A stretch of 64,000 bases of DNA, taken from positions 186,001 through 250,000 of the forward strand of contig NW_027590175.1 of NCBI RefSeq assembly GCF_964213995.1. Reading direction: 5' to 3'. Below, piece by piece: positions 1-64,000 of this stretch (position 1 is its first letter; the number at the start of each line of letters is the position of its first letter). Position numbers and translations under genes: made by a program. Origin of the DNA: Mustelus asterias. Lineage: Eukaryota. The notes under the pieces were generated by a model. That model was not told the DNA's origin. It saw only the letters and a program-made list of their open reading frames with translations, and searched no databases.

Positions 1-77
1 AACGACACGGCACAAATTCTTGCATTCAATCTGAAATGCTGGACTTCAACTGCAGGGACCAAAGCTCCAACCCATTC

Positions 78-158
78 TGGCAGTGGCTGCAGTCGAACCA
101 ACAACTCCGTAGAGACTGGACCTTTAGCCACTGGCTTAGATTACTCGGCTACGCTACC
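78..158 (-). pseudogene. tRNA-Leu (AAG-type) pseudogene
   Basis: Reverse complement GGTAGCGTAGCCGAGTAATCTAAG...GGTTCGACTGCAGCCACTGCCA resembles vertebrate Leu-AAG with many stem mismatches. Confidence 0.75.
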
Positions 159-1309
159 ACGTAAGCAGCTGTGTCCTTTACTGGTATTGTTATTGAAATT
201 AGCAGCAAAGGAGCTGCAACAGTCCATCAGTTGGCTTGAGCCTGCTCCTTCGCTGAATTAATTGATCCTGAACTGTGTTAGAAGCAGGAATCACATCCAG
301 TCAGAAACAGAATGAGCTGCAGTGAAGGACCAGCACCATTTAAACTGCCCTTAACCGTGCCTGGTTCCCAATATCCTGCCAGAAATGGCAAAAATAAACA
401 TCCTGTTGAATTTGCTCAGTCTTCACTTCAGGACGCGAGGCGAGATTGTGTTTTATATGTTCCACCAGGCAATAACTGACATTTGTTTTTACGGTTTGGA
501 TGAAGCAACAAATCTCCATTACCTGACCACCAATCGAAACAGCAGTGAAAGGGTCAAACTCTAACCACCAGCCCAGCTGCTTGTAGCCTGTTTTACAACT
601 TGCTTTACACACACTGCATGTGTTGCGTTATTTTTCGCGCCAGGCCAGACTACATTCATCACAAGCAAGTCTCTGTTGCAATATGGCACCTTCTGTTTCC
701 ACCCCAGTGATACATTGAATCAGTGACAGCATACAACAGACATTCCACTGACAGTTATTAATTTCACTTCCGACTGTTTGAAACGAGAGAGAACCTTTTC
801 CAAATATTTCCGTTGCAGAGTGAGGGAAAAGTTCAATAATTCAGTGTGAACGCAAAAATCTGACCTTTTTACCATCCAAATGTTACCTTACATCACCATC
901 TCAATTGTCAGCGCTTTGCAGCCTATCACTATCTTTCTGCTACTGTGTTTGTTCTTGACCTGTTGCACATGTGACATTTGCAGCTGTGATGTAGACTTGC
1001 AAAACTCACTCGGCTGCTATTAGTAAAACTGCTTTCGATCAGATAGTAAATCAGGTTACTTTTCAATAGTTTGCTGAGAGCTATAAATAATCGTTCTCTG
1101 AGCGGGAATTGAAAACAAACAACACTGGGGAGTACTGAATACAACCCACTGGACTCCCAGGGCCATGGGTGAACTCAAAATGACTTACCATATATCCCTT
1201 AATGTGTCCAGTTTGGATGGAACATAAGTGACTGCTTCAGCTAATGACAACAACGATTGTGCTTGCTGGGACATGAAATCGACAGTGAGGTGAAATACTC
1301 CCACAAGAT

Positions 1310-1690
1310 GCGGAAGTGATCGTGGTATATAAAATTCTAAATAGGATTGAAGAAAGTGAAATCTTTTTTCTTATGCGCAATCGGGAACACGATGTCAAAT
1401 GTATAGGTTGAGAGGTGTTAGATTTAAAACTGAGATGAGGAGGAACTGCTTCTCACTGAGGGTCGTGAATTTGTGGAATGCATTGCCGTATAGCGCGGTT
1501 GAGTCTGAATCATTAAATGATTTCAAGAAAGAGACAGATATATTCCTGATAATTAAAGGGACGAGGCGATATTGGAACGGCTAGGGAGGTGGATTTGAGA
1601 ACAGGGAGAGATCAGTCATGAACTGATTGCATGACGGTTCAGGCACAAAGCGCTGAATTTGTCCACTTCTGCTCCTAATTCTATTTCCTA
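1310..1690 (+). mobile_element. old CR1 LINE 3' fragment
   Basis: ORF 1399 (RFKTEMRRNCFSLRVVNLWNALP) is the CR1 ORF2 C-terminus; the same insertion recurs in paralogous modules at about 20420 and 47300. Confidence 0.8.
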
Positions 1691-2133
1691 AGTGCAACTT
1701 TCAATTTTCAAAACCCACCAACTCATCACTGTGGCTCCAATGTAATCTACGTACATTACATCCACAGGTTCCCCTTCATCTACAACACAACTGAGTGCTG
1801 TAAGGGACTGAGGAATGGCCCCATTCTGTGGTTTAATTACTTTAAATTTCTTTGTTTTCCTCATTTAATCTCTCCTGATTTACACCCGGCAAGAGGCCTC
1901 AAACCCTCTTGTTATGCTGCTGGATAACACTTGTTTAAAACTTCCTACATTTCTAAAAAATCCCAGTTATTCCCAATGAAAGGTTATGGAGCTAAAATAT
2001 AAGATTTGTTTTCCTGTGCACACAAGCTGTCTGGCTTTCTGAGTTTTTCCAGCATTTTCACCTTTCACTGCACAAGTCTGAGCAGCTTTGGATGTCAATG
2101 GAAATATTTTCATTGAACAACATATTCAGCAGC

Positions 2134-2225
2134 GGCTCGTTGGGCGAGAGGTATGACTCAGGCCTGTGGGCGTAAACATCTACAAGCGTGTGAGCGATCT
2201 CGGGTTCACATGCCGGGCTCGATCC
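2134..2225 (+). pseudogene. intron-containing tRNA-Pro pseudogene
   Basis: Degenerate paralogue of 21276, with an 18-nt insert CGTAAACATCTACAAGCG after the anticodon. Confidence 0.75.
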
Positions 2226-3051
2226 TCAATCAGCTGTTGTTTCGTATTGGACAAGTTATAGGTTTTATGAATGTATTTTCAGCGCAAACGTTGGGATTGG
2301 TTTACATGGGATTTGGTTGGGGAACCTGAGCACACAGTGCAGGCAATCTATCAACACAACACTCACACAAGAAAATCAAGACATTAAAAGGTGAATATGC
2401 TTGTGGCCATTCACTTTATCTCTGTTCACCAGATTAGAGGACCCCATGTTTGTTGGTTGAGACAGCTGGCTGTGTAATTATTGTTATTCATTCGTGGGTT
2501 GTGGATGTGTACCGCACTCGCTGTTTCTGTTTTTCATTGTCTCTATATATCTCCCTCAGACTCACTGACTATGTTTTTATTACGTTGACGTATTTTGTTC
2601 CTTGCCCTGTCCATTATTTCGCTGCCTGTGTGTAACCGAGGTTCACTGGATTGATTTCTGCGTTTCTCCTGCAAGGAGAGAATCAGTGGGGTGAGTCTGT
2701 TCACTCTGGAGTTTAGAATAATCAGAGGTGATCTTACTGAAAAGTCTGAAACTGGGAAACAGTTTGACAGTTTAAATATTGAGTTCCCTCCACCCCTGGC
2801 TAAATTATTAAGAACAAAGAAAAATAAGGTGAATGATGTAAGAGGAGTTTGGAATATTTGGGAGAGGTGAGGCTAAGAATTGGAAGATGTGAATAATGTA
2901 ATTAATGACTGTGAGGAATGGATAGGAACTTTGGGGATTATGTCAGTAGATTCATTGTAAACTTTGAAATCAGAACAAGCTGAGACACCAGATGGAAAAA
3001 CCGTATTTGTCTCCATGCATTTTAGGTTATGGCAAGCAAGTTACTCCATGT

Positions 3052-3124
3052 GCCCGGCTAGCTCAGTCGGTAGAACATGAGACTCTTAATCTCGGGGTCG
3101 TGGGTTCGAGCCCCACGTTGGGCG
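3052..3124 (+). tRNA. tRNA-Lys(CTT), near intact
   Basis: 73 nt matching vertebrate Lys-CTT except G24A (D-stem mismatch) and A43G (wobble). Confidence 0.85.
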
Positions 3125-3789
3125 ACATTGCCTCATTCCTGGGTGAATTCTAGATCTCCGTTCCTCCAGAAGTGTCACCGCTCAAACTGAATCTTTCTCC
3201 TTTCTGCGTTGTTTATCTCACAGTTGTGGGTTTCTGACTGAAAACTGCCTCCAGTTCACTGGAAGGCGGGGAGTTTAGCGCTGAACTCAGCGAGAGGTTT
3301 TGATCTCATTTATTATGAGATTCAAACCCAGATCTGCGCGATTGTGTCAGTGGGAATAATAATCATCTCCATTGTAATTCAGTCGCTCCAGCCTTCCATC
3401 CGATCAAAAGACCGTCTGTTCTTTCCTCCTCTCCCTCTCTATTTTCCTTGACTCTGTACTTGTTTGTAAACCATTAAATCACTACTTTTTTCCAGTTAGG
3501 GTCAAAGGTCAGCAACCTGAATCATTCACTCTCTTTCCCTCTCCACAGAAGCTGTTGAAGCCGATGAGTGCTTCCAACATTTTCTGTTTTGAGGTGGGAT
3601 TTGCAGCAACTACAAAACCTAGTTTTGGATCACAGTGGATCACCTTTCTCTGACTGAATCTTACCTGTTTGAACAATTGAAAGGCTGAGGTTTTAAATAA
3701 TAAGACACCAGAATATGTCACCCTGTTTGACATGAAATGAAACAAAATGAGAATTAATCATTTCTTAAAATGCTGCGAATGCAATATAT

Positions 3790-4100
3790 ATTTTGTTGTC
3801 AATGCCAGCATTTGTTGTCCATCCCTATTTCCCTCTGAACTAAGTATTTTGCTGGGCCATTTCAGAGGGCAGTTAAGAGTCAATCACATTGCCTTTCCTC
3901 TGGAGTCCCATGGAGGCCAGAAAGGAGAAGGATGGCAGATTTCCTTCTGCAAGATGTGTTTTCATGACAATCAGAAAACAAAGCTTCATTACTGAGACAA
4001 GCTTTCACTTCCGTTTCAGTTCTAGGCTGCGGTGGGATCGTGACCTGTGAGCCTGGGCCACAGGATTCATACTCCACTGATTTTACCACTATGTCACCAT
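3790..4100 (-). mobile_element. SINE-like repeat (family 2), degenerate
   Basis: Reverse-complement similarity to 7035-7385 (GGAAGGAAATCTGCC...CTCCAGA...GGGCAATAAATGCTGGC). Confidence 0.55.
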
Positions 4101-4279
4101 CTTCCCGGAAGAGTAAGTTTAAATCCTTCACATGGAATCAAACCACTTAATTTCACATTGAAAACAAACATTTAAAGCAGTCTACTGTGGAAATCAGTGT
4201 CGTACACTCAGGATACCGGGGAACTGACGAGATATCTATTGCTTTCATTCAAAGACAGAAAAATGTGGTGAATCCTCAG

Positions 4280-4368
4280 CGTGAGTGATGAAGGAGCTGC
4301 GCTCCGAAAGCTCGTGATTTCAAACAAACCCGTTGCACTTTAACCTGGTGTTGTAGGAATTCTTACCG
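4280..4368 (+). mobile_element. Penelope-derived family A fragment with degenerate hammerhead core
   Basis: GTGATGAAGGAGCTGCGCTCCGAAAGCTCGTG followed by the family A tail. Confidence 0.65.
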
Positions 4369-4658
4369 GGTATTGAAGGGCATTTCATTTACAATTCGCA
4401 AAAAGATTATTTTTATAAAATTAACAGCTTTCAGCAAATCGCACTGCAATCACATTGCAGACGGTGCAGTGAGTTACTCTCCTGGCCTCATTGCATCAGC
4501 TTCAGAGGACGATTTCTCAAGAACACAAAACGCTCAGCGATAAAGAGGTCGGAGGCTTCATTCATCAGGGATTACCCGAGAGCACGTGACCTTTCTCCCA
4601 AATCACACACGCACCCACACGACCACAATTGCTCAATAATGCTCAGGTCACCTCAATT

Positions 4659-4730
4659 TCCGTGTTGGTTTCGTCGATAGAATTTGTTGCTTTCACTGCA
4701 ATGGTTTGGGTTCGATTCACGGTTAGGGAA
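4659..4730 (+). pseudogene. tRNA-Glu(TTC) pseudogene
   Basis: Glu scaffold with CTTTCAC loop and GGTTCGATTC B-box; many mismatches. Confidence 0.75.
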
Positions 4731-4893
4731 TGATGATTCATTGCTCTCGTGCAACACATGAATTAAGGAGAGTGGGTATTGCTTCCTGGTCGAAAACGGG
4801 AGTGATACTTGTGGTTGGTTGAACAGGAAGACGGAAAAATCTGCCCCATTCCACAATCCTGTCAATTACCCACAACAATTCATATTTACATTG

Positions 4894-5060
4894 AGAAGTC
4901 TTACAACACCAGGCCTATTTAGAGTCAGGAGCTTTCGGGGCGCTGATAAAATAAAGCAAATTGATTTTATTATCGGAGCAAATGAACCTGTTGGACTTTA
5001 ACATGATGCTGTGAGACTTCTTATTGTGCCCACCCCAGCCCAACCCGGTATCTCGACATC
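4894..5060. mobile_element. Penelope-derived family A palindromic insertion
   Basis: Inverted arms with TSD CATATTTACATTG (4881-4893 / 5060-5072); the empty site is present in the paralogue near 51867. Confidence 0.75.
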
Positions 5061-5846
5061 ATATTTACATTGCAATTGCTGGTACCAACTGTCAGAATGA
5101 GTGAGTTACTTTCTACTGCATTAAATTTCACTGTAGCTCACCACATTCAAAGAGTAATGTTTGTTATAAGCCTTATTGTGGTAAATCTGTTGAAAAACTT
5201 CAGCTTATCACTGCTCTGCTTCCATCACACTGGAAGCTGATGTGAAAAGATGAATAATTTCAAAGCTGAACAACGTGCACAAGACTGGAAGGAGAATGCG
5301 ACTGTGAATAATTGGCACTGTGCATATTCCTGTATCCAGTCTGTGGGAGAACCAGGAGAATGAAACCCTGGTGGTCCAGTGCTTAGGGTCATAGGTCGGC
5401 TTCGATATGCCAAGATTTAAAGTTTTTGATAATCTATTTCACAAACCTGAGTTGTTTCCTGATCGAAAACAGCTCTGTCAGAAGCAGTGGAGTTAGATCT
5501 ATATTTCTGTCCGAATTGGAAATGTCACATGGGCAACAGTTCAAGAACAAACACAGATAGTGAAGGACAGTGATAGGCTGCAAAGCGCTGCCAATAGAGA
5601 TGGGGATACAAGGTCAAATCTATATGACAATGGGGTAGATTGTATCGATTAGATTGACACAAACATCTCCTAGACCTGGATCCAAATCTCAGCCAAATCA
5701 CAGGAAAGCATCTCGCTAACTTAAACGCTAAGCTCTCCGACTTCACTCAGAAACTCTGAGACAAAGCGGGATGCAGTCTGACCACTGGATCCCCCTCCAC
5801 CACTTAATAAGACTATGCTGGATCCCGAGCACTAGTTTTCAGCTGA

Positions 5847-5918
5847 GGGGGCATAGCTCAGTGGTAGAGCGTTTGACTGCAGATCAAACGGCCCTCGGTT
5901 CAAATCCGAGTGCCCCCT
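5847..5918 (+). tRNA. tRNA-Cys(GCA), intact
   Basis: All four stems pair (GGGGGCA/TGCCCCC, GCTC/GAGC, TTTGA/TCAAA, CTCGG/CCGAG); loop CTGCAGA. Confidence 0.93.
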
Positions 5919-6306
5919 TCCTTGTCTAATTGTTAACTTAGTTTCAACTGTGACTGTTTTTCTTAGGCTGCAAAGCGCATTGTGACGTCCACCAACCCTG
6001 AAAGGCGTGACATAAATACAAATCGGTCTTTCATAAATTACCTTCAGTCCCAATTATTTGGTTACTGACAATCGTCAGTGGAAACAGTTTGTCCCTTTCT
6101 GCTCTATCAAACGGCTCTTTCCCATGTTGGGAGAAGCGGGAAACCACTAAATCGCTGCAACACTGTGGGGAATGAAGTCGTCAAAGGGGCTTGCATAGTA
6201 TTGCAAACGATGTGGTCATGTTGTAGTTCTCGAGTATGTTTTTATAAAGAGAATTGGGGTTGGATATATACAGCACTCGCTGACACCCTAATATAGCGTG
6301 TCTGCA

Positions 6307-6378
6307 TCTCAGTGGCGGAATTCGTTATTGCGTTCGACTTTAAGCAAATGGTTGGTGGCTCAGTACCATCCAGAGGCG
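6307..6378 (+). pseudogene. tRNA-Asn pseudogene
   Basis: Degenerate Asn-GTT scaffold; paralogue at 40165. Confidence 0.65.
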
Positions 6379-7034
6379 GTAGTTGTACTTTCATTTTCCC
6401 CATAAGCATTCACTGTCGCGCAGTTCCGGCTTGTGATCTGAGGCAACAATAAAAATATTCCTCAAGTGTTGCCGCTCGACTGTTGTCAGGTGTTGTCAAC
6501 GTTATTTATTTAATGAATATTCATATCATACATATCACATGGTATAATATATATTCATTTCAAATATGCAATTAAAGTTAAGAATTAGAGTCTTGGTTGG
6601 ATGTGTTTGTGTGTCAGTTCTCCGGTGTGTCCTCATCTGAGACTGGGAAACAATCTCTCATTATTCTGTAGGTTCAATAAGATTGCCTCTCAGTCTTCCA
6701 AACTCCAGGGAATTTCAGCCCAATTTACACAGCCTCACATCCCAGGAGAACTCTCTCATCACAGGAACCTACCAAGTGGACCGTCTCCAATGGAAGGGTA
6801 GCCTTTTTCTGAAAAAAACATTGTGGATATCAGAACTGCACCGAATATTTCACACTTGCTCCCAACAAAACCCTGTATAAATGTAGGTTGGTGTTTTTAT
6901 TCTTATACAGCAATCTGTTGGCAATAAAGACCAAAATGTCATTTCCCTTCCTATTGTTTGCTGCACCACCACGCTATCTTCCTGCGTTCCTTGTACAAAC
7001 ACACCCAAATCTCTCAAGATAAACGCTTATATTA

Positions 7035-7385
7035 GGAAGGACGATGGCCTTGTGGTATTATCGCGAGATTATTTATCCAGAAACTCATCCAATTTTACGG
7101 GGCCCCGCTTTTGAATCCTGCCACGGCACGTTGTGCAATTTGTATTCAATTAAAACTATCTGGAATTAAGAATATACTGATGACCATGAAACCATTGTCG
7201 ATTGTCGGAAAAATAAACATGGAGTTCGGTAATGTGCTTTAGGGAAGGAAATCTGCCGTCCCTTATCCGGCCTGGCCTACATTGATTCCAGAGCTGCAGC
7301 AAAGTGGTTGACTCCAAACTGTCCTAGGGCAACCAGGATGGGCAATAAATGCTGGCCAGCCAGCGACGCCCATTTTTAATGAATT
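7035..7385 (+). mobile_element. SINE-like repeat (family 2)
   Basis: tRNA-like head; body shared with 3790-4100 and 13040-13380. Confidence 0.55.
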
Positions 7386-7457
7386 AAGACAGAACTAGGT
7401 CATCTTTCGAAACACTGTCTGCTCTTTCTCCGTTTATGAACAAGAGAATATCTTTTT

Positions 7458-7735
7458 GGGCAACATGGTGCCACAGCTGCCTCACAGCGCCAGGGACCCG
7501 GTTTTGATTCCCGGCATTGATTACTGTCTGTGCAGAGTCTGCATGTTTTCCCTGTGTTGCGTGGGTGTCCTTCTTACTCCCACAGAGTGAAAGATGTGCT
7601 GGTTAGGTGCATTTGCCATGCTAAATTCGCTGTCAATTTACCCGAGAAGGTGCCGGTTCTGCCGACGAGGGAATTGTCACAGTAACTTCATTACAGTATT
7701 AATGTAAGCTTAACTGTGCCACTAATAAAAAACCT
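7458..7735 (+). mobile_element. HE1/V-SINE-like tRNA-derived SINE
   Basis: GCTGCCTCACAGCGCCAGGGACCCGG head and central TGTGCAGAGTCTGCATGTT domain shared with other copies in the window. Confidence 0.75.
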
Positions 7736-7761
7736 TTCAATTGTCCAATATTATACCCGAT

Positions 7762-7788
7762 GTGCTCCAACCACTGAGCTATGGAGCC
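7762..7788 (-). pseudogene. tRNA-Thr 5' fragment
   Basis: Reverse complement GGCTCCATAGCTCAGTGGTTGGAGCAC. Confidence 0.55.
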
Positions 7789-8121
7789 AATTCCTGCGCC
7801 TAGTGCGGAGTTAGTGTATCATCATCAGTGGAGCGAAGAAGAGGTTGAATTTTCAGGTGGGTGATATTTGATGGATGTGGAAATATCCGAGGTGGAGAAC
7901 AAGGAGTTAATCGATGCGATTTGAAAGAGGAAGAATTTGACATGTGTGTCAGTTGCTTTTGTGATAAATGTCTGCCGTGTCATTCTTCTTCAGAGTTTAT
8001 TGCTGTCGTTCCATCTCCGATTTTTCCAGCTCTGAAACAGTTCATCTCTGTGGTTGGAGCACATCGGGTATAATGTTGGACAATTCGGTTAATGAAGAGT
8101 TAAATAAGAAGTTATTCACTA

Positions 8122-8180
8122 TTTGCCTGGCAGTCCAACGCGGAACATGGCGCCGAATCCTAACCACGGGACGCCAGGAA
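8122..8180 (-). pseudogene. tRNA-Glu pseudogene (deleted)
   Basis: GCGCCGAATCCTAACCAC motif; paralogue of 17949. Confidence 0.6.
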
Positions 8181-8692
8181 AGCTGATATCAGAGATTTGA
8201 AATTCGTTGATAACCATCTCTCTCTTCACTGCTTCATTTCAGGTCACGCTCGTTACTGACATTGTCACACAGTCATTCCAACATCTTGTAACCAACTGAA
8301 GCAAATGATGTCTTCTTCCTTTATTTTCAGATACTTTCAACTCCAGAAATTTAGTACGTGCTGAGCAAAGTGCTCTGTTTAGTTAACAGTTTGTCATTAA
8401 TTCCGGGGCATAGCGGTGGAAACATTGACTGTGAACCACTAGACCACACAACCTGTACTACCACTGGCTCAATGTTGCCTTGCCTACCATTCCTGGTGTC
8501 ATGAAATTCATCATGCCTTCTGATCTATCACAGAAATTCGTTTTGTTCCTTTCACTGAGTGATTCCTGACTTTGCAATCAGAAAATACTGGGAATACTCA
8601 GTAGGTCGGTTCATTTCTTCGTGATAAACGCGCAACTAATTCCAATAGGCGAATCCTTTGAAATTAAAAGCATTTGGAAATTTTTGTGTGAG

Positions 8693-8875
8693 GGCAAAAT
8701 ACTGCGGATGCTGGAACCTGAAATAAAAATAAAAAAATGCTGGAAAATCTCAGCAGGTCTGACAGCATCTGTAGAGAGAGAATAGAGCCAACATTTCGAG
8801 TCCGGAGCTCTGACGAAGGGTCATCCAGCCATAAAACGTTGGTTCTATTCTCTCTCCACAGATGCTGTCAGGTCA
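8693..8875. mobile_element. Penelope-like family B palindromic repeat
   Basis: Arms CAGCATCTGTAGAGAGAGAATAGAGCCAAC / GTTGGTTCTATTCTCTCTCCACAGATGCTG flank CTGACGAAGGGTCATCC. Confidence 0.65.
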
Positions 8876-8912
8876 GTTTAGATCTTGCAACCTTTTCTCT
8901 TTATGATGAAAG

Positions 8913-8984
8913 TATTTCTGCCCGAATCAAACCGGGGACCTTTCGCGTATAAGGCAAATGTGACAACCACTGCACCACAGAAAC
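8913..8984 (-). pseudogene. tRNA-Val pseudogene
   Basis: Reverse complement GTTTCTGTGGTGCAGTGGTTGTCAC...GAAAGGTCCCCGG. Confidence 0.75.
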
Positions 8985-9161
8985 ATTGCGATGCAATGAT
9001 TCAAGGAAACTGGTTCCACAAACCCGTCAATTGCCAACAATAATTTACATTTGGGTTGCATGGAATTAGTGTGATAACAAAGGTATTTCGCAAAAATAAT
9101 GAACTGGACATATAGCAGTGGTGAGATTCGATCTCACGCTTCAACTAATATTACTGTCCTG

Positions 9162-9346
9162 TAAGTCCAACAGGTTTATTTGGTAGCACGAGCTTTCGGA
9201 ATACTGTCCCTTTATCAGGTGACTCATATGCTGAACGGGCAGTGCTCCGAAAGCTTGTGCTCCCAAATAAACCTGTTGGATTTTAACCTGGTGTTGTGAG
9301 ACTACTTACTGTGCTTACCCCAGTCCAACGCCTGCAACTCCACATC
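9162..9346. mobile_element. Penelope-derived family A palindrome inside a tRNA-Leu-like relic
   Basis: Two opposed hammerhead-like cores; TSD ATTACTGYCCTG (9150-9161 / 9347-9358). Confidence 0.75.
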
Positions 9347-9617
9347 ATTACTGCCCTGAACTCATCAATGGTACCAGCAGAACCTATTGATGCCGTATCT
9401 GGTGTTGCCAGTGAATAGAATCAATGGAGTAGAATTGGTTCACATGTCCCATTGAACCTCCTCGACGATTGAATCAAGGCAGATCCATAGCCTCAACCCC
9501 AATTTCCAAGTTTATCCCGATTGCCCTTCATTCAATTAGATTCCAACAACTCTCCACCTCAACCTTCCATGTCTTCATCAACTGAAGATCCACAGACCTC
9601 TGTGCGGCTACAGAATT

Positions 9618-9897
9618 GATGCAAGATGGCGCCCGAGCGAGGCTACTTCTTGCAAGCTGTGCCCAGCATACCTTCTAATTCTATCCTTCACTCTCGTTCT
9701 ATGTTTCTAAAACGTCATTCTAACTATTTTAAAGTCTCCAACAATGCTTTCATCAATTTCTTACAATCTAGCTTTGATTGGAACACTACATTCTGCACTC
9801 TCTCATTCCCTTCTCTATGAACGGTATGCTTTCTCTGTAAAGCGCGCAAGAAACAATACTTTTCACTGTATGCTAATACATGTGATAATAAATCAAA
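9618..9897 (+). mobile_element. short Rex1/Babar-tailed non-autonomous retroelement
   Basis: 3' part matches 48590-48690; flanked by AGAATT duplication; empty site in the inverted paralogue near 42700. Confidence 0.65.
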
Positions 9898-11357
9898 GAA
9901 TTCCAAAGATTCACAAGACTTTGAGTGAAAAAATCTCTCCGTACCTCATTCATAAATAGCTGAAACATCATCCAGAGAATATTAGCCCAGAGTACCTTAC
10001 TGAGGCACTTTTTGTCACCGTATAACCGTAACGTCACTCACTTGCCATGGCAAATCCATCCAGCCTACATCAGCTGCACCGTGAGTGTGACAGTGGAAGT
10101 AGAAAAGCAACAGAAGTTCAGTGGCGACTTTGCTGAGGGCATTTTTAAAATAAATGGTGAAGAACAAATTAACATTTTGTCTGCTCCAATCCAGTTCATA
10201 TGCAACAACGATCTAGAATCAGGGAAAAAAATTTAAAAATATTAATTTCGATTATGTCTCCACCTTATTTTGAATCGAGGAGCCCATCGTTTATGAAATG
10301 AACATGTTAACTCCTCCAATCCAGAAACGCTGCTCATGACCAATGTGACCAGCCGAGAATATCAAACAGTGCAGTCAGATTGCAATGTAAATCCTTGTTT
10401 TGTAGAATTTTAATTCTGTTGAAAATCTTAGCCAAGTGGCAGAGTCATTGATCTAACATAAGATTCAGAAAGTAACATTTGCCCCGAATTTTATCTCTTT
10501 CTCCGTGACTGCAGTTGCCGAATATTATTCAAGCATTGGGGAAGTGTAAGTGCCGCATGGCTGTGAAATAATGTGATGCCTTAATATTTAATAACACTTA
10601 GCGATGGGACAGCTGCTTTGAAAAGGTTTTGTCAGTTTTTTTGAACTCAATAATCAGTATACTTCAGGAACACAGGTAACACATGGAAGTGTTTAAAATT
10701 TGATGCGTGTCCAAAGATTCTGCCAAACCTGCTGATGCGTGTATTATAAATACAGGTTTTGCCAGAACCTAAAACAAACTGCAAGACGGCAATGATAAAT
10801 GAAATAGTCCCACAAGCTGTTCGCGTGTAACTTCAAATTTCAAAAACCCACCAATCTCATCATTGCTGATCCTGTGAAACTTACCATGTAAAACACGGCA
10901 GGCATTCATCTCTCAAAGAAACTCAAGTGTGAATTATCTGCTCTCAATCTCAGGACTTTGCAATTATAAAAACAGCATTCTGGTGAAAGTTTAACTCAGT
11001 CCTCATTCCACTGATTATTGCCGACTTGCTGTGTATTTCCCTCGTTGAACACATTTCAGGATGGGATAGACAAATTCCTGATCTATCTGAGAAAGAAGGG
11101 GAGTGTGCAGGATAATGGCAACCCAAGATCAAACATGGGTTAAAGTTTCGAGTTCACTTATTGAGTTTAATAATATTTGAAATATATAAATTGTTACAAA
11201 TAATATGTTAGAGATAAATGTTCAATAAATTAACGTCGGCTAACAGCAGAGACAGAAACATACGATACGTTTTTTTTAGTGTTGCCCAAGGACTCAGTGA
11301 CACTCAAAACCCAAGAGACAATGAAAGCAGATGGAGAGAAAAAAGAAGTGAAATCAC

Positions 11358-11431
11358 CATCCCTGGATGGACTCAAACCACCAACCTTTCGCTTAACAGC
11401 CGGACGCGCTAATCAATTGCGCCACAGAGAC
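11358..11431 (-). pseudogene. tRNA-Asn(GTT), degenerate
   Basis: 74-nt Asn scaffold with anticodon-stem and B-box changes. Confidence 0.75.
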
Positions 11432-13469
11432 TGACACAATGAAGAGCAATATGGCATTCTTAATCAGGGTGACAGCGTGTTGGCTGCAAATTCGACGCCA
11501 ATGTAATTTTCACGAAACCTGACACAGAAAGACCAAATGATGGTATCGTTTACAAATCTAAACATGTAGATTTTACTATTTTACCCCACAGTGTTCACGT
11601 TTTACCCCAAGTACTGTTCACGTTTAGTTCAAAATTGCACTCAAATTAATTACCTGTAATAAACGCTCCAAATATTGCACAGATACCGAATAACGACATT
11701 GCTGTTTGTCTTTACGCCTATTTACTTAGAAACCTGCAGACACTGACAATATGTCACCGCTGGTTCTACCAGTATTGAGGCTCGGTGCCTCCTGTTCCCG
11801 CTCATATGTCATGACATTCTGTGTTTGGCGTAGGGTACAGCCACCAGTCTCCTGACAATCGGACAGTAACTGATCCAAATGCACACACTGCAAAGATTGA
11901 AATTTCAAGCGGGATAATGATATTCAGAAGGAAGTAACATTTATCATTCAGTGACATCAATGCACAATGCCGCGATTCACACACTGAGTGTGTGTGAACG
12001 CACAGTAATCACTGACACTGCTGAATACTCGAATTCCTTTTGTTTAACAGCAATATATTGAAGTTCACTGACGTCGTATGTACGTCATAGCGAACACAGA
12101 ATGTGACACACATTGATAACTTGCAGGGAATATATTATAAATAACGGATTTTTCATCAATGTTTAGTTCATGCAGGATTTTTAGAATCCGGGATTAATAT
12201 TACACACATTCAAAGGGATTTATAAGTTTCTAGTTTGACTTATGGACAATTCTGCTAAACTTTCAGTTAGCACTTGTTCAGCAGAGTTTTTTTTTACCTT
12301 ACGTCCTCGCTGTGACCATAACTTGCAAAATCAGTCTTCCAATGAATGAAATGCTCACTCTGTCACCTTTACCCGAATGAAGATTCCTTGAGGGAAAAAA
12401 AGTGCACCGTTGTCAGTTTAACCGCTAACGTTATTATAATCCGAGGTCGGGAGGTGGAGCTTCTCGCTGCTGCCACAACCTGAGATTGGCAGTTGCGGTC
12501 CCAGTTACCTCAGTCAGATACATGTGCACTTCCGGTTCTAACGGTAGTTTCCCATCTACATGTAACTCCTGATAGAAACAGTGACCGAGTGTAAGGATGT
12601 GTAATTCTCTGCTGAAGATGATTCATGGAAAAATAGTCAGCTACTGCAAATGCTACTGAGACCACAGATTTCCGCTCCTAAATTCATTCTGATGATCAGA
12701 TTATCTAATTCAATTTGAAGCAATTGAAACATAAAGTAGACTAATCAAAATCAGAACAGAGAAGGGGAAATGTTTTAACAGGGCATATGAAACACCAACA
12801 CTTCCTGTGACGTCAGCTTTCGAGACGAAGAAAAACTTTTAGCGCTTTATAGTGTTCATTATCAGCAGCAAATTCCTCAGATAAATCATTAAAAGTTTAT
12901 CAATTTTGGAGAATTGGAAACTGGAAACAAATACATTTCAGCACCACGAGTTATCCTAAAGCACGTGACAGCCAATCTGGTACTTTCGCAATGCAGTCAC
13001 TGTTGCAATGTCTCGAAAATAACTTCCCTTATCGAGGAGACAGTGGGCATGTGACAATGTCACTCCGCGCATTAGTCAGAGGGCCACGTTAATCTTCCAC
13101 ACCAATTGATTCAATTCTAACATTTGAAACTGGTAAACGTTAAATTAACACAGTCTGTGATTGAAAATTAATATCAATAATGGTGATCGTGAATTTTCAT
13201 CGTTTGACATGGAAAATTAATTTACTCAGCAATGTCCTTCAGGGCGTCGGGCGAGGACATCGCCATCTTTCCTTAACCTGACCGAAATGCGACTCCAGAT
13301 TGACTCTACACTACTCCCTCAACCCATTAGCAAGCCATTTACTTTCAGGACAATGAGGGATCCATGGAATGCATGCGATCCCTGCAGTGCAGATGATGGC
13401 CAATTGGCCCATCGCGTCTGCGCACATTTCCGAAAGAGCGTGTAATGTCACACATCACCTGGAACTGTT

Positions 13470-13508
13470 AGATTTTGTACGAGTGTTAAGGCTCTATGTA
13501 ACATGGTG
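13470..13508 (-). promoter_or_regulatory. 23-bp-spacer recombination signal sequence
   Basis: Heptamer CACCATG (13508-13502), exactly 23-nt spacer, nonamer ACAAAATCT (13478-13470), directly after the YYC codons. Confidence 0.75.
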
Positions 13509-13815
13509 CTTCATCGCCGCGCAGTAATACACGGCTGAGTCAGAAATCTGAGTGTCTGTGATGTTCAAAAGGATGTTTGTGTTCATTTTATCCTGTACAG
13601 CAGAAAACCGCTTTCCAAATGTAGGCGCGTTCTCTTCATTACCAGCAGTATGTCTGACCAGAATGTACTGAAGGCCTATCCCGAGTACTCTACGTACCAA
13701 TATAGGTAAGCTGCTGTGTATGTGGTGGGGTAGTGACAGGACAACACCACAGTACCCCCTTCACTCACTGCTACTACTATGGGCTTTTGGAAAAGTTTCT
13801 CCAGCTGGCTCTGCG
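13509..13815 (-). pseudogene. TCR alpha/delta-like variable (V) exon, frameshifted
   Basis: Acceptor TTTTTTTTCCAG, then QSQLEKLFQKPIVVAVSEGGTVVLSCHYPTTYTAAYLYWYVEYS / GIGLQYIL...RFSAVQD...LLNITDTQISDSAVYYCAA; Cys, WY and DSAVYYC present; 1-nt frameshift near 13680. Confidence 0.85.
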
Positions 13816-14571
13816 CTGGAAAAAAAACAGAATGTGACAAACATAACTTTTAGATGTGTTTTTGATATAAAATGAAATACGTTTTGAGCACAATTTTTTA
13901 CTCTCTCGAACGCATACACTCTTACAGACAAAAATACACACATTATCTCTCTCTTTCTGTCACATACAATCACAAAAAGATATTCTTTCTTTCGCCACAC
14001 AGGTTCCCTCTTACAGACAAAAAGAGGTACGGTTACACAGAAACTCACAAAACGCAGGGACACAAACAAAGACACACAGACATCCACACATAGTCAGGCA
14101 CGCGCAACCATACAGCCAAAAACATGTACACAGACAGATAGACACACATATACACACACACACACGGAAAAACACACTTACACAGATATACAAAAAATAA
14201 CGCGGGCTCTTATTCACTAATCTACTGAAATTTAGCGATGGACTGCATTCCGTGAGTAAAATTAAAATGGGGGAATGTTCAGAGATTATTTCCTTAGCGA
14301 ACTGGCCCCAGGCTATAAACATTGCAATTTTCTTCTGGGTATATTCATCAGCTAAGGCTGCTCTTCTCGGAGAAGCAAAATCCCTCCCCCAGACCGGCCG
14401 TTCTGACTGAGATAGTTCAGTTTGATTTTCCATTCAATGGACTCGGGGCATTCATTGGTCCAAGAGCAAAACTCGAGGAGCCAGGCTTCCCCAATGAGGG
14501 GAATAAATATGAGAGGAAAATCGAAAAAACATCAGTGAAAGAAAACGGTGATAATCGCCCGAAATACTCAC

Positions 14572-14614
14572 TCGTTTGAAGGATCATGAGTAAAAGTAAT
14601 AGGTTGGTGGATAT
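14572..14614 (-). pseudogene. leader exon of the V segment
   Basis: 43 nt, ATA(M>I)STNLLLLLMILQT followed by a GTGAGT donor in phase 1 matching the V acceptor; an in-frame upstream ATG lies at 14653. Confidence 0.65.
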
Positions 14615-14845
14615 TGTTCTGGGCCTGCAATCACAATGAGGATCAGAAGGCATGTTTGTGCTGAATATTACGTCCAAATTCTATACTGTATGGAAATGTA
14701 CGCTGCACATTCAATCAATTTGATACGTCCTATTACCGCATTTGCCAGCACATGACCATGAATCCCATACACAACATGCAAACTGCGATTGCCAGCTAAC
14801 TTTTCTGACGTGTCCAGGCAGCCAATTGGTGCGGTGTTGCGGCTT

Positions 14846-14862
14846 TGTGTGTGTGTGCTTGC

Positions 14863-14911
<49 letters not shown>
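14846..14911 (+). repeat. (GT)n(GA)n microsatellite
   Basis: Seen directly. Confidence 0.9.
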
Positions 14912-14915
<4 letters not shown>

Positions 14916-14969
14916 GGCGGGGGGTAGAGCCGGGCGTGGAACGGTGGGGGCAAGAGGGATGGGTTAAGG

Positions 14970-15930
14970 GTAGTCATGGCAGGAGAGCTTGCACCTATAT
15001 GGCAAAAGTGCAAGTTTCAGGTGTCACTAGTGACCATGTGTTCAGGAAGTGTGTCCAAACGTAGCTACTGGCCAACCACATTTCGAAGCTGAGGCTCAGG
15101 AGATTCAATGTGGGGCATCCCCATGGCTGAGCAAGTCGTCGATAACACGTTCCGAAAGTGACCACACCGCAGGTGAAGTTTGAAAAGGCAGAAAGCCCAT
15201 GGGTGACCACGAGGCGGAGTAGAGGAAGGAAGGTAGTTCAGGAGTGGCCTGTGGGCATCTAGCAGATATAACGTTTTGGCTACTGTTTCTTTCGTGGGGG
15301 GATGGGGGAGGGGGGCTGCTCTACTGGTTCTTTCGCGGTGGAGCGGGAAGGGGGCTGACTGTGCCGGGGAAAGCAGTGAAAGTCAACGTCGTGGCAACAT
15401 GCATGGGTCTGCTGCACAATAGGGGAGGAGGAAAATGGCATTGCTATAGAGGGAAGGATTCAATTCTAAGGGGAAAAGCGTTAACATTTCTGGGATGGTG
15501 TGCTGCCTCCCTCGTGCCAGGGTCAGAATGTCAGTAAACGGCTGCAACTTTTTCTGAAGGTGGAGGGGGTGGGGGAGGGGGGAGGGGGGAGGGGGTGGAG
15601 ATGGCTACAGAAACCGTGGTAAATATTGATTTTAACTAAATAATAGAACAAGCGAGGAAATCCTGCAAGCAGAGTTCAGGGAGCCAAGAAGTAGATCAAA
15701 TTTAAAAAAACAGAAGTTCGCAATCTCTGGATTACTCCCGTGCCACGTGTCAGTGAGTTTAGAAATAGGCGGTTAGTTCAGAAGAATGCACGTCTGGAGA
15801 ATAGGTGCAGGAGTGAGGACTTCAGACTTCCAGAACTCTGGAACTGTTCTGGGAGACGGCAGGACCTGTGCAAGGAAGTCGGTTTGCAACTGAACCGAAA
15901 TTGGAATGGCTACCAATATATTGGTTTCAA
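14970..15930 (+). mobile_element. decayed CR1 ORF1 (esterase-type) remnant
   Basis: Patchy similarity to ORF1 at 34733 (GATGGTGTGCTGCCTCCCT, ATCTCTGGATTACTCCCGTGCCACG). Confidence 0.6.
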
Positions 15931-16559
15931 TAGTGTAAAATTCCCTCGATGCAGAAATAGTTCTGGTGGATTGAAAATATGCAAATACAACGTCCTAACT
16001 CTTTAAACCCAGTTTGACTGACATCATCAAATCTGAAAATGTTTCTCTCACTCACGAGTGCAGCTTATTTTGTTTCAAGTCAGAATCCTAAATGCATTTA
16101 TTTTTCTCAATTAAAGGAGCTTCTCATTATCAATCCACACCAGACTGGAGAGTAAAACTGTGAATCTCATGTCCCCAGCAGTTCAGACTTGGCCCTGTGA
16201 AGAGAGAAACAGATGATCAGGTGACAGCTCTCTGACCTTTCATCTGAACTGAAAGAGAAATGTAATACTTTATTACCAAATGAAAAGGGGACACGTTAAA
16301 GCCAGGAGAAATCAAAATTGAGTTCAACATTTGATATATTAATCTCTGTCTTATTTTCGTTCGCTCTTCTTTCCCCATTCATTTGTCTCTCACTTTATGT
16401 TGCTTGAATCCCTTCCCGCAATCCCCGCATGATCACAGTTTCTCCTCAGTTTGGTTGTGCCTTTTTTTCCTTGTTAGGTCGGATTATCAGCAGAGGCGTT
16501 GGTCACTGACAGAGGACATGTTGCATTTCTCCTCACTGTGAACTGTGCTTAGTCATAGA

Positions 16560-17740
16560 GTCGTACGGCGCAGTAGAGACGGTTTGGCCCATCGACTGTA
16601 CAACGACAATAACTGCCACTAGCATCGCGCTGATCCCATTTTCTAGCACGTGTCCAATATCCTTGAATGCTATTATTTTTCAAGTGTTCATTCCGACACT
16701 TTATAAAGTTTGTAATTTTTCCGGCCTCCAATACCTTCCCAGGCGCTGTACTGCACATTCCCAACAACCTCTTCGTGAAAGAAATACCTGCCGAATCTCG
16801 AGCCCCTTAACTTAAAACTATGCCCCGTCGTGATTAACATCTCAACAAAGGGGAAGAGCTGCTTTCCCTTCACCCTGTCCATGAACCTCAAACTTATATG
16901 CCACAATCAGTCCCCGCACTCCCTCAGCCTTCTCTGCTCAAAGGAAAATATTCCAACACTATCCACTTCCCCCTTTTCGCTCAAATGTTCCGTCCCAGGA
17001 AAAATCTTGGTGAATCTGCTCTGTTCCCCTGTTAGTATAATCACATCCTTCCTATAGTGAGCTGGCCAGAACTGTGCACAGTACTCCAGCTCTGGCCTAA
17101 CCACCGCTCTGTACAATTCCAATGTTAACTCCTTGCCCTTATATTCTATGCCACGACTGATAAAAACAAGGTGCCCCTTATGCCGTCGTAGCTATCCTAT
17201 TCAACTGCTCTGCCACCTTCAGGGATCAGTTTATAAGTATTCCTAATCCACATGTTCCTCTGAACTCCCTAATGTCCTGCGATTCATTAAATATTCACCT
17301 GTGTTATTATTTCTTCCAAAGTGCATCACCTCGCACTTATCCGGTTTATACACCATCTGCCACTGTTCGTTCCATCTCACCAACCTATCGAAATCTTCCT
17401 TGAACGTAGGGCTTTCGTCTTCAATATTAACCACGTCAACAATCTTTGTACCAGCTGCAAACTTGCTTATAATTCCCTTCAAATTATCATCTATATTATT
17501 TATGCATGTAACAAACAAAAAGCGTCTCAGCACTGAAACCTATAGTAGGCCACTTTGCTCTAACCTCCATTCATTCGAACAGACTTCTACCACTACCCTA
17601 TGTGTCCTATTATGAAGACATTTTCCGATCCATCTCACCCAGTTTCCTGAATTCCAAGTGCTTCTATATTCTCAATCAGTCTCCCTTGTGGGACCTTCTC
17701 AGTGCTTTGCTCGAACAAAACAACTAGATCAACTGCACTT
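16560..17740 (-). mobile_element. CR1 RT remnant
   Basis: ORFs 17243 and 16907 (ISKFAAGTKI, KCEVMHFG, RPELEYCAQFW). Confidence 0.85.
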
Positions 17741-17948
17741 CCCTCAGTTACAGGGGAAGGAAGTTAAAACATGCAACTTGAAAGTGTATCATCTGACTCT
17801 TCTTCAGAGTTTATTGTCAAAGATACACCTTTGATTTGTCCAGCTCTGATACAAGTTCATCCAGCTGGAAGATTAACCTTGTTTCTCCCTTCACAGGCGC
17901 TGTGAGTCGTGTTTTCAGTAAATGAAGAATTGAACAAAAGATGATTGA

Positions 17949-18012
17949 CTCCATGACCGGGAATTGAACGTGGGGCCACTGCGCCGAATCCTGATCATTA
18001 TGCTCTCAGGGA
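17949..18012 (-). pseudogene. tRNA-Glu pseudogene
   Basis: TCCATGACCGGGAATTGAA...GCGCCGAATCCT. Confidence 0.6.
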
Positions 18013-18576
18013 AGCTGATGTGACACATCGGTAATGAGATGACCATCTCCGTACCCATTGCTTTAATTCAAATAACTTTCCCTAAAAACATAGTCACAAT
18101 GAGGAATGATGGGAAGCGGACATGACAGGATTTGAACTTCACTTGGAAAATCTAAATTCATCACATTTGTCCCTGGAACCAAATCAGAAAATGTTGGAAA
18201 ACCTCAGCAGGTCAGGTGTAGCATCTGTAAGGAGAGAAAAGAGCTGGAGCTTCGAATCCAGATGACTCCTTTTCAGAGATTCCAGCATCCGCAGTAATTT
18301 GCTTTTATCCAGAGCTTAACCCCTGGGCCGGGAATACAGTCTCACTGTTTGCAACACTGTTGCTTATATCGGCAGCCAGTCATTCAGCCGGTGTTTCCGT
18401 GTGTGCTCCCTGTCGGAGCAACTGCACTCCTTCCACACTCTCTCCTTTACCCCAACAACTGTTTAATTGGCACTGTTCCTCCTCTTTTTTCCTACCAGGA
18501 ACGACACCACCCACACTTCTACATTCAATCTGAACTGTTTATCTTCAGCTGCAAGGGCCAAATCAAACAACAATTC

Positions 18577-18660
18577 TGTCAACTATCGGATTCGAAGAAA
18601 CTTTTTTGCAGAAACTGGAGTATTATTTCCAGCGCCGTAGATCACTCAGCCACGCTAAAC
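18577..18660 (-). pseudogene. tRNA-Leu pseudogene
   Basis: Positional paralogue of 78-158 and 45989, with shared flanks. Confidence 0.65.
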
Positions 18661-19387
18661 AACATGGTAAGCGTGTTATTTACTGTTATTGTTACTGAAA
18701 TACATTAGAAGCAACGGAGCTGGGAAAGGCCATCAGAAGGCTTGAATCTGCTCCTTCGCTGAATCTGGTAATCCTGAACTGTGTAACAAATAGATTCCAT
18801 CTCCAGTCTGAAACAAAATGAGCTGCAGTGAAGGGTCGGCACCATTTAAACTACCTTAACCTTGCCTGTTTCCCAATCTCCTGCGAAATTAAAATAAAAC
18901 TTCCTGTTGAATTTGATCACGGTCTTCACTTCAGACAGGACGGACACGAAGCGAGACTGAGATTTCTCTGTTCTTCCAGGAAATATCCGATATTTATTTT
19001 CACGGTTAGGACGAGAGCAATAAATCTTCATTTTCTGACCTGCAATTAAAACAGCAGTGAAAGTATCAAACTCTAACCCCCAGACACGCATCTTGTAGCG
19101 TGTTTTACAATTTGATTCATCCACGTTCTATTTGTTATTTTGTCATCATCCATAATTGAATGTGTTCAGATAATGACGACAAACGCTCCACTGCAGTTAT
19201 CACGTTTGGTTCCGAGGGTGCGACACCGGACATAAATATTTCCAAAGATTGTTCATTACAGAGTGAGATAATTTTCAAAGTTTTACAATTCAGTGTCAGT
19301 ATAAACGGTGAAATCTGATCCATTCTCTTCCAGATTTTACCTTGCTTCACCATCGCTGTCCTCAGCGATTTGTAATCTATCACTTTT

Positions 19388-19558
19388 AGAAGTCTCACAA
19401 CAACCAGGTTAAAGACCAACAAGTTTATTTGGAATCAGCAGCTGAGGGAGCGCTGCTTCTTTGAACTATTTATTCCGAATAAAGCTATTGGACTTTCAGT
19501 TGGTGTTATTAGATTTATTTCTGTGCCCACCCCACAATGCCAGCAGCTCCACCTCATC
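19388..19558. mobile_element. Penelope-derived family A palindrome (degenerate)
   Basis: Inverted arms; absent from paralogues near 925 and 46845. Confidence 0.65.
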
Positions 19559-19949
19559 ACATTCTCTCACTGTTCTTCTCTTTCTGAGTTTGTTCTTGAC
19601 ATTTCCAGCTCTGAAGTAAACTTGCAAACTTCACTCTGCTGATTCTACTGATCTGCTTTACATCAGAGTTTAAATCAGATTACTTTTAACCGTTTGCTGA
19701 GAGCAACGATTAACTTCGCAACCAACGGGAAGAGGTGCTTTCCGTTCACCCTGTTCATGAACCTCAAAATTGGAAACGGCAAATGATTCTTCTTTTCCTG
19801 AGCGGGAATTGAAAGCAAACATAACCCGGGGATGGGGTGGGGGTGGGGGTGGGGGTGGGGGGGGGGGAGGGGGGGGCGGGGGTTACTTACACAAACCACT
19901 GGACTCCAAGGGTAACGGGTGAACTGTATTTTTAAACTGACGTACCCTA

Positions 19950-20250
19950 TGGGACGGTGGTGTAGCGTTTGGTACTGTTACCTCACAGTGCGAAAGACAA
20001 GCATTCGATACTTGGCTTGGATCATTGCCTATGTGGAGTCTGCACGTTCTTCGTGTTTCTGTGTGGGTTTCCTGCGAATGCTCTGGTTTCTTCCCAGAGT
20101 CCAAAGATGCTCACGGTATTTGGATTGGCTATGCTAATTCTTCTGCTAATTACCTAAACAGGTAGCCAAGAGTGGTGACCAGCGGATTTTCACAGCAACT
20201 TCATTGAAATGGTAATGCAAGCCTTCTTGTCACACGACTAAATAAACTTT
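19950..20250 (+). mobile_element. HE1/V-SINE-like SINE
   Basis: Same head and body as 7458. Confidence 0.7.
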
Positions 20251-21275
20251 AAAATACATCTCTTTGCTTATTATTTTCATCTCAGATCATTTTCATCAGC
20301 GACAAGTATTTCCTTCAGAATATCCTGTTTAGATGGGACATAATTGGTTCCTTCAGCGAATGACAACACCCACTGTGTTTGCCAGGACATGAAGTCGACA
20401 GCGAGCTGAAATAGTCTCACAAGTTGCTGAAGTTATCGAGGTGTACAAAAGTCTAAAGGGAACTAATGGAATAAACGTCGACCAAATGATTCCTCTATGG
20501 GGCAATGTAGAACAAGAAGATGCAGGTATAGGTTGAGAGGCGGTGGATTTAAACCTGAAATGAGGAGGAAGTACTTCTCGCAGAGAGTGTTCTCGCAGAG
20601 TGGTGAATCTCTGGAACTCGCTGCCCCAGAGCGTGGTGGGTTCTGAAAGATTGAATGGTTTCAAAAGGAGATAGATATATTTCTGATGTTTCAAAAAATG
20701 TTTAAAGGGGAAAGAAGAACAGATGGGAAAGTAGACTTGAGACCAGGGAGAGATCAGCCATGATCTGATTGAATGACGAAGCAGGTTCGAAGGGCTGAAT
20801 TTGCCGACTTGAGCTCCTGATTCCTATGTTTCTATATTACTGAGTGGAACTTTCAAAACTCAAGACCCACCAACCTCATCAATGTGGCTCCAGTGTAATC
20901 TATGTACATTACATCCACCGGTTCCCCTTTATCCACAGCACATGTGTGCCCTGGAAAGAACTTCGGAACGGCCTCATTCTGTGGTTAATCGCTTTGTGAT
21001 TCTCTGTTTCCGTCATCTCACCTCTCCTGACTTCCACCCAACAGGATGTTATGTTTCCTCCCTCCTGCATCTCATTTGCGCAAAACGTTCTACATTTTTA
21101 AACATCCCCAGTTTCAGTGAAAGGGTATAGAGATGAAAGATAAGCTTTGTTTCTCTGTGCACACACGCTCTCTGACTTTCTGAGCTATTCCAGCATTTTC
21201 AACTTTCAATGCAGATGTATGATCTATTTTGGATGACAATGAAAATATAATTATTTGGCAGATCTCTGCAACGAA

Positions 21276-21365
21276 GGCTCGTTGGTCTAGGGGTATGATT
21301 CTCGCTTTGGGTGTTGAAATTCACAAGCTTGCGAGAGGTCTCGGGTTCAAATCCCGGACGAGCCC
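21276..21365 (+). tRNA. tRNA-Pro(TGG) with 18-nt intron (21312-21329)
   Basis: Exons equal the vertebrate Pro-TGG sequence except one T.G wobble in the T-stem; intron between nt 37 and 38; TTTT shortly downstream. Confidence 0.9.
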
Positions 21366-22710
21366 ACATTTTGCTGCTGTTGCATATTGGACAAGGGACT
21401 GGTTCTGTAAATTTATTTTCCTTGCACACGGCGGGATTGCTTCACATGGGCTTTGGGTTGAGAACCTGAGCACAATCTAACACCATAGCAGGCTCACAAG
21501 TAAATCGAAACATTTTCAATGGTTGACTCTACTGGCAGACACGAATTGAGAGGACCTCATTCCTTCAGACGACCACCCACGTTATGGGAGACTCGGGGGA
21601 AATAGCAGGACCCCTTGCAGAGATATCTGAATCATCGAAAGCCCAGGTGATCTGCTTTGAATACTGGAGGGTGGGAAATGTCGTGCTTCTGTTTAAAAAG
21701 GGTTGCAGGGAGAAGCGTGGGAGCTACAGGCCGCTGAGCCTCACATCTGTAGTGGGTAAGTTGTTCGAAGGCAGTCTGAGAAACAGGATCCCGAGGCATT
21801 TAGAGAGGCAAGGACTGATCAGAATGGCTCTGTGAGTGGAAAATCATGTCTCACGAATTTTTATTGAGTTTTTTGAAAGGGTAACCAAGAAGGTCGATGA
21901 GGGCAGTGTAATTGATGTTGTCTACATGGACTTTAGTAGGCATTTGACAAGATACCGCATGGCAGGTTGTTGCATCAAGTTAAATCTTACGGTATTCCGC
22001 GTGAGGTAGCCAAATGGATGTAAAATTGGCTTGATGACAGAAGACAGAGGCTGGTTGTAGAGAGTTGCTTTCAAATTGGAGGCCTGTCACCAGCGGTGCG
22101 CCTCAGGGTCGGTCCTGGTTCCACTGTTATTTGTCATTTATTTTAACGATTTTGATGAGCATTTAGCAGGCATGGTTAGTTATTTTGCAGATGACACCAA
22201 GATTGGAGGCATTGTGCACAGTGAAGAAGGTTATCGAGGATTGCAACGGGATCTTGATCAACTGGGCTAGTGGGCTGATGAATGGCAAATGGAGTTTGTT
22301 TGAGATGAATGCGAGGTGATGCATTTTGGTAGATCGAACCAGGACAGGACTTGCTCAATTAATGGACGGGCGTTGGTGAGAGTTTTAGAAAAAAAGATAT
22401 CTCGGGGTACAGTTCATCGCTCCTTCAAAGTTTAGTCACAGGTGGAAAGAGTGGGAGAGAAGGCATTCAGCATGCTTGGTTTCATTGGCCAGAACATTGA
22501 ACACAGCAGTTGGGACGTCTTGTTGAAGTTGTACAAGACATTGGTAAGGCCACACTTGGAATACTGTGTACAACTCTGGCCACCCTATTATAGAAAGGAT
22601 ATTATTAAACGAGAAGGAATGCAGAAAAGATTTACTCGGATGATGCCGGGACTGATATTTTGAGTTATAAGGAGAGGATGGATAGCCTTGGACTTTTTTC
22701 TCTGGAACAT

Positions 22711-24432
22711 CATAGAATCCCTACAGTACAGAAAGAGGCCATTCGGCCCATCGAGTCTGCACCGACAACAATCCCACCCAGGCTCTACCCCCATATCCAC
22801 CCACTAATCCCTCCAACCTACGCATCTCAGGACACTAAGGGCAATTTTTAGCATGGCCAATCAACCTAACCCGCCCATCTTTGGACTGTGGGAGGAAACC
22901 AGAGCACCCGGAGGAAACCCACGCAAACACGAGGAGAATGTGCAAACTCCACACAGGTCCCGTTATTTAAGAAGGGTAGGAAGGATAACCCGGGTAATTA
23001 TAGGCCGGTGAGCTTGACGTCCGTGGTGGGGAAGTTGTTGGAGAAAATTGTTAGAGATAGGATGTATGCGCATTTAGAAAGGAATAAACTCATTAACGAT
23101 AGTCAGCATGGTTTTGTGAGAGGGAGGTCATGCCTCACTCACCTGGTGGAGTTTTTTGAAGAAGTGACCAAAATGGTTGACGAGGGAAGGGCCGTGGATG
23201 TCGTCTATATGGACTTTAGTAAAGCGTTTGACAAAGTCCCTCATGGTAGGCTGGTGAAAAAGGTTGGATCTCATGGGATAAAGGGGGAGGTGGCTAGATG
23301 GGTGGAGAACTGGCTTGGTCACAGAAGACAGAGGGTGGTAGTGGAAGGGTCTTTTTCCAGCTGGAGGCCTGTGACTAGTGGTGTTCCGCAGGGGTCTGTA
23401 TTGGGACCTCTGCTGTTTGTGATTTATATAAATGATCTGGAAGAAGGTGTAACTGGGGTGATCAGTAAGTTTGCGGACGACACAAAATTGGCAGGACTTG
23501 CAGATAGTGAGGAGCATTGTCAGAAGCTACAGAAGGATATAGATAGGCTGGAAATTTGGGCAAAGAAATGGCAGATGGAGTTCAATCCTGATGAATGCGA
23601 AGTGATGCATTTTGGTATAAATAATGTAGGGAGGAGCTATATGATAAATGGCAGAACCATAAAGGGTGTAGATACGCAGAGGGACCTGGGTGTGCAAGTC
23701 CACAGATCCTTGAAAGTGACGTCACAGGTGGAGAAGGTGGTGAAGAAGGCATATGGCATGCTTGCCTTTATAGGACGGGGCATAGAGTATAAAAGTTGGG
23801 ATCTGATGTTGCAGATGTATAGAACGTTGGTTCGGCCGCATCTGGAATACTGCGTCCAGTTCTGGTCACCACACTACCAGAAGGACTTGGAGGCTTTGGA
23901 GAGAGTACAGAGGAGGTTTACCAGGATGTTACCTGGTATGGAGGGGCTTAGTTATGAGGAGAGATTGGGTAAACTGGGGTTGTTCTCCCTGGAAAGACGG
24001 AGGATGAGGGGAAACTTAATAGAGGTGTATAAAATTATGAAAGGCATAGATAGGGTGAACGGCGGGAATCTTTTCCCCAGGTCGGTGGTGACGTTCACGA
24101 GGGGTCATAGGTTCAAGGTGAAGGGGGGAAGGTTTAACACAGATATCAGACGGACATATTTTACACAGAGGGTGGTGGGGGCCTGGAATGCGCTGCCAGG
24201 CAAGGTGGTGGAGGCGGACACACTGGGAACGTTTAAGACTTATCCAGACAGCCATATGAACGGAGTGGGAATGCAGGGATACAAAAGAATGGTCCAGTTT
24301 GGACCAGCGCGGGCTTGGAGGGCATATTCCTGTGCTGTATTGTTCTTTGTACAGTGACCCAAGCCGGGAATCGAACCCAGGTCGCAGAAGCTATGAAGCA
24401 GCAGTGCTAACCACTGTGCTACCGTGCCACCC
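22711..24432 (-). mobile_element. HE1-like SINE split in two (22711-22956 and 24351-24432)
   Basis: CACACAG...ACAGTGACCCAAGCCGGG is continuous once the inner CR1 is removed. Confidence 0.8.
22957..24350 (+). mobile_element. young 5'-truncated CR1 with open RT frame
   Basis: Uninterrupted ORF: NYRPVSLTS, QHGF, DFSKAFD, GVPQGSVLGP, FADD; tail TGTTCTTTGT. Confidence 0.92.
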
Positions 24433-24924
24433 TAGTTGAAGACTGAGGTCGTTCTTATAGAGGTCTATAAAATAATGAGGGGCATAGATCAGCTGGATAG
24501 TCAATATTTTCCCCAAAGGCAGGGGAGTCTAAAACTGGAGGGCAGAAGTTTAAGGTGAGAGGGGAGAGATACAAAGTGCCCAGATGGGCAATTTTTTCAC
24601 ACGGAGGATGGTGAGTGTCTGGACCAAGCTGCCAGATGTCGTAGGAGAGGGGGGTACAGGTTTGTCTTTTATAAAATGTTTAGACAGTTAAATGGGTAAG
24701 ATGGTTATAGAGGAATATGGGCCCAACACAGGCAATTGGGACTAGTTTAGTGTTTAAAAAAGTGGCGGCATGGACAATGTGGGGCGAAGGGCCTGTTTCC
24801 ATGCTATAAACCTCCATGACTCTATGCTTGTAATTCGGACAGCTGGCTGTGTGTTTATTATTGTTCATTCGTGGGTTGTGTGTCCATCCCAATCTCTGTC
24901 ACTATCTGTCTCACTTTGTCTCGA

Positions 24925-25158
24925 TGTTTCCTCCGGGTGCTCCGGTTTCCCCCCACAGTCCAAAGATGTGCGCGTTAGGTTGATTGGCCAAGCTAAAAAT
25001 TGCCCTTAGTCTCCTGGGATGCGGAGGTTCGAGGGATTAGTGGGTAAAATATGTAGGGATATGGGGGTAGAGCCTGGATGGGATTGTGGTCGGTGCAGAC
25101 TCGATGGGCCGAATGGCCTCTTTCTGTGCTGTCGGGATTCTAAGATTCTAAGATTCTA
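24925..25158 (+). mobile_element. SINE 3' portion with (GATTCTAA)n tail
   Basis: Shared SINE body and CR1-like 3' end. Confidence 0.75.
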
Positions 25159-25675
25159 ACTGTCCCATTGTTCTCTCCCCTCAGTCTCTCTGTCTGTGCA
25201 TCTATCACAGTTCATTTTTTGCTGTTTTTTCCTGCTTTGTCTGTGTGAGCTAAATTCCCTGGATTGATTTCTGTGATGAGGCAGTTGTCCAGGGAGGACA
25301 CAGTCAGTGGGATGAGTCTGTTCGTCCTATAGTTCAGAATAACCAGAAGTAATCTGATTAAACATTCTGAAACTGGGAGACAGTTTTACAGTGTACATAC
25401 CGAGACGCTGATTCCACCTAGCCGGGGTACTTGGAACAAAAATATTAAGGCGAAACATGTAAGAGGAGTTTGCCATGTTAGGATGGAGATGAAACTAAGA
25501 AGTGGAGGATGTGAATGAAATTATTGATGATTGAGAGGAATACATTGAAACCTTGGGGATTATGTCGGTCGATTAATTGTAAACTTTTTAATCAGAATAA
25601 ACTGAGACAACAAATGGACAAAAAACAGGCTAGTCTTCACATATTTTAGGATATGGAGTGCCGCTTCTTCCATGT

Positions 25676-25739
25676 TCCTGGCTAGCTCAGTCGGTAAAAC
25701 ATGAAGCTTTAATTTCAAGGTTTGAGCCCCAGTTAGGTG
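25676..25739 (+). pseudogene. tRNA-Lys pseudogene
   Basis: Paralogue of 3052 with a deletion. Confidence 0.7.
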
Positions 25740-28133
25740 TCATTACTTTTAAACTTTGCTGCTTTCCTGGGTGAACTCCAGCTCCACTTTCCCCCGGCAG
25801 TGTCAACGCTCAAACTGAGACTTTCTCCATCCCACTTTGTTCACATCACATTTATTGCTTTCTGCTTTAAAGTTATCTCTGTTTCCCTGCAAGTCGACGA
25901 GTTTAGTGCTTTATTCAGCGAGAAGGATTCTTCTAATTTTGCGCCAAATTTGAAACCAAATCTAGGATATTGTGTCAGTAAAAACAATAATGATTCCCGT
26001 TGTCATTCAATCACTCCAGCCTTACATTTTATCGAAAGGACGTTTGATCTTTCCTCCTCTGATCCCCTGTTGTCCTTGACTCTGTATTTGTTTGTAAACC
26101 ATTAAATCTCTAATTTCTTCCAGTTTAATCCCACATTGTATCTGTTTCTCTGCATCTCCGTCGGTTACACGACCACAACTTTTTTTCTAAGTATTCTATT
26201 TTCAAAACCAATGGAGGGTTCTCCCTCATCACAGCTCAGGCTGTGAGTCCTATAAGCCACCGTCTAGGTGAAATGCATTACTGAACCACTCCCTCTAATC
26301 CTGCCATTAATTCTGTTACATTGAATAGTTTAATTTCCTGTGACTCTGTTGGTAACGATTTTGGAATGTCATTAGGCCAAATTGCATTACTGCGACTTGA
26401 ACACAACAATATAGGTTAAAACTCCCGCAATAACAGAGATTGCTGCACTGACGGATATTTTAAACTGATGTCCCCTCTGTCCCATCAGATGTTGGTGGAA
26501 TATCCCATAAAGGAATATTTGTTCGGCTGCAATGATTTTCCATTTACTCCCAGTGAAGTTGGGGGGGGGGGGGGGGAGCGGTGGGTGGGGGGGGGGGCAG
26601 TTTTCAGTGACAGCTTTAGTGGATTGATAAACAGAGCCAATCGAGTTGTGCAGAGACACAATGCAATTCCAATGAAAGGACATAGGCTGGAAATATAAAC
26701 AATGTTTCGCTCTTCACAGACGCACTCAGATTGCATGAAAGTTCCAGGATTTACTGCTTTTATTGCAATGTAAATCATCTGCAGCAGGATAACTGTTTAA
26801 TTGGTGAGTTCCCGCAATAAGGAATTATTGCAAAGAAAGCTCTGAGATCCCCCTGTGAGCTGAAAACTGATCGGTAAAATCAAAGTGTGAATAAGGTCAT
26901 TAGCAGCTGAAAGTGAAAACGGATTCACTCGGTCATCCCATTCACTGATACAATAGCAGAGTCACACTGGAGAGGGACCATTCAAATACTTCACGGTGGT
27001 GATCCGATTCACACCAGGGCTGGTTCTGACCCGGGATTTCTTAGAATCATCGAAGAATACAGCGCAGAGGAGGTCCTTTGGCCGATCGAGTCCACACCAA
27101 CACATCAGAAACACCCGAACTGCCACCTAATCCCATCTGCCAGCATTGGACCATAGCCCTGTATGTTATGGTGTGTCAAGTGCTCATCCAGATACTTCTT
27201 AAAGGATGTGAAGCAATCCGCCTCTACAGCCTCCCATGTAGCGGATTTCAAACCGTCACCACCCTCTGGTTAAGAAAGGAAATCCTCAGATCCCCCCTAA
27301 GCCTCATCTTAACCCCGTGTCCTCTTGTGGCTGACCATTCAGCTCAGAGGAACAGCTGTTCCTTGTCCACTGTTTCCATGTCCCTCATAACTATAAGGAC
27401 CATGGCGAGAGTACACAGGAATCAACTTTTCCATTTGGTGGAGAGACCAATGACTAGGAGTGAAGATTTAATGTAATTGGCACGAGGTTTAGTGGGGATG
27501 CGAGGAAAACAACTTTTCCCCAGAGGGTGATGGGAGGCTGGAAATCGCGAGCTGAAAGGATGGCGGGGCAGAGACCTTCTTAACATTGAAGGCATATTCC
27601 GATATGCACTGTGAAGCTAAAGCACATACGGCACTGGACCAAGTGCTGGAACATGGGATTAGAATTGAGAGACGATTTTGACTGGTGGGGACGCGATGGG
27701 CCGAAGGGACGTTTCTGTGTGATTTATGACTGGGCATTTGCCCTTGTGAAAAATGACTTTCTGGACACTGAAGCCAACGATCTGAGTTCAAATCTTGGTG
27801 AAACCTTGCTTTTCTTTGCTGAAGCCGATGACCGGTTTGCTGAAGGACATTTTATTTCAAAGGCTCAGAAAGTGGAATTCGGAACACTGACATTTTTTCA
27901 GCAAAATCCACCGCAAATACATTGCAGACGATGCAGTGAATGTGTCTCCTGGCGCAATTGCATCATCCCCAGAGGACAATTGCTCAGGAATACAAAGGGC
28001 TCAGAGGCAGAGGTGCCACAGAAAGCAGGGGGTCCACCTACAGATGTGATTGACTCACTCATCTGTCCCAATTTACATAAGAGATGGGACAGCGACAGTC
28101 CAGAGTGCTAACCGTTACACCATGGAACCGACA

Positions 28134-28440
28134 GGGCGGTACGGTAGCACAGTGGTTAGCACTGCTGCTTCATAGCTCCAGGGACCTGGATTCGATTCCT
28201 GGCTTGGGTCACTGTCTGTATGGAGTTTGCACATTCTCCTCGTGTCTGCGTGGGTTTCCTCCGGGTGCTCCGGTTTCCTCCCACCGTCCAAAGATGTGCA
28301 GGTTAGGTTGATTGGCCATGCTAAAAAATTGCCCCTTCGAGTCCTGAGATGTCTAGGTTAGAGGGATTAGTGGGTGGGATATGGGGATAGGGCCTGGGTG
28401 GGATTGTGGTCGGTGCAGACTCGATGGGCCGAAGGGCCTC
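28134..28440 (+). mobile_element. HE1-like SINE, young, runs into assembly gap
   Basis: GGGCGGTACGGTAGCACAGTGGTTAGCACTGCTGC head with A and B boxes. Confidence 0.85.
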
Positions 28441-28585
28441 NNNNNNNNNNNNNNNNNNNNNNNNNNNNNNNNNNNNNNNNNNNNNNNNNNNNNNNNNNNN
28501 NNNNNNNNNNNNNNNNNNNNNNNNNNNNNNNNNNNNNNNNNNNNNNNNNNNNNNNNNNNNNNNNNNNNNNNNNNNNNNNNNNNNN
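28441..28585. other. assembly gap (145 N)
   Basis: Run of N. Confidence 0.99.
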
Positions 28586-29037
28586 TAGACCATTCTTCCA
28601 ACTCAGACACACACACTTGCACAATAATTGTCTGTCTCCAGTTGAATAGTTGTTGTTATGTGACATCCGCTGCTCCTTTCTTTGAACAGACGAGTTAAAG
28701 AGAAAAGACTTTAAAAAACACTGATGTTGCAGGCATCTGTCGCCAGAGGCTCAGCAATGTGCAATGTAATAGAAGTTAAACTGGCTGACAATTTGTCCTC
28801 TCGCTTCGTACTTGGTGAAAAATTTAAACGAAATTTCCTTCAGTAAACCAATCATCAGCTTTTGCAAAGAAATCAAGAATCCGCCTCTGGATCCAGAGTG
28901 CTCACCATTCGACCAGAGCACATAGAACAGAGCAGCCAGCTGCTAATTCTCACTCAAAGCATTTCACCCACCTGCCACATTGAATGAAAGAGGTCACGTG
29001 CTTTGAATGACCATTTGCAGCTGGCTGCTGTGTTCCT

Positions 29038-29109
29038 GGATCTGTGGTGTAATGGCGAGCACTCTGGGCTCTGAATCCAGCGATCCGAATTTAGATCTCG
29101 GTGTACCCT
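29038..29109 (+). pseudogene. tRNA-Gln(CTG) pseudogene
   Basis: 72-nt Gln scaffold with a broken T-loop. Confidence 0.75.
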
Positions 29110-29277
29110 TGCTTTTCTTTGCCAAAGCCGATGAAGGGTTTGCTGAAGGACATTTTATTTAAAATTCTCAGAAAGTGGTATTTTAAACACTGCAGACGAT
29201 GCAGCGAATGACTCTGCTGGTGTCATTACCTCAACCCTAGAGAACGATTGCTCAAGAATACAAAACGCTCAGACACA

Positions 29278-29586
29278 GAATCATTGAATCCCTACTGTGC
29301 AGACGGGAGCCATTCGGTCCATCGAGCCTGCACCGGCAACAATCCCACCCAGGCTCGATCCCCGTAACCCCACGTATTTGCCCTGTTAGTCCCTCTGATG
29401 CTATGGACAATTTAGCATGGCCAATCACACGAAGCCACACATCATTGGATTGTCCGCAGGGTGCTCGGTTTCCTTCCACAAGGGGAGAAAGTGCAAACTG
29501 CACATAGACAGACACCCGAAGACAGAACTGAACCCCGGTTCCTGGCACTGTGAGGCAGCAGTGCTAACCACTGTGCCACCGTGCCA
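29278..29586 (-). mobile_element. HE1-like SINE
   Basis: Reverse complement of the SINE head and body. Confidence 0.8.
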
Positions 29587-29676
29587 GAAAAGCCACATAG
29601 GTCAGGGTTCCCCTACCGATACCATTTTTTGAGTCACCTGTCCCAGGTTACACTAGATTTGGGATGATGAGCATAC

Positions 29677-29748
29677 TGTTTCCCCCAAAATTCAAACTCG
29701 GATTGCTGAGTTCAAAAACCAGAGTGCTAACCGTTACACCATGGAACC
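29677..29748 (-). pseudogene. tRNA-Gln(TTG) pseudogene
   Basis: 5' half intact, 3' half degenerate. Confidence 0.7.
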
Positions 29749-30083
29749 AACAAGGTAGCAACAGGGCGCAGGTTTAAGGCAGGAAACCTTTCACCCAGAT
29801 CTCACACTTGCACACTTTTGCTCAATAATTGCCAGGTTGCTGTCGAAGGATTGTTGTTGTTTGACACAGACTGCTCCTTTGTTTCGACAAAGCCTGAAAG
29901 AGTAGCGAACAATAGAAAAAGAAAAACACAGATGTTGCAAGCACCTGGCGCCAGAGGCTCAACAATGTGCATTGAAATAGCAGTTGAACTCGCTGACAAA
30001 TTGTCCTCTCGATTCGCACTTTGTGAAAATTTTAAATGAAATGCCTTCCACAAAGCAATCATCAGTATTGGCAAAGAAAGGGA

Positions 30084-30150
30084 AGGTCCTGATTTGAACT
30101 CAGATCGCTGGATTCAAAGTCCAGAGTGCTCGCCATTACACCACGGAACA
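30084..30150 (-). pseudogene. tRNA-Gln(TTG) pseudogene
   Basis: Deletion in the 3' acceptor strand. Confidence 0.75.
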
Positions 30151-31106
30151 CAGGACTCAGCTAAACGTTGCAAATGACCTGTGAAACATGACTATTTCTG
30201 CTGATATCTCCCGATACGGCTTGCGAAGGAAATGACTTGATGTCGATCTGGGGGACTGTGTCTTCGCATAGTGAGACGTTTCTGTTGCACTTGCTGTTGC
30301 TGCCACATCGAATGAAAGAGGTCAAATTCTTCGAGTGATCATTTGCAGGTTGTGGGCGCGTTTTGGGATCCGTGGTTTACCGGTGAGGACTCTGAACCTT
30401 GAATCCAACAATCCGAGTTCAATCCCGCCAGCGCATTGCTTTTTTTTTGCTGAAGGGCATCTTATTTCAAACTCTCAGAAAGTGGAAGTCTAACCACTGA
30501 GGAAATCTCAGCAAATTCCACCGCAATCACATTGCAGACGATGCAGCGAATGACTCTCCTGGCGTCATTGCATCAGCTCCAAAGGACTTTTCCTCAAGAA
30601 TACAAAGCGCTGAGAGACACGGAAGCCACAATGGGCAGGGGGTCCACCTTCATGTGTCGTGTCATTCACTCACTCATCTGTCCCAATTTAAACCAGACTT
30701 CGGAGGCGACAGGCCAGAGTGCGATCCGTTACACCATGGAATTGACAGCACTCTGAACGAAGACACTATACTTTTCTCCCAAAACACACACACACACCTA
30801 CACACACACACATTCTCTCCTTCAAACATACACACAGACACATACACTTGCTCAATAATTACCAGACTCCAGTCGCACTGTTATTTTGTGACACCAACTG
30901 CTTCTTACTTCCAACAGATGATTTAAACTGTAGATAAAAGATGAAAAGCACTGACATTGCAGGCATCTGGCGCCAGCGGCTCAGCAATGTTCACTGTCTT
31001 AGCAATTGAACTGGCTGACAGATTGTTCTCTCGATTCTGATTTTGTGTGAAAATTAAGCGAAATGCTTTTTAACCTATCAATCATCTGCGTTGACAAATT
31101 AAAGCA

Positions 31107-31178
31107 TTGTTCCGCCGAGATTTGAACTCGGATCGCTGGATTCAGAGTCCAGAGTGCTCACCATTACACCACGGAACC
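31107..31178 (-). tRNA. tRNA-Gln(CTG), near intact
   Basis: Reverse complement GGTTCCGTGG...CTCTGAA...GTTCAAATCTCGGCGGAACAA; the 1:72 pair is mismatched. Confidence 0.8.
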
Positions 31179-32127
31179 AAGCACGGGACAGTCTGACAAT
31201 GTTCGTTCAATGCCTGTGCCAATTTGAACAGCAGGGAGAAATATCAGTCCCACTCACAATCCCACCAATTACCAAAGCAATCCATATTCACAGTGCCCTT
31301 GCTGGTTCATTCTGTCAAAATGTGTAAGCTACCTTCAACTGCATTAAATTTCACTGTAGCTCACCACATTCAAAGAGCAATGTTAGCATCGAACTGATAT
31401 GAACCTTACTGCGGTAAATGTACTGAACAACATCAGCTTATCACAGCTCTGCTTTCGTCACAATGGAAGCCAGTGTGAAAATATAAACAATTTCACATCT
31501 TAACAGACAGGAAGGAGTTTGTGCCTGCGGATAATTGGCGCTGTGCACGTTGCTGTAATCAGTATCTGGGAGAATCAGGCAGATGAGATCCTGGTGGTCT
31601 CGTGGTTCGGATTCGGCCCTTACAGGGTCGCAGACTGCCTTCGATATATTCAGATTTTAAAAAATAAGCAAGGCAGCAATACTTCCTGTTCCAAAACACC
31701 TCTGCCAGAATCAGTGCATTGAGATTTGTAGTTTTGCTTCAGAGTTGGAAATGTTACATGGGTGACAGGCTGAGATCAAACACAGATAGTCAAAGGCAGT
31801 GATAGGCTGCAAAGCGCTGACGATGGAGGTAGTGATGCAAACTAAAATCCGGGTGGTAATAGGTCAGAGTTAACCGTTTACATTGACAGAAATATCACTT
31901 ATTTCTGGATAAAAATCTCGGGCTAAATGACTTCTAAAAAACGTCTCCCTGAATGAAACACTAAACTATTTGACTTCTACTGATTGCAAATAGTTTTTTA
32001 TTCAGAAATCCGTAATTGTGAGATGAACAACGCGAGATGGAGAAAGCCTCAGTTTGAGTGGTGTCACTGCCGGAGGAATGGAGAGCTGGAATTTAACCAG
32101 GAAATCAGCAAAGTTTAAAAACAATGG

Positions 32128-32198
32128 CGCCTAACGTGGAACTTGAACCCAAGACTCTGCAATTACATTTGCCATGCAACCGACTAAGATAGCCAGGC
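32128..32198 (-). pseudogene. tRNA-Lys pseudogene in an inverted copy of the Lys module
   Basis: About 32000-32720 is the reverse complement of about 2810-3330. Confidence 0.65.
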
Positions 32199-32327
32199 TA
32201 CTGCTGTGATAACCCTTGACCGATTCTTAATATGCATGAACCCAAATGTTGTTCGAATCTGGTGTCTCAGTTTGTTCTGATTACAAAGTTTACAATTAAC
32301 GGACCAACAGCATCCCCAAGGTTACCA

Positions 32328-32575
32328 AAAGAGAAAATGCTGGAAAATCCCAGCAGGCCTGCCAGAATCTGTAAGGAGAGAAAGGAGCTGAAGTTTCGAG
32401 TCCAGGTGACATTTTTCCAAAGCTCAATTAGAAATGTCAGCTTTGAAAAGAGTCATCTGGACTCGAAACGTCAGCTCATTTCTCTCCTTACAGATGTTGC
32501 CAGACCTGCTGAGATTTTCCAGCATTTCCCCTTTTGGTTTCAGATTCCAGCATCCGCAGCAATTTGCTTTTATCC
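32328..32575. mobile_element. Penelope-like family B palindrome
   Basis: Inverted arms; centre GAGTC-ATCTG-GACTC-GAAACGTC-AGCT. Confidence 0.7.
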
Positions 32576-33339
32576 CCAAGGTTACAATGCGTTCCTCTCA
32601 ATCATCAATAACATCATTCAAATCTTCTACTTCTTAGCTGCAGTTCCTTCAAACATTACAAATTCCTCTTACATCTTTCATTCTGATTTTTTATCTGTAC
32701 CATTTAAGATTCAACTTTTGAACTAATATGAATCATTTTGTGACGGTAACAAGCTGTTCGTTCCCATCGGGAACTGAAGCACATTGAGACACAGAGAAAA
32801 CGAAGCAAATACACACACCCGAGAGACAGGGACCTAAGGAGAGACAAACACAATGAAAACAAGCCTGACACTAACATGGTTCTGATGGTGTTCCAGTTCC
32901 GGCTGCAGCATCCGTGAATGTTTCTGTGAATTAATGGAAATGGGAACACGCCCGAGTTTTTGCATGGATTTGATTTAATTCACTCTGTAGACATACAATT
33001 AAAAGCAGGAATAATGACAAGCGGGAAATCCCAATGGATTTTAACTTGATCACGTTAATCACTCGGACACGATTACTCGTTTCTAAGCTATTAAGCCAAC
33101 CGCAGGTCCAATGTAACAGTTACTCTACAATTTACTTTAAACGTCATTACTTCTAACGTCATTAATCGAACATGTAATCACTAAAACTTCATGCAGTAGA
33201 ATGTAGCATTATTCATTTTGACAGGAGGAACGAGCAGAGGCAATGCAAATATGAATTGCTGTGGGCAATTGATAGGCTTGTGGAACCAGCTTCGTTCATC
33301 CTCCAGCAAAGTAGATCCGCGCATTCAAAACCCGTCATT

Positions 33340-33410
33340 GTATATGTGCAGTTTAGTGGTTATCAAATTCGCCTCACACGCGAAAAATTCCAATACTTCA
33401 ATTTCAGAAC
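33340..33410 (+). pseudogene. tRNA-Val(CAC) pseudogene
   Basis: AGTGGTTATCAAATTCGCCTCACACGCGAA. Confidence 0.65.
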
Positions 33411-33784
33411 AGCTCCGATTTCAGTATGATTTGCATTCGTCATTAAGCATCAACTGCGTTGCTGCGTGTAACCAGCATTTTCTGCTTTCAGTCAGTGTCT
33501 GTGAAGGGCAAAACAAGACTCACCTTCCAGCTGGATATCTTGTATCAGACTTGGAAAAGTCAGAGATGTAACAACAACAACAAGCTCAGAAGATAAATCA
33601 CATGGCCCAAACATTGTTCACTCAAGAATCTGATACATGCCCAAATCTGCCGCTCTCAAGTCACATTATTTTAACTCCCTGTTCTACATCTCAGACATTT
33701 CCACACCCATCAAATATCCACCAACAAAAATTCAGCCTGCTCCACAGTTTGTGGTAAACTTACTGTCGATCTTCGCAAGTAGTT

Positions 33785-33848
33785 GGCTTCATTACAGCAC
33801 TGTTTTTTTGTAAACCAATGGTCGCAAGTCAAATTCTCGCTGGAGCCT
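33785..33848 (+). pseudogene. tRNA-Thr(TGT) relic
   Basis: TTGTAAACCAATGGTCGCAAGTCAAATTCTCGCTGGAGCCT. Confidence 0.6.
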
Positions 33849-34732
33849 GAGGTTACGTTTGAGATTCCGGTAACAAGTTAGATGGTGAAATAAGCTGTCG
33901 GGGGGAGACAGACATTTTAGATTAATGAGCAAGAAGATTTAGTTACGGAGGGAGAGAAGTAGAAAGAACAGGACCTACTTGAAATTGTTGAGAAAGTTAT
34001 GTGTTGATGTTCAAAGTGATGAATGGGTATTTTGGTCTTCATTATCAGGGGAATGAAATGCAAGAATCAAGAAGTCTGCCACAATTGTAACCTGGTTCTT
34101 CTGAGACCACAGCTGCAACATTCTGTGCAGTTTTGATCCCCACGGTGGAGAACTGATAGACTTTCATTGGAGGTTGCAGAGGGAATGTTCGAAAGATTGG
34201 ATCCTGAGATGAGGGAGTTGTCCTATGATGATGTTCCCAGGAGCAGGCTGAGGGTAAGAGAGTGGGTTTTCTGACTTTAATTAATTATTTAATTTTTCAG
34301 TTAATTTTGGATTTAAAATCGGAAGTTTTTTTCAAAACCGGAAGTCGGGCCAGGAGTGGCCTGGGGAAGTTTTTGGAGGGTTTAAAAAGGGCTTACCTTG
34401 GAGGTTCAGCTTCATTGTTCCCAGGAGCAGGCTGAGGGTAAGAGAGTGGGTTTTCTGACTTTAATTAATTATTTATTTTTTCAGTTAATTTTGGGTTTAA
34501 AATCGGAGGTTTTTTTCAAAACCGGAAGTAGGGCCAGCAGTGGCCTGGGGAAGTTTTTGGAGGGTTTAAAAGTGCACCAAAGTATACAGCGGGCAGCATC
34601 GTAGTGGGCAGCAGAGTGAGTGGGAAGTTGAGTGAGCTGTCAGGGCTTTGGCTCACAGGGCTTGGACGAGCAGGGGTGAGTTTTTGTTTCCTTACATTCT
34701 TATTAACTTTTCACTGTCTAACTTGACATAAA

Positions 34733-35671
34733 GTGTCCAGTATGAGTGTGAAACCAGTGTGTTGTTCCCAGTGTAGGATGTGGGAGGTCCTGGAGGCATC
34801 TGGCCTCCCGGACATCCACATCTGTGAGGGGTGTGTCGAGCTGCGGTTCCTGAGGGACCGTGTTAGGGAGCTGGAACTGCAGCTCGAGGATCTTAGGCTG
34901 ATGAGGGAGAATGAGGAGGTGATAGACAAGAGCTATCATCAGGTGGTCACACCAGGGCCACGGGAGGAGGCCAAGTGGGTGACGGCCAGGAAGGGTAAGG
35001 CTAGGGTGGTTGAGAGCACCCCAGTGGATTTGCCCCTGCACAACAAGTACTCCTGCTTGAATACTGCTGGGGGGGACAGCCCGCCTGGGGGAAGCAACAG
35101 TGGCCGTGTCTCCGCAGTGGAGTCCAGCCCTGTAACTCAGAGGGCTAAGGAAAAGAGGAGGAAGGCGATATTAATCGGGGACTCGATGGTGAAGGGGACA
35201 GACAGGCGTTTCTGCGGAGGTAGGCGGGATTCTCGCATGGTGGTCTGCCTCCCTGGGGCCGGGATCCAGGATGTCGCTAGTCGCGTCCCGGAAATCCTGA
35301 GGTGGGAGGGAGAGGAGCCTGAGGTAGCGGTACATATTGGTACCGCTGATGTGGGTAGGAAGGGGGAAGGGGTCATGAAAAGGAAGTACAGGGAATTCGG
35401 GAGACAGCTGAGAAAGAGGAAAGCAAAGGTAGTAATCTCAGGATTACTGCCTGTGCCACGGGAAGGTGAGGGCAGGAATGGAGTGAGGTGGAAGATGAAT
35501 GTGTGGCTGAGGAACTGGTGCAGGGGGCAGGGATTCAGGTTCCTGGACCATTGGGACCTCTTTAGGGGCAGGGGTGATCTGTATACAAAAAACGGGTGGA
35601 ACTTGAATCACACGGGGACCAATATCCTGGCCGGTAGGTTGGCTAAGGCTACTGGGGAGAATTTAAACTAG
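34733..35671 (+). CDS. CR1 ORF1p (Cys/His finger, coiled coil, SGNH-esterase-like domain)
   Basis: CSQC...HICEGC, LRDRVRELELQLEDL, LIGDS, HIGT; intact 312 aa. Confidence 0.88.
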   Translation: MSSMSVKPVCCSQCRMWEVLEASGLPDIHICEGCVELRFLRDRVRELELQLEDLRLMRENEEVIDKSYHQVVTPGPREEAKWVTARKGKARVVESTPVDLPLHNKYSCLNTAGGDSPPGGSNSGRVSAVESSPVTQRAKEKRRKAILIGDSMVKGTDRRFCGGRRDSRMVVCLPGAGIQDVASRVPEILRWEGEEPEVAVHIGTADVGRKGEGVMKRKYREFGRQLRKRKAKVVISGLLPVPREGEGRNGVRWKMNVWLRNWCRGQGFRFLDHWDLFRGRGDLYTKNGWNLNHTGTNILAGRLAKATGENLN

Positions 35672-35879
35672 ATAGGTTGGGGGGAGGGGAGCTAGAAGAG
35701 TTGACGAGGATCAAGGAACTAATTGATGGGGGGGAGGATGCAGGGGTAAGGGGAATTACAAAATTAATGGTAGAGGAGAGGGTGCAAGTGAATGAAGGCG
35801 GTAATTTAGATAAGGGAGTAGAGGGAGAGGGTGTTCGCGACTCATCAAAGCGGGTCCAGATAAAAGCTGGAATAAGGAC

Positions 35880-38800
35880 ACTTTGCCTGAATGCACTAAG
35901 CATTCGGAACAAGGTAAATGAGTTGATGGTGCAAATCAGCACAAGTGGGTACGATCTAGTGGCCATTACAGAAACAAAGAACAAACAAAGAACAAAGAAC
36001 AATACAGCACAGGAACAGGCCCTTCTGCCCTCCAAGCCCGCGCCGCTCCCCGGTCCAGGATTGAATCCTGAATCCAGGATCCCCGCCCAATTTTCCAGCC
36101 TATCTACATACCAATATCCTATCCACCGAGCTGTCCCTCACAGCTACGATGCTTTGTTCATTACAACCTATTAACTTACCCCCACCCCCCCATTCCAGAC
36201 CATGTGATCTGGCTGAAACGTGGCTGAAAGGTGACCAGGACTGGGAGATGAATATCCAGGGGTAGCAGGCGTTTAGGAAGAATAGACAGGAAGGAAAAGG
36301 TGGTGGGGTCGCGCTATTAATAAGAGATAATATCAGGGTAGTACTGAGGGATGACATAGGCTCTGAGGAACAAAACGTGGAATCATTATGGGGAGAGATG
36401 AGGAATAGTAGAGGGAGAAAGACACTAGTAGGTGTGGTATATAGGCCCCCGAATAATAATGTTGAGGTAGGGAGGGCTATAAACAAGCAGATAAGGGATG
36501 CGTGTAAAAACGGAACGGCAATAATCATGGGGGACTTCAACATGCACATTGACTGGCAGACTCAAGTCGGTAAGGGTGGAATGGAGGAAGAGTTCTTAGA
36601 ATGCTGTCGGGATAGTTTCCTTGAACAGCATGTTACGGAACCGACGAGGGAACGAGCTATTTTGGATCTGGTATTGTGTAACGAGGTAGGTAGAATTAAG
36701 GATCTTATTGTGAAGGACCCTCTTGGGTCTAGTGACCACAATATGGTCGAATTTCTGATTCAGATGGAAGAGGAGAAAGTTTGGTCCCAAACCAGTGTCC
36801 TCTGTTTGAACAGAGGGAAATATGATAGGATGAGGGATGAATTGGCTAAGGTAGACTGGGAGAGCAGGCTGGCAGGTAGGATAGCTGAGGAACAGTGGAG
36901 GATTTTTAAGGAGATCCTTTTCAGTTCTCAGCAAAAATATATTCCAGCAAAAAACAAGGATTGTAAGAAAAGGGAGAACCAGCCGTGGATAACGAAGGAA
37001 ATAAAGGAGAGTATTAAAATAAAAACAGCTGCGTACAGAGTGGCCAAAAATAGTGGAGAAACAAGTGATTGGGAAAAATTTAAGAAACAACAAAGAGAGA
37101 CTAAGAAAGCGATAAAGAAAAGAAGGATAGACTATGAAGCTAGGCTAGCAATTAATATAAAAAATGATAGTAAAAGTTTTTATAAATATATAAAAAGGAA
37201 TAGAGTGGCTAGAGTGAATGTTGGACCCTTGGAGGACGAGAGGGGGGAGTTAATAGTGGGAAATGAGGATATGGCTGAGTCTTTAAATAAGTTTTTTGTG
37301 TCGGTCTTCACAGTGGAGGACACAAATAGTTTGCCAAATATTAACGATAGAGGGTTGGCAGCAGGAGAAATACTTAATACAATTAATGTTACCAGAGAGG
37401 CAGTGCTGGGTAGACTAATGGGACTGAAGGTGGACAAGTCCCCGGGTCCGGATGGAATGCATCCCAGGGTATTGAAAGAAATGTCAGAAGTAATAGTGGA
37501 TGCGTTAGTGATTGTTTATCAAAACTCGTTGCATTCTGGGGTAGTGCCGGTTGATTGGAAAACGGCTAATGTTACGCCGCTGTTTAAAAAAAGGAAGGAG
37601 ACAAAAGGGGGGTAACCATAGGCCGGTCAGCTTAACGTCTGTAGTAGGGAAAATGCTGGAATCCATTATTAAAGAGGAAATTGCAGGGCATCTGGATAGA
37701 AATGGTTCAATCAATCAGACGCAGCATGGATTCATGAGGGGAAAGTCGTGCTTGACGAACATGTTGGATTTTTATGAAGATGTGACTAGGGCGGTTGATG
37801 GAGGAGAACCGGTGGATGCGGTGTTTTTGGATTTCCAAAAGGCGTTTGATAAGGTGCCCCATAAAAGGCTGCTGAAGAAGATTAGGGCACACGGAGTTGG
37901 GGGTAGTGTGTTAAAGTTGATTGGGGACTGGCTATCCGACAGGAAGCAAAGAGTCGGAATAAATGGGTGTTTTTCCGGTTGGAGGAAGGTAACTAGTGGC
38001 GTGCCGCAGGGATCGGTACTCGGGCCGCAACTATTTACCATTTATATAGATGATCTGGAGGAGGGGACGGAGTGTAGGGTAACGAAGTTTGCAGACGACA
38101 CAAAGATAAGTGGAAAAGTGAATCGTGTGGAGGACGGAGAAGATTTGCAGAGAGATTTGGACAGGCTGAGTGAGTGGGCGAGGATATGGCAAATAGAGTA
38201 TAACGTTGATAAATGCGAGGTTATACACTTTGGAGGAAATAATAACAAATGGGATTACTATCTCAATGGAAACAAATTAAAACATGCTACCGTGCAAAGG
38301 GACCTGGGGGTCCTTGTGCATGAGACGCAAAAGCCCAGTCTGCAGGTACAACAGGTGATCAAGAAGGCAAATGGGATGTTGGCCTATATTGCGAAGGGGA
38401 TAGAATATAAAAGCAGGGATGTCTTGATGCACCTGTACAGGGCATTGGTGAGGCCGCAGCTGGAATACTGTGTGCAGTATTGGTCCCCTTATATGAGGAA
38501 GGATATATTGGCATTGGAGGGAGTGCAGAGAAGGTTCACCAGGTTGATACCGGAGATGAGGGGTTTGGATTATGAGGAGAGGCTGAGGAGATTGGGTTTG
38601 TACTCGTTGGAGTTTGGAAGGATGAGGGGGGATCTTATGGAGACTTATAAGATAATGCGGGGGCTGGATAGGGTGGAGGCGGAGAGATTCTTTCCACTTA
38701 GTAAGGAAGATAAAACTAGAGGACACAGCCTCAAAATAAAGGGGGGTCGGTTTAAGACAGAGTTGAGGAGGAACGTCTTCTCCCAGAGGGTGGTGAATCT

Positions 38801-38909
38801 CTGGAATTCTCTGCCCACTGAGGTGGTGGAGGCTACCTCGCTGAATATGTTTAAAGCGCGGATGGATGGATTCCTGATCGGTAAGGGAATTAAGGGTTCT
38901 GGGGATTAG
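35880..38909 (+). pseudogene. CR1 ORF2 (APE endonuclease + RT), disrupted
   Basis: CLNA, ITET, GGGV, MGDFN, SDH, FADD motifs; insert at 35974-36210, TAG at 36263, frameshift near 37590. Confidence 0.9.
35974..36210 (-). mobile_element. short CR1-tailed insert in ORF2
   Basis: (TTCTTTG)n tail and 3' end like the 22957 family; GAAAC on both sides. Confidence 0.7.
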
Positions 38910-39691
38910 GCGGGTAAGTGGTACTGATCCACGTCAGATCAGCCATGATCTTATTGAATGGCGGGGCAGGCTCGAGGGGCTAGATGGCCTACTCCTGCTC
39001 CTATTTCTTATGTTCTTATGTTCTTATGAAAGGCTGAGTAAATTGGGTGTTTATTCTCTGGAGTCAGACGAAAGAAAGGAGATTGTTTCCGCTGGTCAGA
39101 GAATCTAAAGGACGGGGACACAGTCTCAGGATGTGGCGCTGATCATTTAGGACTGTGTAAGATGCTATATCAGAGATTTGGTTCAGAATTGGTGGGCCGC
39201 ATGTCCTGATTCTGCATTGCAGGGACACAATGATAGCAATAGATTTAGCAATGTCGAATTCAAATAAAATTAGACAAATTATATCAGTCCTGCACATATT
39301 ATCAAAACTATTGTCATTCTCAGTAACTGATAGAAATTGATGCTCTGATTGTAGATATAGAACTGTAACGCACCATCACACCGAGCAAATCCACTGCCCG
39401 TTTAAATGTTGATCAGTGAAATTTTAATCAGCTTCCGCTATGAAACATGCGGGAACTGACTCAATAAAGTCTCCATTCACGAAAGAAGTGTTATTTCCTC
39501 TTACAACTTCAAAGCTTTTGTTATTTTTTGTACCATTTAGCGTGAAGATTTATACAGTAAGTGAACAGAGATTTGATGCTAAAAATACGTCCACATGTTC
39601 CCTCCGGGTACATAGCCACAGTGACGCACACAGAGGAGCAAACGTAAACATAGACGGTGAGCGTGACAGACGCTTAAGGACGACAAAGGCA

Positions 39692-39764
39692 GAGGCTTGA
39701 CGCTCAGTTGTTGAACATTTGACTGCATATCAAAAGGTTCCTTGTTCAATTCGGGATGTCCTCT
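39692..39764 (+). pseudogene. tRNA-Cys pseudogene
   Basis: TTTGACTGCATATCAAA arm; paralogue of 5847. Confidence 0.7.
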
Positions 39765-40164
39765 TCAGTATTTAACTGGATTTTTTTGTATTTCTGACAG
39801 TCCTTCAGTGGTTGGAAAGTTCTTTATGACGTCCGCTGGTCGGAAGAGGCTCTATATAAATGCAAGTATTTAATGATCTTCAATCCCAGTCCTCTGTTTA
39901 CTGACTCAAGTCAATGGAAATAGTTTGTCCATATTCTGCTCTATCAAACGGCCCTTTTTCCATTTTTGGCAGAAGGATTTAACCACTGCATCAAAACAAC
40001 ACTGTGGAGGTAAAGTAGTCGAAGGAACTTGTTTAGATTTGTAAACTATATCATCATGTGGTCTTCCTGTATCAGGTTTGGTGCAAATCGAACTGGCGTC
40101 AAATTTGCAGAGAAAAAGCTTCCAGCCTGATTAAGAATGTCGTGCGTTGCTACAGCCGTGTCAT

Positions 40165-40238
40165 CCTCTCTGGCGCGATCGGTCAGCGAACATGGTTATT
40201 AACCGAAAGATTGGTGATTCGAGACCGTCCGGAGATGG
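40165..40238 (+). pseudogene. tRNA-Asn pseudogene
   Basis: Paralogue of 6307. Confidence 0.65.
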
Positions 40239-40629
40239 CACTGCCGCTGTGTTTCATTTTCCCCCACCAGCTTTTATTGTTACATAGTTTTAGTTTTTCT
40301 TTTTCATTTCGTCCATGGGCGTCAATGAAAGTATTTCTCATGTGCTTCCAGCTCTGCTGTTAACCGGTGTTATCGACATTACTAATTCAGTGAATATTCA
40401 TCCCAAACACATTTGTAGTAATTTATATATTTCAAATACTATTAAACTTAATAACTGAACGCGAAACTTTAACTCATGGTTAATCCTGGGTTTCAATTTA
40501 ATTTTCCCACCCACTCCACTTCATTCCCGGTTCAATAAGAAATCTGTCCATCCCAGCCTCAAGTGTGTTCAGTGAAAGAGCTACTCTCATTCCAAATTTC
40601 TTGCTCGTGGTTCTGGAGAATAGAAGAAT

Positions 40630-40862
40630 GGTTAGTGATTAGCGCCACTGTCACACAGCTCGCTGGACCCTGTTCGATTCCCGGCTTGAATCACTGGTTG
40701 TGCGGGTTTTCCCCATGTCTGTGTGGGTTTCTTCCGAGTGCTGCGGTTTCCTCCCACGTTCTGAAAGACGTGCTAATTAGGTGCATTGACATGAACTGTG
40801 ACGACTCGGGTAGCTTCACTGCAGTGCTAATATAAGCTGGATTTGTGACGAACAAATAAATT
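40630..40862 (+). mobile_element. HE1/V-SINE-like SINE
   Basis: Shared SINE body. Confidence 0.7.
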
Positions 40863-41425
40863 AAAGAATGAGAGGGGATGTCACTGAAACTTACACAATT
40901 TTGACAAGGCTTTATAGACTCGACAGTTGGGTGTGGTTTGCGATGGCTGCGAGGGGGACGGCTCTGGAACAAGTGTTCATAATTGCAGGATACAGGGGAG
41001 CCAGTTCGATCTGCGACACGGAGAAATATCCTTACTCTGAGGGTGGTGAACCTGTGGAATCCTCTGCCACACGAGTGTCTGGATGAATTGTTTATGTATC
41101 GATCCTCCAATGAGGTTTCAAAAGTGAGAAACTTATGAATGTTGATGCCGATTTGGTTGCGTTTGTACAAGAAATGCAGTTTTATTCCATTTCTGACGAG
41201 AAGTTTGTAAGTAGCTCAGATTTCATGCAGCAAAATGAATGGTATTCATTTTGACAGGAGGAACCAGCAGAGGCAATAAGTTGCTGGGGATAATTGACAA
41301 GATTGTGAAAATTAGCGATTTTGTTTCTCACCGCAGTTCAAACTGGGTCAACTATTATTCCTGTTTTCAATCAGGAAATAATTCCAGCTCCTCTTCATTC
41401 ATGTGCTACGCGCATTCAATAAATT

Positions 41426-41497
41426 TTCATTGACCGGGAATCGAATGCGGGTCGTGGCAGTGGGAGCGCCGAATCCTAATCATTAGACCATCAGGGA
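41426..41497 (-). pseudogene. tRNA-Glu-body pseudogene (anticodon drifted to CCC)
   Basis: Reverse complement TCCCTGATGGTCTAATGATTAGGATTCGGCGCTCCCAC...; T-stem broken. Confidence 0.75.
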
Positions 41498-43023
41498 AGA
41501 TAACGACGCAACGTTTAGCCTGACTTTTCCACTTCAGAATTTTTTTAAATGCACAAGAAATATTTGTTGGACAAAAATCACATCCAGAAAGAACACGTGT
41601 GACTCCTTCAGCCAATGAAACACTAATTGTTGCTGTCTGGAACAAGGAATCAACAGTGAGGTCTCACAGGCTGTTCATGTGTATCTTGCAATTTCCAAAA
41701 CCGACCCATCTCATCATGCTGATCCTGTGAAACGGATGAGGTAACACACAGCAGATGTTCATCGCTGCAAACTATCTGCTTTCCACCTCAGCATTGTGCA
41801 GGTTTAAAAGCACCGTTAAAGTTTAAGACTATCGTCATTCCACTGATCATTACCGACTTTCTGTGTATTTTATATTGTGATAAAACCTGTATTTATAATA
41901 TAAACAGCTGATGGTAGACATTCTCTGCTGATTTGGCAGCATCTGTGGACACATAAAAATCTAAATATCTCCATGCGTTAGCTGTTTCTGAATTATAGCG
42001 ATTGTTGCGTTTGCAAAGCGGCAAAATATTTTCAAAACAACTGACTCATTTCAAATTTGTTTTGTTAAATATTAAGGCATTACATTGTCTCACAGCCATA
42101 GGACATTTACACTTCGCCATGTCCTGAATAATATTGTACAACTGCAGTCAGAGAGAAAGGAAAACAATTGGGACAAATATTATTTTCTGAATCTTACGTT
42201 AGATCAATGAATATGCCACATTGCTAAGGTTTCCAGCCGAATTGGAATAGGAGAAAACAAGGTTCTAAATTGCAATCAGACTGCACGGTTTGATATTCTC
42301 GGCCGGTCACATTGGTCATGAGCAGAGTTTCTATAGTGTAGGGGTTATCATCTTCATATCATACAGGATAGGCTCCCCGATTCGAAACGGGGTTGAACAT
42401 GATCGAAATTTACTGCTGGAAAGTTGCCCGATTGTAGTTCGTTGTTGGATGTGAACTGAATATGGATCAACCAAAATATTAATTTGTTCTTCATCAATTA
42501 TTGGAAAAAATGCTGTCCGTGTGCAGCTGATGTCGGTTTGATGGATTATCCATGGGAAATGTGTGGGCTTAAGTGGGTTAAGGTGGCGACAACAGTCTCG
42601 GTCAGGCACCCTGGGCTTACATTCTCTGGATCATGTGTCAGCCATTTATGACTAAGGTATGGAGATATTTCTTCTCTCAAAGGCTTGTGAATATTTAGAA
42701 TTCTGCAGCCGGCCAGAGGTGTGTGGATCCTCAGTCGATGAGGACACTGGAGGGTTGAGTTGGAGTGGTTTCTGAAATCTAAGGGAATGAAGGGCTATTG
42801 GGATAAGCTGGGAAATTGGGGTTGAGGTGGCGGATCTGCCTTGAATCAATCGTGGAGGAGGCTCAATGGGACATGTGACCCAGTTCTACTTCATTGATTA
42901 TGTTCACTATCAATACCAGATCCGGTACCAATGACGTCTGCTGACAGCATTGAAGTCTTGATTAAGGCGTATGGTCGAAACCAATCACTGCTGAATTTTC
43001 AAATAATTAACTTCATGGAGTAC

Positions 43024-43198
43024 CTTTGATTTGATTTTTTATTGTCACATGCATTAGCATACAGTGAAAAGTATTTTTCTTGCGCGCTACACAGACAAAG
43101 CATATCGTTCATCGGGAAGGAAACGAAATATTGCAGAATGTACTGTTACAGTCACAGCTAGGGTGTAGAGAAAGATCAACTTAATCCAAGGTAGGTCG
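43024..43198 (-). mobile_element. Rex1/Babar 3' tail
   Basis: Reverse complement of 48535-48690. Confidence 0.7.
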
Positions 43199-43331
43199 TG
43201 CATGTTAACACGTGAATTCCATGCAGTAGAATGTGTCGTTAAACATGTCAACAGCAGGTACCAGTAGACACAATGCAAATATAAATTGCTGTGGGCAATT
43301 GACGTGTTTGTGGAGCCAGTTTCCTTACATC

Positions 43332-43410
43332 GTTTCACCGCAGCGTTTCTGATAATTATCACGTTCGCCGTACACACGCAAGTTTCCTGGTTCAATCCTG
43401 GGCAGAAATG
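43332..43410 (+). pseudogene. tRNA-Val pseudogene
   Basis: TTATCACGTTCGCC...CCTGGTTCAATCCTGGGCAGAAA. Confidence 0.6.
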
Positions 43411-43419
43411 TATTAAACA

Positions 43420-43615
43420 GGAACAGAAAATGTTGGAAAATCTCAGCAGAACTGACGGCATCTGTGGGGAAACCAGCGTTTCAAATCTGGATGACACTTC
43501 ATCAGATTTCCTGATTCGACACACTGGCTCTGTTCTCACTTCACAGATGCTGCCAGACCTGCTGAGATTTTCCAGTATTCTTTTTGTGTGTTTCAGGTTC
43601 CAGCCTCAGCAGTAT
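43420..43615. mobile_element. family B palindrome (degenerate)
   Basis: Inverted GGAAAATCTCAGCAG / CTGCTGAGATTTTCC arms. Confidence 0.6.
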
Positions 43616-44388
43616 TTCATCTTTACAGAAACATTTCCAAATGTTTTCAATTTCAGAGTAACTCAGCTTTCAGAATTAATCACGCATTTGCCACGAATCA
43701 TTAACTGCCGAGTATTTTCAACATTTTCTGATGGTAACGCCATGAATCAGCTTGTGAAAAGAACAAAACGGATGTTCTGTGATATAAAGCAAGGGAGGAT
43801 GATTAAATGAAACAAGCAGTGATGGATAAGGCAAGATTTAGCTGGCGATGGTGGAGGCCGGGTGGTCAAGTCGTTCAGACTCAATCCATTCACCACCAAG
43901 GCCCAGAATTGATGATAAACTGTCAACTAAACAGAACATTTTACTGAGCGTGTAATCAGTTTCTGGAGGGGAAAGTATCTGAAAGCAAAGGAAGAGAATA
44001 TCATTTGCTGCAGAAGGTAGAATGACTGTGTGACTATGTCTGTAGCGACAGTGACCTGGAATGAGGGAATGGAGACAGTAATGATGATCAATGAGATACA
44101 AATCTCTGATGTTGTTCAGCAGATTTACCACAAGAAGCTACAGAAGACGCAGAGGTTACGAATGATCTGTCAATGTGGTGAGCAACAGTGAAATTTAGTG
44201 GGGTCGAATGCATTATTATTCATTTTGACAGGAGGAAGCAGCAAGGGGAATGTCATGAAAAGTTGCCGGGGACAATTGACGGGATTATTTTGTTTCTTCA
44301 GGTCGTTCAAACTGACACAATGATCACTCCTGTTATCGATCAGGAAGCAATTTCAGCCCCTCCGAAATCATGTGTAATAAAGCCTCTA

Positions 44389-44460
44389 TTCCCTGACGGG
44401 GAATCGAACCCGGGCCGCGGCGGTGAAAGCGCCAAATCCTAACCACGAGACCACCAGGGA
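44389..44460 (-). tRNA. tRNA-Glu(TTC), near intact (possibly non-functional)
   Basis: 72 nt; A14C and one T-stem mismatch. Confidence 0.75.
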
Positions 44461-44582
44461 AGATTCAAGCAAGCATTTTAATCTGACCGATACATTGCAG
44501 CGTTTTTCAAATACTCGCGAAAGGTTTGTCGGGGAAAAAAAACCTAATGTTTCGATCGAACACGAATGACTCCTTCAGCCAA

Positions 44583-44975
44583 CAGCAAATTACTGCAGAT
44601 TCTGGAACTTAAAAGACAAACTTAAAATGCTCGAAAATCTCAACAGGCATGACGGCCTCTCCGGAGAGAGAATAGAGCCAACATTTCAAATCTGTATGGT
44701 CAGTCATCAAAGCTGAAGACAGGAAAAGAGGACAAGGTTGATACTTTAAGTGTGGGAGATGCTGTGTGAGGGTGGGAGCCGTGGGTAAAAGTTGACAAAG
44801 TTGTGATGGGAAAAAAATCAAAGGGAATGTAAATGGTGGCGCGAAAAGCAAAATACTGCGGTTGCTGGAATCTGAAACAAAAACAGGCAATGCTGGAACA
44901 TCACAGCAGGTCTGGCAGCATCTATGGAGAGAGAACAGAGCCAACGTTTCGAGTCTGGATGACCCTTCGCCAGAG
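44583..44975 (-). mobile_element. family B Penelope-like tandem copies
   Basis: Two direct copies; reverse-complement core CTGGCGA-A-GGGTC-ATCCA-GACTC-GAAACGTT near 44940-44973. Confidence 0.6.
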
Positions 44976-45684
44976 GTCTGTAGATCCTCAGTTAATTAGA
45001 ATATTGAAGTTTCAGGGGAGATATTTTTGGAATCTAAGGGAATGAAGGGCCATCAGGATACGTTTGGAAATTGATGTTGATTCCTGGGATTCGTCATGAT
45101 CTCCTTAAATTGTGGAGGAGACTCCATGGGACATGTGAGCCAATCCTACTCCATTAATTCCGTTCCCTGCAGCACCAGATCTGATAGGAATCACCTCTGT
45201 TAAAAGGGTCGGTGAGTGTTCTGAGGCATTGAATTCGAGGCAGCAGCATTTGTGGGGGAAAGTGATCAAATGCCGCAAATGTCAGGTGTTCGGTTGATTT
45301 GTTTTACACGTCATGAATACTTTTTCTCGAACATGTTATTACGAAACGTTAATGCAGTAGGATGTATCATTACTCATTTTGACAGGAGAAACCAGCAGAG
45401 ACAATGTCATAGCAATTGCTGTGGGCAAAAGATGGGCTTCTGGAGCCAGTGTGGTTGTTTCTTCAGTAAACCGGATCTGCTTGCCCTGAGGTCATCACCG
45501 TGTTTCTGTAGTTCGGTGGTTATCACAAGAGCCAGGTTAATTCTGAAAATATCTGGTGAGAACGAGGAATGATGGGACGTGTACATGATAGGATTTGAAC
45601 TTCACTTCGAAAGTTCAAGTCCATCACTTTAATTCCTGGGCAGGGAATAAAGTCTCACTGTCTGTAATCCTGTTATTTATATCA

Positions 45685-45808
45685 TGATGCAAAGATGCCG
45701 GCGTTGGACTGGAGTGGGTACAGTAAGAATTCTCACAACACCAGGTTAAAGTCCAACAATCTTATTTGGAATTGCGAGCTTTCAGGAGCACTGCTCCTTC
45801 ATCAGGTT
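45685..45808 (-). mobile_element. family A Penelope end with hammerhead core
   Basis: Reverse complement CTGATGAAGGAGCAGTGCTCCTGAAAGCTCG. Confidence 0.7.
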
Positions 45809-45988
45809 GTTTGACTCCGCAATCAGAAATTCAGCCTGTGTGTGCTCTCGAAAGGAGCCACTTGAACACACGCTGCTTTACCCCAGCAACGTTTTAAGTT
45901 GGTAATGTCCCTGCTCGTTGTTCATGACGAAAACGACACCGCACGCACTCCTGCACTTAATCTGAGCCGTTAGACCAAAACTCAAATC

Positions 45989-46070
45989 TAGTTGTTGCAG
46001 GATTCGAATCCACGCCTCCACAGAGACTGGAGCCTTAATCCAGCGCCTTAGACCGCTCGGCCACGCTACC
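45989..46070 (-). pseudogene. tRNA-Leu(AAG) with decayed 3' end
   Basis: 5' 60 nt close to Leu-AAG; acceptor 3' strand does not pair. Confidence 0.8.
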
Positions 46071-48154
46071 ACGTTGAAATGCATCGCGATCATGTTATTT
46101 AATGATAATGTTACTGAAATTCATTAAAAGCAATGGAGTTTGGAAAGGCCATCAGGAAGCATGAGCTGCTCCTTCACTGATTCAGGTAAACCTGAACTGC
46201 GCAACAAACAGAAATCATCTCACGTCAGAAACACAATGAGCTGCAGTGAAGGGCCGGCATCATTTAAACTGTCCTTAAGATCGTCTCTTCCCAATTTCCA
46301 GCCAGAAATTACAAGGGAACCTCCTGTTGAATTTGCTCAGGGTCTGCACTTAAGGACACGAGGCGAGATTATGTTTTATATCTTCATCCAGGCAATAACC
46401 CACATTTGTTTTCAGAGTTTGGATGGGAGCAATAAATCTTCAATTCCAGACCAGTAATCTAAACAGCAGGGAAAGAGTCAAACTCTAACCACCAGACCAG
46501 CAGCTTGCAGCGTGTTTTAGAATTTAATTTATCCACGCTGCTTTTGTTACTTTAATTTTCACGCCACTTTCGCCACAAACAGCTTTCTCCTGCAAAATGG
46601 CGCCCTCTGTTTCAACGCCAGTGATGTGTTCAGCCAATGACAACATATAACAAACACTCCAGTGCAATTATCACTTTCGCTTCCGACGGTTCGAAACCGG
46701 ACAGAAATATTTCCAAATGCTTTTCAATGCAGAGTGCGGGAAAAAGTTTCATTATTCAGTGTCAATGTAAACGGTAAAATCTGACCAATTACCAGACAGA
46801 TTTTACCTTGCAACAACTTCTCAATCGTTCGTACTATGCACCCTATCACTGTCCTTCTCTTTCTGTGTTTGTTCTTGAACTGTTGCACAGGTGAAACTTC
46901 CAGCTCTGATATAAACTTGCAAACCTCACTCGGCTGATTCTAATAGATCTGTTTTTGATCAGAGAGTAAATCAGATCATTATTAATGGTTTGCTGAGAGC
47001 AAATAGTCCTCTTTTCCAAAGTGGGAATTGAAACCAGACATCACAAGGAGAGTGTTGAACATGAGCCACTGGACTACCATGGAAACCGGTGAACTGTGTT
47101 TTTCAAACTGACTTCACACATGTCCCTTTGCTCATTATTTTCCGCTCAGATCTTTTTCACTTGTGACACGTTTCCTCTTCAAAATGTCCTGTTTGGGTGG
47201 AACATAATTGCCTCCTTCAGCCAATGACAACACGGATTGAATTCGCTGGGTCATGGAATTGATAGTGAGGTGAAATGGTCCCACAAAATGCTAACGTTTA
47301 GAAGGATGAGGAGGGAATCTGATAGATGTATATAAAATTCTAAATGGATTGATAAAGAAAAGGTAGACCAAAAGTTTCTTCTTATGGGGCAATCAAGGAC
47401 AAGAGCTCACGTGTATAGTTTGAGAGCCCGTGGATTTAAAACTGAGATGGGGAGAAACTACTTCTCGTAAAGGGTGGTGAATTGATGGAACTCGCTGCTC
47501 CATAGCGCGTTGGAATCTGAATCGTTGAATGATTTCAAGAAGGGATAGAAATATTTCTGATGAAGAAAAACACATTAAAGGGATATGGAGAATAGGTGGG
47601 GAGGTGGATTTCAGATCAAGGAGAGGTCAACCATGATCTGATTGAATGGCAGAGCAGGATCACAGAGCTGAATTTGCCGACATCTGCTCCCAATTCCTAT
47701 GTTCCTATGTTTCTATGTATAGCGTTCAATTGTCAAGCCCACCAACCTCATCAGTACGGTTCTGTTGAAATATATGTACAGTACGCCCTCTGGTTCCCCT
47801 TCACCCACAACGCATGTGAGTCCTGCAAGTAAATTTGTAATCGTCTCATTCTGTGGTGTAATCATTCTGTCATTCTCTGTTTCCCTCACTTATTTTCCCC
47901 TGGCTTCCACCATATCAGATGTTGTTATGTTTCCTCCCTGCTGGATTTCACTTGTTTTAAAATTCCTACATTTCTAAACATTCCGAATGTTAACGAAAGG
48001 TCATGGAGGTGAAAGTTTATCTTTTGTTTCCCTATACACAGACGCTGTCTGACTTCCTGAGTTTTTCCAACATTATCACATTTCATTGCAAATTTCTGAT
48101 CCGCTGTTAGATGGCGATGAAAATATATTTAGTTGACATGCTTTTTTCAATGCT

Positions 48155-48244
48155 GGCTTTTTGGTCAATGGGTATGACTCTCGGTTTGGGTGTTAAAATC
48201 CGCAGGCTTGCGAGGGGTCCCTGGTTTAAATCCTGGACAAGCCC
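48155..48244 (+). pseudogene. intron-containing tRNA-Pro(TGG), degenerate
   Basis: 90 nt; intron TGTTAAAATCCGCAGGCT (18 nt). Confidence 0.8.
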
Positions 48245-48344
48245 TTGCTTTGTAATGGACAAGTCGTGGATTTTGTTAGTTTATTTCCCGTGACATGGCG
48301 GAATTGGTTCACATGGGACATGATTTGAGAACCTGAGAACACAC

Positions 48345-48690
48345 TGAAAGGCTTCCCATTGTCTCTGTCTACACTTCCCGCTGTCTCGGGAAAGCAGCCA
48401 GCGTAATTAAGGATCCCACGCACCCCGACATTCCCTCTTCCACCTTCTTCCATCCGGAAAAGATACAAAAAGTCTGAGGTCACGTGCCAACCGACTCAAG
48501 AACAGCTTCTTCCCTGCTGCTGTCAGACTTTTGAAAGGACTTACCTTGCATTAAGTTGATCTTTATCTACACCCTGGCTATGACTGTAACACTACATTCT
48601 GCACTCTCTCGTTTCCTGCTGCATGAATTGTATGTTTTCTCTGTATAGCGCGCAAGAAACAATACTTTTCACTGTATGTTAATACATTTG
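48345..48690 (+). mobile_element. Rex1/Babar LINE 3' end
   Basis: Encodes YTSRCLGKAASVIKDPTHP...LLPSGKRYK...NRLKNSFFPAAVRLL across frameshifts; (AAATC)n tail. Confidence 0.8.
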
Positions 48691-49416
48691 ACAATAAATC
48701 AAATCAAATTCTGTTCGCACAACACACTCACAGAGGATCCAGATATTTGCAAAAGGTGACAATGCTTGCAGACATTCATTTAATACTTATTCACCCATTC
48801 AGAGGACACCATGCTTGTGGGTTCCGAGAGTTGTTTTGTGTATATTGAGTTGTGGGTGATTGCTTCTCTCTCTGTCCCTGTCTGTGCCTTTTTGTCGCTG
48901 GAGACCTGTCTCTGACTCTTTCACTTTTCAGTCTCTCTGTCTGTGCATCGATCAGTGTTCCCTCTTATGCTCTTTGCACCCTCTATTCTCTCGCTGTCCA
49001 TGTTTAACCAACGTTCACTGGATTTAATCCTGTGATGAGGCGGTTGTGCGGGGAGGAGAGAGTCAGTTGGATGGTTTTGGGTTGAGAGGTGGTCAGATGG
49101 AAAAGACTGAAAATGGGGCGATGGTTTGACTCTGGGCATACTGAGACGCTGTTTGCCCACCGGGTTGGAGTATGTAGATCAAAAATATTAAGGCGAAAGA
49201 TGTAAGAGGAGTTTGCAATGTTTGGAAGGAGATACAGCGAAGAAGTGCAAGATGTGAATGCAGTTGTTGATCATTGAGAGGAATGCATTCGAACCTCAAA
49301 GATTCTGCCGGTTGATTAATCGTCAACTTTCTAATTGGAATAAGCTGAGATACCAGATGGAAAAGCCATATTTGTCTCCATGCATTTTATTATATGGAGT
49401 GCCAGTTCTGATATGT

Positions 49417-49460
49417 GTCCGTCTAGCTCAGGGTCGTGCATTCGAGTCCCACGTTGGGCT
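49417..49460 (+). pseudogene. tRNA-Lys pseudogene, internal deletion
   Basis: CTAGCTCAG joined directly to GGTCGTG. Confidence 0.7.
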
Positions 49461-49534
49461 CTGTTTTTACTGGGTTCAGTTCCAGCAGTGTCGCCGTTCA
49501 AACTGAACCTTTCTCCATCCCGCTTTGTTTTAAA

Positions 49535-49780
49535 GTTTATTTAGTAGTCACAAGGAAGGCTTACATGAATGAAGTTACTGTGAAATTCTCCTCGTCGCCG
49601 GACTCCAGCGCCTCTTCGGGTCAATGCACCTGACCAGCACATCTTTCCTATTGTGGGATGAAACACTCGCAGAACGGGGAGAACGTGCGAACCACACACA
49701 GATAGTGACCCAAGCCGGGAATCGAACCCAGGTCCCTGGCGCTGAGAGACAGCGGTGCTGAGCACTGTCCCACCGTGCCG
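49535..49780 (-). mobile_element. HE1/V-SINE-like SINE
   Basis: Reverse complement of the SINE head. Confidence 0.8.
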
Positions 49781-50369
49781 CTCTATGAATTTCACAATTA
49801 CCGCTTTCATGAGTTAAAGCGATCTCTGCTTCCCTGGTAGTCGAAGAGTTTAGTGCTTAATTCAGCTCGAAGTTTTCTTCTCATTTTGCACGAGATTGGA
49901 ACCAAGATCTGGGAGATTGTGTCAGTGGAAACAATAATCATCCCCATTGCCATTCAGTCACTCCAACCTTACCCCCTGTCACAAAGTCATAAAAAGAGTT
50001 CTTGCCCTCATTTTGTCATTCACTCTGTAGTTACTTGTAAATCATTAAATCTCTATCTTCTTCCATTTTGGATATAACGTCAGCGACCCGAAACATTCAC
50101 TTTGTTTCCCTCTCCAAAGACGACGTTTGACCTGCTGAGTGTTTCCAATATTTTCTGTTTTGAAATGGGATTTTCAGTAACTTCAGTGTTTCTTTTTCTA
50201 GTTCAATGTGGATTAGTTTTCTTGGACTGAATGTTCCCTGTTTAAATCGTTAAAGGGCTGAGGTATTAAAAAATAAGATGCAAGAATGTGTCACCCTATT
50301 TGACATAAAATGAAACAAAATGAGGATCAATCATTCCAAAAGATGTTCCTAATTCAAAATATCTTTTGC

Positions 50370-51760
50370 AGGGGGTCCACCTCCGGGTGCCATTCACTCA
50401 CTCATCTGTCCCAATTGAAACAAGAAGTCGGACGGTGAGAGTCCAGATTGCTCAGCGTTACACCAAGGAAACGACAGCACTCTGACCTATGACACCAGAC
50501 CTTGCTCCCAAAACACACACACACACACAGACACACACACTTGCTCAATAATTGCCAGTCTCCAGTCGAATGGTTGCTGTTGTGTGACACCAACCGCTTC
50601 TTTCTTTCAGCAGATGATTTAAAGAGTAGCGAAAGATGAAAAAAAATTGCTGATGTCGGCACCTATCGCCAGAGGCTCAGCATTGTGCAGTGTAATGGAA
50701 GTTGAACTGGCTGACAAATTGTCCTCCCTATTCCTGCTTTATGAGGAACTGAAATAAAAGATCCATCGACAAATCAATCCTCAACAATGGCAAAGAAGAG
50801 CAAGGGTCCGCCTAAATTTAAACTCGGTTCGCTGGATTCAGAGTGGTCACCATTAGACCAGAGGACCTACAACATAGCAGCCGGCTGCAAATGGTCACTC
50901 AAAGCATTTGACCCACTTGATGTTGCTGCCGCATTGAATGAAAAAGGTCACATGTTTTGAGTAACCATTTGCATCAGGTGGCTCTGTTCCTGTTTCTGTG
51001 GTGTGATGGTGGGCACTCTGGACTCCGAATGCAGTAAGCGGAGTTCAGAACTCGGTGAAAGATTGTTTTTATTTGCTAAAGACGATGATGAGTTTGCTGA
51101 AGCGCATTTCATTTTTAATTCTCAGAAAGTGGAAAATTAAACACTGAGGAAATTTCAGCAAATTCCAGCGCAATCACACTGCAGACGATGCAGCGAATGA
51201 CTCACCTGGCGTCATTGCATCAGCTCCAGAGAACACAAAGGGCTGAGAAACAGAGACACCACAGTGGGCAGGGGGTCCACCGACATGTGTCACTCATTCA
51301 CTCATCTGTCCCAATTTAAACCAGAATTCGGAGGCGAGAGGCCAGAGTGCGAACCATTACACCATGGAATCGACAGCAGTCTTTTCTCCAAAACGCACAC
51401 ACTCTCTTTCTCTCTCTCACGCACTCACACACACATTTTGCTCAATAATTGCCAGACTCCAATCGAATTGTTATTGTGCAACACCAACTGCTTCTATCTT
51501 TCAACAGAGGAGTTAAAGAGTGGCGAAAAGGTGAAAAGCACTGATGTTGCAGGCATCTGTCGCCAGAGGTTCAGCAATGTGCATTGTAACAGCAGCTGAA
51601 CTGGCTGACAAATTGTCCTCTCGATTCGGACTTGGTGAGAAAATTAAACGCCCTTTAGTCTATCCATCATCTGCAAATTAAAGCAAGGCTCCGCCGAAAT
51701 TTGAACTCGGATCGCTGGATTCAGAGTCCAGAGTGCTCACCATTACACCACGGAACCCAG
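50370..51760. repeat. second tRNA-Gln cassette array
   Basis: Gln relics at about 50440(- half), 50803(-), 50991(+), 51341(- half) and 51686(-); paralogous to 28.0-31.2 kb. Confidence 0.75.
51686..51757 (-). tRNA. tRNA-Gln(CTG), near intact
   Basis: All stems pair with two wobbles; B-box C61T. Confidence 0.78.
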
Positions 51761-52799
51761 CACACGGGCGAAATCTGAAAATGGTCGCTCAGTACCTGTG
51801 CCAATTTGAACAACAGGGCAAAAAATCAGTCCCATTGCACAATTCCGTCAATTACCCACAGCAATTCATATTTACATTGCCGTTGCTGATTCCTCCTGCA
51901 AAAATGAGTAAGCTACCTTCAACTGCATTATATTTCACTGTAGCTCACCACGTTTAAAGAACAATGTTAGCATCGAACCTTTACAAACCTGTTGCGTTAA
52001 AAATGCTGAACAACATCAGCATATCACAGCTCTGCTTTCGTCACACTGGAAGCCAGTGTGAAAATATGAACAATTTAATGTCTTAACAGGGAGGAGTGTA
52101 TGAATGTCGATAATTTACACTGTGCACATTCCTGTCATCAGTATTTGGGAGAATCAGGAAGATGAGATCAAGGTGATCCAGTGGTTCGGGTTCAGCCCTT
52201 TCAGGGTCGCAGACTGGCTTCGATATATTAAGATTTAAATGTTTTGATAAAGAAACCTGCAATACTTTCTGCTCTAAAGCAGCTCTGCCAGAAACAGTGG
52301 AGTGAGATTTGTATTTTTGCTTCCGAGTTGGAAATGTCATATGGGCATCAGGTCAGTTCGAGAACCAATGCTGATAGTGAAAGATAGTGATAGCCTGCAA
52401 AGCGCTGACGATGGAGGTGTTGATATAAGGTAAAATCTGGGTGGTAATGGGTCGATTTAACCGTTTGCACTGACAGAAATATCACTCATTTCTGGATAAA
52501 AATATCGTGCTGAATGACACGAAACTTCTCACTGAATTTAGCAGTAATCTATTTGATTTAGACTGTTTCCAAGCAATCTGCATTCAGAAAGCAGTAACTG
52601 TGAGATTAACAAAGTGGGATAGAGGAAGACTCAGTTTGATTGGTGACGCTGCCAGAGGAATGGAGAGCTGGAGTTCACCCAGGAAAGCAGCAAAGTTTAA
52701 AAATAATGAGAACCAGCCAATGTTGCCCTTGTCCATCATTCCTTGTTTCAGTTAATCCACCCTGTTATGCTGTCTATCACAGACCTTCCCTTTTAATCT

Positions 52800-53218
52800 C
52801 TTTACTGATAGCCAAGTTCTGCACACATGAGGACGGCCTCAACCGGGATATTGGGTTCATGTCACACTATCTGTAATCCCCACAGCTTGCCTGGACTTGC
52901 AGAATTTCACTGGCTGTCCTGTCTGGAGACAATACACATCTCTTTAACCTGTCTTAATGGTCTCTCCACTCACATTGTTTGTACCTTTAAGACTTGATTA
53001 GCTGTAAGTATTCACATTCCAATCATTATTCTGTAAATTGAGTTTGTGTCTTTATATGCCCTGTTTGTGAACAGAATTCCCACTCACCTGAAGAAGGAGC
53101 TTAAGGCTCCGAAATCTTGTGGCTTTTGCTACCAAATAAACCTGTTGGACGTTAACCTGGTGTTGTTAAACTCCTTACTGTGTTTATCCCAGTCCAACGC
53201 CGGCATCTCCACATCATG
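52800..53218 (+). mobile_element. Penelope-like element 3' end (ORF C-terminus, UTR, hammerhead, AATAAA)
   Basis: LIAKFCTHEDGLNRDIGFMSHYL* (stop 52876) resembles the GLN-motif C-terminus of GIY-YIG PLE proteins; it runs into the family A tail. Confidence 0.8.
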
Positions 53219-54004
53219 ACAATTAACCTAACCCACACATCTTTGAAAAGGAAAGCGGATCACCAGGAGGAAACCCACACAGAGAGGGGGAGAACGTGAA
53301 AACTCCGCATATACAGTAACCCGAGAAATTGAACCTTAGTCACTGGGGTTGTGAGGCATCAGTTCTAACAACTGTCCCACCGTTTCGTCCTTTCTACTGC
53401 ATTCAATTTTACTGCAGCCAACTGCATTCAAAGGGCAGTGTTAGTATCAACCTGTGATTAAATTATGTTGTGGTAATTCTGCTGAACAATATTAATTTAT
53501 CACCGTTAATGGACCGTGGGTTCCAGCTACACGTTGAGCGCGATTGTTTTTAAACTTTGCTGCATTTCTGGCTGAACTCCAGCTCGCCATTCCACCAGCA
53601 GTCTCACCATTCAAACTGAGTCCTTCTCCATCCTGCGCTGTTAATCTCACCGTTACTGGTTTCTGAGTGAAAACTGCCTCCATTTCACTGGAGGTCAGAA
53701 AGTTTGCTGTTTAATTCAATTAAAGGTTTTCTTGTCACTGAGCCCGAGATTTGGACCCTGATCTGCACGATATTTGTGTCAGTGGAAACAATGAAATCCA
53801 CCCCATTATCAGCCAAATTTTACCCCGCATCACCCTCTCTATCGTCAGCGCTTTCTCGCCCATCGCGTTTTAAAAATTCTTGACATGTGACATTTCCAAT
53901 TCAGACACAAAGGAGGAAACCTCCCTGATACTGATTGCGATAGAACTGGTGCTGACCCGGAAGTAACGCGGGATTGTTGTTCAGGGTATAGCAATAAATC
54001 GACA

Positions 54005-54076
54005 TTCCATGACCGGGAATCGAACCCAGGCCGCGGCGGTGAGTGCGCCGAATCCTAACCACTAGACCATCAGGAA
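54005..54076 (-). pseudogene. tRNA-Glu(CTC), degenerate
   Basis: 72 nt; U33A and acceptor mismatch. Confidence 0.75.
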
Positions 54077-54744
54077 AGTTAATACGGATACTTTAAAACA
54101 CTAATTCATACATGGACCACCTGCCTTTTATGTTATTTTGGACATTTTATTCACCAGAGCAAGTTTCTCCTTCAAAGTTTAATGTTTAGATCGAACACAA
54201 GCGACTGTTTCAGCAAATGAAAACAGCGAATTCTGTTAGTTGGAACATGAAATCGACAGTGAGGTGAAATAGTCCCGCAAGCTGCCATGTGACACTTTCA
54301 ATTTCCAAAACCCACCAACTCCATCACTGTGGCTCCTGTGAAACTTACAGGGTAACACGCGGCAGGCATTCATCACGGAGAGCAAGTGATACAAGCCATT
54401 TACGAAATACTATCATGTCGCTTCTCTTCCTGTTTCTGTTCTCCAGCTTCCTCTGACCGTCCAGCTCCCAGGGTCAATTAGCAGCTTAATGCAGACAGAG
54501 ACAAGTAGTGAGCCCGAGCTATACCTGGAAAGCAGGGGCAGGGAATGTAAGACACACGGTACTGAGAGGAGATGGAGTTTAGAGATGACAGTATAAAGAG
54601 ATCCAGATATCTCATCTTCCTGATCCTCCCAGTCACTGATTACAGGAATGTGCACACTGCCAATTACCCACTGTCACACTCTCCTTCCAGCCTTCAACAC
54701 GGAGTTAAGTTTTGAAGTTTTTGAAGTATTGCTACAGTTGTTCA

Positions 54745-55056
54745 GGGTTTAGCAATGCTGCCTCACAGCGTCAGGGACCCCGGTTCATTTCCGGCCTCAG
54801 GTGACTCTCTGTGTGGAGTTTGCACGTTCGCCCCGTGTCTGCGCGGCTTTCCTTTCAGTTGTTCCGCTTTCCACCCACAGTCCAAAGATGTGTGGATTTA
54901 GTGATTGGCCATGCTAAATTCCCCCTCAGTGTCAGAGGGGTTAGCAGGTTAAATACGTGATGTTGCAGGGATTTGACGGAGGTGGGATTGTTGTCGGTGC
55001 AGGCTCGGTGTACCGAATGGCCTCCTTCTGTGCTGCAGGGAATCTATCATTCTATG
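54745..55056 (+). mobile_element. HE1-like SINE
   Basis: Shared head, body and tail. Confidence 0.75.
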
Positions 55057-55329
55057 AATTTGATAGGGTGTATGCTGAGACATTATTTTCCCTGGCCGTG
55101 GAATCTAAGACTTTCGCAGTAACTTCATTGCAGTGTTAATGTAAGGCTATTTGTGAAACTAATAATGAATAATAAATGAATAAACTTAAATAATGTTTTG
55201 ATTCTAATTGTTAAGTTTAATGGTATAATGGAAGCAAATTTAAATTACGTGTAATTTGTTTGAAATCAATATGCATTAAAGAATGTTGATAACACCGGAT
55301 AACATTCCATCCGGTAACACTTGATGGAT

Positions 55330-55585
55330 ATATAGATGTACGAGACACGTGTTTTACACAGACGGTGGTGGGTGCCTGGAACTCATCGGGAGATGCAGTG
55401 GAAGCAGATACGATGGTGAGTTTTAAGGGGCGTCTGGACAAATACATGAATAGGATGGGAATAGGGGGATGTGGTCCCCGGAAGGTTAAGGGGTTTTAGT
55501 TCAGTCGGGCAGCATGGTCGGTGCAGGCTTGGAGGGCCGAAGGGCCTGTTCCTGAGCTGTAATTTTCTTTGGTCTTTTGTTCTTA
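55330..55585 (+). mobile_element. CR1 3' end
   Basis: FTQTVVGAWN-type end and 3' UTR. Confidence 0.75.
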
Positions 55586-55669
55586 TATATTTAATGACAC
55601 CTCCGGGCCCATTGCCAACCCGCAACTGTTTGCCTATGAATGCTGATGGGGTCAAAACAGTGAAAACTA

Positions 55670-55970
55670 CGTCTCTGGGTGGTCTTAAACTGATGTGGAG
55701 ATGCCGGCGTTGGACTGGGGTGAACACAGCAAGAGTTTTAACAACACCAGGTTAAAGTCCAACAGGTTTATTTGGTAGCAAATACCAATAGCTTGAGAGC
55801 TCATTTCCACTCCATCTGACGAAGGAGCAGCGCTCCGAAAGCTAATGGTATTAGCTACCAAATAAACCTGTTGGACTTTAACCTGGTGTTGTTAAAACTC
55901 TTGCTGTGGTCTTAAAATACCAACATTTCAGTTAACAGCTGAACGCGCTGACTAATTGTGCCACAGAGAC
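55670..55970 (-). pseudogene. tRNA-Asn(GTT) split by a Penelope palindrome
   Basis: Asn halves at 55670-55690 and 55917-55970; TSD GTGGTCTTAAA. Confidence 0.8.
55812..55848 (+). ncRNA. minimal type I hammerhead ribozyme (PLE-type)
   Basis: CCAU-CUGACGA-A-GGAGC(AGC)GCUCC-GAAA-GC-UA-AUGG; all core residues present. Confidence 0.7.
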
Positions 55971-56728
55971 TGACAAAACAGCTGCTAAAGATATTCTAAA
56001 CCAGGGTGCCAATGACCCAAATTCTATTTCTGCAAAACCTGTTCCAGAACTACAGCATGACCGCAGCGTTTACGATTCTATATAAGTCTCTTTGGTTATG
56101 TTGATCCCGCAGAATCCCGCAGGATATAATACTTTCCACTCAATCACAAATAACATCATTCACAGCTGCACCGCCTTCCCAACATTGTGACCCATTTCCC
56201 TTAGGATTTCTTCCAGTATTTAATATTTTCCTGGTTTTCTCATCATTTTGAAATGAGATTCTCTTCAATGTACAACACAAATGGAATTGCAAATCTGACG
56301 GACAAACAATGGAAAACAATTCACTGGGTAACAGAAATCCCACAGTGCTCATTTCCAGATTCACAACACTCAGCTTTTCAGTCAAATGAACGAATTTATG
56401 ACTGAAAAGTTTGGAAAGTTGGTAAAAATATTGTTTGTGACTTACTCGGGTATTGTGTAAATGCTGTTTGAATATTCAGTGAGCGCACTATAATCGATCA
56501 ACTTTTTGATGAGCGTTTGGTCGGTGCATTGTTATGTTTCACCCCGTTTGGAGTATCCTGTGTCCCAGGGATGGGCAGGAAGCCGCTGATTGAAGCTGCA
56601 GTTGCCGCTTTCTGCTGGCAGCGGATGGATGATTGGAGAGTGCGTGGTAAGATCCTGCTGCTTGTCCCTGTCTCACTCGCTGTGGAACTGGGGTAGAGAG
56701 AATCATTGATCGTTTTGTTTCCCCGTCT

Positions 56729-57985
56729 ATGTTGCATTATAGGAAGGATGTGGAAGCATTGGAAAGGGTGCAGAGGAGATTTACCAGGATGTTGCCTGGT
56801 ATGGTGGGAAGGTCTGATGAGGAAAGGCTGAGAGACTTGAGGATGTTTTCGTTAGAGAGAAGAAGGTTAAGAGGTAACTTAATAGAGGCGTACAAGATGA
56901 TCAGAGGATGAGATAGGGTGGATAGTGAGAGCCTTTTTCCTCAGATGGTGATAGCTAGCACGAGGGGACATAGCTTTAAATTGAGGGGTGATAGATATAG
57001 GACAGATGTCAGAGGTAGATTCTTCACTCAGAGAGTAGTAAGGGCGTGGAATGCCCTGCCTGCAGCAGGAGTGGACTTGCCAACATTAAGGGCATTTAAA
57101 TGGTCATTGGATAAACATATGGATGATATTGGAAAAGTGTAGGTTCGATGGGCTTTAGATTGGTTTCACTGGTCGGCGCAACATCGAGGGCCGAAGGGCC
57201 TGTACTGCGCTGTAATGTTCTATGAATCAGGGCAGCACTTACTCAGTTAATGGTAGGGCGTTGAGGAGAGCTACAGAACAAAGAGATCTAGAGGTACATG
57301 TTCATAGCTCCTTGAAAGTGAGGTCACAAGATGGACAGTGGTGAAGAAGGCATTCGGCATGCTTGGTTTCGTCGGTCAGAACATTGAATACAGGAAGTGG
57401 GACGTCTTGTTGAAGTTGTACAAGACATTGGTAAGGTCACATTTGGAATACTGTGTACAGTTCTGGTCATCCTATTATAGAAAAGATATTATTAAACTAG
57501 AAATAGTGCAGAAAAGATTTACAGGGATGCTACCCGGACTTGATGGTTTGAGTTATAAGGAAAGGCTGGATAGACTGGAACTTTTTTCTCTGGAGCATAG
57601 AAGGCTGAGGGGTGATCTTATAGAAGTCTATAAAATAATGAATGGCATAGCTCAGCTGGATAGTCAATATCTTTTCCCAAAGGTAGGGAAGTCTAAAACT
57701 GGAGGGCATAGGTTTAAGGTGAGAGCGGAGTGGTACAAAAGTGTCCAGAGGGGCAGTTTTTTCACACAGAGGATAATGAGTGTCTGGAATAAGCTGCCAG
57801 AGGTAGTAGTAGAGGCGGGTACAATTCCGTCTTTTAAAAAGCACTTAGGTAGGAACATGGATACGATGGGTACAGAGGGATGTGGGCCAAATGCAGGCAA
57901 TTGGGACGAGCTTCGGGGTTTAAAAAAAAGGGTGGCATTTACAAGTTGGGCCGAAGGGCCTGTTTCCATGCTGTAAATCTCCATG
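56729..57985 (+). mobile_element. two adjacent CR1 3' fragments
   Basis: ORFs 56729, 56918 and 57338 are CR1 ORF2 C-termini. Confidence 0.85.
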
Positions 57986-58974
57986 AAATTGTGGTCAGTG
58001 CAGATTCGATGGGCCGAATGGCCTCCTTCTGCACTGTAGGATTCTATGATTCTATTGATCATAAGTCTGACGTGTCTAGGTCATGAATGTGCACAATATT
58101 AATTTAGTGTGCCCTTAAATGTCAGCCATCTCCTGGAGAAAACATCCCTTTAATTGTGAACATTAGCAAAGAGACCATGCTTCATCCAGACAAATAAATG
58201 AGTCAAGCTGAGGGAGCAAAGGATGTCAATGTCTTTAAAAAAGAGAGACAGACAGACCTGGGCCAACCTTTCCAGAGTCTGCAGCCTCCCTGGATTCACT
58301 TCCTTTCCCTTCAGTTGCTGCAAGTCCCCAATTTCCCCCAGAATGAGAAAAGAAATGGAAAGGGGGAGAAAAGAAAGTGATTTACTCACAGATGTTGGCC
58401 TCTTTTTAGGTCAAACCAAATAAACAAAGCCAAATTAAGTCAGGACAAAGTAAAAGGGGCAGCTCCCCAAAAAAGAGGGGGAACAGCCCGAACAGAAATC
58501 AAAGTTCAAAGGAAACTTAAAGACATCAAATTAAAATGTGATTATTAGGGTCGATAATGCACCCCAATCCCTGCGGTGCCCAGCGGGCGGGGAAGGTGTC
58601 AACCGCGCCCGTGGACACCGCATGCTCCCTCTCCAGGGACACCTGGCCACGAATGGAGCCGCGGTAGAGGGGAAGACAGTCAGGACGGACGGCTCCCTTG
58701 ATCGCCCGCTGCCTGGACCGGTAAATGGCGCGTTTCACCAGGCCCAGGAGCAAGTTCACGAGGAGGTCGCCATCCCGACCCTCCCCTCTCCGCACCGGGT
58801 GTCCGTAGATCAGGAGCGTGGGATTGAAGTGCAAACAAAACTTTAACAAAAGTTTCTTCAGGAAAACATAAAGGGAGTGCAGCCTAAGACACACAACATA
58901 GACATGGTCCACGGACTCCACAAGGCCACAGAAGGGGCAGTCTTCGGAGCCCGTGAACCAGTGAATCCTACGGT

Positions 58975-59297
58975 TGTGGGGGGGGGGGGGTGGGGTGGGT
59001 GGGGGGTGGGGGGGGGGGGGGTGGTTGGGGTGGTGAGGGGGGTGGGGGGGAAGGCTGGGGTGGGGGGGTGGGGGGGCGGGGCTGGGGGTGGGGGTGGGGG
59101 GGGTTGGGGTGGGAGGGGGTTGGGGTGGGTGGGGGGTGGTTGGTGTGGGGAGGGGGGTGGGGGGTGGGTGGGAGGGGGTTGGGGTGGGTGGGGGGGTGGG
59201 GGCGTGGGGGGGTGGGGTGGGGGGGTTGGGTGGGGGGGGGTTGGGGGGGGTGCGGTTGGGGTGGGGGGGTGAGGGGGGGTGGGGTGGGGGTTGGGGA
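58975..59297 (+). repeat. G-rich low-complexity tract
   Basis: About 320 bp of G runs separated by T. Confidence 0.9.
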
Positions 59298-61209
59298 GCA
59301 GCGTCGCGAGGCGACCGTGTTCCAGACAGTGAGGAGGTCCTGGTTAAAGACAGGCAACTCCTGCAAGGCGGTCGAAGCACGCCCCAGTTCGATATGCAGG
59401 AGCTGCCCGTCATAATTGAGGTTGTGCCATTGGTGGAAGAAATACGTCGCCATGGCACACCATTGTGGAGGGGGCTCAACGTAAAGGTACCTCTGCAGGG
59501 CCTGGAGACGGAAGGTCGCTATCTGAGTGCGGAGGCACACCAGACCTTGTCCGCCCTCCTCAAGCGGGAGATGCAGAACCGCAGCAGGGACCCAGTGCAG
59601 TCGATTGTCCCAGAAGAACTGCACGAGGGACGACTCGGTGGGAGGCACGAGGGAGACCCCGCCTCGCTCTGGGCAGACTCCAAAAGTGCCCCCGTGCCCA
59701 CCACCGAGCCGCTGACCTCCTCAGGGCAATCACCCCTCGACTCCGAGTCCCCCGCCGCAGGACGTACGGCGGGCGGCACGGAGCCGCCAACTCACCCCAA
59801 CCCCTCCCCGATCCCACCCCCAGGATCGGTGGAGGAGGGGTTCCCCCCGGGCTCACCTTCCCCGGTTTGCAGGCCCGCGTGCAGCGGCGACTCAGTCCCC
59901 CGCTCCGCCCCAGACGCTTGGACACCCCCGAGGTCCGGTACAACCTCCGGATTAAGGTCGGGGATGTCCAGCGTCCAAGGCCGGGACGGAGAGGACGAGT
60001 GGACCATTTCCTCGCCGCCGCCGCACGGGGACACGAACACTGGGGTGTTGCCCCAGTCCCCCGGCATACTAAAAAAGAACTCCGGGTTGTAATCGGCTGG
60101 GTGGAACGGATACTGAACCCTCCCTCCAGGACCTCCTCCCGGGTCAGGCAGACAAATGGAGAAATGGACAAAAAGGAGTAGACATGGCGGAGGGAGGGGT
60201 ACCAAAGGTCAAGCGGGATCGGCACCACCCCAGACCTGACCTCCCCCAGTGGATGGAGGTGGGGGAGGAGGGGCTCACCGGGTAGAAAGGGCGGGACGTT
60301 CGAGATGATGATCTTATGGGCGGTGGCCTCCAAAGGGTCCACCACCAGGAACGTCCCGCCCACCGTGAGCCCCCTCTCCAGGGCGAGGTGGACCGCCCGC
60401 TCGGCCTTCAAAAAGAATACGGCCCGGCCGTACATCTTAGAGGCCGCGACAATGGCTCAGGGGCCAACAACCCCAGCCATTGCCTTGACACAGGCCTCGA
60501 TGGACATGTCGGGGTGGGCATAGCACTTTACACCGAGCTGCTGCGTGAGCAACGAAAAAGGTGGCAGGGCCTTGGGAGCGGCGGGGGCTCTGGTAGCTGC
60601 CACGCCCACATAGGTGGACCGAGGAGGCTCTGCCACCGGCGATACTGGCGATGCCGCCATAGTAATCAAGGGAGTGCTATGCCCACCCCGAGACTGCCCA
60701 GATGCACGGCAGGGCGTACAAAAGGAGGGAAAAATAAGGGAGGGTAGGGTAGGTGGATGGGGGTCTAGGTGCTCTCTCCCCGGAGCGAGAGAGGGAGAGA
60801 GGAGGTCGGAGGAGCAGGAGGGAGGACGAGGGACAAGGCACGGAGGGGGGCCGGTGCCCCAGTCAGGGGGAAAGAGGGGAGGGGGTGTTAGTGTTGGGGG
60901 CAGCAGCAGTGGGTGGGGGACTTTACTCCTCCAGCCCTTTCGGGCGCAAACAGTTCAAGTCCGGGGTGTCTTCACCACCACCACCCCCCGCCCCCCTCAC
61001 TGCAGATGGAAAAAACAGTCTGAATTTACTTCACCGCCCCCTCCCTTTCAGGCACCAACCTTCTGATGATGAAGGCACCAGCCCAACCACTCAGTCCCTA
61101 GATGTTGAAGCGTGCAGTCCTCCCTCCCATAGATGGGAAGAAAAAAGAAAGAAAGTTACTCCGTGTCCTCTCTCCCTCTTTCCCTCCAGGGAGAGAGCAC
61201 CCTCCAGTG

Positions 61210-61565
61210 GACGGACGGACGGCAGGCAGGTAGGCCAGACGGCAGGCAGGCAGGCCAGACAACAGGCAGGCAGGCCAGACGGCAGGCAGGCAGGCCAGAC
61301 GGCAGGCAGGCCAAACAGGAGGCAGGCAGTCAGGCCAGACGGCAGGCAGGTAGGCCAGATGGCAGGCAGGCAGGCCAGACAACAGGTAGGCAGGCCAGAC
61401 GGCAGGCAGGCAGGCCAGACGGCAGGCAGACAGGCTGGCGAAACGGCAGGCAGGCAGTCAGGCCAGATGGCAGGCAGGCAGGCCAGACAACAGGCAGGCA
61501 GGCCAGACGACAGACAGGCAGGCCAGACGACAGGCAGGCAGGCCGGACAGCAGGCAGGCAGGCAA
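61210..61565 (+). repeat. 20-bp minisatellite (GGCAGGCAGGCAGGCCAGAC)
   Basis: About 17-18 imperfect units. Confidence 0.9.
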
Positions 61566-61618
61566 CAGCTCACCTTCCTCCCCCTTCCCACTTTCAGATG
61601 CTGGAATGAACAAATTGA

Positions 61619-61691
61619 CATTTCTTCCCGGTTTTGATCCGGGGACCTTTCGTGTGTCGGGCAAATGTGACAACCACTTCACTACAGAAAC
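61619..61691 (-). pseudogene. tRNA-Val pseudogene
   Basis: 73-nt Val scaffold; anticodon arm and T-loop changed. Confidence 0.75.
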
Positions 61692-62004
61692 AACCTCTCT
61701 GATGTTGGAGACAGGAGGAAGTTTCAGTCTGTCTGAAGCTCAATCTTCATTCACGCAAAGCCAGCGCTCTGATCAGCTGGAGGACCAGAGTCCATCCCGT
61801 CCTCCAACTCTTCCTATTAGTCAACACCTTCGAAGGTCAGGGGGTGGGATCTGCCCTGCAATTCGCAGCTTCCCCCTCCCTTGGACATGCGCAGACCTGG
61901 ACCGGGGGGAGGGGGAGATCACCGAGCAGCTTCTCGCTCTGGCCGGAGCCGTCAGCCGGTTGCCTGGAAACCTTGGCTCGATGTGGTGTAGGGGGAGGGG
62001 AACA

Positions 62005-62160
62005 ATGGGTGGGGGCGGGGCTCCCGGGTCCGCGCGCCCGGGCCTGCTCACTGGAACCCGGAGACGTCACCGCGGAGCACAGTGATTCCTATTGGCTGAT
62101 TCAAGGATGGCTCCGCTGTGACGTCACAAAGGGGAAGTTGGCCAATGATGATGTAATTTA
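62005..62160. promoter_or_regulatory. CpG-rich Pol II promoter-like patch
   Basis: GC box 62011, GACGTCA 62063, ATTGG 62091, TGACGTCA 62119, CCAAT 62142. Confidence 0.5.
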
Positions 62161-62904
62161 AACAATGCCTGAGATCACTTCACTTCTTGGTCAGACCCCC
62201 TTTTCAGTCCAGTGCTACTTGGAGTTTACCGTCAATTCAACAACTATTGGGTTACAAGTCCCTCACAGTTCTGATCTCAAATTTATGATAAAATAATTTA
62301 AATAATGCATGAGAACGCTTCTTAACTAACTACCGACCACTGTTTGTTGATTGATCAGACCCCCATTTTACAGATTCGGGAATCTCAGCCACTGAACACC
62401 AGCCCGTCCTGGAATAAGTTTAATTCTAACTCATTCTGAGTAAATATTCTCACCAGGTCCTCTGTCGGGGCCCTGCCAAGCAGCTTTAATAGTCCGTGAT
62501 TGCAGAAACTGAGCAGTCACAGGAATGTGGTCAAGATAGTCCAGTCCCATAATGCCTCACATTCAATCTGTAGTCCTTCAATTATAACAGAATATGTGGC
62601 TGTATGTAGCTGCCTCGGCCATGATCAGCGCCAACACTGCCTTCCTGAACTGTTACAATGCCTAAGGTGTAAGTACACCCACAGTGCTGTTAGGGAGGGA
62701 TTTCCAGCTACACATTCCACACTTCCTCTAGACTGTGGGTGGATACGAGATTGATACATTTCATTCAACTGCACTCAAGCTGAGTTATTCAAATCCCTTT
62801 ATTGTACGGGACAATATATTCATGATTCCTTTAAAACAGAAATTAAACATTCCCATTTGATTTCAGGTATTAACATATTCTGTTAGTTTGTTCTTTATTG
62901 TCAA

Positions 62905-63200
62905 TGTCAGGCTGGGGATTGTTCCTCTTGGAGAAAAGGAGGTTGAGGGGAGATTTGATAGAGGTGGACAAGATTCTGACAGGTTTAGATAAGGTGGACA
63001 AAGAAAAGCTGTTCCCATTAGCTGACGGGACAAGGACGAGGGGGGACACAGATTTAAGGTTTTGGGTCAGAGATGCAGGAGGGATGTGAGGAAGAATATT
63101 TTGATGCAGCGAATGGTAATGACCTGGAACTCGCTGCCTACGAGGGTGGAGGAAGTGGAGACAATAAACAATTACAAAGGAAATTGGATGGGCATTGGGA
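62905..63200 (+). mobile_element. CR1 3' fragment
   Basis: LEKRRLRGDLIEVDKIL. Confidence 0.8.
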
Positions 63201-63454
63201 GGCTTCAAACAGAAATAGTGACTCTGAACTTCCTAACATCCTGTCACTCTGTGATCCTTGTGAAATTTGAAACCAGGTATTCACAACAAGACTGAAAGAG
63301 CATCAGCCCACTGGAGGCAAAGTCATGAGACCGGCCAGTCCAGCAGAAAGAAACCCTCCGACCCTCCCCATTGACCAACTGTGAGAATGAACAAAATGCA
63401 GTCCTGGATGTAATTGAGGGCAGAAACAATAACAGCAGAATCCAACCCCTGGAA

Positions 63455-63950
63455 TCACTCGTGAACTTTTTGGTGTCTCAACAGATGGGATGAAAGACTG
63501 AATCTCTTCTCACACACAGAGCAGGAGAACGGTCTCTCCCCAGTGTGAACTCGCTGGTGTCTCAGCAGCCGGGATGAAACTTTGAATCCCTTCCCACACT
63601 GAGAGCAGGTGAACGGCCTCTCCCCAGTGTGAACTCGCTGGTGTATCTGCAGGCCAGATAACTGACTGAATCCCTTCTCACACTGAGAGCAGGTGAACGG
63701 CCTCTCCCCAGTGTGAACTCGTTGGTGTCTACGCAGGGTGGATAAATTCGTGAATGGCTTCTCCCCAGTGTGGCTGCGCCGATGAACTTCCAGCTCTGAA
63801 GGGGCTCCGTATCCCTTCCCACAGTCCGCACATTTCCATGGTTTCTCCATGGTGCAGGTGTCCTTGCCTCTCTCTTGGGTGGACAATCAGTTGAAGCCTC
63901 GTCCACACACAGAACACGTGTCCAGTCTCTCCCCGCTGTGAATGGTGTGA
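63455..63950 (-). CDS. C2H2 zinc-finger array (XlCGF-like), probably damaged
   Basis: [24 protein letters not shown] repeats; one finger has lost its CxxC; in-frame TGA just upstream of 63886; continues past the window edge. Confidence 0.75.
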
Positions 63951-64000
63951 TATTTATTCAGGCTATGTAACTGGTTAAAGCTCTTGAGTCTGTGAACTGG

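Follow-up and report, generated by a model that had tools for sequence, protein, structure and literature searches.

The window, by which we mean the whole 64,000-nt stretch of DNA analysed here, contains at positions 21276-21365 of the forward strand an intact gene for tRNA-Pro(UGG) in which two 36-nt exons are separated by an 18-nt insert. To our knowledge, only four other tRNA types have been reported to be spliced in humans, and the Pro body and TGG anticodon place this gene outside the four known vertebrate spliced families. The locus raises the question whether this is a working, spliced tRNA gene and, if so, how its intron arose. The evidence below points to an intact gene, one of about 180 intron-bearing Pro genes, that is likely transcribed and spliced; we assign a probability of roughly three in four to this reading, and likewise to the general one that a known type of intron occurs, and is likely spliced, in new vertebrate tRNA families.

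ARAGORN run with intron search identified the gene as tRNA-Pro(tgg) with an 18-nt intron in the anticodon loop. Without intron search the same program miscalled it as Gln, an artefact of that setting, and an Rfam search at the gathering score missed it. The exons equal those of the genome's intact intronless Pro-TGG genes at 71 of 72 bases. There is no difference in the 5' exon, and the sole deviation, T49, makes a U-G pair in the T stem. T49 also marks the 13-nt intron subfamily and, like certain acceptor-stem variants of Arg-UCG, belongs to the exon variants restricted to the clusters. A preliminary description of this DNA had seen a near-perfect Pro-TGG gene split after G37 by 18 nt, which both the sequence and ARAGORN bear out. 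On sequence alone the insert boundaries can slide by two bases, since the insert and exon 2 both start with TG. In the cloverleaf, the CAAG near the 3' end of the intron pairs with U32-U33-U34-G35, the antepenultimate G lying opposite position 32, just as that description had it. The resulting helix (U32-G(-3), U33-A, U34-A, G35-C) leaves a three-base bulge. A four-pair helix with a three-base bulge is also found in TSEN structures (accessible text of PMC10539383), and to this extent the earlier claim of TSEN-type pairing geometry stands, but the proximal pair between position 32 and intron base -3 is U-G, the weak form. The insert length falls inside the intron range of 6-133 nt given in the available part of PMC4090602; across the Pro intron family the lengths were 11-19 nt in the loci read. 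Free folding did not single out the precursor, its minimum free energy fold being no better than those of shuffled sequences (z = -1.5). With A and B boxes, an intact mature body and a downstream T4 run that is likely the Pol III terminator, the gene showed every sequence-level feature tested for a canonical eukaryotic (TSEN-type) intron tRNA gene (Table 1).

Table 1. Features of the tRNA-Pro(UGG) gene, its paralogues in the window and related loci elsewhere; positions are those of the window unless a contig is named.
Feature	Position	Strand	Remarks
5' exon, tRNA-Pro(UGG)	21276..21311	+	acceptor 5' strand, A box, D arm; anticodon TGG 21308-21310; G37 21311
Intron, 18 nt (TGTTGAAATTCACAAGCT), position 37/38	21312..21329	+	bases 21324-21327 pair with 21306-21309
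3' exon	21330..21365	+	T49 variant 21341, B box 21344-21354, discriminator C 21365
T4 run	21369..21372	+	seen in the sequence; putative Pol III terminator
Duplicated block carrying the gene	20259..21514	+	71.5% identity to 1207-2385, 72.5% to 47123-48341
Decayed paralogue (pseudogene)	2134..2224	+	18-nt insert ~2171-2188, 20 exon differences, U33 lost
Decayed paralogue (probable pseudogene)	48155..48244	+	18-nt insert 48191-48208, 11 exon differences
Intron-bearing Arg-UCG loci	contigs C85, C102, C103, C130, C141, C155, C72, C75		L125-L144, L286-L305
Stray intronless-Pro copies	G000:C3:141.7-146.7 Mb, C4:147.46 Mb, C17:72.23 Mb		L100, L347, L360-L364

The gene has two paralogues in the window, at 2134 and 48155, and the preliminary description regarded the intron as conserved in all three. 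Both paralogues do keep an 18-nt insert, with the ends described, but conservation was overstated because both copies are decayed. Their exon differences (Table 1) were counted against an intact family copy (L004). ARAGORN made no call on the 2134 copy even at a lowered threshold, and neither copy has a T4 run within 25 nt. From their sequences we take both for decayed duplicates, the one at 2134 a pseudogene and the one at 48155 probably so. The three copies lie in duplicated blocks of 1.2-2.4 kb at 70-72% identity; the flanks have drifted by about 28%, whereas the exons of the 21276 copy have not.

The window as a whole (1-64000) belongs to a tRNA cluster of the birth-and-death type, with members for Lys, Cys, Asn, Gln, Glu, Leu, Val-like and Pro. 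It holds 10 Rfam hits, many of them decayed, and duplicated blocks that are mostly 65-80% identical, interleaved with LINE-type reading frames at 22870-24354 and 34727-38906. Two ARAGORN calls in it disagree with the tRNA body: an 'Ile-TAT' at 8913-8984 (minus strand) has a Val-type body and an 'Arg-CCG' at 50991-51063 (plus strand) a Gln-type body. Intron copies with Pro bodies were likewise called Thr, Ser, Ala or Arg (L161, L314, L313, L157). Anticodon-switched decayed copies mislead ARAGORN, so automatic by-anticodon counts of shark intron tRNAs need care.

The genome (G000, 3.68 Gb) was searched with exact-core patterns, and all counts obtained are lower bounds. The patterns preselect intact copies, and those for TGG-intron, AGG/CGG-intron and intronless genes differ slightly from one another. 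Pro-TGG cores with an insert numbered 95 (69 of 18 nt, 25 of 13 nt and 1 of 17 nt), a count inflated by near-identical copies that are possibly uncollapsed haplotypes, 80 of the 95 being distinct with 150-nt flanks. The Pro-TGG intron family has two classes, of 13 and 18 nt, and 95 of 100 TGG cores have an intron. Inserts were also found in 83 Pro-AGG/CGG cores (62 AGG, 21 CGG), giving a total of 178 intron-bearing Pro cores versus 9 intronless ones (5 TGG, 3 AGG and 1 CGG; 12 with a looser pattern). Seven of these nine are perfect, terminator-bearing genes on the large contigs C3, C4, C10 and C17, and all three anticodons are represented. The preliminary description had named the occurrence of other high-scoring intron Pro-TGG copies as a check, and this is answered by the 95 copies in this genome. 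Since they lie on many contigs and a reversed control pattern gave 0 matches, chance or an assembly artefact is ruled out. A BLAST-type search returned 662 candidates; nearly all of the 40 that were scored were full-length intron copies.

Most intron-bearing Pro genes sit in tRNA clusters on C71, C85 and a large number of small contigs. ARAGORN, applied to a 400-kb sample of this cluster DNA, called 39 genes, of which 12 are interrupted by introns; all 12 have Pro or Arg bodies, and Arg-TCG is among them. Genome-wide, 50 of 51 exact-core Arg-UCG matches carry an intron (13-22 nt in the loci read), the single intronless gene being on C24. Arg-UCU, a known spliced family that served as positive control, had introns in 52 of 52 matches, mostly of 18 nt and in the same clusters as Pro. 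The suggestion of a fifth spliced family in cartilaginous fish thus holds insofar as a Pro family outside the known four is supported, but it was an under-call, Pro-AGG, Pro-CGG and Arg-UCG having introns too. Its taxonomic part stands for the one genome tested here; beyond that there is a preprint text, discussed below, that names no tRNA types. The 21276 gene probably belongs to a functional gene family, which is larger than the preliminary description had it.

A general intron excess over all tRNA types was not supported. Genome-wide patterns for Leu-AAG/TAG/CAG gave no intron family and 1 match, a local duplication, and those for Lys/Cys/Phe and for Arg-ACG/CCG, Trp and elongator Met gave 0 intron-bearing matches, each pattern being controlled by 1-2 intronless matches in fetched DNA. 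A Ser/Leu-TAA pattern, which lacked a positive control, gave 0 intron matches; for Gly, Asp, His, Ala, Ile-AAT, Thr, Val, Asn, Gln and Glu the coverage was that of the sampled 400 kb of cluster DNA, with introns in Pro and Arg bodies alone. A generic search on A-box/B-box spacing was swamped by 26,592 matches, mostly SINE. Much of this number came from a very abundant repeat with A and B boxes ca. 52 nt apart, in appearance a second SINE head of tRNA origin that has a long extra arm. A single-copy, near-intact Leu-AAG gene (L375; G000:C71:13736020, minus strand) has a 13-nt tandem duplication across the anticodon loop. When this is read as an insert after G37, bases -3 to -6 give, by eye, four Watson-Crick pairs with positions 32-35, and the duplication is possibly a newborn intron.

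The pairing between intron and anticodon loop was analysed over 58 distinct combinations of anticodon and intron, one of them from a TGT-mutant copy. Between positions 32-35 and intron bases -3 to -6, 215 of 232 pairs form, compared with 113 ± 7 in letter shuffles (maximum 143 in 5000) and 88-131 in slid registers; because the sequences are related, these numbers are not probabilities. Base -5, the partner of position 34, follows the anticodon: it is T in AGG types (13 of 14), A or G in TGG types (31 of 36) and G in CGG types (4 of 7). Facing U32, base -3 is a purine in 53 of the 58 Pro types; the Arg-TCG rows, which have C32, show G there in 21 of 21. In the main Pro-CGG subfamily (4 of 7 CGG types) the proximal pair is U-U, and in most types the three remaining pairs of the helix are Watson-Crick. 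Such pairing, with three anticodons and two tRNA bodies, is hard to obtain without a splicing-type constraint. According to the accessible text of PMC6614914, a Drosophila Tyr reporter with a proximal U-G pair yielded hardly any product, and with U-A it yielded less than with C-G, but there the rest of the helix is weak, whereas in the shark Pro gene it is Watson-Crick. The Arg-UCU and Pro-AGG introns of the clusters are both 18 nt long and both end in a TTAGC-type motif. The likeness is limited to the last bases and might be a trace of intron transfer between tRNA types.

For the analysis of exon conservation, loci were fetched for all 95 TGG copies and for 20 of the 83 AGG/CGG copies (115 copies). 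At the 41 exon positions fixed by no pattern, 63 of the 115 copies show at most one difference, and another 34 differ at three positions or more. The exons are identical to those of intact intronless genes in 32 of the 95 TGG copies, which have 15 different introns among them. A T4 run lies within 20 nt in 13 of these 32 perfect-exon copies; the corresponding figures are 50 of 115 for all intron copies and 7 of 9 for the intronless ones. Among 89 distinct intron copies, taken unfiltered, there are 2366 pairs whose flanks align at 60% or less (55% flank identity, the background level), and these pairs are 88% identical at the 41 free exon positions versus 58% in the introns. The exons are constant across subfamilies whose flanks and introns have diverged, which is what selection on the mature tRNA predicts.

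As to the origin of the introns, we lean towards the view that they were gained in this animal's lineage and then spread within clusters as segments were duplicated and anticodons switched. Gain is favoured because animal surveys found introns essentially absent elsewhere, the exons are of vertebrate type and metagenome Pro genes have other acceptor stems. The opposing account, in which old eukaryotic introns were retained in this lineage and lost in bony vertebrates, we consider possible without preferring it. It can draw on the commonness of intron-bearing Pro genes with the same anticodon-arm core in other eukaryotes, with at least 127 copies in 121 metagenome stretches, on an A or G at -3 in 64 of 83 distinct introns among the metagenome matches listed, and on subfamilies old enough for unalignable flanks; the axis of Fig. 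S7B in PMC12168002, which covers eukaryotes, also has UCG, AGG and UGG within its first ten anticodons (axis labels only). However, 0 of 127 copies among the metagenome matches listed have the exon sequence of this genome, and two CGG copies that carry a TGG-type intron and flanks show spread by anticodon change. Retention would also need many losses, since introns are reported as essentially absent from other metazoan tRNAs in the accessible text of PMC12530127. The intron-bearing Pro genes of the metagenomes, which among the matches listed all have other acceptor stems, are probably fungal; as evidence on animals they are uninformative.

Stray copies outside the clusters bear on transcription. 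In about ten dispersed copies of independent origin the intron is retained, homology in the 5' flank ends 0-11 nt from the gene, and a short trailer is directly followed by a SINE. In 96 cluster copies, by contrast, the shared flanks have a median length of 200 nt on either side. In many of the stray copies a complete pre-tRNA is fused without a gap to the head of a single SINE family, which may resemble HE1. Six loci, about three events, belong to the subfamily of the window gene (L016, L018, L019, L021, L026, L031); further stray copies of this pre-tRNA/SINE kind are L033, L044, L068, L077, L100, L105-L107, L122, L123, L287, L347 and L364. The read-through trailers in the chimeras are 43-54 nt long, and convincing target-site duplications were found for none of the chimeras tested. 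These structures suggest that chimeric retroposition of pre-tRNAs is frequent in this genome, and they would indicate past germ-line transcription of the intron genes. That the Pro family is itself a tRNA-derived SINE was rejected, as 96 cluster copies share flanks, many of them with perfect exons, and the dispersed chimeras are only a minority.

One chimera, L099 (G000:C3:136697708), has joined exons with a 4-nt leader and a 43-nt trailer. The trailer matches the intron-bearing subfamily of L035/L036 only and none of the intronless genes; in the other intronless copies among the 17 examined, the trailers are unlike those of intron families. Downstream of the trailer follows ca. 1.27 kb of a 5'-truncated CR1-type LINE with a 3' repeat tail. 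An inverted partial duplicate of 354 nt, 96% identical, lies 326 nt upstream of the chimera (L306:2032-3099, G000:C3:136697032-136698099) and begins exactly at the first base of exon 2, and the leader overlaps a local 35-nt hairpin at the 5' junction. In the simplest reading L099 would be a spliced pre-tRNA captured by LINE reverse transcription, from which we infer precise intron removal. A template switch to an intronless transcript is possible, because the intronless TGG genes of C3, whose stray copies cluster there, are 5.5 Mb away from the locus. That L099 is left over from an intronless forerunner of the cluster genes is disfavoured, since its trailer falls inside one intron subfamily. 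Most stray copies of the intronless Pro genes share a contig with intact intronless genes and lie no more than ca. 4.5 Mb from them, a pattern of local hopping. In U6/L1 chimeras a Pol III transcript is reportedly joined 5' of the 3' part of a retroelement, and the shark chimeras share this arrangement with them and with tRNA/L1 chimeras. The primate tRNA/L1 chimeras are mostly antisense halves (accessible text of PMC11838501), whereas in the shark complete pre-tRNAs, trailer included, are fused in sense orientation to a SINE or a CR1-type LINE.

The reading of Pro as a spliced family is supported jointly by the counts over the genome, the conservation of the exons, the covariation between anticodon loop and intron, and the retrocopy fossils. 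In the proposed pathway, Pol III would transcribe the gene from the internal A and B boxes and the precursor would fold with the anticodon-intron helix; TSEN, as suggested by the geometry, would then cut both intron ends and RTCB would ligate the exons, yielding a mature tRNA-Pro the same as or like that of the few intronless genes. Splicing is not forced, since seven intact intronless Pro genes cover all three anticodons. The intron copies could instead be mostly silent or unspliceable passengers of amplified clusters, with an intact look of the exons that stems from recent duplication or from conversion with intronless genes as donors, and with tRNA-Pro supplied by the seven intronless genes. 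We consider this unlikely. Many decayed copies, both window paralogues included, a T4 run near fewer than half of the intron copies, weak U-G or U-U proximal pairs and the presence of intact intronless Pro genes all agree with it, but identical exons occur across subfamilies with unalignable flanks and different intron lengths, and conversion would have to replace both exons while sparing the intron. Furthermore, the intron 3' end covaries with the anticodon loop, the retrocopies point to transcription, and for Arg-UCG there is only 1 intronless gene versus 50.

Slow or tissue-limited splicing, for example in oocytes, would make precursor, halves or freed intron the main output and the intron a brake on a very large gene dosage. 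The weak proximal pairs, the excess of unspliced retrocopies (ca. 10 events) over the one spliced, and the leaky termination seen in the 43-54 nt read-through trailers fit such a scheme, to which we nevertheless give little credence: exon constancy fits selection on the mature tRNA, trailer-bearing precursors are expected to be mostly unspliced anyway, and the remaining three helix pairs are Watson-Crick in most types.

Close to the present findings is the published observation of abundant intron tRNA loci in large clusters in sharks, obtained with tRNAscan-SE (Squalomix preprint 10.1101/2025.06.08.657570, 2025). They are very likely the same loci as those described here, and the Pro and Arg-UCG families probably underlie the unexplained excess of intron tRNAs reported for sharks. 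As far as it is accessible, the preprint text is without isotype names, pairing or selection analysis, or splicing evidence. No paper retrieved by our literature search names Pro or Arg-UCG among the intron-containing tRNAs of a vertebrate; most subscription papers lay outside this search, and GtRNAdb or the figure and supplements of the preprint may list them. The available parts of PMC8450103, PMC4536317 and PMC2888827 added nothing on Pro. Automatic annotation with tRNAscan-SE has probably recorded these loci already, the novelty lying in recognition and not in mechanism.

An intron-containing tRNA-Pro(UGG) is known from S. cerevisiae, which has 10 such genes (accessible text of PMC4090602). 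The shark genes share the amino acid and the intron site with fungal tRNA-Pro, and U32 faces a purine at -3 in most non-vertebrate copies among the matches listed. Unlike in fungi, the shark exons are of vertebrate type (a sequence shared by 0 of 127 copies among the metagenome matches listed) and intronless isodecoders coexist. In the accessible text of PMC12168002 and PMC12530127 the animal intron tRNAs named are only Tyr-GUA, Ile-UAU, Leu-CAA and Arg-UCU, and the latter source states that introns are essentially absent from metazoan tRNAs beyond these. Common to these four families and shark Pro are a single short intron at 37/38, a pyrimidine at 32 paired with -3, a four-pair helix and a three-base bulge. 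The differences are in the anticodons (Pro-UGG/AGG/CGG and Arg-UCG) and in the Pro proximal pair, which is U-G or U-A and not C-G. The four extra intron anticodon classes of this genome, in numbers described as equal to or above canonical Arg-UCU, depart from the published confinement of introns to four animal tRNAs.

The genome departs from a second statement as well, that genes sharing an anticodon tend either all to have an intron or all to lack one (PMC4090602, available part). In the shark, unlike in the four known families, intron-bearing and intronless genes with identical exons coexist. Possibly, sharks gained introns in Pro-UGG, Pro-AGG, Pro-CGG and Arg-UCG, doubling the vertebrate spliced set, and these genes would supply most such tRNAs alongside intronless genes of identical mature sequence. 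The reason why tRNA introns persist is reported as unknown (accessible text of PMC12168002), and if this proposal is true the coexistence would be a built-in test of the role of a tRNA intron and of its gain. Intron gain and loss could be mapped on the vertebrate tree, and, since the same mature sequence is encoded with or without an intron, modification, expression timing and intron circles could be compared within one animal.

Follow-up and report, generated by a model that had tools for sequence, protein, structure and literature searches.

A hairpin with a hammerhead ribozyme motif in the genome of the shark Mustelus asterias raises the question of whether such a short fold-back moves as a unit in its own right or is what a larger retroelement left behind when it inserted. 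Together with its flanking repeats the hairpin lies at 55679-55918 of the window, by which we mean the whole stretch of 64 kb that was analysed, and the initial annotation placed it in a mobile ribozyme-bearing hairpin family. The feature is real; we read it as an insertion footprint of the kind known for the Penelope-like element (PLE) class, and not as a new mobile ribozyme hairpin: with high probability, 55691-55908 is a single, ordinary, dead-on-arrival PLE insertion in the pattern known for this class.

As had been annotated, each arm is the exact reverse complement of the other over 55 bp (55725-55779 and 55854-55908), and the inverted-repeat search of the window that returned them found the other perfect inverted repeats up to 1.5 kb apart to be 20-25 bp long, an artefact of an N run being set aside. 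For the 226-nt stretch a fold of -134.4 kcal/mol is predicted (z = -16.7), which none of 200 shuffles equalled. What had gone unnoticed is that the homology of the arms runs on to 70 bp (55725-55794 against 55839-55908) with two mismatches, at 55845 and 55853, and reaches inward through the 3' half of the hammerhead motif; given two random mismatches in 70 bp, a perfect run of at least 55 bp has a probability of 0.13, and the perfect run is therefore not special. It had likewise been missed that the left arm carries 34 nt absent from the right arm, the PLE 'tail' (55691-55724, minus strand), which belongs to the inverted left copy only. The right arm contains 46 nt, the hammerhead core included, that are absent from the left, and reaches further 5'. 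Since each arm holds sequence missing from the other, neither was simply copied from the other, and the two extra stretches imply that both outer ends are 3' ends of the element, while the centre joins two 5' truncations. The unit consists of an inverted, 5'-truncated copy of the element's 3' end (55691-55794, minus strand), with its tail outermost and its inner end inside the AAGCU of the hammerhead, and of a forward, 5'-truncated, tail-less copy (55793-55908, plus strand), whose final 3 nt (55906-55908) overlap the right copy of a flanking duplication.

Logan contigs from four of 20 listed sequencing runs (X1 to X4) were aligned to the stretch at 85% likeness. Family contigs exit the stretch before 55793 (52 records in X1, 38 in X3 and 30 in X4) and the arm homology ends at 55794, so that the head-to-head junction can be placed at the 2-nt overlap 55793-55794, a presumed microhomology. 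A G at 55730, common to both arms, is rare, with at most 1.4-4.5% of family contig depth in all four runs. The shared variant had been taken to suggest that one arm was copied from the other; it is real, and its rarity indicates, as far as the letters can tell, one source element and a common template for both arms, but simple copying between the arms is ruled out by what each of them contains.

An 11-bp direct repeat, which the initial annotation also missed, flanks the unit (55679-55689 and 55906-55916), a length attained by 12 of 5000 breakpoint pairs drawn at random in the window. At 55917 the contigs read C in place of A (308 of 374 of depth in X1, 11.7 of 16.7 in X3 and 24.4 of 24.4 in X4), which lengthens the repeat to 13 bp in those alleles. 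The left copy then spans 55679-55691 (plus strand, 11 bp exact), of which 55691 also matches the element tail, and the right copy 55906-55918 (plus strand), exact over 55906-55916, mismatched at 55917 in the window and matched there in X1, X3 and X4; element and duplication overlap by 1 nt at the left end and by 3 nt at the right. This repeat of 11-13 bp is likely, from its sequence, to be a target-site duplication. A single one surrounds the whole unit and the centre is without any. It is not proven by an empty site, because no empty-site allele is among the 15 contig joints listed of 483. The flanks are 52-57% AT, against 55% for the window, and so are not notably AT-rich.

The main allele of X1, X3 and X4 differs from the window at three sites in the right flank (55917, 55925 and 55959), while X1 contigs match 55560-55713 exactly; either a distinct haplotype or a local assembly error would account for the differences. 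The left border is spanned by X1 record 1 and the right border by X4 record 31, each with 21-22 element letters and thus below the 31-letter bar, which suggests that the insertion is also carried by samples that depart from the window at these three sites of the right flank. Over 55885-55974 the X4 allele has three differences, and the three X4 flank differences fall within that span; all being accounted for by the flank, the right arm of X4 should have the same G.

The insertion itself is without any ORF remnant, and its link to PLEs runs through a sister subfamily copy. This longer 5'-truncated insertion (52805-53216, plus strand) comprises the end of an RT/GIY-YIG ORF, the 3' UTR, a hammerhead core and the tail, and the left arm of the fold-back is 92% identical to it over 92 nt (53125-53216). 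Its first part, 52805-52873, encodes the last 23 codons and the stop ahead of the 3' UTR. An unindexed protein search with this peptide gave eight proteins at E up to 0.001, one of them named from Chiloscyllium punctatum; a second-step search from one of the proteins (P0007) gave eight longer proteins out of 109 candidates, named from Mustelus asterias and Heptranchias perlo, and also led to GIY-YIG clusters of the ESM Atlas (31% of members in the best named set). The window peptide is identical at 20 of 23 residues to the C-terminus of P0012. Pfam finds RVT_1 in P0012 and P0014 and GIY-YIG in P0009 and P0014, the latter with E values of 2.5e-4 and 7.6e-4, just under the Pfam cut-off, and the stretch at 52805-52873 is the only tblastn match in the window. 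The Penelope derivation given in the initial annotation is thus borne out by the ORF end of the sister copy. Other searches were empty within their scope: a word-indexed protein search with a 42-aa stretch gave six candidates, none at E up to 10; Pfam gave no family on the 23-aa and 42-aa pieces and none of relevance on P0001-P0008; an exact-pattern scan of metagenome contigs gave no matches; and a partial literature collection held no paper, by title or opening abstract, on this shark PLE family.

As the sister copy retains the end of the RT/GIY-YIG protein, the family is an endonuclease-positive (EN+) PLE, and on sequence grounds it is a canonical one, the single ORF with RT and C-terminal GIY-YIG being a property of the family and not of 55691-55908. 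By eye, P0012 has a DKG motif and a CX4CxxC linker, and PMC8557442 assigns a CX2-5CxxC linker upstream of GIY-YIG to the Neptune and Nematis clades, so the parent probably belongs to one of these two. Two gene models of Mustelus asterias, P0015 and P0016 (NOXP20-like and a USP8 isoform), contain a piece of this PLE endonuclease, through either exonisation or an annotation artefact.

If the fold-back were a mobile unit, its sisters should share its ends and its junction. The window holds seven loci of the PLE family, of which four, including 55691-55908, are inverted pairs; each pair has a tail on one arm only and a junction of its own, and a clear duplication of 11-14 bp surrounds three of the four. 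The pair at 9150-9358 has decayed hammerheads in both arms, a one-arm tail and a 12-bp duplication with one mismatch. Two older pairs also have a tail on one arm, one at 4880-5072 with an exact 14-bp duplication and one at 19388-19561 with no clear duplication. The evidence for these two oldest pairs comes in part from alignment by eye: the inverted arm at 4880-5072 is weak by BLAST (a 16-nt match, E 0.48) and rests on alignment, and self-BLAST found no arm-to-arm homology in that pair and 15 nt only in the pair at 19388-19561. The single copies are, besides the longer one, a tailed copy at 45682-45807 (minus strand), with a U inserted before the hammerhead GAAA, and a tail-less copy at 4286-4366 (plus strand), truncated within the hammerhead core.

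Beyond the window, the element drew 11,805-45,970 contig records per run, and the depth of its bins exceeds that of the flanks by four to five orders of magnitude, a ratio not to be read as copy number; the PLE family is very abundant and high-copy. The 15 joints listed of 483 are all different and 14 of them join the arms at different places; where present in X1 they have a depth of 137-1771, against about 190 at the left flank, and some of them could be alignment artefacts at 85% likeness. Contig exits pile up at the tail end (465 X1 records before 55691) and at about the tail base (in X1, 248 behind 55892 and 390 before 55741), where a loose consensus agrees up to about CTGTG; the letters beyond both exit points are AT-rich and agree poorly. 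Pile-ups and varied joints are consistent with each insertion having built its own hairpin from two favoured 3' start points. Neither the four window pairs nor the 15 joints listed of 483 have the shared ends and shared junction of a mobile fold-back or MITE-like family. That sister hairpins have different junctions argues for their formation de novo at insertion and against a mobile hairpin family, and the initial annotation is not supported on this point.

The anatomy is instead that of a known class. Craig et al. (2021; PMC8557442) give an inverted 5'-truncated copy and a one-sided tail of 30-40 bp as usual for PLEs; for rotifers, Arkhipova et al. (2013; PMC3846280) describe inverted pLTRs, a 31-bp tail and duplications of 8-10 bp; in PMC8969392 inverted pLTRs and 3' extensions serve as curation features; and PMC4209133 reports minimal hammerheads on opposite strands 100-700 bp apart. 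The fold-back has what defines an EN+ PLE insertion in such accounts: a 5'-truncated copy with an inverted copy adjacent, a tail of 30-40 bp at one end and a duplication of variable length. Like complex EN+ PLE insertions as these papers present them, it has a head-to-head inverted 5'-truncated copy, a 34-nt tail at one end, a short duplication around the unit and microhomology at the junction; unlike them, both copies are only about 100-115 nt long and lack an ORF, which makes the unit a near-pure hairpin. The duplication, at 11-13 bp, is slightly longer than the 8-10 bp of the rotifer elements (PMC3846280).

How PLEs integrate is still called unresolved in PMC8557442 and PMC11167929. In the latter, Frangieh et al. 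(2024) report on PAc, a Poseidon element of the anole Anolis carolinensis, that both target strands are cut and extended, that two RT start sites bound the tail, that hammerhead mutants insert normally, and that cleavage requires the protein. Applied by analogy from these in vitro data on the Poseidon clade to a shark element of another clade, the sequence of events would be as follows. The GIY-YIG endonuclease would nick the two strands with a stagger of about 13 nt, and the element end would be reverse-transcribed from both target 3' ends. One cDNA would start at the tail end, where the match to the target is 1 nt, and the second 34 nt further inward, at the tail base, where it is 3 nt. Both cDNAs would stop after about 100-115 nt and be joined through the 2-nt microhomology. 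In L1 twin priming, too, both target 3' ends prime, and an inversion joined by microhomology results with the duplication outside, the two pieces being non-overlapping parts of one RNA. The present locus resembles L1 in its two-end priming, its microhomology-joined inversion and its outer duplication, and differs in that the pieces overlap by 70 nt. While the anatomy, the family identity, the varied junctions and the two preferred 3' ends are observations, the order of priming and the use of one RNA molecule or of two are inferred.

The comparison with PAc (PMC11167929) holds in the two 3' start points that bound the tail, and two-strand priming would yield the same anatomy; the hammerhead of PAc is also dispensable for insertion (PMC11167929). 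It differs in that the shark relative has a CX4CxxC linker of Neptune/Nematis type and that the tail lacks a significant stem-loop (z between -0.48 and 1.58 in the four copies), unlike the AC-rich stem-loop of the anole element. Primer and template match over 1 and 3 nt here, while PAc starts at non-homologous sites.

An unlikely alternative, proposed for head-to-head PLE junctions in PMC3846280, is self-priming, in which the cDNA runs from the tail end past the hammerhead, snaps back and copies itself, an asymmetric central deletion then removing 46 nt of the left arm. This would directly explain the rare G in both arms, and by eye the tail-less arm reaches at least as far 5' as the tailed arm in all four window pairs, a number too small to carry weight. 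Self-priming requires the additional deletion, however, and offers no reason for the end of the copy at the tail base, a point at which it matches the target over 3 nt and at which single copies (such as 4286-4366) end as well.

The preferred insertion model might also be modified by later homogenisation of the outer 55 bp, if arm-to-arm conversion through hairpin or template-switch repair had spread the private G after insertion; we regard this as improbable. It is in keeping with a perfect outer 55 bp and with both mismatches falling in the inner 15 bp that adjoin the loop (p = 0.043), and also with the A at 55853 of the right arm, whose share of family depth is no more than 0.2-0.5%. The outcome would be no different, however, with a rare source element or with a single RT error on a template common to both arms; the perfect run is not unlikely by itself, as calculated above, and the right arm of X4 is implied to have the same G.

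The hammerhead is the feature on which a self-propagating hairpin would depend. The motif is of minimal type I (55812-55848, plus strand), its letters read as described in the initial annotation, and the cut is predicted after A55844. Stem I has 4 bp (55812-55815/55845-55848), followed by the core CUGACGA (55816-55822), an extra A (55823) after A9, a stem II of 5 bp (55824-55828/55832-55836) and GAAA (55837-55840); the palindromic AGCU at 55840-55843 replaces stem III, in accordance with the type that had been assigned. A conserved core, an extra nucleotide after A9, G10.1-C11.1 and a palindromic 15.2-16.2 are all four of the features named in PMC4209133. With the PLE minimal hammerheads of that paper the motif shares the CUGANGA/GAAA core, the extra nucleotide between 9 and 10.1 and the G10.1-C11.1 pair, as well as the 4-bp helix I, the palindromic remnant of stem III and the occurrence in dispersed truncated copies; its stem II of 5 bp compares with 7-8 bp in the Schistosoma families, and it differs in having no same-sense partner copy in cis. 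An Rfam covariance scan at E up to 1 returned no hammerhead family among its 20 matches. Those over the locus, to mir-624 and a group II intron domain, are sub-threshold, with the miRNA matches far below the gathering score, and were rejected as generic hairpin matches.

Whether the motif can act where it stands is doubtful. The core letters are intact, as the annotation had it, but the 'intact' ribozyme does not extend to the predicted fold of the insertion: the pairing probability of stem I drops from at least 0.97 for the isolated motif to 0.02 when the forward arm is folded and to 0.000 for the complete insertion, and a penalty of 14.6 kcal/mol is predicted for forcing the hammerhead fold in the whole fold-back RNA. 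In the predicted fold both the cleavage site and the 3' strand of stem I are taken up in pairing with the inverted arm, so that in the full insertion, or in a read-through transcript, the hammerhead would be masked by the inverted arm. Nor is there folding support for a stable active dimer, as the predicted energies are -20.5 kcal/mol for a double-hammerhead dimer, -23.2 for two monomers and -30.5 for a non-catalytic stem II dimer.

Covariation of stem I between copies had also been noted, and consists of a single compensatory pair (U-A/C-G). Among the five window copies and nine pairs, two pairs have a two-sided change, which 201 of 500 shuffles match, and 103 of 500 shuffles reach the covariation score of the five copies; within these five copies the covariation is not above what shuffles give. 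For one of the copies cited, at 9188-9221, the CAC/GUG stem is as annotated, while the core reads CUGAUAA and has lost G8. In the X1 family contigs, variants of at least 10% occur at none of 23 positions of core, stem II and palindrome against five of 14 others (p = 0.005), and at a threshold of at least 5% at two of 23 against five of 14 (p = 0.08), where the two variable positions form a CpG pair and G12 is one of them; both the likeness filter and contig ends near 55816 bias these counts. The base at the cut site varies from A to U in X1. Both are permitted by the NUH rule for hammerhead cut sites. On the preferred reading the hammerhead is a passenger from the pLTR of the parent, and the parent element would by itself be expected to keep the core conserved.

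A self-propagating fold-back family, MITE-like or retrozyme-like, that moves as hairpin RNA processed by an active hammerhead is accordingly a very remote prospect, even with an intact core in the copy at 55812-55848, the conservation in X1 that is significant at the 10% threshold and weaker at 5%, and a very abundant family. There is precedent in that non-LTR retrozymes derive from PLEs and occur in one chondrichthyan, according to a preprint (bioRxiv 10.64898/2026.07.22.740005), and the locus is like the metazoan elements described there in being short, non-coding, PLE-related and equipped with a type I hammerhead. In retrozymes, however, units that each have a hammerhead are repeated head to tail, while this locus is head-to-head with one core and no tandem, and no unit can therefore be excised between two sites. 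Its junctions also vary from locus to locus, the fold-back is predicted to mask the motif, a full core with both stems is kept in only two of the seven window loci, and core conservation would be expected from the parent anyway. We speculate, as a long shot of much the same order, that some fold-back units, 55691-55908 included, could be moved in trans, as hairpin RNAs, by the PLE protein; such units would amount to a head-to-head class of retrozyme, in which the inverted arm keeps the hammerhead shut until a protein binds or the RNA dimerises, and in which the 70-bp stem feeds small-RNA silencing of the parent family.

That two independent insertions of this very abundant family came to lie side by side in opposite orientation by chance is hardly conceivable, given one duplication around the whole unit and none at the centre, a variant of 4.5% or less shared by the arms, 0 of 55 differences between them (against 5, 8 and 11 for three other window copies) and the recurrence of the inverted-pair pattern in four of seven loci.

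As a passive transposon footprint, the single locus matters little alone. It is nonetheless a clean natural record of Penelope integration, with duplication, one-sided tail, primer microhomologies and junction all within 240 bp, and the family is abundant enough for a census of shark assemblies to separate two-strand priming from self-priming. For annotation, a hammerhead that looks intact and lies within a perfect hairpin is, in such genomes, usually the truncated end of a PLE.

The window contains several further repeats. A second family with a CUGANGA...GAAAC-like motif occurs at 8759-8872, 43449-43556, 44642-44714 and 44912-44978 and forms head-to-head hairpins of its own (8759-8796 against about 8834-8871, and 43449-43519 against 43525-43556); by its sequence it is probably another PLE end family. 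A 25-bp perfect inverted repeat (7750-7774 and 8050-8074), with arms about 275 bp apart, may be a tRNA-derived repeat or a MITE, one arm resembling the 5' part of a tRNA. Dispersed tRNAs are found between 3051 and 61691 (nine genes by ARAGORN and 14 Rfam tRNA matches), and several of them lie in larger blocks that are duplicated. The N run at 28441-28585, an assembly gap, gave spurious palindromes. Long ORFs at 22870-24357, 34727-38909 and 56700-57976 we take to be remnants of CR1/L2-type LINE ORF1 (esterase-like) and ORF2 (endonuclease, RT), and the minus-strand fragments at 58526-60750, broken by a G-rich low-complexity array at about 58946-59335, presumably belong to an L1/Tx1-type element. 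A tandem array with a 20-nt period lies at 61161-61636, and an ORF at 63455-63886 (minus strand) encodes a C2H2 zinc-finger array with TGEKPF-type linkers.
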